Virus record (IMG/VR): IMGVR_UViG_3300027828_000049 | Location: 1-43,610 of that record | Reading direction: 5' to 3' (one strand) | Length of the DNA: 43,610 nt | Source of the DNA: a virus | Taxonomy: Duplodnaviria; Caudoviricetes | Shown: in pieces, positions 1 to 43,610 of the stretch | Position numbering within the stretch: the first letter of the stretch is position 1 | Layout of the letters: every line of letters begins with the position of its first letter | Notes under the pieces: generated by a model | Database searches by the model: none | The model's input: the letters and a program-made list of their open reading frames with translations, nothing else | What the model was told of the DNA's origin: nothing | Program-made: the position numbers and the translations under genes

Positions 1-102
1 ATAGCCAACAATGTATTCAACTGCAACTGGGATGGAATACACACAAGCGACAAGCACATTATTTCAAAGCTGTATGATGCCGGAGTTTTAGTTAAGCAAT
101 GA
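1..102 (+). CDS. partial hypothetical protein (5' end outside the window)
   Basis: Frame 1 is open from base 1 to TGA 100-102; its stop overlaps the next ATG (ATGA at 99-102). Confidence 0.55.
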   Translation: MANNVFNCNWDGIHTSDKHIISKLYDAGVLVKQ

Positions 103-236
103 AACTCCTACTCCTAGCGGCTTGGCTGGCCGCTTTTACTCTAAACGAGTTAGCCATATGGGAACAGTCACGCGATCCTGGTGTGTGGCACTGTGAGAAA
201 TGTAAATTGTATAAGGTTGGGGTTTATGAAGAGTAA
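99..236 (+). CDS. small hypothetical protein with hydrophobic N-terminus (45 aa)
   Basis: Translated by hand: MKLLLLAAWLAAFTLNELAIWEQSRDPGVWHCEKCKLYKVGVYEE; coupled to the upstream stop. Confidence 0.5.
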   Translation: MKLLLLAAWLAAFTLNELAIWEQSRDPGVWHCEKCKLYKVGVYEE

Positions 237-382
237 TAAATGGATTAAGCGCTCTCTACGTGACATGTATAAGCATATGTACGATCGATGCATGAGTAAC
301 GACGAGGCAAGCATGCGCATTGTTCGTAAGAAGTTTAAAGCATTCGAAGATGCAATGATTAAATAACCATAGAGGAATAGAG

Positions 383-682
383 ATGAACAGAGAAGATTAC
401 AAGCACAAAAGATCAGAAATGCTAAATAGACACAGTGGTGAAATTGCCGGACTTGAGAGAGAATTTGCGCTTTCAAATAGCGATGTAAACGTTGGTGACA
501 TTGTTGTTGACCACATTAGCGCTGTAGATGTGAGAAAGATAAAATACACAACATTTGCCACTGAGTTTCCGTGCTGCGTGTATGAGGGGTATGAGCTAAC
601 AAAGAAGATGAAACGAAGAAAGAACAAAAATATTAGATATGTTGATCAGCGCAATGTAAAAGAAGTTATTTCAGTTGATTAA
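383..682 (+). CDS. hypothetical phage protein
   Basis: 99 aa ORF with RBS GAGGA upstream. Confidence 0.75.
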   Translation: MNREDYKHKRSEMLNRHSGEIAGLEREFALSNSDVNVGDIVVDHISAVDVRKIKYTTFATEFPCCVYEGYELTKKMKRRKNKNIRYVDQRNVKEVISVD

Positions 683-706
683 CCACAGTAGGTAAGGAGT
701 GACGGG

Positions 707-979
707 ATGAAATACATAACAATGATAATCGCAGCGATGGCGCTTCAGGGATGCCTAGAGATAAAGACAGAAAAATCAGACGTGATAGCCTTTACGCCAA
801 TGCAGTGTGAACGTTATGACAATGGGTACGCTGTGAAATGGACATCAATGGATAGCGTTAAAGAGGTATCATCCAGCAAGGCTGTTATTATTAACGAGAT
901 TGACGGAAAGATTGTAACAATAACAGATGAGTCAGATTGGTTATGCGAGGCTTTAGGTGATGAGGTGACGCTGAAGTAA
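707..979 (+). CDS. putative lipoprotein
   Basis: Signal peptide MKYITMIIAAMALQGC ends in a lipobox Cys; RBS AAGGAG. Confidence 0.75.
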   Translation: MKYITMIIAAMALQGCLEIKTEKSDVIAFTPMQCERYDNGYAVKWTSMDSVKEVSSSKAVIINEIDGKIVTITDESDWLCEALGDEVTLK

Positions 980-980
980 T

Positions 981-1009
981 TTGCATTAACAACACGCCCT
1001 TTGTATAAT
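981..1009 (+). promoter_or_regulatory. sigma70-type promoter driving non-coding element 1
   Basis: TTGCAT (981-986), 17 bp spacer, TATAAT (1004-1009); the -10 is flanked by the inverted repeat ACGCCCTT/AAGGGCGT. Confidence 0.75.
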
Positions 1010-1014
1010 AAGGG

Positions 1015-1616
1015 CGTAACAAAGCGGTGTGAGAGTCGCTGAAAGTGGAAAAGTAATTTGGGTTTATAAGTTCTGGTCTTAGTGTTCGTGGGTAACTCTC
1101 ACTTATGCTTTTCCAGCCCTGAGTTGCTAGGGTCAGATCTTATAAGCCCTTTTTTGCGCCTGCTAGATACTACTTAGCTTTAGCTCTACAGCATAAGCCC
1201 TAGAAGGTGCAACCCCCTTCAACGCTCCCGCAGAGATTCATTCCTTTAGCCATCCAGTGCTAATCCGCAAAGAACTGCTTAGTTTCACTGAGTAAACAAT
1301 CAAAACAGCTCCAGCACGATCGATGCTCTATGTGTGACTGCAAATCCATAGCTTGGGGAATCAGTTTAGGCTGGTTGGTTATGGAGGATTAAGAGGGGGA
1401 GCGATTCATCTTGAGCCAATCATGGATGATGACAAACAGCATTGACAATGTACCGATTAGGAATCCATCTTCGTCTGATGTAAAAATGACTGCTGATAAG
1501 TGTTTTGATTGAGCCAATTGGTTATAAAGCGTATTAAGATTAGAGCTTAGAGTCTTAAATACTGTCATCGGGGATTAGAAGCCCTCTTATTGATTACTAT
1601 TGTCTAAAACAAAGGA
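1015..1616 (+). ncRNA. large structured non-coding element, copy 1 (C4-like 5' module plus ~450 nt conserved body)
   Basis: About 600 nt with no long ORF; 25-bp G-U-rich stem 1060-1084/1125-1149 followed by a U-tract; colinear homology to 19040-19557. Confidence 0.7.
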
Positions 1617-1623
1617 GCCACAA

Positions 1624-1842
1624 ATGTCACATATTGAACGAATGAAAACTGAACACAAAGAGCTTAAAGAGCTTAAAGCAAAGATTGACGCGCTAAACAA
1701 GTTCATCTACAAGCAAGAAGATAATATTTTCGATACGCTTGATAAGGACGAGCAAGTACGTATGGTGCGGCAATTGGCGTTTATGAATGGGTATTTAGGT
1801 ATGCTTGATTCTCGCCTGTGGGTTGCTCACGGCAATAAATAG
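1624..1842 (+). CDS. small coiled-coil phage protein (resembles crAss001_48-related family)
   Basis: MSHIERMKTEHKELKELKAKIDALNKFI...QLAFMNGYLGMLDSRL pattern; RBS AAAGGAG; ATG 1624 preferred over TTG 1600. Confidence 0.7.
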   Translation: MSHIERMKTEHKELKELKAKIDALNKFIYKQEDNIFDTLDKDEQVRMVRQLAFMNGYLGMLDSRLWVAHGNK

Positions 1843-1897
1843 CACTATAAGCCCTGCCATGCGCGGGGCTTTAAGCTTATTTACAGGAGTGCGAGTA

Positions 1898-2104
1898 ATG
1901 GATAGCAATACGTTTGATTTTAAACCATACAAACCAAACATAATGGCAGACTTTAAATACGGCGATAAGATTTACCTACCGCCAGAATCATACAAGTACC
2001 TACTTGGAATGATGCGATTGCCATCAGATACAGATAAGATTGACGTGGATGGTATTGTGTTCATGCAGAATAAAGACCTGACAGATAAGGCAGTTTCGAT
2101 TTAG
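1898..2104 (+). CDS. hypothetical protein
   Basis: ATG 1898 follows AGGAG; in frame with the listed ORF 1805..2104. Confidence 0.6.
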   Translation: MDSNTFDFKPYKPNIMADFKYGDKIYLPPESYKYLLGMMRLPSDTDKIDVDGIVFMQNKDLTDKAVSI

Positions 2105-2231
2105 GAGTGCGAGTGATGAAAGAGAGAGTAATGCCTCATGCTAGGTGGTGGCAAAGGAGGAATTGGAGAAAATGAAACAAGCACAACGAAGACGATCGCA
2201 ATACTTTGACCAACGAAAGCGTGAGAAAGAA

Positions 2232-2256
2232 AGTCGCCATTAGGTGGCTTTTTTTT
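2232..2256 (+). terminator. rho-independent terminator, followed by an extended -10 promoter (TGTTATAAT 2261-2269) for the tail block
   Basis: AGTCGCC-atta-GGTGGCT hairpin plus T-run. Confidence 0.7.
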
Positions 2257-2288
2257 CGCGTGTTATAATGGCAGAAACAGGAGGGCGC

Positions 2289-2663
2289 ATGATCACACTA
2301 GAAGAAGCTAAAGCAGCACTGAAGAACTACGGTCTCAAGATCGACGATAAGACTCTCGAGTGCTATGTCGAAATAGTCAACGAGACAAGCCAGTGCCTGA
2401 TTGATGCTGGATTATCAGATTGTAAGGTGCATGTAGTCCTCATTAACGCATTACTGCTGCAGGTTTGGTTTGCTGGGCCAGCTAAAATTAGTTCAACATC
2501 TGGCGCATCAGGCTCAAGCGTATCGTTTAAATTTGATGACGATCAATATAAAAAGTTGACCAGCCAAATTAACCAGCTGGATAAAGACGGCTGCACTGCA
2601 TCAATAATCCCGCCAGACCCTAGCAAAGATTCAGCTTACTTCGATGTGGTGTGTGGCTTATGA
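2289..2663 (+). CDS. head-tail connector/adaptor protein
   Basis: ATG 2289 after GGAGG; the ISSTSGASGSSVSFKF and LDKDGCT motifs are typical of adaptors in this siphovirus group; first gene of the neck/tail block. Confidence 0.7.
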   Translation: MITLEEAKAALKNYGLKIDDKTLECYVEIVNETSQCLIDAGLSDCKVHVVLINALLLQVWFAGPAKISSTSGASGSSVSFKFDDDQYKKLTSQINQLDKDGCTASIIPPDPSKDSAYFDVVCGL

Positions 2664-3028
2664 GTACTGGACAGCGCTCAGTATTGGATATCATGGGTGT
2701 GAATGCAGTTTGTACTGTATGGCCAAACGAAGGGCGCAGCGGTTATGGGCAGGTTAGTTTCGGGCTGCCATACACTATCGAGGCTGAGTTCAAATCTAGC
2801 AACGGCACGACACGAAATGCATCCGGTACTGAGATAGTATTCTCATCATCATTCTTTACTGAAGAGGACGCTGTTACGACTCTAATCAGGGATGGCGATC
2901 GCATACTAAATGGTGATAACACCGCCACTCTTGACCCGATTGCAGCAGGTGCCTATGAGGTGCTTAGCGTGGATAAGTCCAGCCCTGTGCTAGAGGGTGA
3001 TTTAAATGACTTGGCTGTGAGGGCGTGA
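2660..3028 (+). CDS. head closure/stopper protein
   Basis: Position and size; TVWP...YGQVSFGLPYTI pattern; ATGA coupling at 2660. Confidence 0.65.
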   Translation: MSTGQRSVLDIMGVNAVCTVWPNEGRSGYGQVSFGLPYTIEAEFKSSNGTTRNASGTEIVFSSSFFTEEDAVTTLIRDGDRILNGDNTATLDPIAAGAYEVLSVDKSSPVLEGDLNDLAVRA

Positions 3029-3029
3029 T

Positions 3030-3404
3030 ATGCCACTTAAAGGGGTCGGGAAGGTCAAACGGCAACTTAATAGCCTTCAGGATGTGGCAAAGCCTGCAGC
3101 AAAAACAATGCAGCAGTGGCTAGTGCTAATTGGAACAGAGAGCGCCATAGGAACACCAATAGATACCAGCACCTTAATAAATAGCCAATTCAAATCGCAA
3201 GAGGCAATGACAACCTTGGTTAAGGGTATTATTGGGTACAGCGCAAACTATGCCGTTTACACGCACGATACAAAATATCCAATGAACTTTCGAAGGTCTA
3301 CGGCAAGGAAAGAATACCTGATACTTGCCATACAAGAGACGGAATCGGCCAGAGTGGCAATGCTTCGTCGGAATGTCGATGACTTCATTAAGGGCAACTC
3401 ATGA
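3030..3404 (+). CDS. neck/tail-completion protein (HK97 gp10-like)
   Basis: TPIDTSTLINSQF and GYSANYAVYTHD motifs. Confidence 0.75.
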   Translation: MPLKGVGKVKRQLNSLQDVAKPAAKTMQQWLVLIGTESAIGTPIDTSTLINSQFKSQEAMTTLVKGIIGYSANYAVYTHDTKYPMNFRRSTARKEYLILAIQETESARVAMLRRNVDDFIKGNS

Positions 3405-3760
3405 ACTACAGAACTATTGCTGATTGGCTGGAGGCTTCCGGCCTTGTTACTGGGATTGATATTGGTCGCGGAGTATACATAGAGCCAACAATACCAACGG
3501 CTCGTAAAATTTGCGTTATTCCCACTGGTGGAACGGCACCTAGCGATGTTAACAATCAAGTTCTTGCGTCAATATTTTTCATATCTCAGCAAGAGGACAA
3601 CCCAGAGTCTTTCGAGGATTTGATAAACTCCGTAATTGAGCACTCAAGGTGTAACTACAAGTTTGATGGGTTTAATATCAAGGCGACAACAATGCTTCCT
3701 AGTCCGGTTATGACGCAGGGCAATAGGGCGGTTTATGAAATTGGCTTTGTAATGCAATAA
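3401..3760 (+). CDS. tail terminator protein
   Basis: Size and position immediately before the tail tube gene; C-terminal PVMTQGNRAVYEI. Confidence 0.65.
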   Translation: MNYRTIADWLEASGLVTGIDIGRGVYIEPTIPTARKICVIPTGGTAPSDVNNQVLASIFFISQQEDNPESFEDLINSVIEHSRCNYKFDGFNIKATTMLPSPVMTQGNRAVYEIGFVMQ

Positions 3761-3800
3761 GATTTAAAATATACCAGTCATTAACTATGAGGATTTACAA

Positions 3801-4292
3801 ATGGCCGATTGCCCCAACACAGGCGGGAAGTACCTAGGCGACAGAGTTCGCGTTGAGGTTGACCTGACGTTATGTAGCGATGCATACCCAACAGAAGGCG
3901 CGTGGAGAAAGATTGGCGCTCTAGCCTCTAGAGACATCGACTTTAACGCCGATACCGTCGAATCAATTACTGACGTTCAGGCTGGATTTAAAGAGACGTA
4001 CGCAACATTCCAAAATGCATCATTCTCATTCTCTGGCGAGCAAAAAGAGAGCTATATCAACAACGAGGCTCTTTTGGATATGGTTGTGTACCGCGCTCAG
4101 CAGCTCGCAGCCAGAAAGCAGCCATCTATGTGGTTGCGAGTAACCACTCCAGCACTTACATATACATTCTGGATTAACCTTATCGGGTACTCAGAAGCAA
4201 ACCCAGAGGATGCGCTTTCAACGTTCTCTCTGACCATGAACGCAACAGGCTCCGTGCTGCCGCCAAAAGTGGATCGAACACCTCAGCCTTAA
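3801..4292 (+). CDS. major tail (tube) protein
   Basis: 163 aa, strong RBS GAGGA; beta-rich, with WRKIGAL...DFNADTVE and FSLTM...G patterns of siphovirus tail tube proteins. Confidence 0.8.
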   Translation: MADCPNTGGKYLGDRVRVEVDLTLCSDAYPTEGAWRKIGALASRDIDFNADTVESITDVQAGFKETYATFQNASFSFSGEQKESYINNEALLDMVVYRAQQLAARKQPSMWLRVTTPALTYTFWINLIGYSEANPEDALSTFSLTMNATGSVLPPKVDRTPQP

Positions 4293-4301
4293 GGTTAAGC
4301 A

Positions 4302-4964
4302 ATGACTAAAATCCTCAAAGATATAGGTCAGTGCAAGGTAATATCGGGGGGGGTGGAATACATTTTCACCCCCTCTTTCATTAACATTGCGCAGATTGGC
4401 GAGCCTGACGAGATAATCAGGAAGTTCAACTACATCTTAGATCAGATGTCCATCAATGAAATATCGTCATCATTCAACTATTACACCAAGGCAGTAAGAC
4501 TAACTTACATAGCGAGATTATGCCTAAGCACGGCAATTGATATACTGCAGTGCTGCTGTGATAAAAATCTACCAGAATCGCTTGTTGGTGGGTGGGATGA
4601 TAAAAGCCGTTACGTGCTGTCTAACAAAAGATCCGGAATGCCACCAACTGACATATTGGTTGTTGCTGGAATGCTCATGAAGTTCGGGCTCATCGGTGAT
4701 GTTGGCGCAAGGTCAAACAGTGGTGATGCATCTAGCGATGGATTTAATGCATTCAAGTTCATTTCTTTTGCTGAGGATCGGCTAGGTAAAACGTCTGATG
4801 AAGCAAGAAACATGACAATGGTCCAGTTTCAGCACTCCTTCGACTCTCACTTTCCAGAGGTCAATGAAAGGCAAAAAGACAAAGACGATGCCAAAGAGGC
4901 TGACGACTACTTTGATAGAGTTGATGATTTAAGAAAACGTCAGGCGGAGTTGAAAGATGGCTGA
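4302..4964 (+). CDS. tail assembly chaperone (DUF6246-like)
   Basis: Lies between tube and tape measure genes; YIFTPSFINIAQIGEP and EARNMTMVQFQ motifs. Confidence 0.7.
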   Translation: MTKILKDIGQCKVISGGVEYIFTPSFINIAQIGEPDEIIRKFNYILDQMSINEISSSFNYYTKAVRLTYIARLCLSTAIDILQCCCDKNLPESLVGGWDDKSRYVLSNKRSGMPPTDILVVAGMLMKFGLIGDVGARSNSGDASSDGFNAFKFISFAEDRLGKTSDEARNMTMVQFQHSFDSHFPEVNERQKDKDDAKEADDYFDRVDDLRKRQAELKDG

Positions 4965-6846
4965 AGACTTAAAATATGAACTAGATATTGAATACAAGAA
5001 GTTTATCGACGGAAGTCGACAGGCTAACAAAGCTCTTGTTGATATGGATAAGCGAGCCAAAAAGACAGATGCGTCTCTTGATGATCTTTACAACTCAGGG
5101 TTGGCGCTTGGCACTCAAATGACCAAGACAGCCAAGGGCGTAAACACCGCAAACAAGTCATTCAGAGCAATGAAAGGGGCAACGTCACAGCTATCGTTCC
5201 AGCTTCAGGATATTGCAGTACAGGCGCAGATGGGAACCGACTCACTGATCATACTTGGTCAGCAGGGCCCGCAAATAGCATCGATATTTGGCGCTGGTGG
5301 TGCAGTCGTTGGTGCTCTTATTGCCGTCGGGGCGCTGCTTGCAGGTGCATTCTCAAGCAGCGTTGGCAAGGCCGAAGAATCTCTTGATGGATTGATTGAG
5401 AGAGTCAACGAGCTTGGGGTTGCTGAGACTGAGCTTTTAAGGGTTAAGCTCTCAGAAGAAATACTACGAATGTCAGAAGAGGTTCGCGGGGCAGAAGCTG
5501 AGGTCTCAGTGCTTAACGACGAGCTTGAAAAGCAGAGAAGCACATTAAAAAGCCTGTCAGATGGCACGGCAACTGGTTGGTTAACTGACTTTTTGCCAGT
5601 TGCAGATCAGGCCAATGAAAAAATAAACGAGCTAAGCCGAGAGCTGATCGAGGCAAAAGGCAATACTGAAAGAATCACAGCAACATACGAGAAGTACAAG
5701 CAGTTACTTTCTGATATATCCAATGGGAATATTGAGCATGCAAACGCGCTCAAAAAGTCCACGGAAGAATTTAACGACCTTAGCAAGTCCTTGGCATTGC
5801 AGATTGAGCTTGTTGGAAAATCAGAGGTTGAGCAGGCAAAAATAGCTGCAGCATATCAGCTTGGGTCTGAGGCAACGAAAGAGCAAAAGCAGGCTGTAGA
5901 CACGCTAATTGAGGCTTACTACAGAGAGCTAGAGGCAACAAACCTGAGAAAAGAAGCTCAAGCACAAACAACAAAAGAGGCCGAGAAAAACGCCCAACTA
6001 ATCGAGTCACTGTCTAACGCTTACGAAGTGGCGGCACTAAAGGCTGGCGGGTACAACAAAGAGGCATTTATTCTTGCTCAAACGCAAAAGCTTGCGGCAA
6101 GCGCAACCGACGAGCAAATAGCTAAGACAAAAGAGCTTTCAGCTGCACTGTTTGAATCTCAGCAGGTGCGAAGCACAGAGCAAGGCCAAGCATTCTTAGA
6201 TAGCCTTCTTTCACAGCAAGCAACAGAGCTTGAGTTGATCGGAATTCACGAACAGGCAAAGCTTGATCAGGCGATGGAATTTTACTTGCAGGGACAGACT
6301 ACGTTCCAGCAATACCAAAACTCACTGACCGCAATAGGAGAGAACGCAGCAGCAGCAAGGATGGCGCTAGACAAAAAAGAGAATGACTTGAAGTTAAGCG
6401 GCTTAGCGTCAATGTTTGGCAATCTATCTGTACTAATGAATACAGAATCAAGAAAGATGTTTGAGATAGGCAAGACGGCTGCTATTGCTGAAACGATAGT
6501 TAGCACATACAGCTCAGCTCAAAAGTCATATGACGCAATGGCAAGCATTCCATACGTTGGGCCCGCGCTAGGCGCTGCTGCTGCTGCTGCTGCAATCGTT
6601 GGCGGACTTGCTAGAGTATCCGCAATAGAGTCGCAATCATTTAGCCGAGGCTCTGTATCTGCGACAGGTGGAGACCTTGGAGTACCTTCTGCACCATCAG
6701 CGCCAGAAGCAAGCCAGCAACAGGCTAACAGGCTAGATATTAACTTCACTGGCGTGTCTGATAGCAAGGTCGGCTTCGTGCTTGCTGAGGTGTTAAATGA
6801 TAGTATTGCAGAGGGCGCGCAAATAATAACGGTGAATCAATCATGA
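4957..6846 (+). CDS. tail tape measure protein
   Basis: 629 aa, Ala/Glu/Leu-rich coiled coil; QLQDIAVQAQMGT...QQGPQIASIFG lambda-type TMP motif; C-terminal IPYVGPALGAAAAAAA. Confidence 0.9.
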   Translation: MAEDLKYELDIEYKKFIDGSRQANKALVDMDKRAKKTDASLDDLYNSGLALGTQMTKTAKGVNTANKSFRAMKGATSQLSFQLQDIAVQAQMGTDSLIILGQQGPQIASIFGAGGAVVGALIAVGALLAGAFSSSVGKAEESLDGLIERVNELGVAETELLRVKLSEEILRMSEEVRGAEAEVSVLNDELEKQRSTLKSLSDGTATGWLTDFLPVADQANEKINELSRELIEAKGNTERITATYEKYKQLLSDISNGNIEHANALKKSTEEFNDLSKSLALQIELVGKSEVEQAKIAAAYQLGSEATKEQKQAVDTLIEAYYRELEATNLRKEAQAQTTKEAEKNAQLIESLSNAYEVAALKAGGYNKEAFILAQTQKLAASATDEQIAKTKELSAALFESQQVRSTEQGQAFLDSLLSQQATELELIGIHEQAKLDQAMEFYLQGQTTFQQYQNSLTAIGENAAAARMALDKKENDLKLSGLASMFGNLSVLMNTESRKMFEIGKTAAIAETIVSTYSSAQKSYDAMASIPYVGPALGAAAAAAAIVGGLARVSAIESQSFSRGSVSATGGDLGVPSAPSAPEASQQQANRLDINFTGVSDSKVGFVLAEVLNDSIAEGAQIITVNQS

Positions 6847-7640
6847 GCTTAGTTATAACCCAAAATATTTTACTAGGTGCCAAGGATTGCCCTGTTATAA
6901 AACCACACTTCGCAAGGATCGGGTGGAACACAAAGACGGACTCCATATCAGCTAGCAGCGAGGCTGCTGGTTTTGAGGCATCTAATGCACTGTCAATAGG
7001 TGATCATCAGTACTGGATGCCAACAGCAATGCCAGCAACAGCAGAAATAACCCTGTCAGGTTCAATATCTTTTATTGGAATAGCTGCATCCGACCTTTCC
7101 GCTAAAGGCGTAACAGTTAAGGCCGAATACTTTGATGGATCTAACTATCAACTGATCAGCGAGGTTATACCAGGCAACGACTACGGGCTAATGTTTATTT
7201 TTGATGAGCTTACGACGGAAAAGATAAGGCTGACTTTTTCAGGGGTTGAGATACCTCAGATTGGCGTGATACAGGCTGGTGATGTGATTACAATGCCTGC
7301 AAATATTGAGTCTGGATACCTTGATTTAAAGCTAGGCAGAAGCACCGTATTTGACAACAACCTATCAGAAAACGGCAAGCTTTTAGGTCGAAGGGTTATA
7401 AGAACATCACTATCGGGAACTCCGGAGTGGAAGGTTGTTGAGTATGATTGGGTAGCAAAATACTTTACAGATTTCATGGATTACGCGGAAACTAGCCCGT
7501 ATTTTTTTGCGCAAAATCCGCAAGAGGAGCCTGATTCCGTTTATTACTGCTGGTCAAATGACTCGTTGTTTAAGTCGCTTGGTAGAAGAAATCGCCAATA
7601 CCTGCCTGTAAAAATACCAATGGAGGCATACCTTGGGTGA
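6843..7640 (+). CDS. tail tip/distal tail protein
   Basis: Directly after the TMP; beta-rich, 265 aa. Confidence 0.6.
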   Translation: MSLVITQNILLGAKDCPVIKPHFARIGWNTKTDSISASSEAAGFEASNALSIGDHQYWMPTAMPATAEITLSGSISFIGIAASDLSAKGVTVKAEYFDGSNYQLISEVIPGNDYGLMFIFDELTTEKIRLTFSGVEIPQIGVIQAGDVITMPANIESGYLDLKLGRSTVFDNNLSENGKLLGRRVIRTSLSGTPEWKVVEYDWVAKYFTDFMDYAETSPYFFAQNPQEEPDSVYYCWSNDSLFKSLGRRNRQYLPVKIPMEAYLG

Positions 7641-9435
7641 TTACAACAGAGAGCCTATAACAATAGTTGAGATTGACCCTGATTTTTGCGGTAATACCTA
7701 CGGGATCGCACCATGCACGGCGATTATTTCAGAGTCATCAACTGGCCAGAAGTGCTTTAACACCTATGTCACATGCCAAGATCGAGAAAACTACGACCGG
7801 CAAACACAAACTCTTAGATTTGTAGCGCCACACTCTAACTCAATGATCGCCGGTGTTAACCTGCTGCCTCTTATATCAACAAACAGAGAGGGGAAGGTGA
7901 GTGTCAGCGCAAGCCCAACAAAGGTTAACATTGGCGGGGCAAGTGCTAACTCGTCACCGCTGGGCAAGCGCGAGACTGTCACAATCAAGATGCGTGACAT
8001 GCCATACAACGACGCGATAGTTGACCCGTACCGTGATGAACGACCATACAACCCAGTTGATAAAGGTACGTTTTGGCCCAAGTGGCTAGCTAGAAACCCG
8101 TATTATCAAGGTAGAAACATTCGCGTACTTGAGGGGTTTGCAGGTCAACCTCTCGGCAGTTTCAGGGCTCGTCATTACATCATCGATTCAATAACGCAGC
8201 CAGACAGCAGCGGCAGCGTAACAATCAAGGCATTCGACATACTTCGCAAAACGGATGGTGACAAAGCCAAGTACCCAGAAGTTATAAGATGCTCCCTATC
8301 TTCGGATGTAGATGCAAGTCAGACAACGATACAGGCGGCTGGCGCAGCGTCAGATTTTAACGTGTCCGATCCAATCATAAGCTATGGGTTTATTAGGATT
8401 AATGACGAGGTTATAGCATTTGGATCGGTGTCTGATATCGGCGGTGGTCTAATCCAGTTTAATGGGTGCACCAGGGCCACAAATGGAACTGAGGCATCAG
8501 ATCACAGCGCTGAGGATGATATATTTCGGTGCGTTAGAGTGGCTGGTAAATCATGGAAGGTCGCCGCGTGGCTGCTCGAGGGGCCAGCAAAGATACCAAG
8601 CCAGTACATCGATAACGCCGCGTGGGATGCTGAGTGTGAGCCTTGGATTAACACGTTTGATGTGAGCACATTACTAACCGAGGCTGCTGACGTTAACAAG
8701 TTGGTCTCTGAGCTTACCCAGCAATCACTGTTTTATATTTGGTGGGACGCTTACGAGCAAGAGATCAAGATTAAGCCCTTTCAGCTACCAGGCGACAACG
8801 TGACAAAAATAAATGACACAGAGAGCATTCTTGCCGGAACATACAAAGAAAGCGTTGATGATAAATCAAGAAAGACGCAGGTTTGGGTTTTCTTTGGTCG
8901 ACGCGATGCAACTGAAAGCCTAGATAAAGACTCAAACTATACAAACCTACAGGTTAATGCTGACGAGGATGCGGAGTCTGATAATCAGTATGGTGAGCCT
9001 AGGATTATGAAGATCTATTCTAGATGGATAAACAACTCAACGCAGGCGCTAACTCTCGGATTTAGATTACTAGCAAGATACAGAACCCCACCAAGGATTG
9101 TAACCATCGAGCTTGATAATAAGGATGGTCTGCTTGGGGTTGGTGATGTTCTGGATGTTTCACACAGAAATCTAACCGATGTGTTTGGTGATCAGATAGA
9201 GCGGCGATTCGAAGTGATCAGCAAGGAGGACTCAGTTATGGGTCATAAGCTGAAGGTTGACGCACAGCTTTATGACTATGCCGGTGATGTTTCTTTGAGG
9301 TATATCAGATACTCGCCTAGCGATTACACACCAGATTACAGCAGCGCCACACAAGAAGAAAAAGACACAGGTTACTATTACGCCGACAGTAATGGTAAAA
9401 TGCCTAATGGTGATGACGGATATAGGTACTTTTAA
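7633..9435 (+). CDS. tail tip/baseplate hub protein
   Basis: 600 aa; N-terminal Cys cluster (CGNTYGIAPCTA...KCFNTYVTC) and RINDEVI...RATNGTEASDH motif typical of siphovirus tip proteins. Confidence 0.7.
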   Translation: MGDYNREPITIVEIDPDFCGNTYGIAPCTAIISESSTGQKCFNTYVTCQDRENYDRQTQTLRFVAPHSNSMIAGVNLLPLISTNREGKVSVSASPTKVNIGGASANSSPLGKRETVTIKMRDMPYNDAIVDPYRDERPYNPVDKGTFWPKWLARNPYYQGRNIRVLEGFAGQPLGSFRARHYIIDSITQPDSSGSVTIKAFDILRKTDGDKAKYPEVIRCSLSSDVDASQTTIQAAGAASDFNVSDPIISYGFIRINDEVIAFGSVSDIGGGLIQFNGCTRATNGTEASDHSAEDDIFRCVRVAGKSWKVAAWLLEGPAKIPSQYIDNAAWDAECEPWINTFDVSTLLTEAADVNKLVSELTQQSLFYIWWDAYEQEIKIKPFQLPGDNVTKINDTESILAGTYKESVDDKSRKTQVWVFFGRRDATESLDKDSNYTNLQVNADEDAESDNQYGEPRIMKIYSRWINNSTQALTLGFRLLARYRTPPRIVTIELDNKDGLLGVGDVLDVSHRNLTDVFGDQIERRFEVISKEDSVMGHKLKVDAQLYDYAGDVSLRYIRYSPSDYTPDYSSATQEEKDTGYYYADSNGKMPNGDDGYRYF

Positions 9436-9899
9436 TGGGATTCACAATACTAGATCCTCAAGATGTTGCGCCCGGCAAGGCTGGTAAATCAGAGCACGCG
9501 TTGATTTTCTACGACAACCCAATAGCAATAGCAGCGGGCGCGGCGGGAGCTCCAAAAGTGCAAAACGCAGCAATTGCCACTGGCGCAGTGACAAACGATA
9601 AAGTCGCAAATTCCACCCTTGGTGCGGAAAAACTTCAGGCTGGACAGGATGAGGTCAACTGGGTTCTTGCTAGGGTTGCAGCGACTGCATTTGACGCTGT
9701 TGGTTCTTATGTTATGGCGCAAGCTAATGTAGGGACGGGCGGTACTGGTGGGGCTCTTGTTGCTGGATCTCAATTATTTGCTAGCGATGTCGAGGGAAAC
9801 GCCTTGGGCGGAGGGCTTAGTGGGACATGGCGCATTATGGGGTACATAAGCGGCGGTGGCCCCGACCTAAACGTAAGCTTAGTCTTGAGGGTGGCATAA
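9435..9899 (+). CDS. minor tail/short fiber protein
   Basis: DNPIAIAAGAAGAPK and LSGTWRIMG...LVLRVA tail-fiber-type C-terminus. Confidence 0.65.
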   Translation: MGFTILDPQDVAPGKAGKSEHALIFYDNPIAIAAGAAGAPKVQNAAIATGAVTNDKVANSTLGAEKLQAGQDEVNWVLARVAATAFDAVGSYVMAQANVGTGGTGGALVAGSQLFASDVEGNALGGGLSGTWRIMGYISGGGPDLNVSLVLRVA

Positions 9900-10081
9900 T
9901 GATTCAGGCGAGAAACCTAAAGTTAAACAAAAATGGCACCATAGATCTTGAATTTAATCATCATATATTTGGGTGGATACCGTTCACTGCATCCAAAAAT
10001 GACTGCGAGCCGCACGGCGTTGAGATATACCAGCGGGCAATAAATGGCGATTATGGTGAGATAAAAGAGGCATCAGAATGA
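9899..10081 (+). CDS. small tail fiber assembly-type protein (60 aa)
   Basis: ATG 9899 overlaps the upstream TAA; GWIPFTAS..D.EPHG...Y.RA..G.YGEI motif seen in genes next to tail fibers. Confidence 0.65.
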   Translation: MIQARNLKLNKNGTIDLEFNHHIFGWIPFTASKNDCEPHGVEIYQRAINGDYGEIKEASE

Positions 10082-12996
10082 AATCAGCATATCAGTTTTT
10101 CGTCTTAGATAAAGGCATTGAGCAGCCATTCTCATCGATAGAGGTTAGGCACGATGGTGACTTAGTTCCTATTTACTCAGATAAAGACGGAGCTCCAAAG
10201 GCAAACCCATTTCAAACAGGTGATGACGGTTACGCCTTGTTCTACGCAGACGCAGGCACCTACAACATCAAGGCGTCTTATTCCGGTAAATCGTTTGAGT
10301 TTGTTGATGTGCAAATCGGCACTCAAACATCAAATAACGTGGTTCAGCGTTACTATCTGACATCTGACACATCAACGGTATCAAAATCCGGCGCGATTTT
10401 TGGTGCATCAGTTTATGTTGATGGCGATTACCTACCTCCTGACAACGGTGACGGTGTAGTTAATTGGTCTATCACAAGTAACGAACTGGGCACTATTACG
10501 TTCACACCGCCAATCACGGCAAGCGTTGGTACACCTAAGACGATAACCGTTTATTGGTACTCAGAGACTAACGACGCTGTGCTTGATCTGCAGGGTGGAC
10601 TGATAACCTATTACCAAGGTCAGTTTGACGCGGCCGTTGCAGGTTGGGACGCCGACGCCGATGCATCACTAACAGCTAGAGAGTCAATCTGGGATAACTC
10701 ACTCGCACAAAAAGAGTCTGAGTTTGACATTGCAATATCAGGAATTGATGGTGTAGATATTGGGCTGTACTCAACGAACCCAACGTACACAGCTTACAAT
10801 CAGTACACAACATACGATAGGGCTGGGACAATTGAGCGCTGGTATCTAAAGCAATCTGTCCCACTTGGTTACATCGTTGACTCTGTAGCATACCCAGACC
10901 CGCAAAGTGATAGTGCAAATCTATACCCTAGCGATCAGGTTACAGAGCAGTATGTAAATGACAGGGCGTCTCTTGCAAACCTGCTTTCAAACCATAACTT
11001 CTTAATTCAAACACCTGACGATTCACAGCCGCAACCAGATGCGACACCTAGAAGCTACCCGCCGTCGTTTGAAATCTTTTCTGGCGTATTTGCCAATGAA
11101 ACAACCGGCATTACAAACCTTACTTACATTGATGGACGGTTATCATTCTCTGGCGGTGATTTTTATTTTCCCGTACCAAATTCAGGCGGCCTTGAACGAT
11201 TAACCAACTTTGTTGCGTCGGTGGCTGACTTTGACGGCAAACCACGAACTCGAGGCGTTTCTTATGCGCTTGTTGGTGATGAATACCGTATCACCGTGAC
11301 AACCGATGCGCTTGAAGATGTTAGTGCTAATCCAACCCCTTTGGGTTCTGTGAAGTTTGAGCAGGGGAGCGTGGCAACTGGGCATGGCATACAAAGGCCA
11401 TCGCCATTTAAAGTTTTCTCTTCTCTCTTTACGGATGGAACATACACAGAACTCAACGTGCATAGCACTTCTGTTGGGGATCGCATTGCTGTTGATGATT
11501 ACGCGCCCGGCAATAACTCAGGCGTATTATTTTTCAATGTTGTAGCTGATGGGACCGGCACTGCTGATGGCGGTAAGTTTGTTCAGGGTTCTGGCTTTCA
11601 ATTAGAGCAGATAATGAAGGTAGCCCCGACTGCCAAGGATTGGGGCGCGAAAGGAAACGGCGTAGATTATGATGATGCTCCTTTTGCAGCAGGGAAAAAC
11701 TATCTTAGATCTGGGCAGGAAACTAAAGAGTTAGTTATTCCAGCTTCTAAATACAAGTTTCAGAGCCAGTTTGAGTATGATATTTCTCAGCTTAGAGTAA
11801 ATGGACAATCTGCAATATTAGATTTCTCAGATGTAACATCTGGAGCTGCTGTAAGAATAACCGGGGGCAGCAGAACAATTTCTGGCGCGCCATTCCTAAA
11901 CGGTATTAACCCGCTGAGTGGAGTTGAGATAATTGGCCCTGGCAAAGCCTCTTCAGGATCTCAGGGGGTTTTGTTTGATGATGACGACATACAGGGGTCA
12001 AATGACGTTACTGTAAAAGATGTAATTATTCATGACTTTGAAACGGATCTAGTTCTGGGTGATAACGCTTACCATCTTACATTTGAGTCATGCTCGTTCT
12101 TCTTTTCTGGAACATGTGTGACAGCAGAGCAACACAGCAACGCTGGAGCAAGGACTGTATTTGATCATTGTAGATTTTTTAATTCTGATAATGGTGCGAA
12201 CCTGAAAAACGCATCATCAGGCAGCACTAGCTTTATCGGGTGTGTGATTGCTGGTATATCAACTGTTGATTTTCTTATAGAAGGCGGAAATCTTGAAGTC
12301 GCATATTGTGATATTGAGACAGGCGGCAGTCAACCATCAGATCACAGGGTTTTATGGGTTAATGGTACAACTTCATTTAGCTACATATCGTGGGATAGCA
12401 ATAATGTTGCTGTCAAGAATGCAACCACGGTGCCGGTTTTCGATATCGACTCACCTTGCTTTCTAAACATGGTAGGCGGTGAAGCGTTCATCAATGCATC
12501 AAGTACTGGTGGCGTATTTGGATCAACAGGTTCCGGTACGGGTTCAATAAACATCCTAGGCACATTCCTTGATTATGGCTCAAATCCTTTGGAGTTATTC
12601 AACGGAGCGACAATTAACGTTCACCGTTTTTTACCGAATCTGAACACGATAGTTTCAAATGCATCATATAACACCACTGGCAATATGACAGCCGCCGAGG
12701 TCAAGTCTAGCAATGGTTTGTTTACAAATGATGACTATACGGTACAAGTAACTGCACTATCAACGTGGACTAGCTTAGGTTATGCCGCTTCACAATCTGG
12801 ACTGTTAATTATTAAGGATAAAACTTCGGGAGGCATGGCTACATATCAGTGCGATGTTGGAACAGGGATTTGTATAGAAATTGCAAACAATATAACTGGG
12901 CTAACCTCTGTAGGTTACCCATCTGGTGTTTTATCTGTTCAATTGAGTAGCGGGACAATACCGAGAAACTTAAGCGTCTGCCTGGTTAGCGTATAA
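10078..12996 (+). CDS. tailspike/receptor-binding protein with a parallel beta-helix (pectate-lyase-like) domain
   Basis: 972 aa; AKDWGAKGNGVDYDD start-of-beta-helix motif near residue 518, followed by repetitive beta-helix-like strands. Confidence 0.85.
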   Translation: MKSAYQFFVLDKGIEQPFSSIEVRHDGDLVPIYSDKDGAPKANPFQTGDDGYALFYADAGTYNIKASYSGKSFEFVDVQIGTQTSNNVVQRYYLTSDTSTVSKSGAIFGASVYVDGDYLPPDNGDGVVNWSITSNELGTITFTPPITASVGTPKTITVYWYSETNDAVLDLQGGLITYYQGQFDAAVAGWDADADASLTARESIWDNSLAQKESEFDIAISGIDGVDIGLYSTNPTYTAYNQYTTYDRAGTIERWYLKQSVPLGYIVDSVAYPDPQSDSANLYPSDQVTEQYVNDRASLANLLSNHNFLIQTPDDSQPQPDATPRSYPPSFEIFSGVFANETTGITNLTYIDGRLSFSGGDFYFPVPNSGGLERLTNFVASVADFDGKPRTRGVSYALVGDEYRITVTTDALEDVSANPTPLGSVKFEQGSVATGHGIQRPSPFKVFSSLFTDGTYTELNVHSTSVGDRIAVDDYAPGNNSGVLFFNVVADGTGTADGGKFVQGSGFQLEQIMKVAPTAKDWGAKGNGVDYDDAPFAAGKNYLRSGQETKELVIPASKYKFQSQFEYDISQLRVNGQSAILDFSDVTSGAAVRITGGSRTISGAPFLNGINPLSGVEIIGPGKASSGSQGVLFDDDDIQGSNDVTVKDVIIHDFETDLVLGDNAYHLTFESCSFFFSGTCVTAEQHSNAGARTVFDHCRFFNSDNGANLKNASSGSTSFIGCVIAGISTVDFLIEGGNLEVAYCDIETGGSQPSDHRVLWVNGTTSFSYISWDSNNVAVKNATTVPVFDIDSPCFLNMVGGEAFINASSTGGVFGSTGSGTGSINILGTFLDYGSNPLELFNGATINVHRFLPNLNTIVSNASYNTTGNMTAAEVKSSNGLFTNDDYTVQVTALSTWTSLGYAASQSGLLIIKDKTSGGMATYQCDVGTGICIEIANNITGLTSVGYPSGVLSVQLSSGTIPRNLSVCLVSV

Positions 12997-12998
12997 AC

Positions 12999-13031
12999 AA
13001 AAAGCCCTCACCTCACACCGAGGGCTTTTTT
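12999..13031. terminator. bidirectional rho-independent terminator
   Basis: AAAAAGCCCTC...GAGGGCTTTTTT between convergent genes. Confidence 0.85.
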
Positions 13032-13134
13032 CATTTAAGGCTATTACCCAAAACCTGCAAACCAACAACACAATTAACCCATACGCGGCTTTCAACCATT
13101 GAATATCCGTAGTATGCACATAAAAAGCCCTACA

Positions 13135-13341
13135 TCACTTAGAGTGTCTTGTATTTCTATGCTTGCGAGTAACGTGCATTAGCTGATATTCGCCATCCTT
13201 CTCTATAACAACATGCTTTTCGTTGTCATAATCAAGCTTGAACTCATTAACAAAAAGCCTGTCCTCTCCGATAACGGGCGCAAGTCGATATGCGTTAAGC
13301 TTTAGCTCGTTCATAAGCTTTGGGATTGATGTTATTTTCAT
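13135..13341 (-). CDS. hypothetical protein
   Basis: 68 aa ORF translationally coupled to the exonuclease stop. Confidence 0.65.
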   Translation of the reverse strand: MKITSIPKLMNELKLNAYRLAPVIGEDRLFVNEFKLDYDNEKHVVIEKDGEYQLMHVTRKHRNTRHSK

Positions 13342-14000
13342 TAGAATGTTAACCCCATGTGAACCTCGTCGACCTTACCAAGAAATTTAAGAAGCACTTT
13401 ACGCGACTCGTTTATCAAGTCCTCAACATCACATCTATAAGTTCTAATAATGAATAGCCCTCTCTCATAATTTCGGTCGTCATAGCTTGCGAAGTCCCAC
13501 CATTTGACGCTGTCAGATAGAATCATAGGCCCAATAACTTGCCAGAAATATTCTCGTGGAACTTCATCGTTAAGTAAGTATTCAACATGCTTTTTACCGT
13601 TAGGGCACTTCGTTTCAAGGCCGCCAACTATAACACCGCCGACCTCGTGGATTGCATCAGGAGAAAACTTAAGGTTGCCGACCCAGTCACAAATAAGCAT
13701 TCCACACTCTGTGAATTCAATTTCTCTCTCATTTGATGCTGCCTTTATTGCGAATGGCTCAAGCTCCTTACCTCGTATCACTGCTGATGTATTAAGCTCT
13801 ACGACCTCATTTTGTGACATACGCTCAGATAGGAGCTCATACATCAGTGTGTTTTGAACCTTCTCATCGCCAAGTTTCCAGCATGATTTACGAGCATCCC
13901 ACTTAGCACCAATAGCACTTTGAAGCCTTGTTCCAGTAACCGATCCGAATCTCTCATCGTGCCATTCCAGAGAACCTTGTTCGACATTTAACTTATGCAT
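13341..14000 (-). CDS. YqaJ/lambda-Exo family exonuclease
   Basis: QGSLEWHDERFG, RGKELEP, FSPDA, LETKCP and YFWQ motifs. Confidence 0.9.
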   Translation of the reverse strand: MHKLNVEQGSLEWHDERFGSVTGTRLQSAIGAKWDARKSCWKLGDEKVQNTLMYELLSERMSQNEVVELNTSAVIRGKELEPFAIKAASNEREIEFTECGMLICDWVGNLKFSPDAIHEVGGVIVGGLETKCPNGKKHVEYLLNDEVPREYFWQVIGPMILSDSVKWWDFASYDDRNYERGLFIIRTYRCDVEDLINESRKVLLKFLGKVDEVHMGLTF

Positions 14001-14502
14001 TTAGCTTCCCCTTCATTTCATTCTTAAGTGCATTTAGCTTTGGCTTGATGTGCTTAGGTATTGCCATAAACACATTCTGAAGCATTCCAATATCAGTGCA
14101 GTCACGTAATTGCTGCTCATAACCCGACGTATCCTCTCCGACTGATGGCTTTGATTGTCGTATTCTAAGTGCCATTTGCTCTTGGCCAAAAGCTTTGACC
14201 TTTGTTGCGAAAACTTGAATGTATTGATTGCACCAACCGTCATAATTGTCGCCATACAAACTAGCAATTGTTCTGGTGTTGGTTATATTCAAAACCATAG
14301 GCGGCGCATTAAAAAACTGTATTACCGGTACCTTTTCCTTTTTCCCATTTGTGTTTCTAATTTCTTGAATTGCAACATGGTTAATCTGTGCCACTAACTC
14401 CTCGCCTTCATTAAGATTGTGAGAGCCAAGAAGCATCGTTTTGCTTTCAAACAGATTTCTCCAGTGCGTAGTCTGTGATGGCTGGTAAACTAAGTTGCTC
14501 AT
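13993..14502 (-). CDS. putative ssDNA-binding/annealing partner of the exonuclease
   Basis: Upstream of and overlapping the exonuclease gene; THWR...PMVLNITN...AFG...ALRIR; function inferred from synteny. Confidence 0.55.
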   Translation of the reverse strand: MSNLVYQPSQTTHWRNLFESKTMLLGSHNLNEGEELVAQINHVAIQEIRNTNGKKEKVPVIQFFNAPPMVLNITNTRTIASLYGDNYDGWCNQYIQVFATKVKAFGQEQMALRIRQSKPSVGEDTSGYEQQLRDCTDIGMLQNVFMAIPKHIKPKLNALKNEMKGKLNA

Positions 14503-14584
14503 ATTTAATCCCTAACTCTGTGTTGTGTGACACAATATTATGGGTTATGATTCTCTGTGTCAAGTGACGCAAGGAGATGTTTCA

Positions 14585-14746
14585 ATGAATTATGAAGAGT
14601 GGAAAGAGGCGTTTGGAGAAATGCTTGAAGACGATTGGAGACTATCAGGAACAAAGATGAGCTTTGTTAACTGGTGTAAAGATGTATGGGATAAAAGGAT
14701 GGTAGAGATACAAATAGAGGCGTATGAATACGCTAAGGGTATGTAA
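14585..14746 (+). CDS. small hypothetical protein
   Basis: ATG 14585 after AAGGAG; divergent from the exonuclease operon. Confidence 0.6.
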   Translation: MNYEEWKEAFGEMLEDDWRLSGTKMSFVNWCKDVWDKRMVEIQIEAYEYAKGM

Positions 14747-14855
14747 TGGAAATAATCAGCAGTAGAACAAACTCCCTAGCCGACGCAACCAGGTCAACGC
14801 TGGGTGATAAAACCAAGGCGGAACACATTCAATCACTACGGAGACAGGCTCAATC

Positions 14856-15416
14856 ATGGCGAACAGTAAGCGCAAGTGCGGATACTGCGGGGAAAGGAAG
14901 CCAGCAGAAACAATGCATATAGTCGGGTGTCAGGCGTTTTGCAATGTCGATCACTGGATTGAAAACCAAGTTAAGAATAAGGACAAGCTGGTTAAACAGG
15001 GACAGAAGATTCAACGTGCCGAGACGAAAAAGAAAAAGGAAAGCATCAAGACTAGAGCTCAGTGGCTTAAGGATGCGCAATGCTGGTTTAACCGATACAT
15101 CCGCCTTAGAGATAAAGGTGATCCCTGTATAAGCTGCGGCAGGCATCATCAAGGGCAATATCATGCTGGTCATTACCTTAGTGTAGGAGCTAACCCTGAA
15201 TTGCGGTTCATTGAGATCAACAATCACAAGCAATGCGCCCCATGCAATAACCACCTGTCAGGCAATATAGCAAACTACAGGCCCAGCCTGATAAGGAAGA
15301 TCGGATTAGAAAAAGTGGAATGGCTGGAAGGGCCACACGAACCAGCAAAGCACACTATCGATGACTGCAAAAAGATAATCAAAACATACAAACAGAAGTG
15401 CAAAGAGATAGACTAA
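14856..15416 (+). CDS. ninG: NinG/Rap family recombination endonuclease
   Basis: FNRYIRLRD...PCISCG...YHAGHYLSVGANPELRF...QCAPCNNHLSGN...KIGLEKVEWLEG are canonical NinG motifs. Confidence 0.92.
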   Translation: MANSKRKCGYCGERKPAETMHIVGCQAFCNVDHWIENQVKNKDKLVKQGQKIQRAETKKKKESIKTRAQWLKDAQCWFNRYIRLRDKGDPCISCGRHHQGQYHAGHYLSVGANPELRFIEINNHKQCAPCNNHLSGNIANYRPSLIRKIGLEKVEWLEGPHEPAKHTIDDCKKIIKTYKQKCKEID

Positions 15417-15422
15417 CCAACC

Positions 15423-15450
15423 AGCCGCTTATAACCTAAGCGGCTTTTTT
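15423..15450 (+). terminator. rho-independent terminator
   Basis: AGCCGCTTA-taacc-TAAGCGGCT plus T-run. Confidence 0.85.
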
Positions 15451-15476
15451 GTGCGTTTTATATTTCAAATCGTTAC

Positions 15477-15505
15477 TTGCGTTACGATTAACGTAACGCT
15501 ATAGT
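15477..15505 (+). promoter_or_regulatory. promoter with an overlapping palindromic operator
   Basis: TTGCGT, 17 bp, TATAGT; the perfect inverted repeat GCGTTACG-attaa-CGTAACGC (15479-15499) overlaps the -35 and fills the spacer. Confidence 0.75.
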
Positions 15506-15543
15506 TATTGCATCGAAACGAAATACACAACGAGGCAAACATC

Positions 15544-15744
15544 ATGACATACGCAATTATCCAGCACGGTTACGCAATATTTGGCACTGGAGAGACTTTA
15601 TTTGATGCTGTTGAGGATGCAAACTTAAACCTAGAAGCTCCAGTTGAATATGAGAATATTGAAATGCTAGAACGCTCAAGCCGCGTCGCTGGTAAAATTT
15701 ACTGGACGACAGATCAAGAAGAAATCGAATCTTATCAGGAGTAA
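15544..15744 (+). CDS. hypothetical acidic protein
   Basis: ATG 15544 after GAGG; first gene after the promoter. Confidence 0.65.
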   Translation: MTYAIIQHGYAIFGTGETLFDAVEDANLNLEAPVEYENIEMLERSSRVAGKIYWTTDQEEIESYQE

Positions 15745-15747
15745 GTA

Positions 15748-15948
15748 TTGAAGTGTTTGATGTGCCCTACTGAGCTAGGGCAGTTCGCTGGAAAGCGGAA
15801 GTATTGCTCAGAAGCTTGTAAACAAAAGGCCTATAGAGAGAGAAAAAACAATGAACTTAATGATAAAGAGCCAAGCCATAACAATGAGCAGCCGAGAGAT
15901 TGCGGAGTTGACCGGCAAGGAAAAGAAGACGATTCACAGGGATATTAA
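15748..15948 (+). CDS. small zinc-finger protein
   Basis: CLMC...YCSEACKQKAYRER; TTG start after AGGAG. Confidence 0.65.
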   Translation: MKCLMCPTELGQFAGKRKYCSEACKQKAYRERKNNELNDKEPSHNNEQPRDCGVDRQGKEDDSQGY

Positions 15949-16510
15949 GTCAATGGCCGATCAGCTTGGGTATGGTACAGATGTGTACCATGATTCAAAG
16001 TTCGGAATTACACTTAAGCATGATGGTCGCGGTTATTGCGAAATGATCTACTTAGACAGGAAGCATACTGACTGCCTTCTTACTGGGTATTCGGTAAAGG
16101 CAAGAATGAGGGTTATTGAGCGATGGCATGAGCTAGAGGGCGGTAATAAGCCAGCACTACCCCAAACATTTGCGGAAGCCCTCCAATTAGCCGCCGACCA
16201 AGCCAAGCTAATTGAAGAAGCTAAACCGAAAGTTGAGTTCCACGATACTGTAACCCAGTCTGAGCACACATACAAATACCAAGAGGCTGGCAAGAAGATA
16301 CAGCAACGCCCTAACAAGTTTGTTGCATGGCTACGTGACAATGGATATATCGACAAGCTAAATACGCCTTATCAACGGTATATAACTCAAGGCCTATTCA
16401 AGATGCACACCGGAGTTAATGGCGACACTGGCCATGAATACACGCAAGGCCGGGTAACCACGAAAGGTTTGAGTTACTTCACTAACAAGCTTGAGGGGAT
16501 AAAGCTATGA
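15851..16510 (+). CDS. Rha-family/antirepressor (Rha N-terminus plus KilAC/ANT C-terminus)
   Basis: TMSSREIAELTGK..., LLTGYS...VIERWHELE, LPQTFAEALQLAADQ, KPKVEF and VTTKG motifs. Confidence 0.85.
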   Translation: MNLMIKSQAITMSSREIAELTGKEKKTIHRDIKSMADQLGYGTDVYHDSKFGITLKHDGRGYCEMIYLDRKHTDCLLTGYSVKARMRVIERWHELEGGNKPALPQTFAEALQLAADQAKLIEEAKPKVEFHDTVTQSEHTYKYQEAGKKIQQRPNKFVAWLRDNGYIDKLNTPYQRYITQGLFKMHTGVNGDTGHEYTQGRVTTKGLSYFTNKLEGIKL

Positions 16511-16668
16511 GAGTACTAACACTAACGCAATTCAAAGCAAATCTTGATAAGGCCCATACAAAATACCGCGAAGTTCCTTGTGGTGATGTGACAAAAATAA
16601 TGATCTACGGCCTTAATGCGCCAGAAGTATGGAAGTTCAAGCAAGGTAAATACTGGGGGAGAGAATGA
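16507..16668 (+). CDS. small hypothetical protein (53 aa)
   Basis: Translated by hand (MRVLTLTQFKANLDKAH...); ATGA-coupled at both ends. Confidence 0.6.
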   Translation: MRVLTLTQFKANLDKAHTKYREVPCGDVTKIMIYGLNAPEVWKFKQGKYWGRE

Positions 16669-17042
16669 GTTGGATGAACGCAGATCAGCGCCGTATATGC
16701 CTATTCATCATAAGGCACCCATTATGGCCAATAGAACAATACTCAATTCATCTACGTGTGACTGAGCGACAGGTTGTTAAAGCATACCAAATGCTGAACA
16801 TGGACCCATGCACCAAGCCAAAGAGCTGCATAGGCATCACATTAATGACAGGCAGTGAGTATTCAGAGGTAACAAAGGCTCTAAGAAACATAGCTAACGG
16901 GTTTGGTGCGAAGTTCAAGCAATGCCCAGAGTCTGTTATGTGGTCAATGATTAAGGGTGACACAGAAATAACCGAACGATTACGGATTGGCGACTGGAAG
17001 AATATTTACGATAAAGGCCAAGTTTTAGAGGTAATGCGATGA
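16665..17042 (+). CDS. hypothetical protein
   Basis: 125 aa ORF in a coupled operon. Confidence 0.65.
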   Translation: MSWMNADQRRICLFIIRHPLWPIEQYSIHLRVTERQVVKAYQMLNMDPCTKPKSCIGITLMTGSEYSEVTKALRNIANGFGAKFKQCPESVMWSMIKGDTEITERLRIGDWKNIYDKGQVLEVMR

Positions 17043-17368
17043 GTGAATATGAGCAGCTAATGAACTCCGCCGCTAAATTATTCATGACGGACACATTCGA
17101 CAATATGCGGCAAATCAACCAGGCATTCGTAAGTTACATTCAGAACAGGGTCGATTGTTACTCCAGAGAGGCAATAAGACACGATTCAGTTCAATGCCTA
17201 AAGGTGGTCACATCTGGCAGGGTGTGGAATGACAGGAAAGGCCGAATAAAGCACGACCACGCCGAACTTGAGGAGATACGCCGAGTTACAAAGGATACAC
17301 AGAGGTCAAGCGATACAGATACAACCGAGTTAGTTAACTATTTACGAAGCATTAAAGGGGTAAGATGA
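17039..17368 (+). CDS. hypothetical protein
   Basis: 109 aa ORF, ATGA-coupled. Confidence 0.65.
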   Translation: MSEYEQLMNSAAKLFMTDTFDNMRQINQAFVSYIQNRVDCYSREAIRHDSVQCLKVVTSGRVWNDRKGRIKHDHAELEEIRRVTKDTQRSSDTDTTELVNYLRSIKGVR

Positions 17369-17961
17369 TGAGTTTAAATAAAATGTTTGATGAGTTTAAC
17401 GAGCTGTATGGGCTAACAAAAAAGCCAGTTAATCACGATCTTAATTCAATGTACAAACTAATTAGCGATGAGGTTGAAGAGCTTAGTTTTGATATAGATT
17501 TTGATAAAGGTTCAGATTGCATCATAAAAGAGGCCATCGACACTATTTATATCACCTGCCAACAGCTACGCGAGCGCGGCGTAAACGTCGAAGCAGCGCT
17601 CGCGGAGGTTCACAGGAGCAATATGAGCAAGCAAGTTCTTTGGTCATCCAGCTCAGAGCTTGAGACGGCAAAGCGTCGATACCCTAACGCAGAGCTTGTT
17701 GAGAACGGAGAAATCCTTGTGATGAAATGCGCCGACACTGGAAAAGTAATTAAACCAACCACATATTCACCGGCGGTAATAACTCCTGAAATGTGGAGTG
17801 ATACTGATATCTCGCAGGAGCCAGTAGAGGTTGTAAAGGATGATTTCGCAGGGTTTAGGTGTGCAGCATGTAATGGCGGAATTCTTATAGGTAGAGTTAA
17901 GACTGATGACAATAAAGATCCGTACATGTGCGACAAGTGCGGCGAAACATTCCCATTTTAA
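17365..17961 (+). CDS. MazG-like NTP pyrophosphohydrolase with a C-terminal Zn ribbon
   Basis: LISDEVEEL...KEAIDTIYI...EVHRSNMSK...GKVIKP motif; C-terminal CAAC...CDKC. Confidence 0.75.
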   Translation: MMSLNKMFDEFNELYGLTKKPVNHDLNSMYKLISDEVEELSFDIDFDKGSDCIIKEAIDTIYITCQQLRERGVNVEAALAEVHRSNMSKQVLWSSSSELETAKRRYPNAELVENGEILVMKCADTGKVIKPTTYSPAVITPEMWSDTDISQEPVEVVKDDFAGFRCAACNGGILIGRVKTDDNKDPYMCDKCGETFPF

Positions 17962-18007
17962 TTGATGTGTCGATATTGTTTTAAGTGATGTTTATTAGGA
18001 GTGAGAG

Positions 18008-18199
18008 ATGAGTGACCTAAAAGGAAAAGTAATTGATGTGATCTGGTCATGCAATACAAAAGAACAGCTAGAAAATGCTATTACCTACTCTAGGTTAGCT
18101 ATAAACGCAGCGAAATCATTCCAAAAAATGGAATGGCTTATAACATTTGAACGAACTATAGCAATAACTCAATATAGATTAAGAGCTGAAGCCAAATAA
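18008..18199 (+). CDS. hypothetical protein
   Basis: 63 aa ORF with RBS AGGAG. Confidence 0.65.
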   Translation: MSDLKGKVIDVIWSCNTKEQLENAITYSRLAINAAKSFQKMEWLITFERTIAITQYRLRAEAK

Positions 18200-18232
18200 C
18201 CAGAGGCGTTAACGCGCCTAATAAGGATAACT

Positions 18233-18409
18233 ATGTGGACAACCACTGAAGAAAATAAACTAATCGGCATAATGGGTGATATGACAATTTCCCAGATAGC
18301 AGAAGCTATGGGCCGAACATACTGGAGTATTAGCTACAAACTAAAAGAGCTAAAATCTCGAGGTGTGATCGAACGTAAACCGTACTTCAGAAAAGACATG
18401 GTGTTCTAA
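18233..18409 (+). CDS. small helix-turn-helix protein (58 aa)
   Basis: Translated by hand: MWTTTEENKLIGIMGDMTISQIAEAMGRTYWSISYKLKEL; RBS AAGGA. Confidence 0.7.
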   Translation: MWTTTEENKLIGIMGDMTISQIAEAMGRTYWSISYKLKELKSRGVIERKPYFRKDMVF

Positions 18410-18855
18410 TGATTGATTACGCAGCCCAAAACGCCCTAGCATCGATAGCCAGATGCTGCATAAGTGAAATCGCAGTACTCAGGAAGACATCAAAGAAGCG
18501 CGTCAGCTCATCCGAAATATCAGGGGTAATAAGCAGTAAGTCAGATACATTAAAGTGCCTAGGTGTTGATACGCAGGCACTCAAGCATGAAATAGCAAAG
18601 CAGTCCGGCGTATTAAAAGAACGCGAACCCAAGTCATACGAGAAAAGCACAAAGGACGGATGGGTTGTTTACGAAGATTGCCAGGAACTACGTGACAAGC
18701 TCGATGCTCACAACCACAAAATCAAGCGTGTATCCGACATGTTGAGCTCTGGCATGACTATCAAGCAGACAGCTGAGGCTATGGCGCCATCGCCGGAATG
18801 GATTAACTACTGGCGTGAGCGGATAGTTGAGCTAAGTAACAAAGGAGTGGTTTAG
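18409..18855 (+). CDS. hypothetical protein
   Basis: 148 aa ORF coupled to the upstream gene. Confidence 0.65.
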   Translation: MIDYAAQNALASIARCCISEIAVLRKTSKKRVSSSEISGVISSKSDTLKCLGVDTQALKHEIAKQSGVLKEREPKSYEKSTKDGWVVYEDCQELRDKLDAHNHKIKRVSDMLSSGMTIKQTAEAMAPSPEWINYWRERIVELSNKGVV

Positions 18856-19003
18856 TGATTAGCTACATGATTGAGATTATCGAGGTCGAGTCTGGAGAGG
18901 CTTATTACTCGCAAAAAATGGATTATGGGAGTGCTGTCACACACTGCCAAGACGGTAAGGAGGAAACTGGTGATGAATATACGCATAATTTTTACGTTAT
19001 ACA

Positions 19004-19033
19004 TTGAAAACATGATCAAGGAGTTGATATAAT
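19004..19033 (+). promoter_or_regulatory. sigma70-type promoter driving non-coding element 2
   Basis: TTGAAA (19004-19009), 18 bp spacer, TATAAT with an extended TG (TGATATAAT 19025-19033). Confidence 0.75.
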
Positions 19034-19039
19034 ACATAC

Positions 19040-19557
19040 GTACCTTTTGGTGCAGCGGAGTTGAAAGACCGCTTAGAAAACAATGACAGAGGGTTTAGTT
19101 AGTAGCAATCTCGGTGGGCTTTGGTCTGTCAGGTTGTGCCCCTCTTTCAAACGGGGTTGTTACTACCTAAGCCCTTTTTTATGCCTGTTAGATGGCCTTT
19201 TGGTTACTGGCAGCAGTCTAGCGAAGACTTAAACGCACAAAGCAGGATAACAACTAACCTCCTGCGGCAGGCATAAATCCCTTCTAAGCCTCTTCACTGA
19301 GTTCACACCTTAGCCTACAGTAGCTATCCGCCCATACTGCCGGAGTTGACCGGAGACCAAACAAGACAATTTATCTGGAATGGATCGTTTGACGTTAAGA
19401 CGCGATAAACAGAGCTTGGTGTCCTTGAAAGCGAAAGCGGACTGATGTGCGAACATCTAAAATATGGCCTGATACTAAACCATCCATTCTTTTAAATTAA
19501 ATGACCCTTTGGTATTTCAAGGACAAGGTCTTAATTGACCTTATTGTTAAAAGGAAA
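19040..19557 (+). ncRNA. large structured non-coding element, copy 2
   Basis: About 520 nt with no long ORF; 24-bp G-U-rich stem 19090-19113/19152-19175 plus U-tract; colinear homology to 1015-1616. Confidence 0.7.
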
Positions 19558-19561
19558 CTTT

Positions 19562-20053
19562 ATGAGAAGTGGGCGAATGAGTATGTCCTATGCCGTTGAT
19601 AGCTTATCACTTGTTGACGGTGTTTTAGTTAGAAATGACGGTAAAAAGATGTCCTTAACAAAGCATAGTGATGGTTACGATATTGTCCTTCATGGAAAGT
19701 ATCAAAATACATACCATAGAATTGTTTACTGGTTGTCTACAGGTGAGGATCCGAACTACATAGATCATATTGATGGCAACCCGGAAAACAACGCTATAGA
19801 AAACCTAAGGCCTTGCAATCAGAGTCAGAATAATGCCAATACTGGGATTAATAAGGCTAACACCAGCGGTTACAAAGGGGTGACTTGGAACAAGTCTTGC
19901 GGGAAATGGCACGCCCAGATTAAAGATAATAAGAAGCGTGTTTATCTAGGTGTTTACGATGACATAAAAGATGCAGCGAAAGCCTACGATGATGCGGCGG
20001 TAAGAATATATGGCGAATTTGCAAAAACAAACAAAATGCTTGGCTTGCTTTAA
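19562..20053 (+). CDS. HNH endonuclease with a C-terminal AP2 domain
   Basis: YHRIVY...IDHIDGNPENNAIENLR...N and NTSGYKGV.W...W.AQI...YLG motifs; ATG 19562 after AAGGA. Confidence 0.9.
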   Translation: MRSGRMSMSYAVDSLSLVDGVLVRNDGKKMSLTKHSDGYDIVLHGKYQNTYHRIVYWLSTGEDPNYIDHIDGNPENNAIENLRPCNQSQNNANTGINKANTSGYKGVTWNKSCGKWHAQIKDNKKRVYLGVYDDIKDAAKAYDDAAVRIYGEFAKTNKMLGLL

Positions 20054-20095
20054 GCTTGCTAAGGTCTTAGATGAACTATTACCTAAAGGAAAGTA

Positions 20096-20593
20096 ATGAT
20101 GAAAAAGGCTCTGGATGCATGTTGCGGATCAAAAATGTTTTGGTTTGACGGGAATAACCCATTGACGGTTTTTCAAGACAAGCGAGAGCTTGACACCACC
20201 CTTTGTGATGGTCGTCAGTTGGTGGTTAAGCCTGATGTTATCGGTGATTTCACAAAGATGCATTGGCCAGACGATAAATTTAAAATTGTTGTTTTGGATC
20301 CGCCACACTTTGATACTGGCGGCGATTCTGGGTGGCAGGTGCTTAAGTACGGTCGATTACCAAAGGGAGAAAAATATTGGTCTGAATATTTAACCGATAT
20401 GTTTGCTGAGTGCTTTCGCGTGCTTGAAACTGATGGCGTTTTGGTCTTTAAGTGGAATGAGACGCAAATACCGGTAAGCAAGGTGTTGGATTGCTGCAAT
20501 TACAAGCCAATGATAGGGCATAAACGGGCTGGTAAAAGTGCTGACACGCATTGGATTTTATTCATGAAGAGTGACTTAATGAAAAATGCCTAG
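20096..20593 (+). CDS. SAM-dependent (amino-type) DNA methyltransferase-like protein
   Basis: LDACCGSKMFW SAM-binding motif, DPPH catalytic-type motif, ECFRVL...GVLVFKWNETQI. Confidence 0.8.
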   Translation: MMKKALDACCGSKMFWFDGNNPLTVFQDKRELDTTLCDGRQLVVKPDVIGDFTKMHWPDDKFKIVVLDPPHFDTGGDSGWQVLKYGRLPKGEKYWSEYLTDMFAECFRVLETDGVLVFKWNETQIPVSKVLDCCNYKPMIGHKRAGKSADTHWILFMKSDLMKNA

Positions 20594-20780
20594 CCCATTA
20601 ACACTAAGAAAGTACATAGCAAAGACTAATAAGAAGATAACGAACCAGAAAAACAAACTCATATACAGCAAAGAGACAAGCGACAAGATAGCCGCCAGTG
20701 ATGAGATAAGGCGGCTCGAGTCGAAGCTATTGCACTTTGAGCAGTCATTGATATTTGAGAAAGCAAAGATAGGGAAGTGA
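20586..20780 (+). CDS. small basic coiled-coil protein
   Basis: 64 aa ORF overlapping the MTase stop; followed by a hairpin/T-run at 20771-20794. Confidence 0.55.
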   Translation: MPSPLTLRKYIAKTNKKITNQKNKLIYSKETSDKIAASDEIRRLESKLLHFEQSLIFEKAKIGK

Positions 20781-20859
20781 TCACCTTCCCTTTTATTTTA
20801 ATTCTGGGTGTGTATAATGTATGTACCAACTACACAATAATTACACGGGAGTAGATATA

Positions 20860-21333
20860 GTGGGGCTTTGTAGAACAAACGTAATGTTGGATAACGAGCT
20901 GTGGAAATCTGCCATTGCTGCAGGCAAGGATGACGACCGATCGGGAAGTTGGATACTAAACCGAGCTCTCGAAGCATATTTGAACAAAGGCAAAAAGAAG
21001 GCGAAGCCAAAAGCTAGCACGCCTGCAGTAACAGAGCCTGCAGTGATGTTCATTCCGCTTAACTCTGGTGAGCATGGTGTAACTCAATCAGACATTGATA
21101 AATACATTCAGTTGTATCCTGCAGTCGATATTTCTGCAGAGCTCCGAGCGATGATCGGATGGTGTGACGCTAACACTCAAAACCGTAAGACAGCATCGGG
21201 CATCAAGCGGTTTATCAATGCATGGCTTAAGCGAGCTCAGGACAAGGGAGGTAACGGGCTGGGGAATGCTCAACAATCTGGGTTATCACGAGTAACGCAG
21301 AAAAACCTTAATAACCTAGAAGGCGACTGGTAA
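20860..21333 (+). CDS. replication initiator-like protein (RHH-like N-terminus plus O/DnaD-like C-terminus)
   Basis: GTG 20860 after GGGAG and downstream of TATAAT 20813-20818; RTNVML...SGSWILNRALEAYL; C-terminal LYPAVDI..ELRAMIGWC.AN..NRKT..GIKRFINAWL. Confidence 0.7.
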   Translation: MGLCRTNVMLDNELWKSAIAAGKDDDRSGSWILNRALEAYLNKGKKKAKPKASTPAVTEPAVMFIPLNSGEHGVTQSDIDKYIQLYPAVDISAELRAMIGWCDANTQNRKTASGIKRFINAWLKRAQDKGGNGLGNAQQSGLSRVTQKNLNNLEGDW

Positions 21334-21929
21334 TGAACGAGCAAGATAAGAACCAATTTAAAACTTTAATGGTTGGTGCGGGCGAGACTTATGGCAAGGA
21401 AGTAACCAAGCCATTACTGCAGATCTACTTCGGCGCACTGCAGTCATACCCAATTGATGATGTTGCTGCAGCATTCAGTAAGCATCTAGTTGATCCTAAA
21501 CACGGCACATTCTTCCCTAAGCCTGCAGATATTGTTCGTCAACTGTCAGCTAACGAGCAAAGCGCTGAGGATAAAGCCGCTCTAGCATGGCTGCAGGTGG
21601 AAAACGCAATTCGTCGCGGTGGTGCATATAGCAATCTTGAGCTTGAAGATAAGCAAGCTCTTGCTGCGGTAAAGAATATGGGCGGCTGGCGCTCACTGTG
21701 CATGAGCCTTGAAAGTGAAATGCAGTGGAAGAGGAAGGAGTTTATTAGTCTTTATGAAACATTCGAACGAACGCCTATCGAATTGTTACCAAGCAGCTTG
21801 CCTGGAATTGCTGAAATCGAGAATCACAAGAAAGAATCGAAAGGACAAATGAAATCTCTTGTTGATGGCATGAATAAATTCCGCGCAGATCATGGACTTC
21901 CAGATCTTGGTGATGTCAATGAGCATTAA
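21333..21929 (+). CDS. replication protein P-like/helicase-loader-associated protein (DUF6475-like)
   Basis: Follows the initiator; FFPKPADI, AWLQV..AIRRGG.Y and MGGWRSLC...WKRKEF motifs. Confidence 0.75.
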   Translation: MNEQDKNQFKTLMVGAGETYGKEVTKPLLQIYFGALQSYPIDDVAAAFSKHLVDPKHGTFFPKPADIVRQLSANEQSAEDKAALAWLQVENAIRRGGAYSNLELEDKQALAAVKNMGGWRSLCMSLESEMQWKRKEFISLYETFERTPIELLPSSLPGIAEIENHKKESKGQMKSLVDGMNKFRADHGLPDLGDVNEH

Positions 21930-22258
21930 ATTTCACGAATGGTCAGAAGAGCAATTGACCTATCCAGAGTTTTACAAAACAGGTGATCGTGATTGGTTGG
22001 GGGAGACAGCTATCAAGGCTAGCATTCGAAGCTCGGAAGCTGGCCTGTAATGAGTATCGAGAGGTTTACTTAAAACAGGGTAGAAATGTCGCCAACCAGT
22101 GGTTACTTGATTACTGCAATGAGCATGGTCGACAGCATGACGCGCCGGTGCAATCCATAACAAGTACCAATGCAAACCCACTGCAAGACAAGATAGATCA
22201 GATACGAAAACAGCCAAACCGCCAGAGAAAGACAATACTCGGAATGGCTGGTAAATAA
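21919..22258 (+). pseudogene. frameshifted hypothetical gene (one extra G in the G5 run at 21999-22003)
   Basis: ORF from ATG 21919 reads MSIKFHEW...DRDWLG, then leaves frame; removing one G joins it to the 21983..22258 frame (112 aa). Confidence 0.6.
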
Positions 22259-22278
22259 CCACTAAACACTGGAGAGAG

Positions 22279-22572
22279 ATGATGAACAAGATAGAGCAAA
22301 TGATTCACGATCAGATTCTTGATTACCTAAAGTCCGATGGCTGCAACCCATCAGCAGCACTGACTGCGGCAAAAAAAGGAGTTGAGCATTTCAAAAAAGG
22401 GAACCTTAAAGACCCGTATTTCGATAGCCTGTGTCATGCCGGTATGATTTGGGCACAGCATCACGACGGTAAGTATAAGTTCAAGAAGCCTAAAAAGGTT
22501 GGCGGAAAGCCGTTCTCGTACGGAAAGCCGAAGGCCCGTAAACACCCTAAAGATCAAGAAGCATTATTTTAA
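22279..22572 (+). CDS. hypothetical protein
   Basis: 97 aa ORF with RBS GGAG. Confidence 0.7.
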   Translation: MMNKIEQMIHDQILDYLKSDGCNPSAALTAAKKGVEHFKKGNLKDPYFDSLCHAGMIWAQHHDGKYKFKKPKKVGGKPFSYGKPKARKHPKDQEALF

Positions 22573-22593
22573 ATAAACTAGATAGTGGAGTAA

Positions 22594-22836
22594 GTGATGA
22601 TAACAGATAATGAATTTTACTACTGGTCAACTGAAGAGTCTCACTCTGACAATAACGAGACTATGTGTGATTTTCTGAACAATGATTTAACAGATGATTA
22701 TGTAGTCACGTATGAAGATGGCACGTATGCAGAGATTCAGGAGGTTGATAGCGGTCATTGTTGGGAGGTTCACGCTAGCGGTGATGGGGATTTCTTTAAT
22801 CACAAGGTTCAATTTGTTCCGATGGGTATTTTTTAG
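22594..22836 (+). CDS. hypothetical acidic protein
   Basis: 80 aa ORF with RBS GGAG. Confidence 0.65.
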   Translation: MMITDNEFYYWSTEESHSDNNETMCDFLNNDLTDDYVVTYEDGTYAEIQEVDSGHCWEVHASGDGDFFNHKVQFVPMGIF

Positions 22837-22858
22837 ATTGTCATATAGGGGATAGAGA

Positions 22859-23146
22859 ATGAGCGCAAAATTATTTGAAGCTGGAGAAGAGGTTTATGTT
22901 CTTTCCGGTTCTACAGGCAATCAAGAGGAAACGGTAATCATTGAGATAATAAAAGGGCCAATAAGAGTTAACTTCAAAGATGGAACAACTCTTGGGGTTG
23001 TTGATTTGGCATATCGACTTGATGGTGGATATAAAGGCGTATCAACCGTGATCACAACTCAAGACAAGCTGCGCAAGAAACCAAAACCATCAGAATACAA
23101 ATTCGATGATCTGATAAAAGAAATTAACGATCTTGTTACAGTGTAA
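22859..23146 (+). CDS. hypothetical protein
   Basis: 95 aa ORF with RBS GGGGA. Confidence 0.65.
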   Translation: MSAKLFEAGEEVYVLSGSTGNQEETVIIEIIKGPIRVNFKDGTTLGVVDLAYRLDGGYKGVSTVITTQDKLRKKPKPSEYKFDDLIKEINDLVTV

Positions 23147-23172
23147 ATAACCCACAGGGAGAGCATGAAATA

Positions 23173-23634
23173 ATGGCGCTTGAGCAGATCATAAACCAAT
23201 TTAACATAGCCGAAGAGGTTGGAAGGCTTGGTCAGGAGATTGACCAGATAGTTGAGGCTGGTGGAGAGGCAAAGGTGACAACAGTTACCAAAGCCACCAG
23301 GACAAAATCAATGAATGCGCTATGGTGGGGGTTCTGGATTCCTCAGACTGCAGAGTGGATGAATAACAACGGAGCGAGGATAGAAGTAAAGAACCAGCAC
23401 GGAAAGGTCATTCACACGCGCCAAGTGGAACCTGATGACGCTCACGCAATGTTTGTGAGCCATTGGCTAGGTGCAACCGATAAAGGCCTTAGAGAGCTAA
23501 CCAGAGATATGCAGAAGAGTCGATTTCTGTTCATGATGGATAAGCACTCTCATTGGGCGGTGGAGAAAGGGTTGCTGCTTACTTATCCAGAAGACTCGGA
23601 ATATTCGAGGTTAAAGCGTCAAACGGAGGAATAA
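23173..23634 (+). CDS. NinB/Orf-like recombination protein
   Basis: RTKSMNALWW motif and C-terminal TRDM...F...M.....WA.E.G..LT.P pattern. Confidence 0.6.
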   Translation: MALEQIINQFNIAEEVGRLGQEIDQIVEAGGEAKVTTVTKATRTKSMNALWWGFWIPQTAEWMNNNGARIEVKNQHGKVIHTRQVEPDDAHAMFVSHWLGATDKGLRELTRDMQKSRFLFMMDKHSHWAVEKGLLLTYPEDSEYSRLKRQTEE

Positions 23635-23698
23635 CCGAAAGGACAAGTTGAAGTTAATACAAGATAATAACAGCACACAAACAACGGAGAGATAGAGA

Positions 23699-23968
23699 AT
23701 GATTTTTGAAACAGAAGAATACAAAGTAACAAGCGATAAGCATCAATTTACGCTTTACTCGTTATCAGTGGTTGAGGCTGGTGAAGGTGTTGCGCCTGAG
23801 AAGGTTGGTACCGTTAAATCTTCTTTCATCGGGCATTATCCAAAGTTTGACATGCTTGTACGTGGCGCAATTAAGCATGAGCTTTCTAATCAGTCGGTGT
23901 TGGATCTAGATGCAATCCACAACCACATCGAAGCTGTTGCGGCTAAGCTTGAAGGGGTGTTGCGATGA
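23699..23968 (+). CDS. hypothetical protein (DUF5405-like)
   Basis: YKVTSDKHQFTL...IGHYP pattern. Confidence 0.6.
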   Translation: MIFETEEYKVTSDKHQFTLYSLSVVEAGEGVAPEKVGTVKSSFIGHYPKFDMLVRGAIKHELSNQSVLDLDAIHNHIEAVAAKLEGVLR

Positions 23969-24222
23969 TTGAGCAAACAGTAGAAGAAAAAGAACTAAGC
24001 GAAGACTACAAGTACCGAGAGGTGCAGCGATACTTGACTAACATGATCGAGGGAGGGTTGGAGTTTGTAAGTTATTCACTATCTGTCGGTATAGATAAAA
24101 AGCCTTTTTGGTCTGTCACTTTTCGTGGGTCGCTTGGCGGGTGTGTGATGATTGACAGATACACACCTAACGGTTTCGAGATGATTACAAATGCTCACAT
24201 TGCATTTGTTTGCGGAAGATAA
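23965..24222 (+). CDS. hypothetical protein
   Basis: 85 aa ORF, ATGA-coupled. Confidence 0.6.
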   Translation: MIEQTVEEKELSEDYKYREVQRYLTNMIEGGLEFVSYSLSVGIDKKPFWSVTFRGSLGGCVMIDRYTPNGFEMITNAHIAFVCGR

Positions 24223-24300
24223 AAAGAAGCCCAGATGATCGGTCTGGGCTAATAGGCTAGGGTTTGGAGATAGAGTAAGGAATATCAATGAAAACTTATG
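24221..24300 (-). ncRNA. candidate ~80 nt antisense sRNA
   Basis: Minus-strand TTGCGT (24335-24330), 17 bp, TGcAATAAT (24315-24307); minus-strand terminator AGCCCAGA/TCTGGGCT plus TCTTTTT (24250-24221). Confidence 0.5.
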
Positions 24301-24445
24301 TTAATGATTATTGCAGGGTAAAGGTAAAAACGCAAGCCGTTAGGGGCGTGATTGGCCCAACGCAAAAGAGGTTGTTGGGTATGTTGCGTGCGCTTTAATA
24401 TTTTATGGTGTATTTACGATCGGACCATGGTTGATTGCTGGTTAA

Positions 24446-24476
24446 AAACAAGGCCTCATATCGAGGCCTTTTGTTT
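24446..24476. terminator. bidirectional terminator
   Basis: AAGGCCTC-atatc-GAGGCCTT flanked by A- and T-rich tracts between convergent units. Confidence 0.75.
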
Positions 24477-24990
24477 ATTTGTCTTTTGTCTTACTTCCAA
24501 TACTCGAACCGAAATAAAAGCCACAAACCTGTATTCGCTCATCAAGAAGCCCTTTAATTATCCATCCACAGACATTTCCTATAACAACCACTGCAGCATC
24601 TGGGAGCTCGGTAAGAGTTATTGCGGCGATTTGAGCGAGCGCAACCAAGACAACGTATATAACATTAAATCGCATTACACTTTTAGCTATATCGTCGGCC
24701 TGTTTATGGTTTGTTGCGTATGACTTCCTAGCGCTTGCCATTTCCTCGTTTTGCAGCTCAAGTTTTCTTATTACAAAGTTGTTGTTGGCTTGATTTAGCT
24801 TAAGCATCTCATCTGGAGTTGCTGCCTCAACGGCCTTTGCTAGTACGTTCTGGTCATCCGTCTCGTAGCCAAGAAGTTCTTTTGATGCTATACGGATGGC
24901 GGTTGCTGGAAGCGTTGCTCCACCGCTAACAATAGCCCCTACTATATCAGGCGCATAACCTGCAAGTTTCTTTAGCCAGTCCATAATCAC
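24475..24990 (-). CDS. membrane protein of the lysis cassette (holin-like)
   Basis: Downstream of the endolysin; two C-terminal TM segments and the YFGSSIGSK end motif. Confidence 0.65.
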   Translation of the reverse strand: MIMDWLKKLAGYAPDIVGAIVSGGATLPATAIRIASKELLGYETDDQNVLAKAVEAATPDEMLKLNQANNNFVIRKLELQNEEMASARKSYATNHKQADDIAKSVMRFNVIYVVLVALAQIAAITLTELPDAAVVVIGNVCGWIIKGLLDERIQVCGFYFGSSIGSKTKDK

Positions 24991-25382
24991 ACCTTCTTAG
25001 ACAGTTGAAAGTGAGGGCCATCAAACAAGCTCTCCCAATGACCGCCCCACTCAATAGGGATACCAAGCTCAAAGGCTGCTTTGAAGAATGCACCGGCAAC
25101 TTTACGGAAGTACTTTGGATCCCACGTAATTTGGCCATTGCGATAAATCTTGATGTCGATAGCCTCACTAACACCGTAATCGTTAGGCAAGTGCCGGCTA
25201 TTCATTGTCTGAGACTTTCCGTGATCAATCATTTCCTTTTGGCGCTCAATAGTTCGAATCCCTTCACTAATGCCGAAATCATATTTTGAGTACTTCAGGG
25301 CCATGTGTGCGACACGTTGCAAATCATCGTCACACTGAGCAAGCTTATTTAGGCTGGACTGGCTGAATTTATGTTGCTGCAT
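24987..25382 (-). CDS. endolysin, peptidase M15 (L-Ala-D-Glu peptidase-like)
   Basis: DFGISEGIRTIERQ, SQTMNSRH...AID and WGGHW..FDGPHFQL motifs; ATG 25382 after GAGAGG; extended -10 TGGTATAAT at 25433-25425. Confidence 0.9.
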   Translation of the reverse strand: MQQHKFSQSSLNKLAQCDDDLQRVAHMALKYSKYDFGISEGIRTIERQKEMIDHGKSQTMNSRHLPNDYGVSEAIDIKIYRNGQITWDPKYFRKVAGAFFKAAFELGIPIEWGGHWESLFDGPHFQLSKKV

Positions 25383-25454
25383 AAGTGAAACCTCTCTAAT
25401 TACCAAACAATCTTTGGCCATGACATTATACCAACTAAACTAGATATTAGTTAC

Positions 25455-25631
25455 CAAGAGGAATGGAAGCCTTCGGAAGGAGGTGAGCCAAATCAGTATA
25501 TAGCGTGAGTTACCGCTACATGCGCACCGATGCCGTGAGGCACTGTTACCACTTGCGCCGGTAGGGAGCCGGAGCCATTTGAAAATGTGTGGAGAAGAGG
25601 CCGCTAGTTGGAATTTCCTAGCGGCCTTTTT
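25455..25631 (+). ncRNA. candidate structured sRNA (~170 nt)
   Basis: No credible ORF; several hairpins (GUGA tetraloop 25531-25542, AGGGA loop 25558-25572); strong terminator AGGCCGCTAG/CTAGCGGCCT-TTTT at 25598-25631. Confidence 0.6.
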
Positions 25632-25725
25632 GTGTCTAAAAATCGATATTAATATAACTAATTAGTATTGATTAATAACCGTAAGCAGTTAATATTAACC
25701 ATGTAGAGTTAACAAGGGGTACAAA

Positions 25726-25875
25726 ATGGCAATCGAGTTAAAGTCTTGCCAGTTTTGCGGTAAACAGTTTCACGGTACAAGTCGTGCGATGTATTGCAGC
25801 AATAACTGCAAGCAGAAAGCATTTCAAAGGAAGTTAAAGGAAGCAAAGGAGAAATATAATGATACATCCATTTAG
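25726..25875 (+). CDS. small zinc-finger protein (49 aa; not in the ORF track)
   Basis: MAIELKSCQFCGKQFHGTSRAMYCSNNCKQKAFQRKLKEAKEKYNDTSI; RBS AAGGGG. Confidence 0.7.
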   Translation: MAIELKSCQFCGKQFHGTSRAMYCSNNCKQKAFQRKLKEAKEKYNDTSI

Positions 25876-26383
25876 CGGTAAAGAAATGAAAGACAAGACA
25901 CCAATAGAGCACTTGGAAGCAATAGTTAGTGCTGTAAGGGTTGGGATTGACTCTGGGTTTCTATCTAATGATGATGTTGAGCCGATTGCGATGTCATATT
26001 TATCAGCTGTAAGTCTAAATAAATGCGCACATAGCCCTGAAGATGTATATGAATATTTATTAAATTGCGTTGATTTTACTAAAGATAAAAAAGATTCATT
26101 TGTTTATGTAATGCAGTGCACCGACGGAACTGTAAAGATTGGAAAGTCTGACAATCCAGAAAAGCGGTGCGCGTCTGTTGCATCGATATCCGGAAAGATC
26201 ATAAAAGAAACTTATTTCCACAAGGTGGAATCATCATCAATCGCACATGCAATTGAAAAGCAATGCCACAAATCACTATCAGACAGGCTGATTTCCGGTG
26301 AGTGGTTTGATATTTCATTTAAACTGGCAAAAGAGCGTGTTTTCTCTTATGCCGATGCGGTTAAGTTGCCGCGATTAAATTAA
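25859..26383 (+). CDS. GIY-YIG-like (T5orf172/MUG113) domain protein
   Basis: FVYVMQ...VKIGKSDNPEKR...IEKQCH...GEWF motif. Confidence 0.8.
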   Translation: MIHPFSGKEMKDKTPIEHLEAIVSAVRVGIDSGFLSNDDVEPIAMSYLSAVSLNKCAHSPEDVYEYLLNCVDFTKDKKDSFVYVMQCTDGTVKIGKSDNPEKRCASVASISGKIIKETYFHKVESSSIAHAIEKQCHKSLSDRLISGEWFDISFKLAKERVFSYADAVKLPRLN

Positions 26384-26406
26384 ACATACAGATAAGAGAG
26401 TAAGTT

Positions 26407-26595
26407 ATGAGTAAGACAACAAATTCAAGTGGTGGTATCGGGTTTACTGGGTTGCTAGCTGTGCTATTCATTGGTCTGAAATTGACTGATAACATTGACT
26501 GGTCTTGGTGGTGGGTACTGTCTCCGATTTGGATCCCATTGGCAATAGTAATTCCAGTCCTGATTTTGGCATTTGCTTATGAGTGCAGTAAGTAG
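26407..26595 (+). CDS. small membrane protein
   Basis: GGIGFTGLLAVLFIGLKLT..IDWSWWWVLSPIWIP, a widespread small phage TM family. Confidence 0.8.
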   Translation: MSKTTNSSGGIGFTGLLAVLFIGLKLTDNIDWSWWWVLSPIWIPLAIVIPVLILAFAYECSK

Positions 26596-26659
26596 CCTTT
26601 AGCGGACAGCCAAGTAAGTTAATAAAACAGTAATTGATTAGAAGGGTAAGGGGATAGAT

Positions 26660-27046
26660 ATGAACTTAAAAGAGTTGTTGGTGGAGGCGATTCAGGAGCG
26701 TTACGACACTGATGGGCATGAAATCCAATATGGTAAAGATGGATGCTATGGTGAAGACTCTGGAGTACTGCTTAATGATGCAATATCCGCAGTCGAGGCG
26801 TGTGCTGATAAATATAAGGCCAGCCAAATCAGCGCCAGCACTAAAGCTAACCATTTGCGGGTTAAGGAGTTGGAGGATGAGTTATCAAGTTTAAAGGAAA
26901 ACTTTTACATGATGCCAAAAGACCCGTGCATTGCAATTATGTTCCCGTTTATAACGGTTCCTTCTGTTGTTGCTGGTGAGTATACGAATTCTGAGTTTTA
27001 TCATGAGTGGGCAAAAGATTGGTCTAACTGGCCAAACAATAAGTAA
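26660..27046 (+). CDS. hypothetical protein
   Basis: 128 aa ORF with RBS AAGGGGA. Confidence 0.65.
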   Translation: MNLKELLVEAIQERYDTDGHEIQYGKDGCYGEDSGVLLNDAISAVEACADKYKASQISASTKANHLRVKELEDELSSLKENFYMMPKDPCIAIMFPFITVPSVVAGEYTNSEFYHEWAKDWSNWPNNK

Positions 27047-27106
27047 AACATAAACCATGAAGCCAGTTAACAAGCTGGCTCAATTGAACCTTGGAGGTTA
27101 AGGCCC

Positions 27107-27259
27107 ATGGAAGGATTATATCTACTAATGCTTATGGTTGGTTGTTTGGTTGCCGTGGCTATATGGATAAACGTAAAGCCACAGCCTGAGATAAAGATAA
27201 TGGAGAAAGATAAGACCTCTGATGAGTGGTGGGAGGTTGGCGATAATGAAGTGGAATAA
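27107..27259 (+). CDS. small membrane protein (50 aa)
   Basis: Translated by hand (MEGLYLLMLMVGCLVAVAIWINVKP...); RBS GGAGG. Confidence 0.6.
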   Translation: MEGLYLLMLMVGCLVAVAIWINVKPQPEIKIMEKDKTSDEWWEVGDNEVE

Positions 27260-27725
27260 GCGAACGGCCCGAATAATGTTAACGATACTGATAGTTGCAC
27301 TGGTTGGACAAGAAACCAGTCAGACAATAATGCGACTACTCAGTCAATCAAGAACAACGATACAAACAAAAATGAACATGTACAGCTTTGGAATGATAGG
27401 TGATACCGACCCATTCACAAGGACTGGAAGAAACTCAAGGAACGGCCGACGTGGTGGGAGGAGCGGCAGGAGAGGTAATCGAAGTGGCCGCAATGGTCGC
27501 AGGAATGGCAGATATGGTGGTTTACTGCTTAACCTAGATGATGACTACGGGTTTATGACGGTAAGCGTTAAAGATGGAAAGAGATTGCTTGAATTGATGT
27601 TTATTGAAAAGAATCGATTTGATGGAATTATCGGGAGGTTTGCTGATTTTGAGTTCAAGATGATATCTGAATGTGACAATCAGTATGAGATAACGGTATA
27701 TGTTGATGATTTGGAGATGGTGTGA
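27246..27725 (+). CDS. hypothetical protein with an N-terminal hydrophobic segment and an Arg/Gly-rich tract
   Basis: ATG 27246 after GGAGG; GRNSRNGRRGGRSGRRGNRSGRNGRRNGRYGG. Confidence 0.6.
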   Translation: MKWNKRTARIMLTILIVALVGQETSQTIMRLLSQSRTTIQTKMNMYSFGMIGDTDPFTRTGRNSRNGRRGGRSGRRGNRSGRNGRRNGRYGGLLLNLDDDYGFMTVSVKDGKRLLELMFIEKNRFDGIIGRFADFEFKMISECDNQYEITVYVDDLEMV

Positions 27726-28062
27726 TGGGTATTGATATTTCGGGTGGAATGATTATCGGAGCCAATGCAAGCAAGGTTAAAGCGCGGTAGAAAAGTGTGA
27801 TGATGACTGTATGATGTTTGGTGTTAACGGTAATTACCACGAAGAGTTTTATGACTGGTATGAAAGTGAAGAAATGGAAACTTATAGTTTTCACTATGAT
27901 GCAGACGAACGATCTCAGGTTATTGGATTTGCAATCAAGGACGTAGAGCCATTATCTGATAAGTTTGATGAGTGGATTAAGGATGTAAAAAACAAATCCA
28001 CCAAGTTTAAAAAACTTACTGGCATAGAGCCGGAACTAATCGGGATGCAAGACGTTTGGTAA
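27725..28062 (+). pseudogene. frameshifted hypothetical gene (one base missing near 27779-27787)
   Basis: ATG 27725 (coupled to the upstream TGA) gives MGIDISGGMIIGANASKVK, then stops at 27788-27790; adding one A joins it to the 27811..28062 frame. Confidence 0.6.
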
Positions 28063-28134
28063 GGAGCTCGACAATTACCGCCAACCCTAACCCTTATGAT
28101 ATAATCGCATAACAATCAATCATAGGGTTAGGTA

Positions 28135-28296
28135 ATGACTGAACTGTTGCTGCTTATTGGTATATCGCCGGTGGATCTATTTGTAATAGTGCAGCTGGCA
28201 ACATTGATTTGCATCGGGATAAACATCAGAATGATATACAAGAGGAGAAACAAATCTGATGAGCTGAAGGGGGTTGGAGATGAGTCAAAACAGTAA
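28135..28296 (+). CDS. small membrane protein (53 aa), possible holin partner
   Basis: MTELLLLIGISPVDLFVIVQLATLICIGINIRMIYKRR...; follows the extended -10 TGATATAAT at 28097-28105. Confidence 0.6.
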   Translation: MTELLLLIGISPVDLFVIVQLATLICIGINIRMIYKRRNKSDELKGVGDESKQ

Positions 28297-28495
28297 CACC
28301 ATTGGTGCGGTTCTTACTGGAGGGTCTATAGGCGGTGGGCTTACTCAGTGGGTGACACAGAACTCAACAATCATATCTCTTAGCCTGACAGCAGTCTCAT
28401 GCTTTGCTGGTGTTTTATTCCTATTTCTTAACTGGCGTGAAAACAAACGTCGAAATGATATAGCGCAAAGAGCGCTTGATTCAAGTGGTGGTTAG
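28280..28495 (+). CDS. putative holin
   Basis: 71 aa, hydrophobic helix followed by a basic tail (FLNWRENKRR); located shortly before terminase. Confidence 0.6.
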   Translation: MSQNSNTIGAVLTGGSIGGGLTQWVTQNSTIISLSLTAVSCFAGVLFLFLNWRENKRRNDIAQRALDSSGG

Positions 28496-28754
28496 TTATG
28501 TTACAAGCTAAGTTCAAAGATTTTATGGTGTGGCTTGCGGAGATTAAAGAAGAAATGGATCTTGGTGAGCTACCAGAAGACGACACAGCGGAGACATTAA
28601 ATTTCGACGATTAACTGGAGAGTTAGAGTTATGAAAAGGATTTTGAATAACGCGGAAAGGTCGCTATGCACAAAAGCAGGATGCGGCCTTTTTTGTATCT
28701 GCCTGATTGTGGGTGGTATAATGGGTTGGTTATTATAGGTTTAGGTGATGAGTT

Positions 28755-29339
28755 ATGAATAACTTTGAAATGACTGATGAGCAAAAGGAGTTGTTCGATA
28801 AGTTAACGCCACTTCAGCAAAAAGTAGCCGTTAACGTCATTTCAGGGATGAGTAATATTGATGCGTATGTTGAAGCTGGTGGCAAGTCTGAAACCAGAGA
28901 GTCTGGAGAGGCATCCGTAAGCCGCATGTTAAGGGATGTTAAGGTTAAGGCTTTCGTTGATAGTATGAAGAAAGAAGCGGTCAAATGTGCCGTTATGAGT
29001 CGTCAGGAGATGCTAGAGCGACTATCTAACCTTAGCCGTGTAAATATGTCAGATTTAATTGAGTGGCGCACAGGGCGATCTACGAACGCTGAGGGTGAGG
29101 AGGTTGAACAAACACTTTGGTCAATTAAAGAATCAGCCGAGCAAGACCCATATGCAATGGCATCAATTGCAGAGGTGACGGCGGGGAAAGATGGATTCAA
29201 GATTAAGCAACACTCACCATTGGCCGCAATGAAACAGCTTGCGGACCTGGCCGGATATAACGCAGCCAAGCAGGTTGAGGTTGCTCTAACTGATGATTTT
29301 GAATCGCTATTAAGCGACGCTGCTGATGACGAAGAGTGA
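28755..29339 (+). CDS. terS: terminase small subunit
   Basis: LTPLQQK...AY..AG...SVSRML N-terminal HTH, MSRQEMLERLS and KIKQHSPLAAMKQLA; upstream of TerL. Confidence 0.88.
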   Translation: MNNFEMTDEQKELFDKLTPLQQKVAVNVISGMSNIDAYVEAGGKSETRESGEASVSRMLRDVKVKAFVDSMKKEAVKCAVMSRQEMLERLSNLSRVNMSDLIEWRTGRSTNAEGEEVEQTLWSIKESAEQDPYAMASIAEVTAGKDGFKIKQHSPLAAMKQLADLAGYNAAKQVEVALTDDFESLLSDAADDEE

Positions 29340-30900
29340 CGAGGTAGAGCAGGCTCTATATTACGTTTACAAATTCAACAATAGAGACCTTACAAAGCAA
29401 GAGTTCAAGAAGGCGGTAGGACTGAAGTTCTTCCGCCTTTGTGCGTTTTACTTCATTAAAGATAAGGACGGCAACAAAGTAAGATTCTCTCCTAACGTTG
29501 CGCAGGTTGAGTATTACAAGAATTCACACCAGAACGACATAATCCTTAAGGCTCGCCAGCTTGGGTTTACTACGTGGAAAATGATACACGACCTTGATAG
29601 TTGCTTATTTAAGAAAAATTTCTCTGCCGGGTGTATAGCTCACAACGATAAAGACTCGAAGGATATATACCGCAATAAGATCCGGTTCGCTTACCAGAAC
29701 ATAAAGCCATCAATCATTAAGCTGCTTGAGTCTATTGGCTACAAGCTCCCGACGCCGACAAATGATAAAGACAACGGCTATGTTTTCACTAATGGATCAT
29801 CGATTGGCGTGTCAACCGGCTACCGTGGAGGGACTTTGCAATCGCTCCATATCAGCGAGTTCGGGAAAATATGCAAGAAGTACCCAGAGAAAGCGAAAGA
29901 GATTGTAACTGGTGCGTTTAACTCTGTCGGTAAAAACTGCACAAAGACAATTGAGAGCACAGCTGAAGGGAAGCAGGGATATTTCTATGATTATTGCCAG
30001 GCTGCTCAGAAACTAAAACAGCAAGGCAAGACCCCGGCATCGCTTCAGTTCAAGTTTCATTTCTTCTCATGGTGGATGGATCCGAATTACTTTATCGATG
30101 AGGATGTGGATATACCTTCTAGGCTGCTGGATTATTTTGACATCCTAGAGCACAAAAAAGGCATCAAGTTAACTGACGGGCAAAAGAAGTGGTACACGCT
30201 AATCGAGGCCGATCAAGGCGACGAAATGAAGCGAGAGTACCCATCCACACCAGAGGAGGCGTTTGAGCAGGCAATTGAGGGTGCGTATTACGCCAATCAA
30301 TTTAAAGACATATACAAAGATGGCCGTATCTGCGATGGCTGGGGGAATGAAGCTGACGTATTTACAGCTTGGGATATCGGCGTTGGGGATTCGACATCTA
30401 TTTGGTTCTATCAGCATGTTGGCGATGAAATACACGTGATCCACTACTACGAAAACTCAGGTGAATCGCTAGGTCATTACATAAAATACCTTGAAGATAT
30501 TGGGGAGGTTAACGGTTGGCACTATGGTAAGCATTGGGCTCCGCACGATATAAACAACCGAGAGTTTGCATCCAAAGGTAAGACCCGCAAGGAGCTAGCT
30601 AAGGAGGGTGTTGAATATGGCGGTGTGACCTACTCAATCAACTTTGATGTCGCTCCAAAGTTGGGTATCGATGATGGCATAGAGATGGTAAGGCAACTAC
30701 TACCTAAGTGCGTGTTCTTCGAAAAGGAAACGGAACGGGGCGTTAAGTGTTTAGAGTCATACCGCAAGGAGTGGAATGATAAGCTAGGCTGCTGGCGAGA
30801 TAGCCCACTTCACGATTGGTCATCACACGGCGCTGATGCATTTCGTTACCTGGCGGTAGTTGAAAACCAGAGAAGCGCAGGCGGCTTCGTATTCCTGTAA
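29326..30900 (+). CDS. terL: terminase large subunit
   Basis: ILKARQLGFTT Walker A, LHISEFG Walker B, ESTAEG coupling motif, WDIGVGD nuclease and HDWSSHGADAFRY. Confidence 0.95.
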   Translation: MTKSDEVEQALYYVYKFNNRDLTKQEFKKAVGLKFFRLCAFYFIKDKDGNKVRFSPNVAQVEYYKNSHQNDIILKARQLGFTTWKMIHDLDSCLFKKNFSAGCIAHNDKDSKDIYRNKIRFAYQNIKPSIIKLLESIGYKLPTPTNDKDNGYVFTNGSSIGVSTGYRGGTLQSLHISEFGKICKKYPEKAKEIVTGAFNSVGKNCTKTIESTAEGKQGYFYDYCQAAQKLKQQGKTPASLQFKFHFFSWWMDPNYFIDEDVDIPSRLLDYFDILEHKKGIKLTDGQKKWYTLIEADQGDEMKREYPSTPEEAFEQAIEGAYYANQFKDIYKDGRICDGWGNEADVFTAWDIGVGDSTSIWFYQHVGDEIHVIHYYENSGESLGHYIKYLEDIGEVNGWHYGKHWAPHDINNREFASKGKTRKELAKEGVEYGGVTYSINFDVAPKLGIDDGIEMVRQLLPKCVFFEKETERGVKCLESYRKEWNDKLGCWRDSPLHDWSSHGADAFRYLAVVENQRSAGGFVFL

Positions 30901-31007
30901 TCGACTCGCTAGAAACTAACCGCTCAAATCAATCGATTTTTCCCGTTATACAAATCAACCCGTATTGCTGATAATAGCTGTACGGGTTTTTTATTGGAGT
31001 GGAGAAG

Positions 31008-31334
31008 ATGAACAAAGAAAAAGATACGACGGATATTTTAGAGGAGCTGTGCGAGGCATCTGATGATTGCGCATGGTCTCAATGTCGAGGTACTTCTGAT
31101 GATACACGGAAGTCAGATAAAAACTTTGGCGCGGTTTGGAATAACGCTATCGAGTACTTTTCTGGAAAAGACTCAGCGATAAAACAACTCAATGACGATA
31201 AGGCGGAGCTTGCTGGAGCTCTTAGGCATATGATTGAAAGATGGGATGAATGCGAAATAAATCAGGCTGAGCATGGGGACCAGTGGCACGCCAGGAAGAT
31301 TCTGAAGAAGCACGAGGAATCAATTGATGACTGA
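31008..31334 (+). CDS. hypothetical protein (accessory cassette between terL and portal)
   Basis: ORF with RBS GGAG. Confidence 0.65.
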   Translation: MNKEKDTTDILEELCEASDDCAWSQCRGTSDDTRKSDKNFGAVWNNAIEYFSGKDSAIKQLNDDKAELAGALRHMIERWDECEINQAEHGDQWHARKILKKHEESIDD

Positions 31335-31572
31335 CACCAAATCCCAAATTCTCTCAGAGGTAGAGTCAGAGTTAGGCCCAGGTTATGTCATGACTGTGGC
31401 TGATGCTATGGAGAAGTGTCCGACGCTGTCAAAGATGGTTGAGTTATCAGAAAAGTCAACAATAGTCCTCGATACGTCATGGTGGAGTGATAAGGATATC
31501 GAGAGTCTGAAGCAAAAACTTAAAGATAGCACTGGATGTCAATTCAAAATATTGGGAGTAAGTGATGATTGA
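31327..31572 (+). CDS. hypothetical protein
   Basis: ORF with RBS GAGGA; overlaps its neighbours. Confidence 0.65.
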   Translation: MTDTKSQILSEVESELGPGYVMTVADAMEKCPTLSKMVELSEKSTIVLDTSWWSDKDIESLKQKLKDSTGCQFKILGVSDD

Positions 31573-32398
31573 TTTAAATGAAGTGACAGTTGAGAATTTT
31601 AATTATTCGAATGTTAAAAAATGGATTGGTGATTACACGCACGCGGAAAAAGTTGAATTTGCGATTAATTGCGCAGAGCTTGTTATCCACCTTTACACAG
31701 GAAGCAGTGATGCGCCAAAGAAAGCAATTGAGGCTGCAAAGGCTTGGCTAAAAAAACCATCGGAAGAAAACAGGAAGGCTTGCAAAGCTGCTGCTGCTGC
31801 TGCTTATGCTGCTGCTGATTCTTATGCTGATTCTTCTGCTGCTGCCGCTGATTCTTCTGCTGCTGCCGCTGATTCTGCTGCCGCTGATTCTTCTGCTGCT
31901 GCCGCTGATTCTGCTGCTGCTGCCGCTGCTTATGCTGCTAGTAAATCCATTAAAGAAAAGATAATTGGATTCATCACTGGCAAGCACAATAAAGACCTAA
32001 AGCCACGCACAAAGGTTGAGTATGTGCTATGTGAGTTTAGTAGTTTATCTGATTTGGTTTTAGCGTGTGAGAATGGTGATAGCCTTTATCTTGAGCATGT
32101 TGAAACTAAAGAGAGGAAAAAGACTGATGTGTATGGTGCAATATCGATGCACCGTCATAACGATCCAATTTACCGCAAAGTCGAGCGTGAGGTTGAGTGG
32201 TATGAAGATATCCCAGCAGGTGGCGTGTTGTGCTATGTGTCTGATGCTCTTGATGACTATAAGCTAGTTATTAGCATTGCAGGTTACAAGGATTCCTTGT
32301 TGAGCAAGTTTGTTGATAACTCTGGCGGTAATTGGCGAACTGCGACCCCACTAACAAAAGCAGAAATCCAGAAACTAATGGATAACGCGCCAGAATAG
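31565..32398 (+). CDS. hypothetical protein with an Imm5-like helical N-terminus and an Ala/Asp/Ser repeat
   Basis: FAINCAELV...DAPKKAIEAAKAWL followed by an Ala-rich tract and an unrelated C-terminal region. Confidence 0.65.
   Translation: MIDLNEVTVENFNYSNVKKWIGDYTHAEKVEFAINCAELVIHLYTGSSDAPKKAIEAAKAWLKKPSEENRKACKAAAAAAYAAADSYADSSAAAADSSAAAADSAAADSSAAAADSAAAAAAYAASKSIKEKIIGFITGKHNKDLKPRTKVEYVLCEFSSLSDLVLACENGDSLYLEHVETKERKKTDVYGAISMHRHNDPIYRKVEREVEWYEDIPAGGVLCYVSDALDDYKLVISIAGYKDSLLSKFVDNSGGNWRTATPLTKAEIQKLMDNAPE
31787..31939 (+). repeat. in-frame tandem repeat built from GCTGCTGCCGCTGATTCT(TCT) units
   Basis: Imperfect 15-21 nt units encoding AAAADS(S). Confidence 0.9.
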
Positions 32399-32451
32399 CC
32401 CATAACACCAACTCAATGTATAATAGCCTCATTAACCGATGAGGCTATTAT

Positions 32452-33870
32452 ATGTCACTAACAGTCAACGAAATTACAATGGCCGCCAACTCTGCCGCTG
32501 AAACCATTGCGAGGCAGCGTATGATGTTGGCTGGGTCTAACATAAATACCAAACACACCCGCCTATATGCAGAATTCGGATGGATTGATCATCCTGTGTT
32601 TGAGCAATTCTATCAACTATACCGCCGCAACCCTGTAGCCCGTGCGATTATATCAAAGCTGAACAAAGGTACGTTTCAGACGATGCCACAGGTTATCGAG
32701 GGTGATATCGAGGATAGCGACGACGAGCGGTCTGATAATGAGCTCGCTGCTGATGACTTCCTGAAAACGTGGTGGCCAAAGATTCAGGATGGTGACAAGC
32801 GCAATCTGGTTGGTAAATACTCCGCGCTAATCCTGAGTATTCGTGATGCAAAAAAGATGGACCAGCCAGTAACTGGCGCATTAAATGAGTTCTCGATATT
32901 CCGTATCCGCCCTGTATGGGAAGACCAGTTAGAGCCCATAGAGTGGAACCAGGATGAGACTAGTGAGAATTACGGCGACGTGACCATGTACTCATTTACC
33001 GAATACAGCTCAGTCGCTGATAAGACAAACCTTGCCAAGCCTACTCGTCTAGTTAACATTCACCCCGACCGAGTGATCATTATCAACGAGGGCGTTGAGG
33101 ACTATACGCTAGAGTCCGGTGAGTCGATGCTAGAGGCCGCACTAAACTCATTGATGGATATAGAAAAGGTCTCAGGCAGTGCAGCTGAGGGGTTAAGAAA
33201 GAATGCATCAAGGCAGCTAGCGATTGATTTTGACAAGGATACAGACTTCGGGCAAATGATGGCCGTTTACGGTGTCAATCAATCGGATCCTGACGCGGCA
33301 AATTTATTCCGCGAAAAGTTCAATGAGCGAATGGCTGTGCTTAATACTGGGGTTGACGGAGCAATTATAGGGAAGGGGATGAAAACAGATATTCTATCCG
33401 TAGCGCCAGCTGACCCTGAACCTACCGTAAAGATGCTAGAGCGCCATTCAATAGCACCGTCTGGGATGCCTTATCGCTCTGTTATCGGTAATGAAACAGG
33501 CGAACGAGCATCAACAGAGGATAACGTAGAGAAGAACAACGTATTCATGGCGCGTCAAACGGGGCATGTAAACTCAATCCTGACGAACCTATTAAGCCGA
33601 ATGATGCGCTTTGGTGTTCTGCCTATGTTTGATTTCAGCTTCAAATGGCCCAACCTGAACGAAGCCAAGGATGTCGAGAAGCTTGAGCTGATGGAGAAGG
33701 CAATAAAAGTTGGAGTTGAAAGCACCAAGGCCTATGCAGAGCCGATTATCAAGCCAAACGAGATACGCGCACTTGGCCCCGACTCAATCAGAGAGCTGGA
33801 TGAGTTTACCGACGAGCAAATGCAGGCAAGGGAAGATGCCGATGACGATATTAATCCAAGGGTGGAATAA
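32452..33870 (+). CDS. portal protein (DUF1073-like)
   Basis: 472 aa; LYAEFGW...YRRNPVARAII, IHPDRVII and GNETGERASTED motifs; precedes the minor head gene. Confidence 0.9.
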   Translation: MSLTVNEITMAANSAAETIARQRMMLAGSNINTKHTRLYAEFGWIDHPVFEQFYQLYRRNPVARAIISKLNKGTFQTMPQVIEGDIEDSDDERSDNELAADDFLKTWWPKIQDGDKRNLVGKYSALILSIRDAKKMDQPVTGALNEFSIFRIRPVWEDQLEPIEWNQDETSENYGDVTMYSFTEYSSVADKTNLAKPTRLVNIHPDRVIIINEGVEDYTLESGESMLEAALNSLMDIEKVSGSAAEGLRKNASRQLAIDFDKDTDFGQMMAVYGVNQSDPDAANLFREKFNERMAVLNTGVDGAIIGKGMKTDILSVAPADPEPTVKMLERHSIAPSGMPYRSVIGNETGERASTEDNVEKNNVFMARQTGHVNSILTNLLSRMMRFGVLPMFDFSFKWPNLNEAKDVEKLELMEKAIKVGVESTKAYAEPIIKPNEIRALGPDSIRELDEFTDEQMQAREDADDDINPRVE

Positions 33871-34829
33871 TGGTTATCCTTCCTCGAAACAAGAATGCTC
33901 CAGCTGGCTCCAAAACAGTCAGCAGTGCATTTGCTGTGCTGACCGAGAAGTACAAGGATATCAACCGGCAGATTAAGGCTAAGATACTTGCCATCCCGAC
34001 AACTCCGGCGCCAGCAACAAACCAGTTCGTATTCATTAATGGTGGCGAGCCTATTCTGTATTCCGTGAATGCCGATGTTAGCTATGACATTGGAAGCTCA
34101 TCGTACAAGCGACTACTGGCAGAGGTTGAGGCTATCATTGACTCGATACTGATGAGTGGCGGGAAGAGGAATTTATTCTTCTATGAGTTCCTTGAGACCG
34201 AATCCAAGCGCGGAACGAAGGATGCATTTAATAACCTGGCTGCGCAGTCGGCGCTATACGAAGAAAAGGCGTCGCTGATTAAGGTACTAACAAGCAAACC
34301 CTTTATAACAAGACTATCTATCGCTGAATCTGCATCATGGACTAGCTGGAAGGGGCTTGCAGAGAAGGCTAAGGGCGAGATTGCCAACATCCTGAAGGAT
34401 TCAATCACTCGCGGCGTGTCGACTAGGGATGCCACTAGACTAGTTAAGGAAAGGCTCGATGTTAGCCGTAGTGACGCAAGGCGCATAGCTCAAACGTCGC
34501 TGCTTGGCGCGTACAGGGAGGCTAATCGCAAGGAGAATGAGCGAGCGGACGAGCAGTACGGCATTAGAACGGAAATGCTATGGACATCGGCCCTAATACC
34601 CACGACTCGACCTTGGCATGCATCAAGGCATGGGAGAATATACACAAGGGAGGAGGTTGAGGAATTCTATGCAGAGAGAGGCAATCGCTATAACTGTTAC
34701 TGCGCCCAGACTGCCGTATTAATCCAAGAGGGCAAGCCTGTAATATCGCAGGTCGCACTCAAGAAGATGGATAAAGAGAAAAAAGCTTGGGATAAAACGC
34801 AGGTGAAGAAGAAAACTAAGGCCGCTTAA
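33870..34829 (+). CDS. minor head protein (Mu gpF/SPP1 gp7 family)
   Basis: ARRIAQT...WTSAL.PTTRPWHASRHG...NCYC motif. Confidence 0.88.
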   Translation: MVILPRNKNAPAGSKTVSSAFAVLTEKYKDINRQIKAKILAIPTTPAPATNQFVFINGGEPILYSVNADVSYDIGSSSYKRLLAEVEAIIDSILMSGGKRNLFFYEFLETESKRGTKDAFNNLAAQSALYEEKASLIKVLTSKPFITRLSIAESASWTSWKGLAEKAKGEIANILKDSITRGVSTRDATRLVKERLDVSRSDARRIAQTSLLGAYREANRKENERADEQYGIRTEMLWTSALIPTTRPWHASRHGRIYTREEVEEFYAERGNRYNCYCAQTAVLIQEGKPVISQVALKKMDKEKKAWDKTQVKKKTKAA

Positions 34830-34842
34830 TCGCGTCCATTTA

Positions 34843-35241
34843 TTACTTTGTTGGCGCTGGTGGTAGTGGTTTCCAGTGGGTTATCATCGATACTGCTATA
34901 TGATTTGGTGTGTACCCATGAAAACCATTATTCTTGGTGTACATCATCGTCGCCATTGCACTATCGGAATAGACCAGAACCCAATCGAAATCCGGATTAG
35001 GCAATCGCTCATCAACACTAATCCAACTATCGGCTCGGGTGTTCCATTGTTTCTTCGCTGTTTCGTAACACCATTCGTGATCATTATAAATAGCACCATC
35101 CGTGCGGGTTATGCGGCATGAATTACATTTCAATTGTACTTTTCTTGTCTTTGTGTGGTCATTACCAATGTATTTAACATCTATATCTTCACACCCGCAG
35201 TATGGGCAAGGTAGTAAATCATTTTTCTCTGTAGAACTCAT
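34843..35241 (-). CDS. Lar-family restriction alleviation domain fused to a DUF551-like domain
   Basis: LLPCPYCG...C..C...WNTRA followed by WISVDERLP...ITHWKPLPPAP. Confidence 0.8.
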   Translation of the reverse strand: MSSTEKNDLLPCPYCGCEDIDVKYIGNDHTKTRKVQLKCNSCRITRTDGAIYNDHEWCYETAKKQWNTRADSWISVDERLPNPDFDWVLVYSDSAMATMMYTKNNGFHGYTPNHIAVSMITHWKPLPPAPTK

Positions 35242-35662
35242 CGTGTAACTCCTTTGCTTTTTTTGATCTTGCCTCCGATGCTTCTTCTAATGTGTCAAAG
35301 CACCCTAGGGAATATCTTTTACCGAAGGCTTGCACTCTGGCTCTGAATTTACCGTTAGGCATTAACTTTACGCCTTTGCGCCCCGTTGTGCTGTTTTTGT
35401 TAAGTTTCCTATTTTGTTGATTCTGGAATCTATTGCACAGCCTTAAGTTTTCTCTTTGATTATTTAGTTCATCACCATCTATGTGATCTACATGCTTTAA
35501 TTCACTAGCCACTAATATCAATCTATGCATCTTTACTGTGGAGCCCATGATTACCGATTCTGCGTATCTGTCATAAACACTCCATTCAATAGATGAAAGC
35601 CAATCAAAGTCACAGTCAGAAACCAATATCGAATCGCCCTGCCTGCTCTTTATTTTTTTCAT
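35219..35662 (-). CDS. HNH endonuclease with an AP2 domain
   Basis: MHRLI...VDHIDGDELNNQRENLRLC...N and STTGRKGV...LGCFDT.EEA motifs. Confidence 0.88.
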   Translation of the reverse strand: MKKIKSRQGDSILVSDCDFDWLSSIEWSVYDRYAESVIMGSTVKMHRLILVASELKHVDHIDGDELNNQRENLRLCNRFQNQQNRKLNKNSTTGRKGVKLMPNGKFRARVQAFGKRYSLGCFDTLEEASEARSKKAKELHDEFYREK

Positions 35663-36080
35663 AAACCAAACCTTAATTACGCCCTTTTACTCACCTTAAA
35701 TGGTCACAAAATAAATGCCAAACGGACACGGTTTTAAATCACTCATCAATCACCCCTTATTATCAATTGCGTTGCAGATCGCCCACGCAGCAATGAGCGT
35801 CATATTGAGATACCATATCTCATTTCGAACGCTGAACTCTTCTATAACATGACCCGCAATTATGACTAACGACAATATCATTGTTGCGATAATGCATACC
35901 TTTTGGCCGTTACTAATCATCACTCACCCCTTATTGCATAACCGACCTTAATTGGGTCGAAGTAAATGCGATTTCCATCACCATCGTAATGCCCGCCCCA
36001 CCCACGCTGCCTTGCTTTTATCTTATTCCAGACGGAGCCTTTCTTTTTTCCATTCTTTCGATTGTTCTTTGATTTAGGCA

Positions 36081-36320
36081 TCACTCATCACCCATAAGGT
36101 ACTCAACAACATCTAAAGCAATGAACTTTGACTTCACGCTTTCCATTGTTTCGAGATCGATAACCTTAATCAGCTCGTACTCCTTATCGCCCACGCAGCA
36201 CCCGCAAGTACCGTTACACGCATTAATCCCGCCGATGGTTTGTTTTTCGCCGTCAGAGTCAATTACCAGTGCCGCCTCTGTATCGCTCATATTTTTAAAT
36301 ATTGATGCGTTAACTTTCAT
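36081..36320 (-). CDS. hypothetical protein (Cys cluster)
   Basis: 79 aa with RBS AAGGGGA; first gene of the leftward cassette; NACNGTCGCC. Confidence 0.65.
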   Translation of the reverse strand: MKVNASIFKNMSDTEAALVIDSDGEKQTIGGINACNGTCGCCVGDKEYELIKVIDLETMESVKSKFIALDVVEYLMGDE

Positions 36321-36344
36321 AAATTCCCCTTAGTTGATAGCTCA

Positions 36345-36421
36345 ATGGTAAGCCTGAGATTTGTGGTTGTCAATATCTAAATTAACCAATAGGTTGACAT
36401 TAAATGTGCAAAGCCCATAAT
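36345..36421. promoter_or_regulatory. divergent sigma70 promoters
   Basis: Plus strand: TTGACA 36394-36399, 16 bp, CATAAT 36416-36421. Minus strand: TTGACA 36373-36368, 17 bp, TACCAT 36350-36345. Confidence 0.75.
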
Positions 36422-36449
36422 GGCTATATAAATTAAATCAGGAGGTAGT

Positions 36450-36650
36450 ATGGATTTGGCTGAATCGGTAAGGGTTGGTCTGGCAAAGAAGCATAAAAGT
36501 CAAAAATGGCTTGCTGGTGAGTTAGGGGTGAGCGTGCAATTCGTTAGCTTCCTATGCACGGGCCGGAAAACACCAAGCGTTAGCATGATATCTGTGATCG
36601 CTGAGGTTTTTGAGGTGTCGGTGTCTGAATTTATTAAGTGGGGTGAGTAA
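36450..36650 (+). CDS. XRE/Cro-like HTH regulator
   Basis: SQKWLAGELGVSVQFVSFLCTGRKTPS...IAEVFEVSVSEF; RBS AGGAGG. Confidence 0.85.
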   Translation: MDLAESVRVGLAKKHKSQKWLAGELGVSVQFVSFLCTGRKTPSVSMISVIAEVFEVSVSEFIKWGE

Positions 36651-36810
36651 TGAATAGAATTGTATGCATAAAAAAGGATGAGCCCGTAACAACCTCGCAG
36701 ATAATCTCTGAATGGACAGGCAGGGAGCACGCAAGAAAATGCTCAAGTGGTGAGGTTTCCGGATACGGGAACCCGCTATTTAGAGTTGATAAAATGGAGA
36801 GAATAGAGCT

Positions 36811-37053
36811 ATGAACACACCGATGACAGGGCAAAGTATAATGAATCAGATTTGCCATCTTCTTAACATTGAGCAAGAGTCTGAGAGGATTATTTCACTG
36901 AAAATAAACGTTCCTATTGATGGGTTGGTGACTGTTGAGAAGGAGTTTGAGTGTACAAACAGGCAGGATATTTCAATTGTTGAGATTAGAGATAAGGGCG
37001 ATCAGCATGGTAAGTACACGCCTGGTAAGTGCGAATACAGGCAAGACGACTAA
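36811..37053 (+). CDS. hypothetical protein
   Basis: 80 aa ORF followed by the terminator AAGCCCTTCGGGGCTTTTTT (37052-37072). Confidence 0.6.
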   Translation: MNTPMTGQSIMNQICHLLNIEQESERIISLKINVPIDGLVTVEKEFECTNRQDISIVEIRDKGDQHGKYTPGKCEYRQDD

Positions 37054-37120
37054 GCCCTTCGGGGCTTTTTTTATATCTGCTGTTTAGTGATACAATATAC
37101 AAAACCTAGGAGGAGTACTG

Positions 37121-38272
37121 ATGAAGCGAAATATCCTTTTTTTCACTAACATCAAAAAGAGTCAAATCAAGAAGGTTAACGGCAACTACGTAATCAGCGA
37201 TATCCCTATTACAGTAGATGACGAGGTAATGAATAAAGTCCATTACGACAAATCCGAGAACGCCAAAGGCATGAAGTCGATGATTGGCAAGCCTGTCACG
37301 CTGTCACATCCTCACGTTAACGGAGAGAATGTATCCGCAATGGAGGGTAATGGGCTTCGTGATTACTACTCTGGCGGGACTATTACCAGTACATCAAATA
37401 GTGATGGCGTCTGGTACGCTAGCGCTGAGATTAAAGAAAAGATCATGCGCGCGCAGGATGACGGCGATCGTTATGCGAATGCGCTTGATAACATGGATAA
37501 CGTCGGTGTTAGTACCGGTCTTACTTTTGAGCGAAATGAGATAAGCGGTGTCAACGCAAAAGGTAAGGCATACACACGCCGAGCTGTAAATCAGAATTAT
37601 AACCATCTGGCAATGCTTCTCGACGAGCGCCCAGCTGGCGGGGGTGCAACTGTGATGAGGTTTAACTCTGAAGACACAGACATTGTGGACCTAGATGAAA
37701 TCATTGCAAACCGCAGCTCAGAACAATCAGATCCTGATGGTGCACTTATTAGCAAAATTTGGAATAAGTTGGTGAATGCTGTAAAATCTACACCAGATGG
37801 GCAGTTAAGCCCTGACACCAAATTAACCACCAAGGTGAGTAATCATATGAGTAAGTTTTTGGAGGCCTTGAACAAGGCTAATATCGACACTAAAGATATG
37901 ACAGACGATCAGGTCTTCGAGGCTTATAATGCCATGAAGGATGAAGAGGCGAAAGCCAAAAAAGACGAAGATGAGACCAAAAAGAAAGACGAGCCAAAAA
38001 CTAACGCCTCTGATGAGAAGTTAAACGCTCTGATTTCAGAGGTGAATTCTCTAAAATCTCAGATTGCAGACAACGCCGATGAGAAAAGGTCTGACGCAAT
38101 CAAAACTATCATGGCGCGAAACAGTTCATTTGCAGAAGATGAGCTAAAAGAGTTTCCAGAGTCTGCGATTAATAAGCTGCTTGCTGAAGCTCAACCGGCC
38201 GCTGGTCTTCTTGGTGGTCGAATGCAGGCGAACGCATCAAAAGACGAATTAGACGATTACATTCCGGAGTAA
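37121..38272 (+). CDS. prohead protease/scaffold (DUF2213-like)
   Basis: GKPVTLSHP, VSTGL and YNHLAMLLDERPAG protease-domain motifs, then an acidic coiled-coil scaffold; extended -10 TGATACAAT at 37088-37096. Confidence 0.85.
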   Translation: MKRNILFFTNIKKSQIKKVNGNYVISDIPITVDDEVMNKVHYDKSENAKGMKSMIGKPVTLSHPHVNGENVSAMEGNGLRDYYSGGTITSTSNSDGVWYASAEIKEKIMRAQDDGDRYANALDNMDNVGVSTGLTFERNEISGVNAKGKAYTRRAVNQNYNHLAMLLDERPAGGGATVMRFNSEDTDIVDLDEIIANRSSEQSDPDGALISKIWNKLVNAVKSTPDGQLSPDTKLTTKVSNHMSKFLEALNKANIDTKDMTDDQVFEAYNAMKDEEAKAKKDEDETKKKDEPKTNASDEKLNALISEVNSLKSQIADNADEKRSDAIKTIMARNSSFAEDELKEFPESAINKLLAEAQPAAGLLGGRMQANASKDELDDYIPE

Positions 38273-38281
38273 GGGGAAATC

Positions 38282-38716
38282 ATGGGACGCTATAACCGAA
38301 TCAATTTAGACGGTAAGAGCATTACCGAAACGGCACTAGTCGAAGAGGCAACCCTTCCTGGCTCAGTGGTAGTTTACAACTCAACAACAACCAAATATGA
38401 CAAGTTCGCTACAGCAGGCGGCGGATCTGGCATTCAGTTATACGTAACTCACACTGACAATCTTGTCGGTGAGACATCAGATACAGCTGTTGCTGCTGAC
38501 ACGACTGGTGTATTCGAGTACATCGAAAAGGGCCGAGAGTTGGCTGTCCTTGTTGATGCGACTTCCGTTCTAGTGAAAGACTCTCCGCTAACTCCTGGAG
38601 CAATCGCGGGACAACTTAAAATCGGCACTCCCGCAACAGATCATATCGTTGCATTCTCACAAGAAACATACACCGTCGGTGCTAGTGCTGAACTAGTCCG
38701 CGTTCGTGGCGCATAG
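38282..38716 (+). CDS. capsid decoration/minor capsid protein
   Basis: 144 aa, beta-rich, between scaffold and MCP; begins RYNRINLDGKSITET and ends VRVR. Confidence 0.75.
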   Translation: MGRYNRINLDGKSITETALVEEATLPGSVVVYNSTTTKYDKFATAGGGSGIQLYVTHTDNLVGETSDTAVAADTTGVFEYIEKGRELAVLVDATSVLVKDSPLTPGAIAGQLKIGTPATDHIVAFSQETYTVGASAELVRVRGA

Positions 38717-38726
38717 GAGATAAATA

Positions 38727-39827
38727 ATGCAAGTTAACTGCATGACATTCAACAAAGCGGCTATCGAATCGGATCGTCGCACTAAGGCTCAATTTAACGA
38801 GCTGAATTCAATCCGTAAATTTCACAACATCGATCAGAAAAATATTCTCGGCGTGTACGGGAATGCAATGGATGAAGTCACGTTCCAAAAAAATAGCGCC
38901 GGTATTCTGACTCGTGACTGGTGGCGTGAGGTGGACAATGTTATCACTGAAGTGCGTGACCATGATCAGGGGCGCGAGTTCGTGACCGACTTGATGGGCG
39001 TTGCTAGTCCGCTGCCAATCGGCAAGACCGTGAAGTTGTACACCAATGGCGGCGACATTGAAGGCTCTGTTGAGCGCTCGATGGACGGTCACACTCCAAC
39101 GGTATTTGACTACTTGGAGACAGAAACTGACGGCGACCCTGTTCCTATCTTTAGTGCTGGTGTCGGCATTAACTGGCGTCACTGGTCTGGACTCGAAACT
39201 GAAAACGTCGATCTACTAACATCATCGCAGCGACGCAAAACCGTCAAAGTAATGTCTGACATTGCGGATTACTTCCTTGATGGCGATGCTAAAATTAAGG
39301 AAAAATCATACGAAGGCCAAGGCATTCGAAACCACCGTCACACCAAGAAGATTAATCTCGGTGCTGGTGGTGTTAATATCAACCTAGTTACAGCGACAAA
39401 TGACGAAATTATCGCGTTCTATACAAAAGATTTCGCAAAAGAGCTTGATGATAACTATGTCGCATTCGTTGATAAGATGTGGGTAACGCCTGCCCTTGGT
39501 CGTCGCCTTTCTGAGCCGTATTCAAAGTCTGGCGAGTTTAAAGAAGGCACCCTTGGTGACTATATTCTACGCTACGGTCGCATCAAAGAGTTTAAAGTTA
39601 CATTTAAACTGACTGGCAAGGCTGGCGATGGTAATGAGTTCTTCTGCTACGTTAAGAACAAAATGTTTATATCTCCACTTGTCGGCGCATCTGTTGGCAT
39701 GGTTCCAATGGCTCGAATGAACCCAATGGATAACTATAACTTCCTGATCTGGGGCGCGATGGGACTCCAGATTCAGGGTGATGTGAACGACCGCGGTGGT
39801 GTGTTCTACGCGGCAGACTTGGATTAA
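38727..39827 (+). CDS. major capsid protein
   Basis: 366 aa; DLMGVASPLPIGKTV, DGDPVPIFSAG.G.NWR and NYNFLIWGAMGLQI motifs; canonical position. Confidence 0.9.
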   Translation: MQVNCMTFNKAAIESDRRTKAQFNELNSIRKFHNIDQKNILGVYGNAMDEVTFQKNSAGILTRDWWREVDNVITEVRDHDQGREFVTDLMGVASPLPIGKTVKLYTNGGDIEGSVERSMDGHTPTVFDYLETETDGDPVPIFSAGVGINWRHWSGLETENVDLLTSSQRRKTVKVMSDIADYFLDGDAKIKEKSYEGQGIRNHRHTKKINLGAGGVNINLVTATNDEIIAFYTKDFAKELDDNYVAFVDKMWVTPALGRRLSEPYSKSGEFKEGTLGDYILRYGRIKEFKVTFKLTGKAGDGNEFFCYVKNKMFISPLVGASVGMVPMARMNPMDNYNFLIWGAMGLQIQGDVNDRGGVFYAADLD

Positions 39828-39829
39828 TT

Positions 39830-40000
39830 ATGGCTAAGTACGAGGTTGTAAAGCCTTGGGGCCATCAGGTTAGCAAGGGTGATATTATCGACACAGATAA
39901 TCTTCACCCATCGCTTAAGCCTCATGTCCGAGAGGTCGCTGAGAAGGCTTTCGAGGTGCAAACACCGAAGCGAAAACCCAAAAAGAAAGCTGAAGATTAA
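39830..40000 (+). CDS. small protein downstream of the MCP (56 aa; not in the ORF track)
   Basis: MAKYEVVKPWGHQVSKGDIIDTDNLHPSLKPHVREV...; followed by a terminator at 40004-40030. Confidence 0.75.
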   Translation: MAKYEVVKPWGHQVSKGDIIDTDNLHPSLKPHVREVAEKAFEVQTPKRKPKKKAED

Positions 40001-40071
40001 ATCAAGCCCCGCCAAGTGCGGGGTTTTCTTTATGTGTGATAGAATAAATTAAACAACCAGGAGGAAACACA

Positions 40072-40434
40072 ATGGCAACTATTCCAGTATTAGATTTATC
40101 TGAATCCGCTCAGAATTCGGTGATCCCGCTAGACCTATCAACCGGCCCGCACACGTGGTCATATAAGAACGGCTCATTCACACTGTTGGTTAGCAACGGG
40201 GATGTGGCAAGCATTACTGTTAACATCCTCGGTGCTGGTGTTACAGCTCACGATTGCGCAAATGTTGGCTCTATCGATCTATCTAGCGGAAAAGATATCA
40301 CCTGTGTAAACGGTGAGGTGACTAGCGTTCAGCTTAATCAAATCTCGGCATATTTTGGTGATATTGGGAACGAGGTAACATTCACAATCACAGGGGCTAC
40401 CAGCCTATCAACCGCATACATCGCAAAGGTGTAA
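40072..40434 (+). CDS. beta-rich hypothetical protein, probably virion-associated
   Basis: Own extended -10 (TGATAGAAT 40037-40045) and RBS AGGAGG; Thr/Ser/Gly/Val-rich. Confidence 0.65.
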   Translation: MATIPVLDLSESAQNSVIPLDLSTGPHTWSYKNGSFTLLVSNGDVASITVNILGAGVTAHDCANVGSIDLSSGKDITCVNGEVTSVQLNQISAYFGDIGNEVTFTITGATSLSTAYIAKV

Positions 40435-40537
40435 CAGGCAAGGTTATTTGCTATCATCAAGAAGCACAGGGAAGTGCTATCTAAAATGGTTGCCGTGGTA
40501 ATACGCGGCATCCCCTCTAAGGAAATGAGGTTTTACA

Positions 40538-40906
40538 ATGGCAAAACGAACGTACTTCAAAGACCCTTCTGGGAATACCGTCATTCCCGTTTCAGATGAT
40601 TCCTTTTATACCGACCTACTATCAGTATCAAACGATGTTGCTGATGTGTACCTGTCATTTTACTCCGACGCATCCGGTGACACTCCTGTTACCCCTACTG
40701 CAGGTACAGTTTCAGCGTGGGGCGAGTACGAGTCAGGGTTCTGGCTTGAGGCTGTAGGTGATAAGGTTTTGGCCGCAAACGTTTCACCACCAGACGCGGC
40801 TTATACTCCGCAGACAATTAATGGGTGCACGGTTCGGGCTAGAGTTGATCTCCTCGGAGTTACCGGAGCTGCTTACTTCCGCGGCTATGTATTCAAAAGG
40901 AGTTAA
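40538..40906 (+). CDS. beta-rich hypothetical protein, probably virion-associated
   Basis: RBS GAGG; jelly-roll-like composition. Confidence 0.65.
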   Translation: MAKRTYFKDPSGNTVIPVSDDSFYTDLLSVSNDVADVYLSFYSDASGDTPVTPTAGTVSAWGEYESGFWLEAVGDKVLAANVSPPDAAYTPQTINGCTVRARVDLLGVTGAAYFRGYVFKRS

Positions 40907-40907
40907 T

Positions 40908-41462
40908 ATGAGCTACCCAGGCGTTACACCAAAAGGGCTTTATTCAGGCGAAAGGGCGGTAACATCACAGTCTTACACGGAGGCAAATATAAAGAACGGA
41001 TCCCAGTTTGAGGGCTCGGCGGATTTCGGAACGGTAGCAACGGCGACCGAGCTGAAAACCGTGTTTCTAACTGGCGCGCTGCCGGTATCGCTAAAAGGAA
41101 GGACTGTAAGCTTTACGGGGGAAGGTGTTCAAGCGGAGGTATACAAAGCGCCCGCTTATACTGGAGGAAGCCCAGCAGCATACCAAAACGCAACGGATAT
41201 ATCACCGAACATTGGTTTGTCGCAGATAATTGTGGGTGCAACTATAACCAATGATGGCTCACTACTGTTCGCGCCGATATACGCGTTCGGCAATGCGTCA
41301 AATCAGGGAAAGGGTGGGGTGTTAACACTTGTTGAGCCTGAGCACATACTGGCCCCAAATACCGCTTACATGCTCAAGATAACAAGCTTGGATTCTGGAA
41401 ACCAAAGGATAGCTTCTCACCTTTCGTGGTATGAGGGTGAACTTGATCTTCCTTTGCCATAA
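40908..41462 (+). CDS. beta-rich hypothetical protein, probably virion-associated
   Basis: ATG 40908 after AAGGAG (MSYPGVTPKG...); followed by a terminator at 41465-41495. Confidence 0.65.
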   Translation: MSYPGVTPKGLYSGERAVTSQSYTEANIKNGSQFEGSADFGTVATATELKTVFLTGALPVSLKGRTVSFTGEGVQAEVYKAPAYTGGSPAAYQNATDISPNIGLSQIIVGATITNDGSLLFAPIYAFGNASNQGKGGVLTLVEPEHILAPNTAYMLKITSLDSGNQRIASHLSWYEGELDLPLP

Positions 41463-41533
41463 GTAAAGCCCGTCATTTTCGACGGGCTTCTTCTTCTATT
41501 TCTCTATCTCTCTTAACCCGACGTAGGAATTCT

Positions 41534-41956
41534 TTAATTATCGGGTTGGCTGGCATTTTCTAGTAATTCTGTGTTTTGATGGATATTGCCTTTGCGATCG
41601 TAATCAAGTGACATCTGAATAACACAAGATAAAGTAACAACCCCGCACCAATCACTTAGTACACCTTCAAAAGAAACTCCGTGATAAGGGTCTATAATTA
41701 CTTTTGCAAGACCATACCCATCAACAAGGTAAAGATCACCCTCGTAAACCTCAACACCGTTTGTGTCTTTAAGTCCGGTGTATTGCCTGATCTTAATTTC
41801 AACCCCTCTATATGACCCAGCAAAACCATCTTCGACGTAGCAAAAAAGCTTAAATCCATCAACATGGAATTGGAGATTGAAGTCAGGGTCTTCGTGCAAT
41901 TCTTCTTGCGTCCAAACTTCATCATCAACAACAAACTCAAACTTAATCTCTCTCAC
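41534..41956 (-). CDS. YopX family protein
   Basis: REIKF...QYTGLKDTNGVEVYEGD...GNIHQNTELL. Confidence 0.85.
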   Translation of the reverse strand: MREIKFEFVVDDEVWTQEELHEDPDFNLQFHVDGFKLFCYVEDGFAGSYRGVEIKIRQYTGLKDTNGVEVYEGDLYLVDGYGLAKVIIDPYHGVSFEGVLSDWCGVVTLSCVIQMSLDYDRKGNIHQNTELLENASQPDN

Positions 41957-42043
41957 AACTCCCCCTTACTCAACTCACCAACAACAATCGCCGCACCTGC
42001 AATACCTGTAAGCACAGCGGCCAAACCTAGTAACAACCACGCG

Positions 42044-42691
42044 TTATTTTCGTTCATTAACAGCCCTCATTAACTGTTTGCCAAGATACTCTGTATAAGC
42101 CGGTGGTATTGCTTGAGCTAATTCTTTTTGCCCTAACCAACTAATCCCCATGGCCTCCCTGGCAAATGGCACTCCTGAGAAATGACCAACAACCTGAATA
42201 AACTCACCATCTTTTGGAGCTCTCCCCATTTTTGCATTCTTTGCAATGTGCTCTGGATGCTCTGGAACAATCAGTTCAATATTGCTTTCAAACAATCTAT
42301 GGCGGTATGTCTTAAGTCCGAACATCCCACCGCACAGCATTACCGGATCAATGAGTGGCGCGTCCATTGTGTTTTCGATTATCCAAGGCTTGTCTCCAGC
42401 CTCGTTAAACATATCCCTAACCCTTTCGATAAAGCATTCGTACACTTTCCCTTTAGCCTTGTGCGTCTTTGTTGACTTGGTGTTATTTTGGCATGGCGGG
42501 CTTGCGTGCCATGCATCAAACAAGTGATGATTCTTCTTAAAAAACTCAATAGCATCATCTTGTATAAACTTAAACGGGTACTTGGGCTGAGGGTTTATAT
42601 CAACACCCCAAACCTCGAAACCAGCATCAGCATAACCTTTGCCAGCCCCGCCACCACAACAAAATAAATCAACTAAAATTGGCTTACTCAC
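42044..42691 (-). CDS. compact C5-cytosine DNA methyltransferase
   Basis: DLFCCGGG (motif I), HASPPCQ (IV), IIEN (VI), RHRLFE (VIII) and AIPPAY (X). Confidence 0.85.
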   Translation of the reverse strand: MSKPILVDLFCCGGGAGKGYADAGFEVWGVDINPQPKYPFKFIQDDAIEFFKKNHHLFDAWHASPPCQNNTKSTKTHKAKGKVYECFIERVRDMFNEAGDKPWIIENTMDAPLIDPVMLCGGMFGLKTYRHRLFESNIELIVPEHPEHIAKNAKMGRAPKDGEFIQVVGHFSGVPFAREAMGISWLGQKELAQAIPPAYTEYLGKQLMRAVNERK

Positions 42692-42749
42692 AAAACCCCC
42701 GCTACAATCATCAATAAACCCTTTGCAAGTAGTAACACCATTGATCTAA

Positions 42750-43037
42750 TCATGAGTTGCCTTTTGCTTTCTTTAAAGCCAGCTCTGCTTTAGATACGAT
42801 ATTGTTGTAATCATCATCGTAATACTCACAGGGAAAGTTCATACCAAGAACCGACTCCAAAGCCTCAACAAGTGCGTCATGGCTGTTTATCGCTTTAGCT
42901 GCGGACTGACAGTGACCAGCATATTCAAACACTGCGATTTTTGCGCCATCCTTAGTTTGAAGCCTTATTTCATCCTTTCCATTTTTAACATTAATCCCCT
43001 CGTGGGATACCAACTCACAACCACCAAAACATTTCAT
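42750..43037 (-). CDS. hypothetical protein
   Basis: 95 aa; AINSHDALVEALE...ALKKAKG pattern common in phage early genes. Confidence 0.65.
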   Translation of the reverse strand: MKCFGGCELVSHEGINVKNGKDEIRLQTKDGAKIAVFEYAGHCQSAAKAINSHDALVEALESVLGMNFPCEYYDDDYNNIVSKAELALKKAKGNS

Positions 43038-43106
43038 AAAATCAACTCCAAAGCCCTACCAATAACCAAACCATAACCACACGCACAAAATGCAGTCGCT
43101 AAATAC

Positions 43107-43514
43107 TCAACCAGTAGTGAGTATTGATTCATTTTCAGCCTCCAACTTTTTGATTAGGCAGGTAGCGGCGGCGCGTAGTGGGTTATTGTTGAACGACGTA
43201 TACTTAGTCGTCCAGCCCATTCCGATAGAGCCATCTATAAGCGTTTTTGCAAGATAGTTAAACTCGCAATCATTTGAAGTTGGAAGAATATAAACGTCAA
43301 ATTTGAGCATTAAAGGCCCGACATCTGCCCATGAGTTGCAGTAGTCTTTTATATCAACCTTAAAATCAAGAAGGCTAACAGCTATAACCTTTATTTTTTT
43401 ACGCTTGTAACATATCACCGCATCAGCAACATCGCTTTTGTTAAGCCAAATCAAACTATCCAGCTTTGAGTTAACCTCAAAATCACTCTTATCATCCCAA
43501 TTCATATCACCCAC
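43107..43514 (-). CDS. NinX/DUF2591-like protein
   Basis: SDFEVN, DYCNSWADVGPLM and NPLRAAA motifs. Confidence 0.75.
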   Translation of the reverse strand: MGDMNWDDKSDFEVNSKLDSLIWLNKSDVADAVICYKRKKIKVIAVSLLDFKVDIKDYCNSWADVGPLMLKFDVYILPTSNDCEFNYLAKTLIDGSIGMGWTTKYTSFNNNPLRAAATCLIKKLEAENESILTTG

Positions 43515-43610
43515 CTATCCTAACTTGTTCTATATACCATAATAGCTCACCAGCCATTTCAGAAACCTTGCGCTTATCTTCTTTGCGCTTGATTACCGGC
43601 TTGGTGCGTT
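43507..43610 (-). CDS. partial hypothetical protein (5' end outside the window)
   Basis: Open minus frame ...RTKPVIKRKEDKRKVSEMAGELLWYIEQVRIGG to TGA 43509-43507. Confidence 0.5.
   Translation of the reverse strand, partial: RTKPVIKRKEDKRKVSEMAGELLWYIEQVRIGG

What the first reader, a model, noticed from the sequence alone, without database searches (positions are those of the whole stretch)
1015..1616. Two diverged, colinear copies of a ~520-600 nt promoter-driven non-coding element: candidate undescribed large ncRNA or RNA-primed replicon
Seen: in a genome otherwise tiled with genes, 1015-1616 and 19040-19557 have no long ORF, each follows a good sigma70 promoter, and they share ordered blocks from end to end. 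(a) An AGCGG-loop-(T/C)CGCT hairpin. (b) A 24-25 bp stem starting GGGTTTA and ending TAAGCCCTTTTTT, with many G-U pairs that only form on the + strand. (c) GCCTG(C/T)TAGAT. (d) A core, CCTTTAGCCATCCAGTGCTAATCCGCAAAGAACTGC (1243-1278) versus CCTTAGCCTACAGTAGCTATCCGCCCATACTGC (19308-19340). (e) ATCCAT...AAATGAC (1463-1490 versus 19482-19505). (f) A 3' block TCTTA.TTGA...TATTGT.TAAA..AGGA running into the next RBS (1585-1616 versus 19529-19555). The downstream genes are unrelated, so this is not a gene-specific leader. Known: ColE1 replication uses a ~555 nt pre-primer RNA controlled by loop-loop pairing, and Vibrionaceae MRB plasmids also use RNA-based origins. Inference: this is either a large structured phage RNA family or a protein-independent, RNA-primed origin present twice with different specificities.
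Basis: partly seen in the sequence, partly recalled or inferred. Interest (0 to 1): 0.9.

Follow-up and report, generated by a model that had tools for sequence, protein, structure and literature searches.

The report
Large tRNA-carrying marine phage RNA
This marine phage carries two copies of an uncatalogued ~550-base non-coding cassette, shared with dozens of related phages, whose base pairs are kept through compensating mutations and which sometimes holds tRNA genes; it is predicted to make a short and a long folded RNA, the short one likely acting as a switch on the long one.

Summary
Confirmed, and larger than reported. Both regions belong to a family of promoter-driven non-coding cassettes (median 544 nt, promoter to next start codon) in marine Vibrio and Pseudoalteromonas phages; I collected 69 distinct 5' domains. 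No Rfam, plasmid or E. coli match.

There are three modules. D1 (~135 nt) is a small hairpin and linker, then a long stem ending in a 5-7 U tract. The hairpin loop and the linker each covary with a partner at the far end of the stem. D2 is a slot holding real tRNAs (12 of 62 members), tRNA-sized hairpins or almost nothing. D3 (~250 nt) is a covarying double pseudoknot ending at the next ribosome-binding site. A short covarying helix ties D1's 5' end to the block after the slot.

The linker helix cannot form within one molecule once the long stem has formed. It is therefore either a co-transcriptional antiterminator or an intermolecular bridge. Best reading: a self-regulated attenuator heading a GOLLD/ROOL-like large RNA. 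A ColE1/MRB-type origin is not supported. Expression and function are untested.

The parts
980..1009 (+). Copy A sigma70-type promoter (10/12 match); start predicted near 1015
   Evidence: a promoter match in 21 of 21 window/BLAST-derived members
1023..1040 (+). A-D1 hairpin 1; its loop strand L1 (1029-1035) is complementary to 1096-1102
1046..1055 (+). A-D1 linker strand J, complementary to J' at 1106-1115 (10 bp)
   Evidence: 100% of cells paired in 13 sequences, 6 of 10 pairs with double changes
1060..1155 (+). A-D1 long stem P2 (type A: apical loop carries L1' then J') and U tract 1150-1155; predicted intrinsic terminator
   Evidence: U tract of 5-7 in 69 of 69 members (partly a selection criterion)
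1156..1210 (+). A-D2 slot: tRNA-sized hairpin at the position where relatives carry tRNA genes
1221..1278 (+).
   Evidence: positions read from the ruler
1297..1589 (+). A-D3 double pseudoknot: Pa 1297-1307/1501-1511, PK 1390-1397/1582-1589, Pc 1427-1434/1563-1570
1624..1842 (+). Downstream 72-aa ORF (PF21825, crAss001_48-related); not part of the cassette
19004..19033 (+). Copy B sigma70-type promoter (11/12 match, extended -10)
19054..19073 (+). B-D1 hairpin 1; loop strand L1 (19061-19068) is complementary to 19143-19150
19078..19090 (+). B-D1 linker strand J, directly abutting the stem base; complementary to J' at 19125-19137
19091..19180 (+). B-D1 long stem P2 (type B: J' in apical loop, L1' in 3' bulge) and U tract 19175-19180; an alternative short hairpin at 19139-19156 would present L1' as a loop
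19181..19274 (+). B-D2 slot: tRNA-sized element closed by a 9-bp acceptor-like stem
19275..19340 (+). B pyrimidine-rich trailer and post-slot block; 5-nt P0 partner at 19327-19331
19377..19535 (+). B-D3 double pseudoknot: Pa 19377-19385/19482-19490, PK 19394-19401/19528-19535, Pc 19420-19430/19515-19525, with GNRA-capped hairpins at 19431-19438 and 19444-19457
   Evidence: 15 of 32 pairs with double changes among 3 sequences
19562..20053 (+). Downstream HNH-AP2 endonuclease ORF; not conserved next to the cassette

Best explanation
The element is a conserved ~550-nt non-coding cassette of marine gammaproteobacterial phages, with three modules whose base pairs covary, and it is predicted to give two RNAs from one promoter, the 5' domain likely working as a self-regulated attenuator. 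Shown: promoter consensus, pairings, tRNA slot, modular assortment. Inferred step 1: during transcription the linker pairs with J' and the hairpin loop kisses L1' before the 3' arm of the long stem is made. This would close the stem's 5' arm inside a ring, so the two-turn terminator helix could not wind up while the RNA is tethered to polymerase, and polymerase would read through. Inferred step 2: transcripts that miss this fold stop at the U tract as a ~135-nt RNA that displays all four complementary strands. It could capture the linker and loop of nascent transcripts in trans and favour termination, a negative feedback as with P4 CI RNA. Inferred step 3: the read-through RNA folds with helix P0 closing round D1 and the slot; RNase P and 3' nucleases would release the tRNA or its hairpin mimic. 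D3 likely folds as a stable structural RNA of the GOLLD/ROOL kind.
For: D1 type A: 13 sequences, 91.5% of cells paired, 0 of 500 shuffles as high, slid controls 39-51%. Cognate versus non-cognate duplexes: L1 -11.2 vs -5.6 (A) and -7.1 vs -5.1 (B); J -13.6 vs -7.8 and -13.4 vs -7.3 kcal/mol; 0 of 20000 permutations each (27 sequences picked by BLAST or sequence pattern, not by complementarity). Both helices are present in 54 of 69 members versus 73 of 600 random pairs; J ends 0-5 nt from the stem base in 52 of 54. The J/J' helix appears in the minimum-energy fold of truncated transcripts in 5 of the 6 copies folded, all but L310. Internal sense promoters are at background, 5 of 58, so D2 and D3 need read-through. 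Neighbouring genes vary widely and no Q or N antiterminator was named in the window. P0: 5 of 20000 permutations for 62 sequences, 181 of 20000 for 21 non-redundant ones. D3: tail/body permutation 0 of 20000 for 20 sequences and for a 12-sequence subset. Precedents: P4 CI and IsrK (PMC4825925, passages); tRNA embedded in GOLLD (PMC12990946, passages).
Against: No transcript evidence of any kind. The two-fold energy test did not discriminate: the alternative fold was within 3 kcal/mol of the terminator precursor in 57 of 69 real sequences, but also in 73% of sequences with shuffled leaders. J' and L1' stay unpaired in the terminator fold, so they do not sequester the terminator directly, which fits an assembly scaffold equally well. 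Ten of 69 members have only the loop kiss, which could form in cis with the stem intact. P0 is only 4-5 bp in most members. The three-helix D3 pattern beat all 6 shuffles in only 28 of 58 (above the shuffle mean in 49 of 58). Several D3 subfamilies (L008, L010, L144 types) gave no clear pattern. Related sequences inflate permutation tests.
Confidence: 0.42

Rival explanations
1. The covarying loop and linker pairings are intermolecular bridges. With the long stem formed as a rigid strut, D1 (alone or within the long RNA) stacks head to tail into rings, filaments or cages, as manA, ROOL, GOLLD and phi29 pRNA do. The U tract is just a leaky terminator or processing site.
For: All four complementary strands are exposed with the stem intact. 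J abuts the stem base while its partner lies more than 20 bp away. The stem is longer than a terminator needs. Covarying 'pseudoknots' in ROOL and GOLLD proved to be intermolecular (10.1101/2024.12.08.627333, passages). RNAs under 200 nt form cages and filaments (10.64898/2026.07.01.735769, parts 1-2 of 5).
Against: In cis, J/J' would form first during transcription. The U tract with a G+C-rich stem base is kept in all 21 BLAST-derived members, which were not selected for it. No self-complementary loop was noticed (by eye only). Not exclusive of the best explanation.
Confidence: 0.3
2. D1 is a constitutively terminated late-promoter leader or small RNA, read through only with a phage antiterminator protein (lambda pR'-tR', StxS type). 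The rest is a tRNA operon with a separate downstream structured RNA or 5' UTR.
For: Promoter, short terminated RNA, then tRNAs; in several phages the cassette lies shortly upstream of the terminase genes. D1 and D3 assort independently. A long stem makes a terminator resistant to antitermination in one system (PMC10325885, abstract).
Against: It does not explain the two covarying long-range helices or P0. Position varies: before methylases, tail spikes, replication genes. No Q homolog was named among 73 window proteins.
Confidence: 0.14
3. The cassette is an anti-defence device: tRNA cargo replaces host tRNAs cut by anticodon nucleases, and D1, D3 and the tRNA-like hairpins act as decoys or protein sponges.
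For: Moron-like placement with its own promoter at varied sites; cargo varies (Arg, Met, Ser, Trp, Gly, Val, Lys); most slots hold only tRNA-sized hairpins. The role of phage tRNAs in countering anticodon nucleases is recalled, not from a call.
Against: No direct evidence. It says nothing about the D1 pairings.
Confidence: 0.1
4. An RNA-primed replication origin of ColE1/MRB type.
For: Similar size (~500-550 nt), variable complementary loops, Vibrionaceae hosts (PMC3035462, passages).
Against: Antisense promoters at background and no G6 run. No plasmid match. The loops pair within one strand rather than with an antisense RNA. tRNAs are inserted inside. No skew inflection at either copy at 2-kb resolution (a weak test). 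The window encodes two proteins with replication-initiation profile hits.
Confidence: 0.04

Closest known systems
GOLLD (RF02032) and ROOL (RF03087) RNAs
   Same: Large, multi-pseudoknot, phage-associated non-coding RNAs near tRNAs. GOLLD has separable 5' and 3' domains and can embed a tRNA; covarying long-range pairs are intermolecular bridges (10.1101/2024.12.08.627333, PMC12990946, PMC5737381: passages).
   Different: No covariance-model match. Marine Vibrio and Pseudoalteromonas phages. An internal long-stem terminator-like domain with a U tract sits ahead of the tRNA slot. Oligomers are not shown here.
manA RNA (RF01745)
   Same: Short-to-medium structured RNA of marine phages and Photobacterium that forms cages through loop-loop kisses (10.64898/2026.07.01.735769, parts 1-2).
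   Different: Best match in the window is 5 bits against a cut-off of 55, at another place. Different architecture.
P4 CI RNA / P1 C4 RNA / Gifsy-1 IsrK
   Same: A leader-encoded structured RNA with complementary sequences in its own leader; short and read-through forms; action in trans on its own transcript (PMC4825925, passages; C4 recalled).
   Different: No Rfam C4/isrK match. Downstream content is tRNA plus a structured RNA, not an antirepressor operon. The RNA itself ends in the terminator-like stem.
HK022 put RNAs
   Same: Protein-free RNA control of termination just after a phage promoter; two per genome (PMC9378689, passages).
   Different: put is ~70 nt with two adjacent stem-loops and binds RNA polymerase. 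Here the sequence covaries freely, which points to RNA-RNA pairing.
Lambdoid pR'-tR' short RNA (StxS)
   Same: Constitutive promoter followed by a short terminated RNA (PMC7547250, search listing only).
   Different: It needs the Q protein (recalled). No E. coli match. No comparable covarying helices are known to me.
ColE1 and MRB replicons
   Same: Length; loop-based specificity (PMC3035462, passages).
   Different: They need an opposite-strand RNA I, for which no conserved promoter was found; no plasmid homologs.

Membership tests
GOLLD | Match to RF02032 above 150 bits | tested here: not met
GOLLD | Phage location near or around tRNAs | tested here: met
   tRNA inside the cassette in 12 of 62 members; 12 of 56 loci
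GOLLD | Protein-free homo-oligomer | not testable with these tools
   needs biophysics or cryo-EM
ROOL | Match to RF03087 above 99 bits | tested here: not met
   (the control genomes were also silent, so that call alone is weak)
ROOL | ~580 nt with several covarying pseudoknots | tested here: met
   median 544 nt; generic likeness only
manA | Match to RF01745 above 55 bits | tested here: not met
ColE1/MRB replicon | Conserved antisense RNA I promoter | tested here: not met
   5 of 58 against ~11% background; MRB promoters can be atypical, so this is a consensus test only
ColE1/MRB replicon | Sequence similarity to plasmid origins | tested here: not met
ColE1/MRB replicon | G-rich hybrid-forming tract (ColE1; recalled) | tested here: not met
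   0 of 58 with six or more G after the U tract
ColE1/MRB replicon | Autonomous replication | not testable with these tools
   bench test
P4 CI / C4 / IsrK | Loop or bulge sequences complementary to the upstream leader | tested here: met
P4 CI / C4 / IsrK | A second, downstream target copy (seqC) | not tested
   looked at by eye only; none obvious
P4 CI / C4 / IsrK | Rfam match and downstream antirepressor operon | tested here: not met
   the window's antirepressor gene (15851-16510) lies upstream of copy B
HK022 put | ~70 nt, two adjacent stem-loops | tested here: not met
HK022 put | Binds the beta-prime zinc domain; processive antitermination | not testable with these tools
   bench test
Intrinsic terminator | G+C-rich stem base directly followed by a U tract | tested here: met
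   the short-loop scanner misses it because of the large apical part

The most novel reading that the evidence does not exclude
A new class of large phage RNA in which one set of freely covarying sticky ends does two jobs. In cis it topologically locks out a two-turn terminator. In trans, displayed on the terminated ~135-nt RNA, it silences sister transcripts and drives head-to-tail self-assembly of a cage or filament that carries tRNA cargo.
Probability: 0.22. Interest if true: 0.95.

Novelty: new variant of a known kind. Interest (0 to 1): 0.82.

Why it matters
Only a handful of large, ornate non-coding RNA classes are known in bacteria and phages, and the functions of GOLLD and ROOL are open. 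This family adds one in culturable phages of tractable hosts: V. natriegens phage L3 and Pseudoalteromonas phages HS2 and BS5. It comes with natural loop variants that serve as ready-made compensatory mutants, and with members that carry tRNA, a hairpin mimic or nothing in the slot. That makes the question of what such RNAs do with their tRNA neighbours directly testable. If D1 is a protein-free attenuator working by topological lock, it is a mode of termination control I did not find described. If it self-assembles, it is a natural, sequence-programmable 135-nt building block.

Tried and rejected
Rfam at E<=1 on the window (3 weak unrelated hits) and on 15 homolog loci (tRNAs plus weak chance hits). 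Single-family searches for manA, ROOL and GOLLD. ARAGORN on the window: 0 genes. Plasmid and E. coli collections: no match.

GTDB pattern scan: 120 loci from about 40 of 64 parts, none matched the D1 profile. A weak model (R1, 17 pairs) over 151 genomes of one order gave 1 hit on a short contig (L308), so prophage spread is not established. The G003 hit L297 looked like a plain palindrome.

Sequencing runs: no RNA holder listed; this is no evidence either way. The two-fold energy comparison was not discriminating. Whole-element folding was z -3.1 for copy B and +0.4 for copy A; this method ignores pseudoknots.

Two-copy genomes (window, NF, G167) each have different loop strands in their two copies. 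By a rough estimate from loop-class frequencies this happens by chance about half the time, and cross-duplex energies were mixed, so orthogonality is not claimed.

Group I intron, RNase P, hammerhead and HEARO/omega-RNA readings were rejected on Rfam, topology and neighbour variability. A decayed gene was rejected on covariation. A tool count of type-B pseudoknot pairs was dropped because the alignment was out of register between rows; one search covers type B without alignment. Earlier-findings look-ups returned nothing.

Paper searches showed no description of this family. Four supplementary files of the viral structured-RNA survey PMC10690425 had no hit for my motifs, but its zip archives and PDFs could not be searched and may hold fragments of the family.

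Full report
Context. The window is a ~44-kb tailed phage with head, tail, terminase, methylase, HNH, antirepressor and replication-like genes (73 proteins scanned). It is a linear virus record, 93% complete. Copy A lies between small unknown ORFs ahead of head-tail genes; copy B lies ahead of an HNH-AP2 gene and a methylase.

Observation. The copies align at score 353 against 184 +/- 23 for shuffles (0 of 500), above every other window compared. Both follow good promoter matches and their first 145-150 nt fold strongly on the plus strand only.

Family. BLAST of the two copies hit 7 and 10 phage records, all Vibrio phages, and the hits split into a 5' part and a 3' part. Further BLAST with relatives, pattern scans of viral contigs and of metagenomes added members. 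A structure-based scan gave 73 rows. I dropped 10 by eye as chance (L090, L139 plus strand, L157, L379, L382, L392, L396 twice, L407, L441) and added 6 known members it missed, giving 69 distinct 5' domains. That scan demanded a -10 box, a U tract and a 6-nt complement, so counts over the 69 are partly circular; the tests use sets chosen by BLAST or plain sequence pattern. Named hosts are Vibrio and Pseudoalteromonas. A related descriptor with the promoter condition found 20 hits in 1.13 Mb of phage DNA and 0 in 0.44 Mb of unrelated genome loci. There was no match in Rfam, plasmids or E. coli. The distance from promoter to next start codon has median 544 nt, 10th-90th percentile 468-696, and the downstream proteins are unrelated to each other. 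NF and G167 also carry two copies.

D1. A 4-5-bp hairpin with a 6-10-nt loop (L1) is followed by a linker (J), then a 65-103-nt stem domain ending in 5-7 U. L1 and J each have a complement at the far end of the stem. In type A (31 of 69, copy A) both lie in the apical loop, L1' first. In type B (23, copy B) J' is apical and L1' is in a 3' bulge. Ten have only the loop kiss, 3 only the linker helix and 2 neither by this test. In 13 type-A sequences the J/J' helix is 100% paired with 6 of 10 pairs doubly changed, and L1/L1' has 3 of 7; slid controls fall to 39-51% (four apical stem pairs in my structure string were misplaced and count against the total). Without alignment, cognate duplexes beat non-cognate ones for both strands in both types (0 of 20000 permutations). 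J ends 0-5 nt from the stem base in 52 of 54 members with both helices, while J' is more than 20 bp away. With the stem formed, J/J' therefore cannot form inside one molecule (inference from helix geometry). It is either a transient fold that precedes the stem, as truncated-transcript folds suggest, or a contact between molecules.

D2. Right after the U tract comes a slot. It holds one to three ARAGORN tRNAs in 12 of 62 members with enough sequence. Over 56 whole loci, all tRNA genes found (12 loci) lie inside the cassette. Others hold a tRNA-sized element closed by an acceptor-like stem of 7 bp or more, or almost nothing; two such remnants still score as tRNA in Rfam (L144, L011). Both window copies have the hairpin form. 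Keeping the closing stem while losing the content suggests a processing signal (inference).

P0. The permutation test gave 5 of 20000 for 62 sequences and 181 of 20000 for 21 non-redundant ones. This helix can exist only in a read-through RNA. It is the main evidence that the modules belong to one long transcript that folds across the tRNA slot.

D3. Three long-range helices appear in the order Pa5', PK5', Pc5', Pa3', Pc3', PK3', a double pseudoknot ending about 20-40 nt before the next start codon. The tail pairs better with its own body than with others (0 of 20000 for 20 sequences and for 12 one-per-subgroup; one tail, L304, was anchored at the wrong motif). An unanchored search beat the shuffle mean in 49 of 58 and all six shuffles in 28 of 58; for copy A its window cut off the tail, so PK and Pc there come. 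In copy B and its two closest relatives, 15 of 32 pairs are doubly changed while junctions are invariant (only three sequences, structure set by me). D3 assorts independently of D1: L002 (type A) and L004 (type B) share 98% downstream identity. Every locus reached through a D3 or post-slot hit that I inspected (L003, L298, L299, L300, L301, L303, L304) had a D1 upstream. D3 looks absent in L006, L138 and L400.

Mechanism. A U-tract terminator-like domain sits between the only promoter and everything downstream, with internal promoters at background and no shared protein neighbour. I therefore commit to D1 as an RNA attenuator: early J/J' and L1/L1' pairing would trap the stem's 5' arm in a ring and allow read-through, and the terminated RNA, with four free sticky strands, could feed back in trans (0.42). 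The assembly reading (0.3) is close and compatible. A Q-dependent leader (0.14), an anti-defence decoy (0.10) and an RNA-primed origin (0.04) follow. The energy test meant to separate switch from non-switch failed to discriminate, and no RNA data were listed.

Comparison. It works like GOLLD, ROOL and manA in setting and covarying kisses, and like P4 CI/IsrK in leader self-complementarity, but it fails the model test for each. What I saw of the papers: passages of 10.1101/2024.12.08.627333, PMC12990946, PMC5737381, PMC4825925, PMC3035462 and PMC9378689; parts 1-2 of 5 of 10.64898/2026.07.01.735769; the abstract of PMC10325885; the search listing of PMC7547250; four supplementary files of PMC10690425 by term search. 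Nine searches of the held library showed no description of this family. Subscription papers and the unsearchable supplements remain unchecked.

Verdict. A real, apparently undescribed family of large structured phage RNAs (about 0.9 that it is a functional RNA family), with mechanism inferred only. Interest 0.82.

Noticed in passing
window 993-1018; L005, L007, L003, L011 promoter regions: Inverted repeats overlap the cassette promoter in many members; they could be operators or terminators of the upstream gene.
   Followed up: no
L151, L434, L042, L395, L400 slot regions: Unusually long slot contents with 13-23-bp hairpins and T-arm-like remnants, possibly further nested RNAs.
   Followed up: no
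L006 (phage BT-1011) 2631-2660: A protein gene starts about 20 nt into what is tRNA-Met in phage H2, replacing the tRNA and D3; the same protein follows the intact cassette in Seahorse.
   Followed up: partly
L377, L300, L429, L301, L308, L061 D3 subfamily: The Pc 3' strand has two overlapping upstream partners that both appear to covary, hinting at a second switch or branch migration in D3.
   Followed up: no
L007, L151, L436 D1: Members whose hairpin loop matches its partner imperfectly, possibly recent recombinants between loop classes.
   Followed up: no
window 29326-30900: The 524-aa ORF after the terminase small subunit hits only unknown-function PHROGs and no Pfam family, although it sits where the large terminase is expected.
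   Followed up: no
window 10078-12996: A 972-aa ORF after the tail genes with no PHROG hit; probably a receptor-binding protein.
   Followed up: no
L312 13627-13694 (phage 1.039): A weak partial D1-like match with a terminator ahead of an antirepressor-like gene; probably an ordinary terminator.
   Followed up: partly
L154 2926-2999: A slot tRNA called Val with an unusual anticodon for bacteria; it may be a degenerate tRNA.
   Followed up: no
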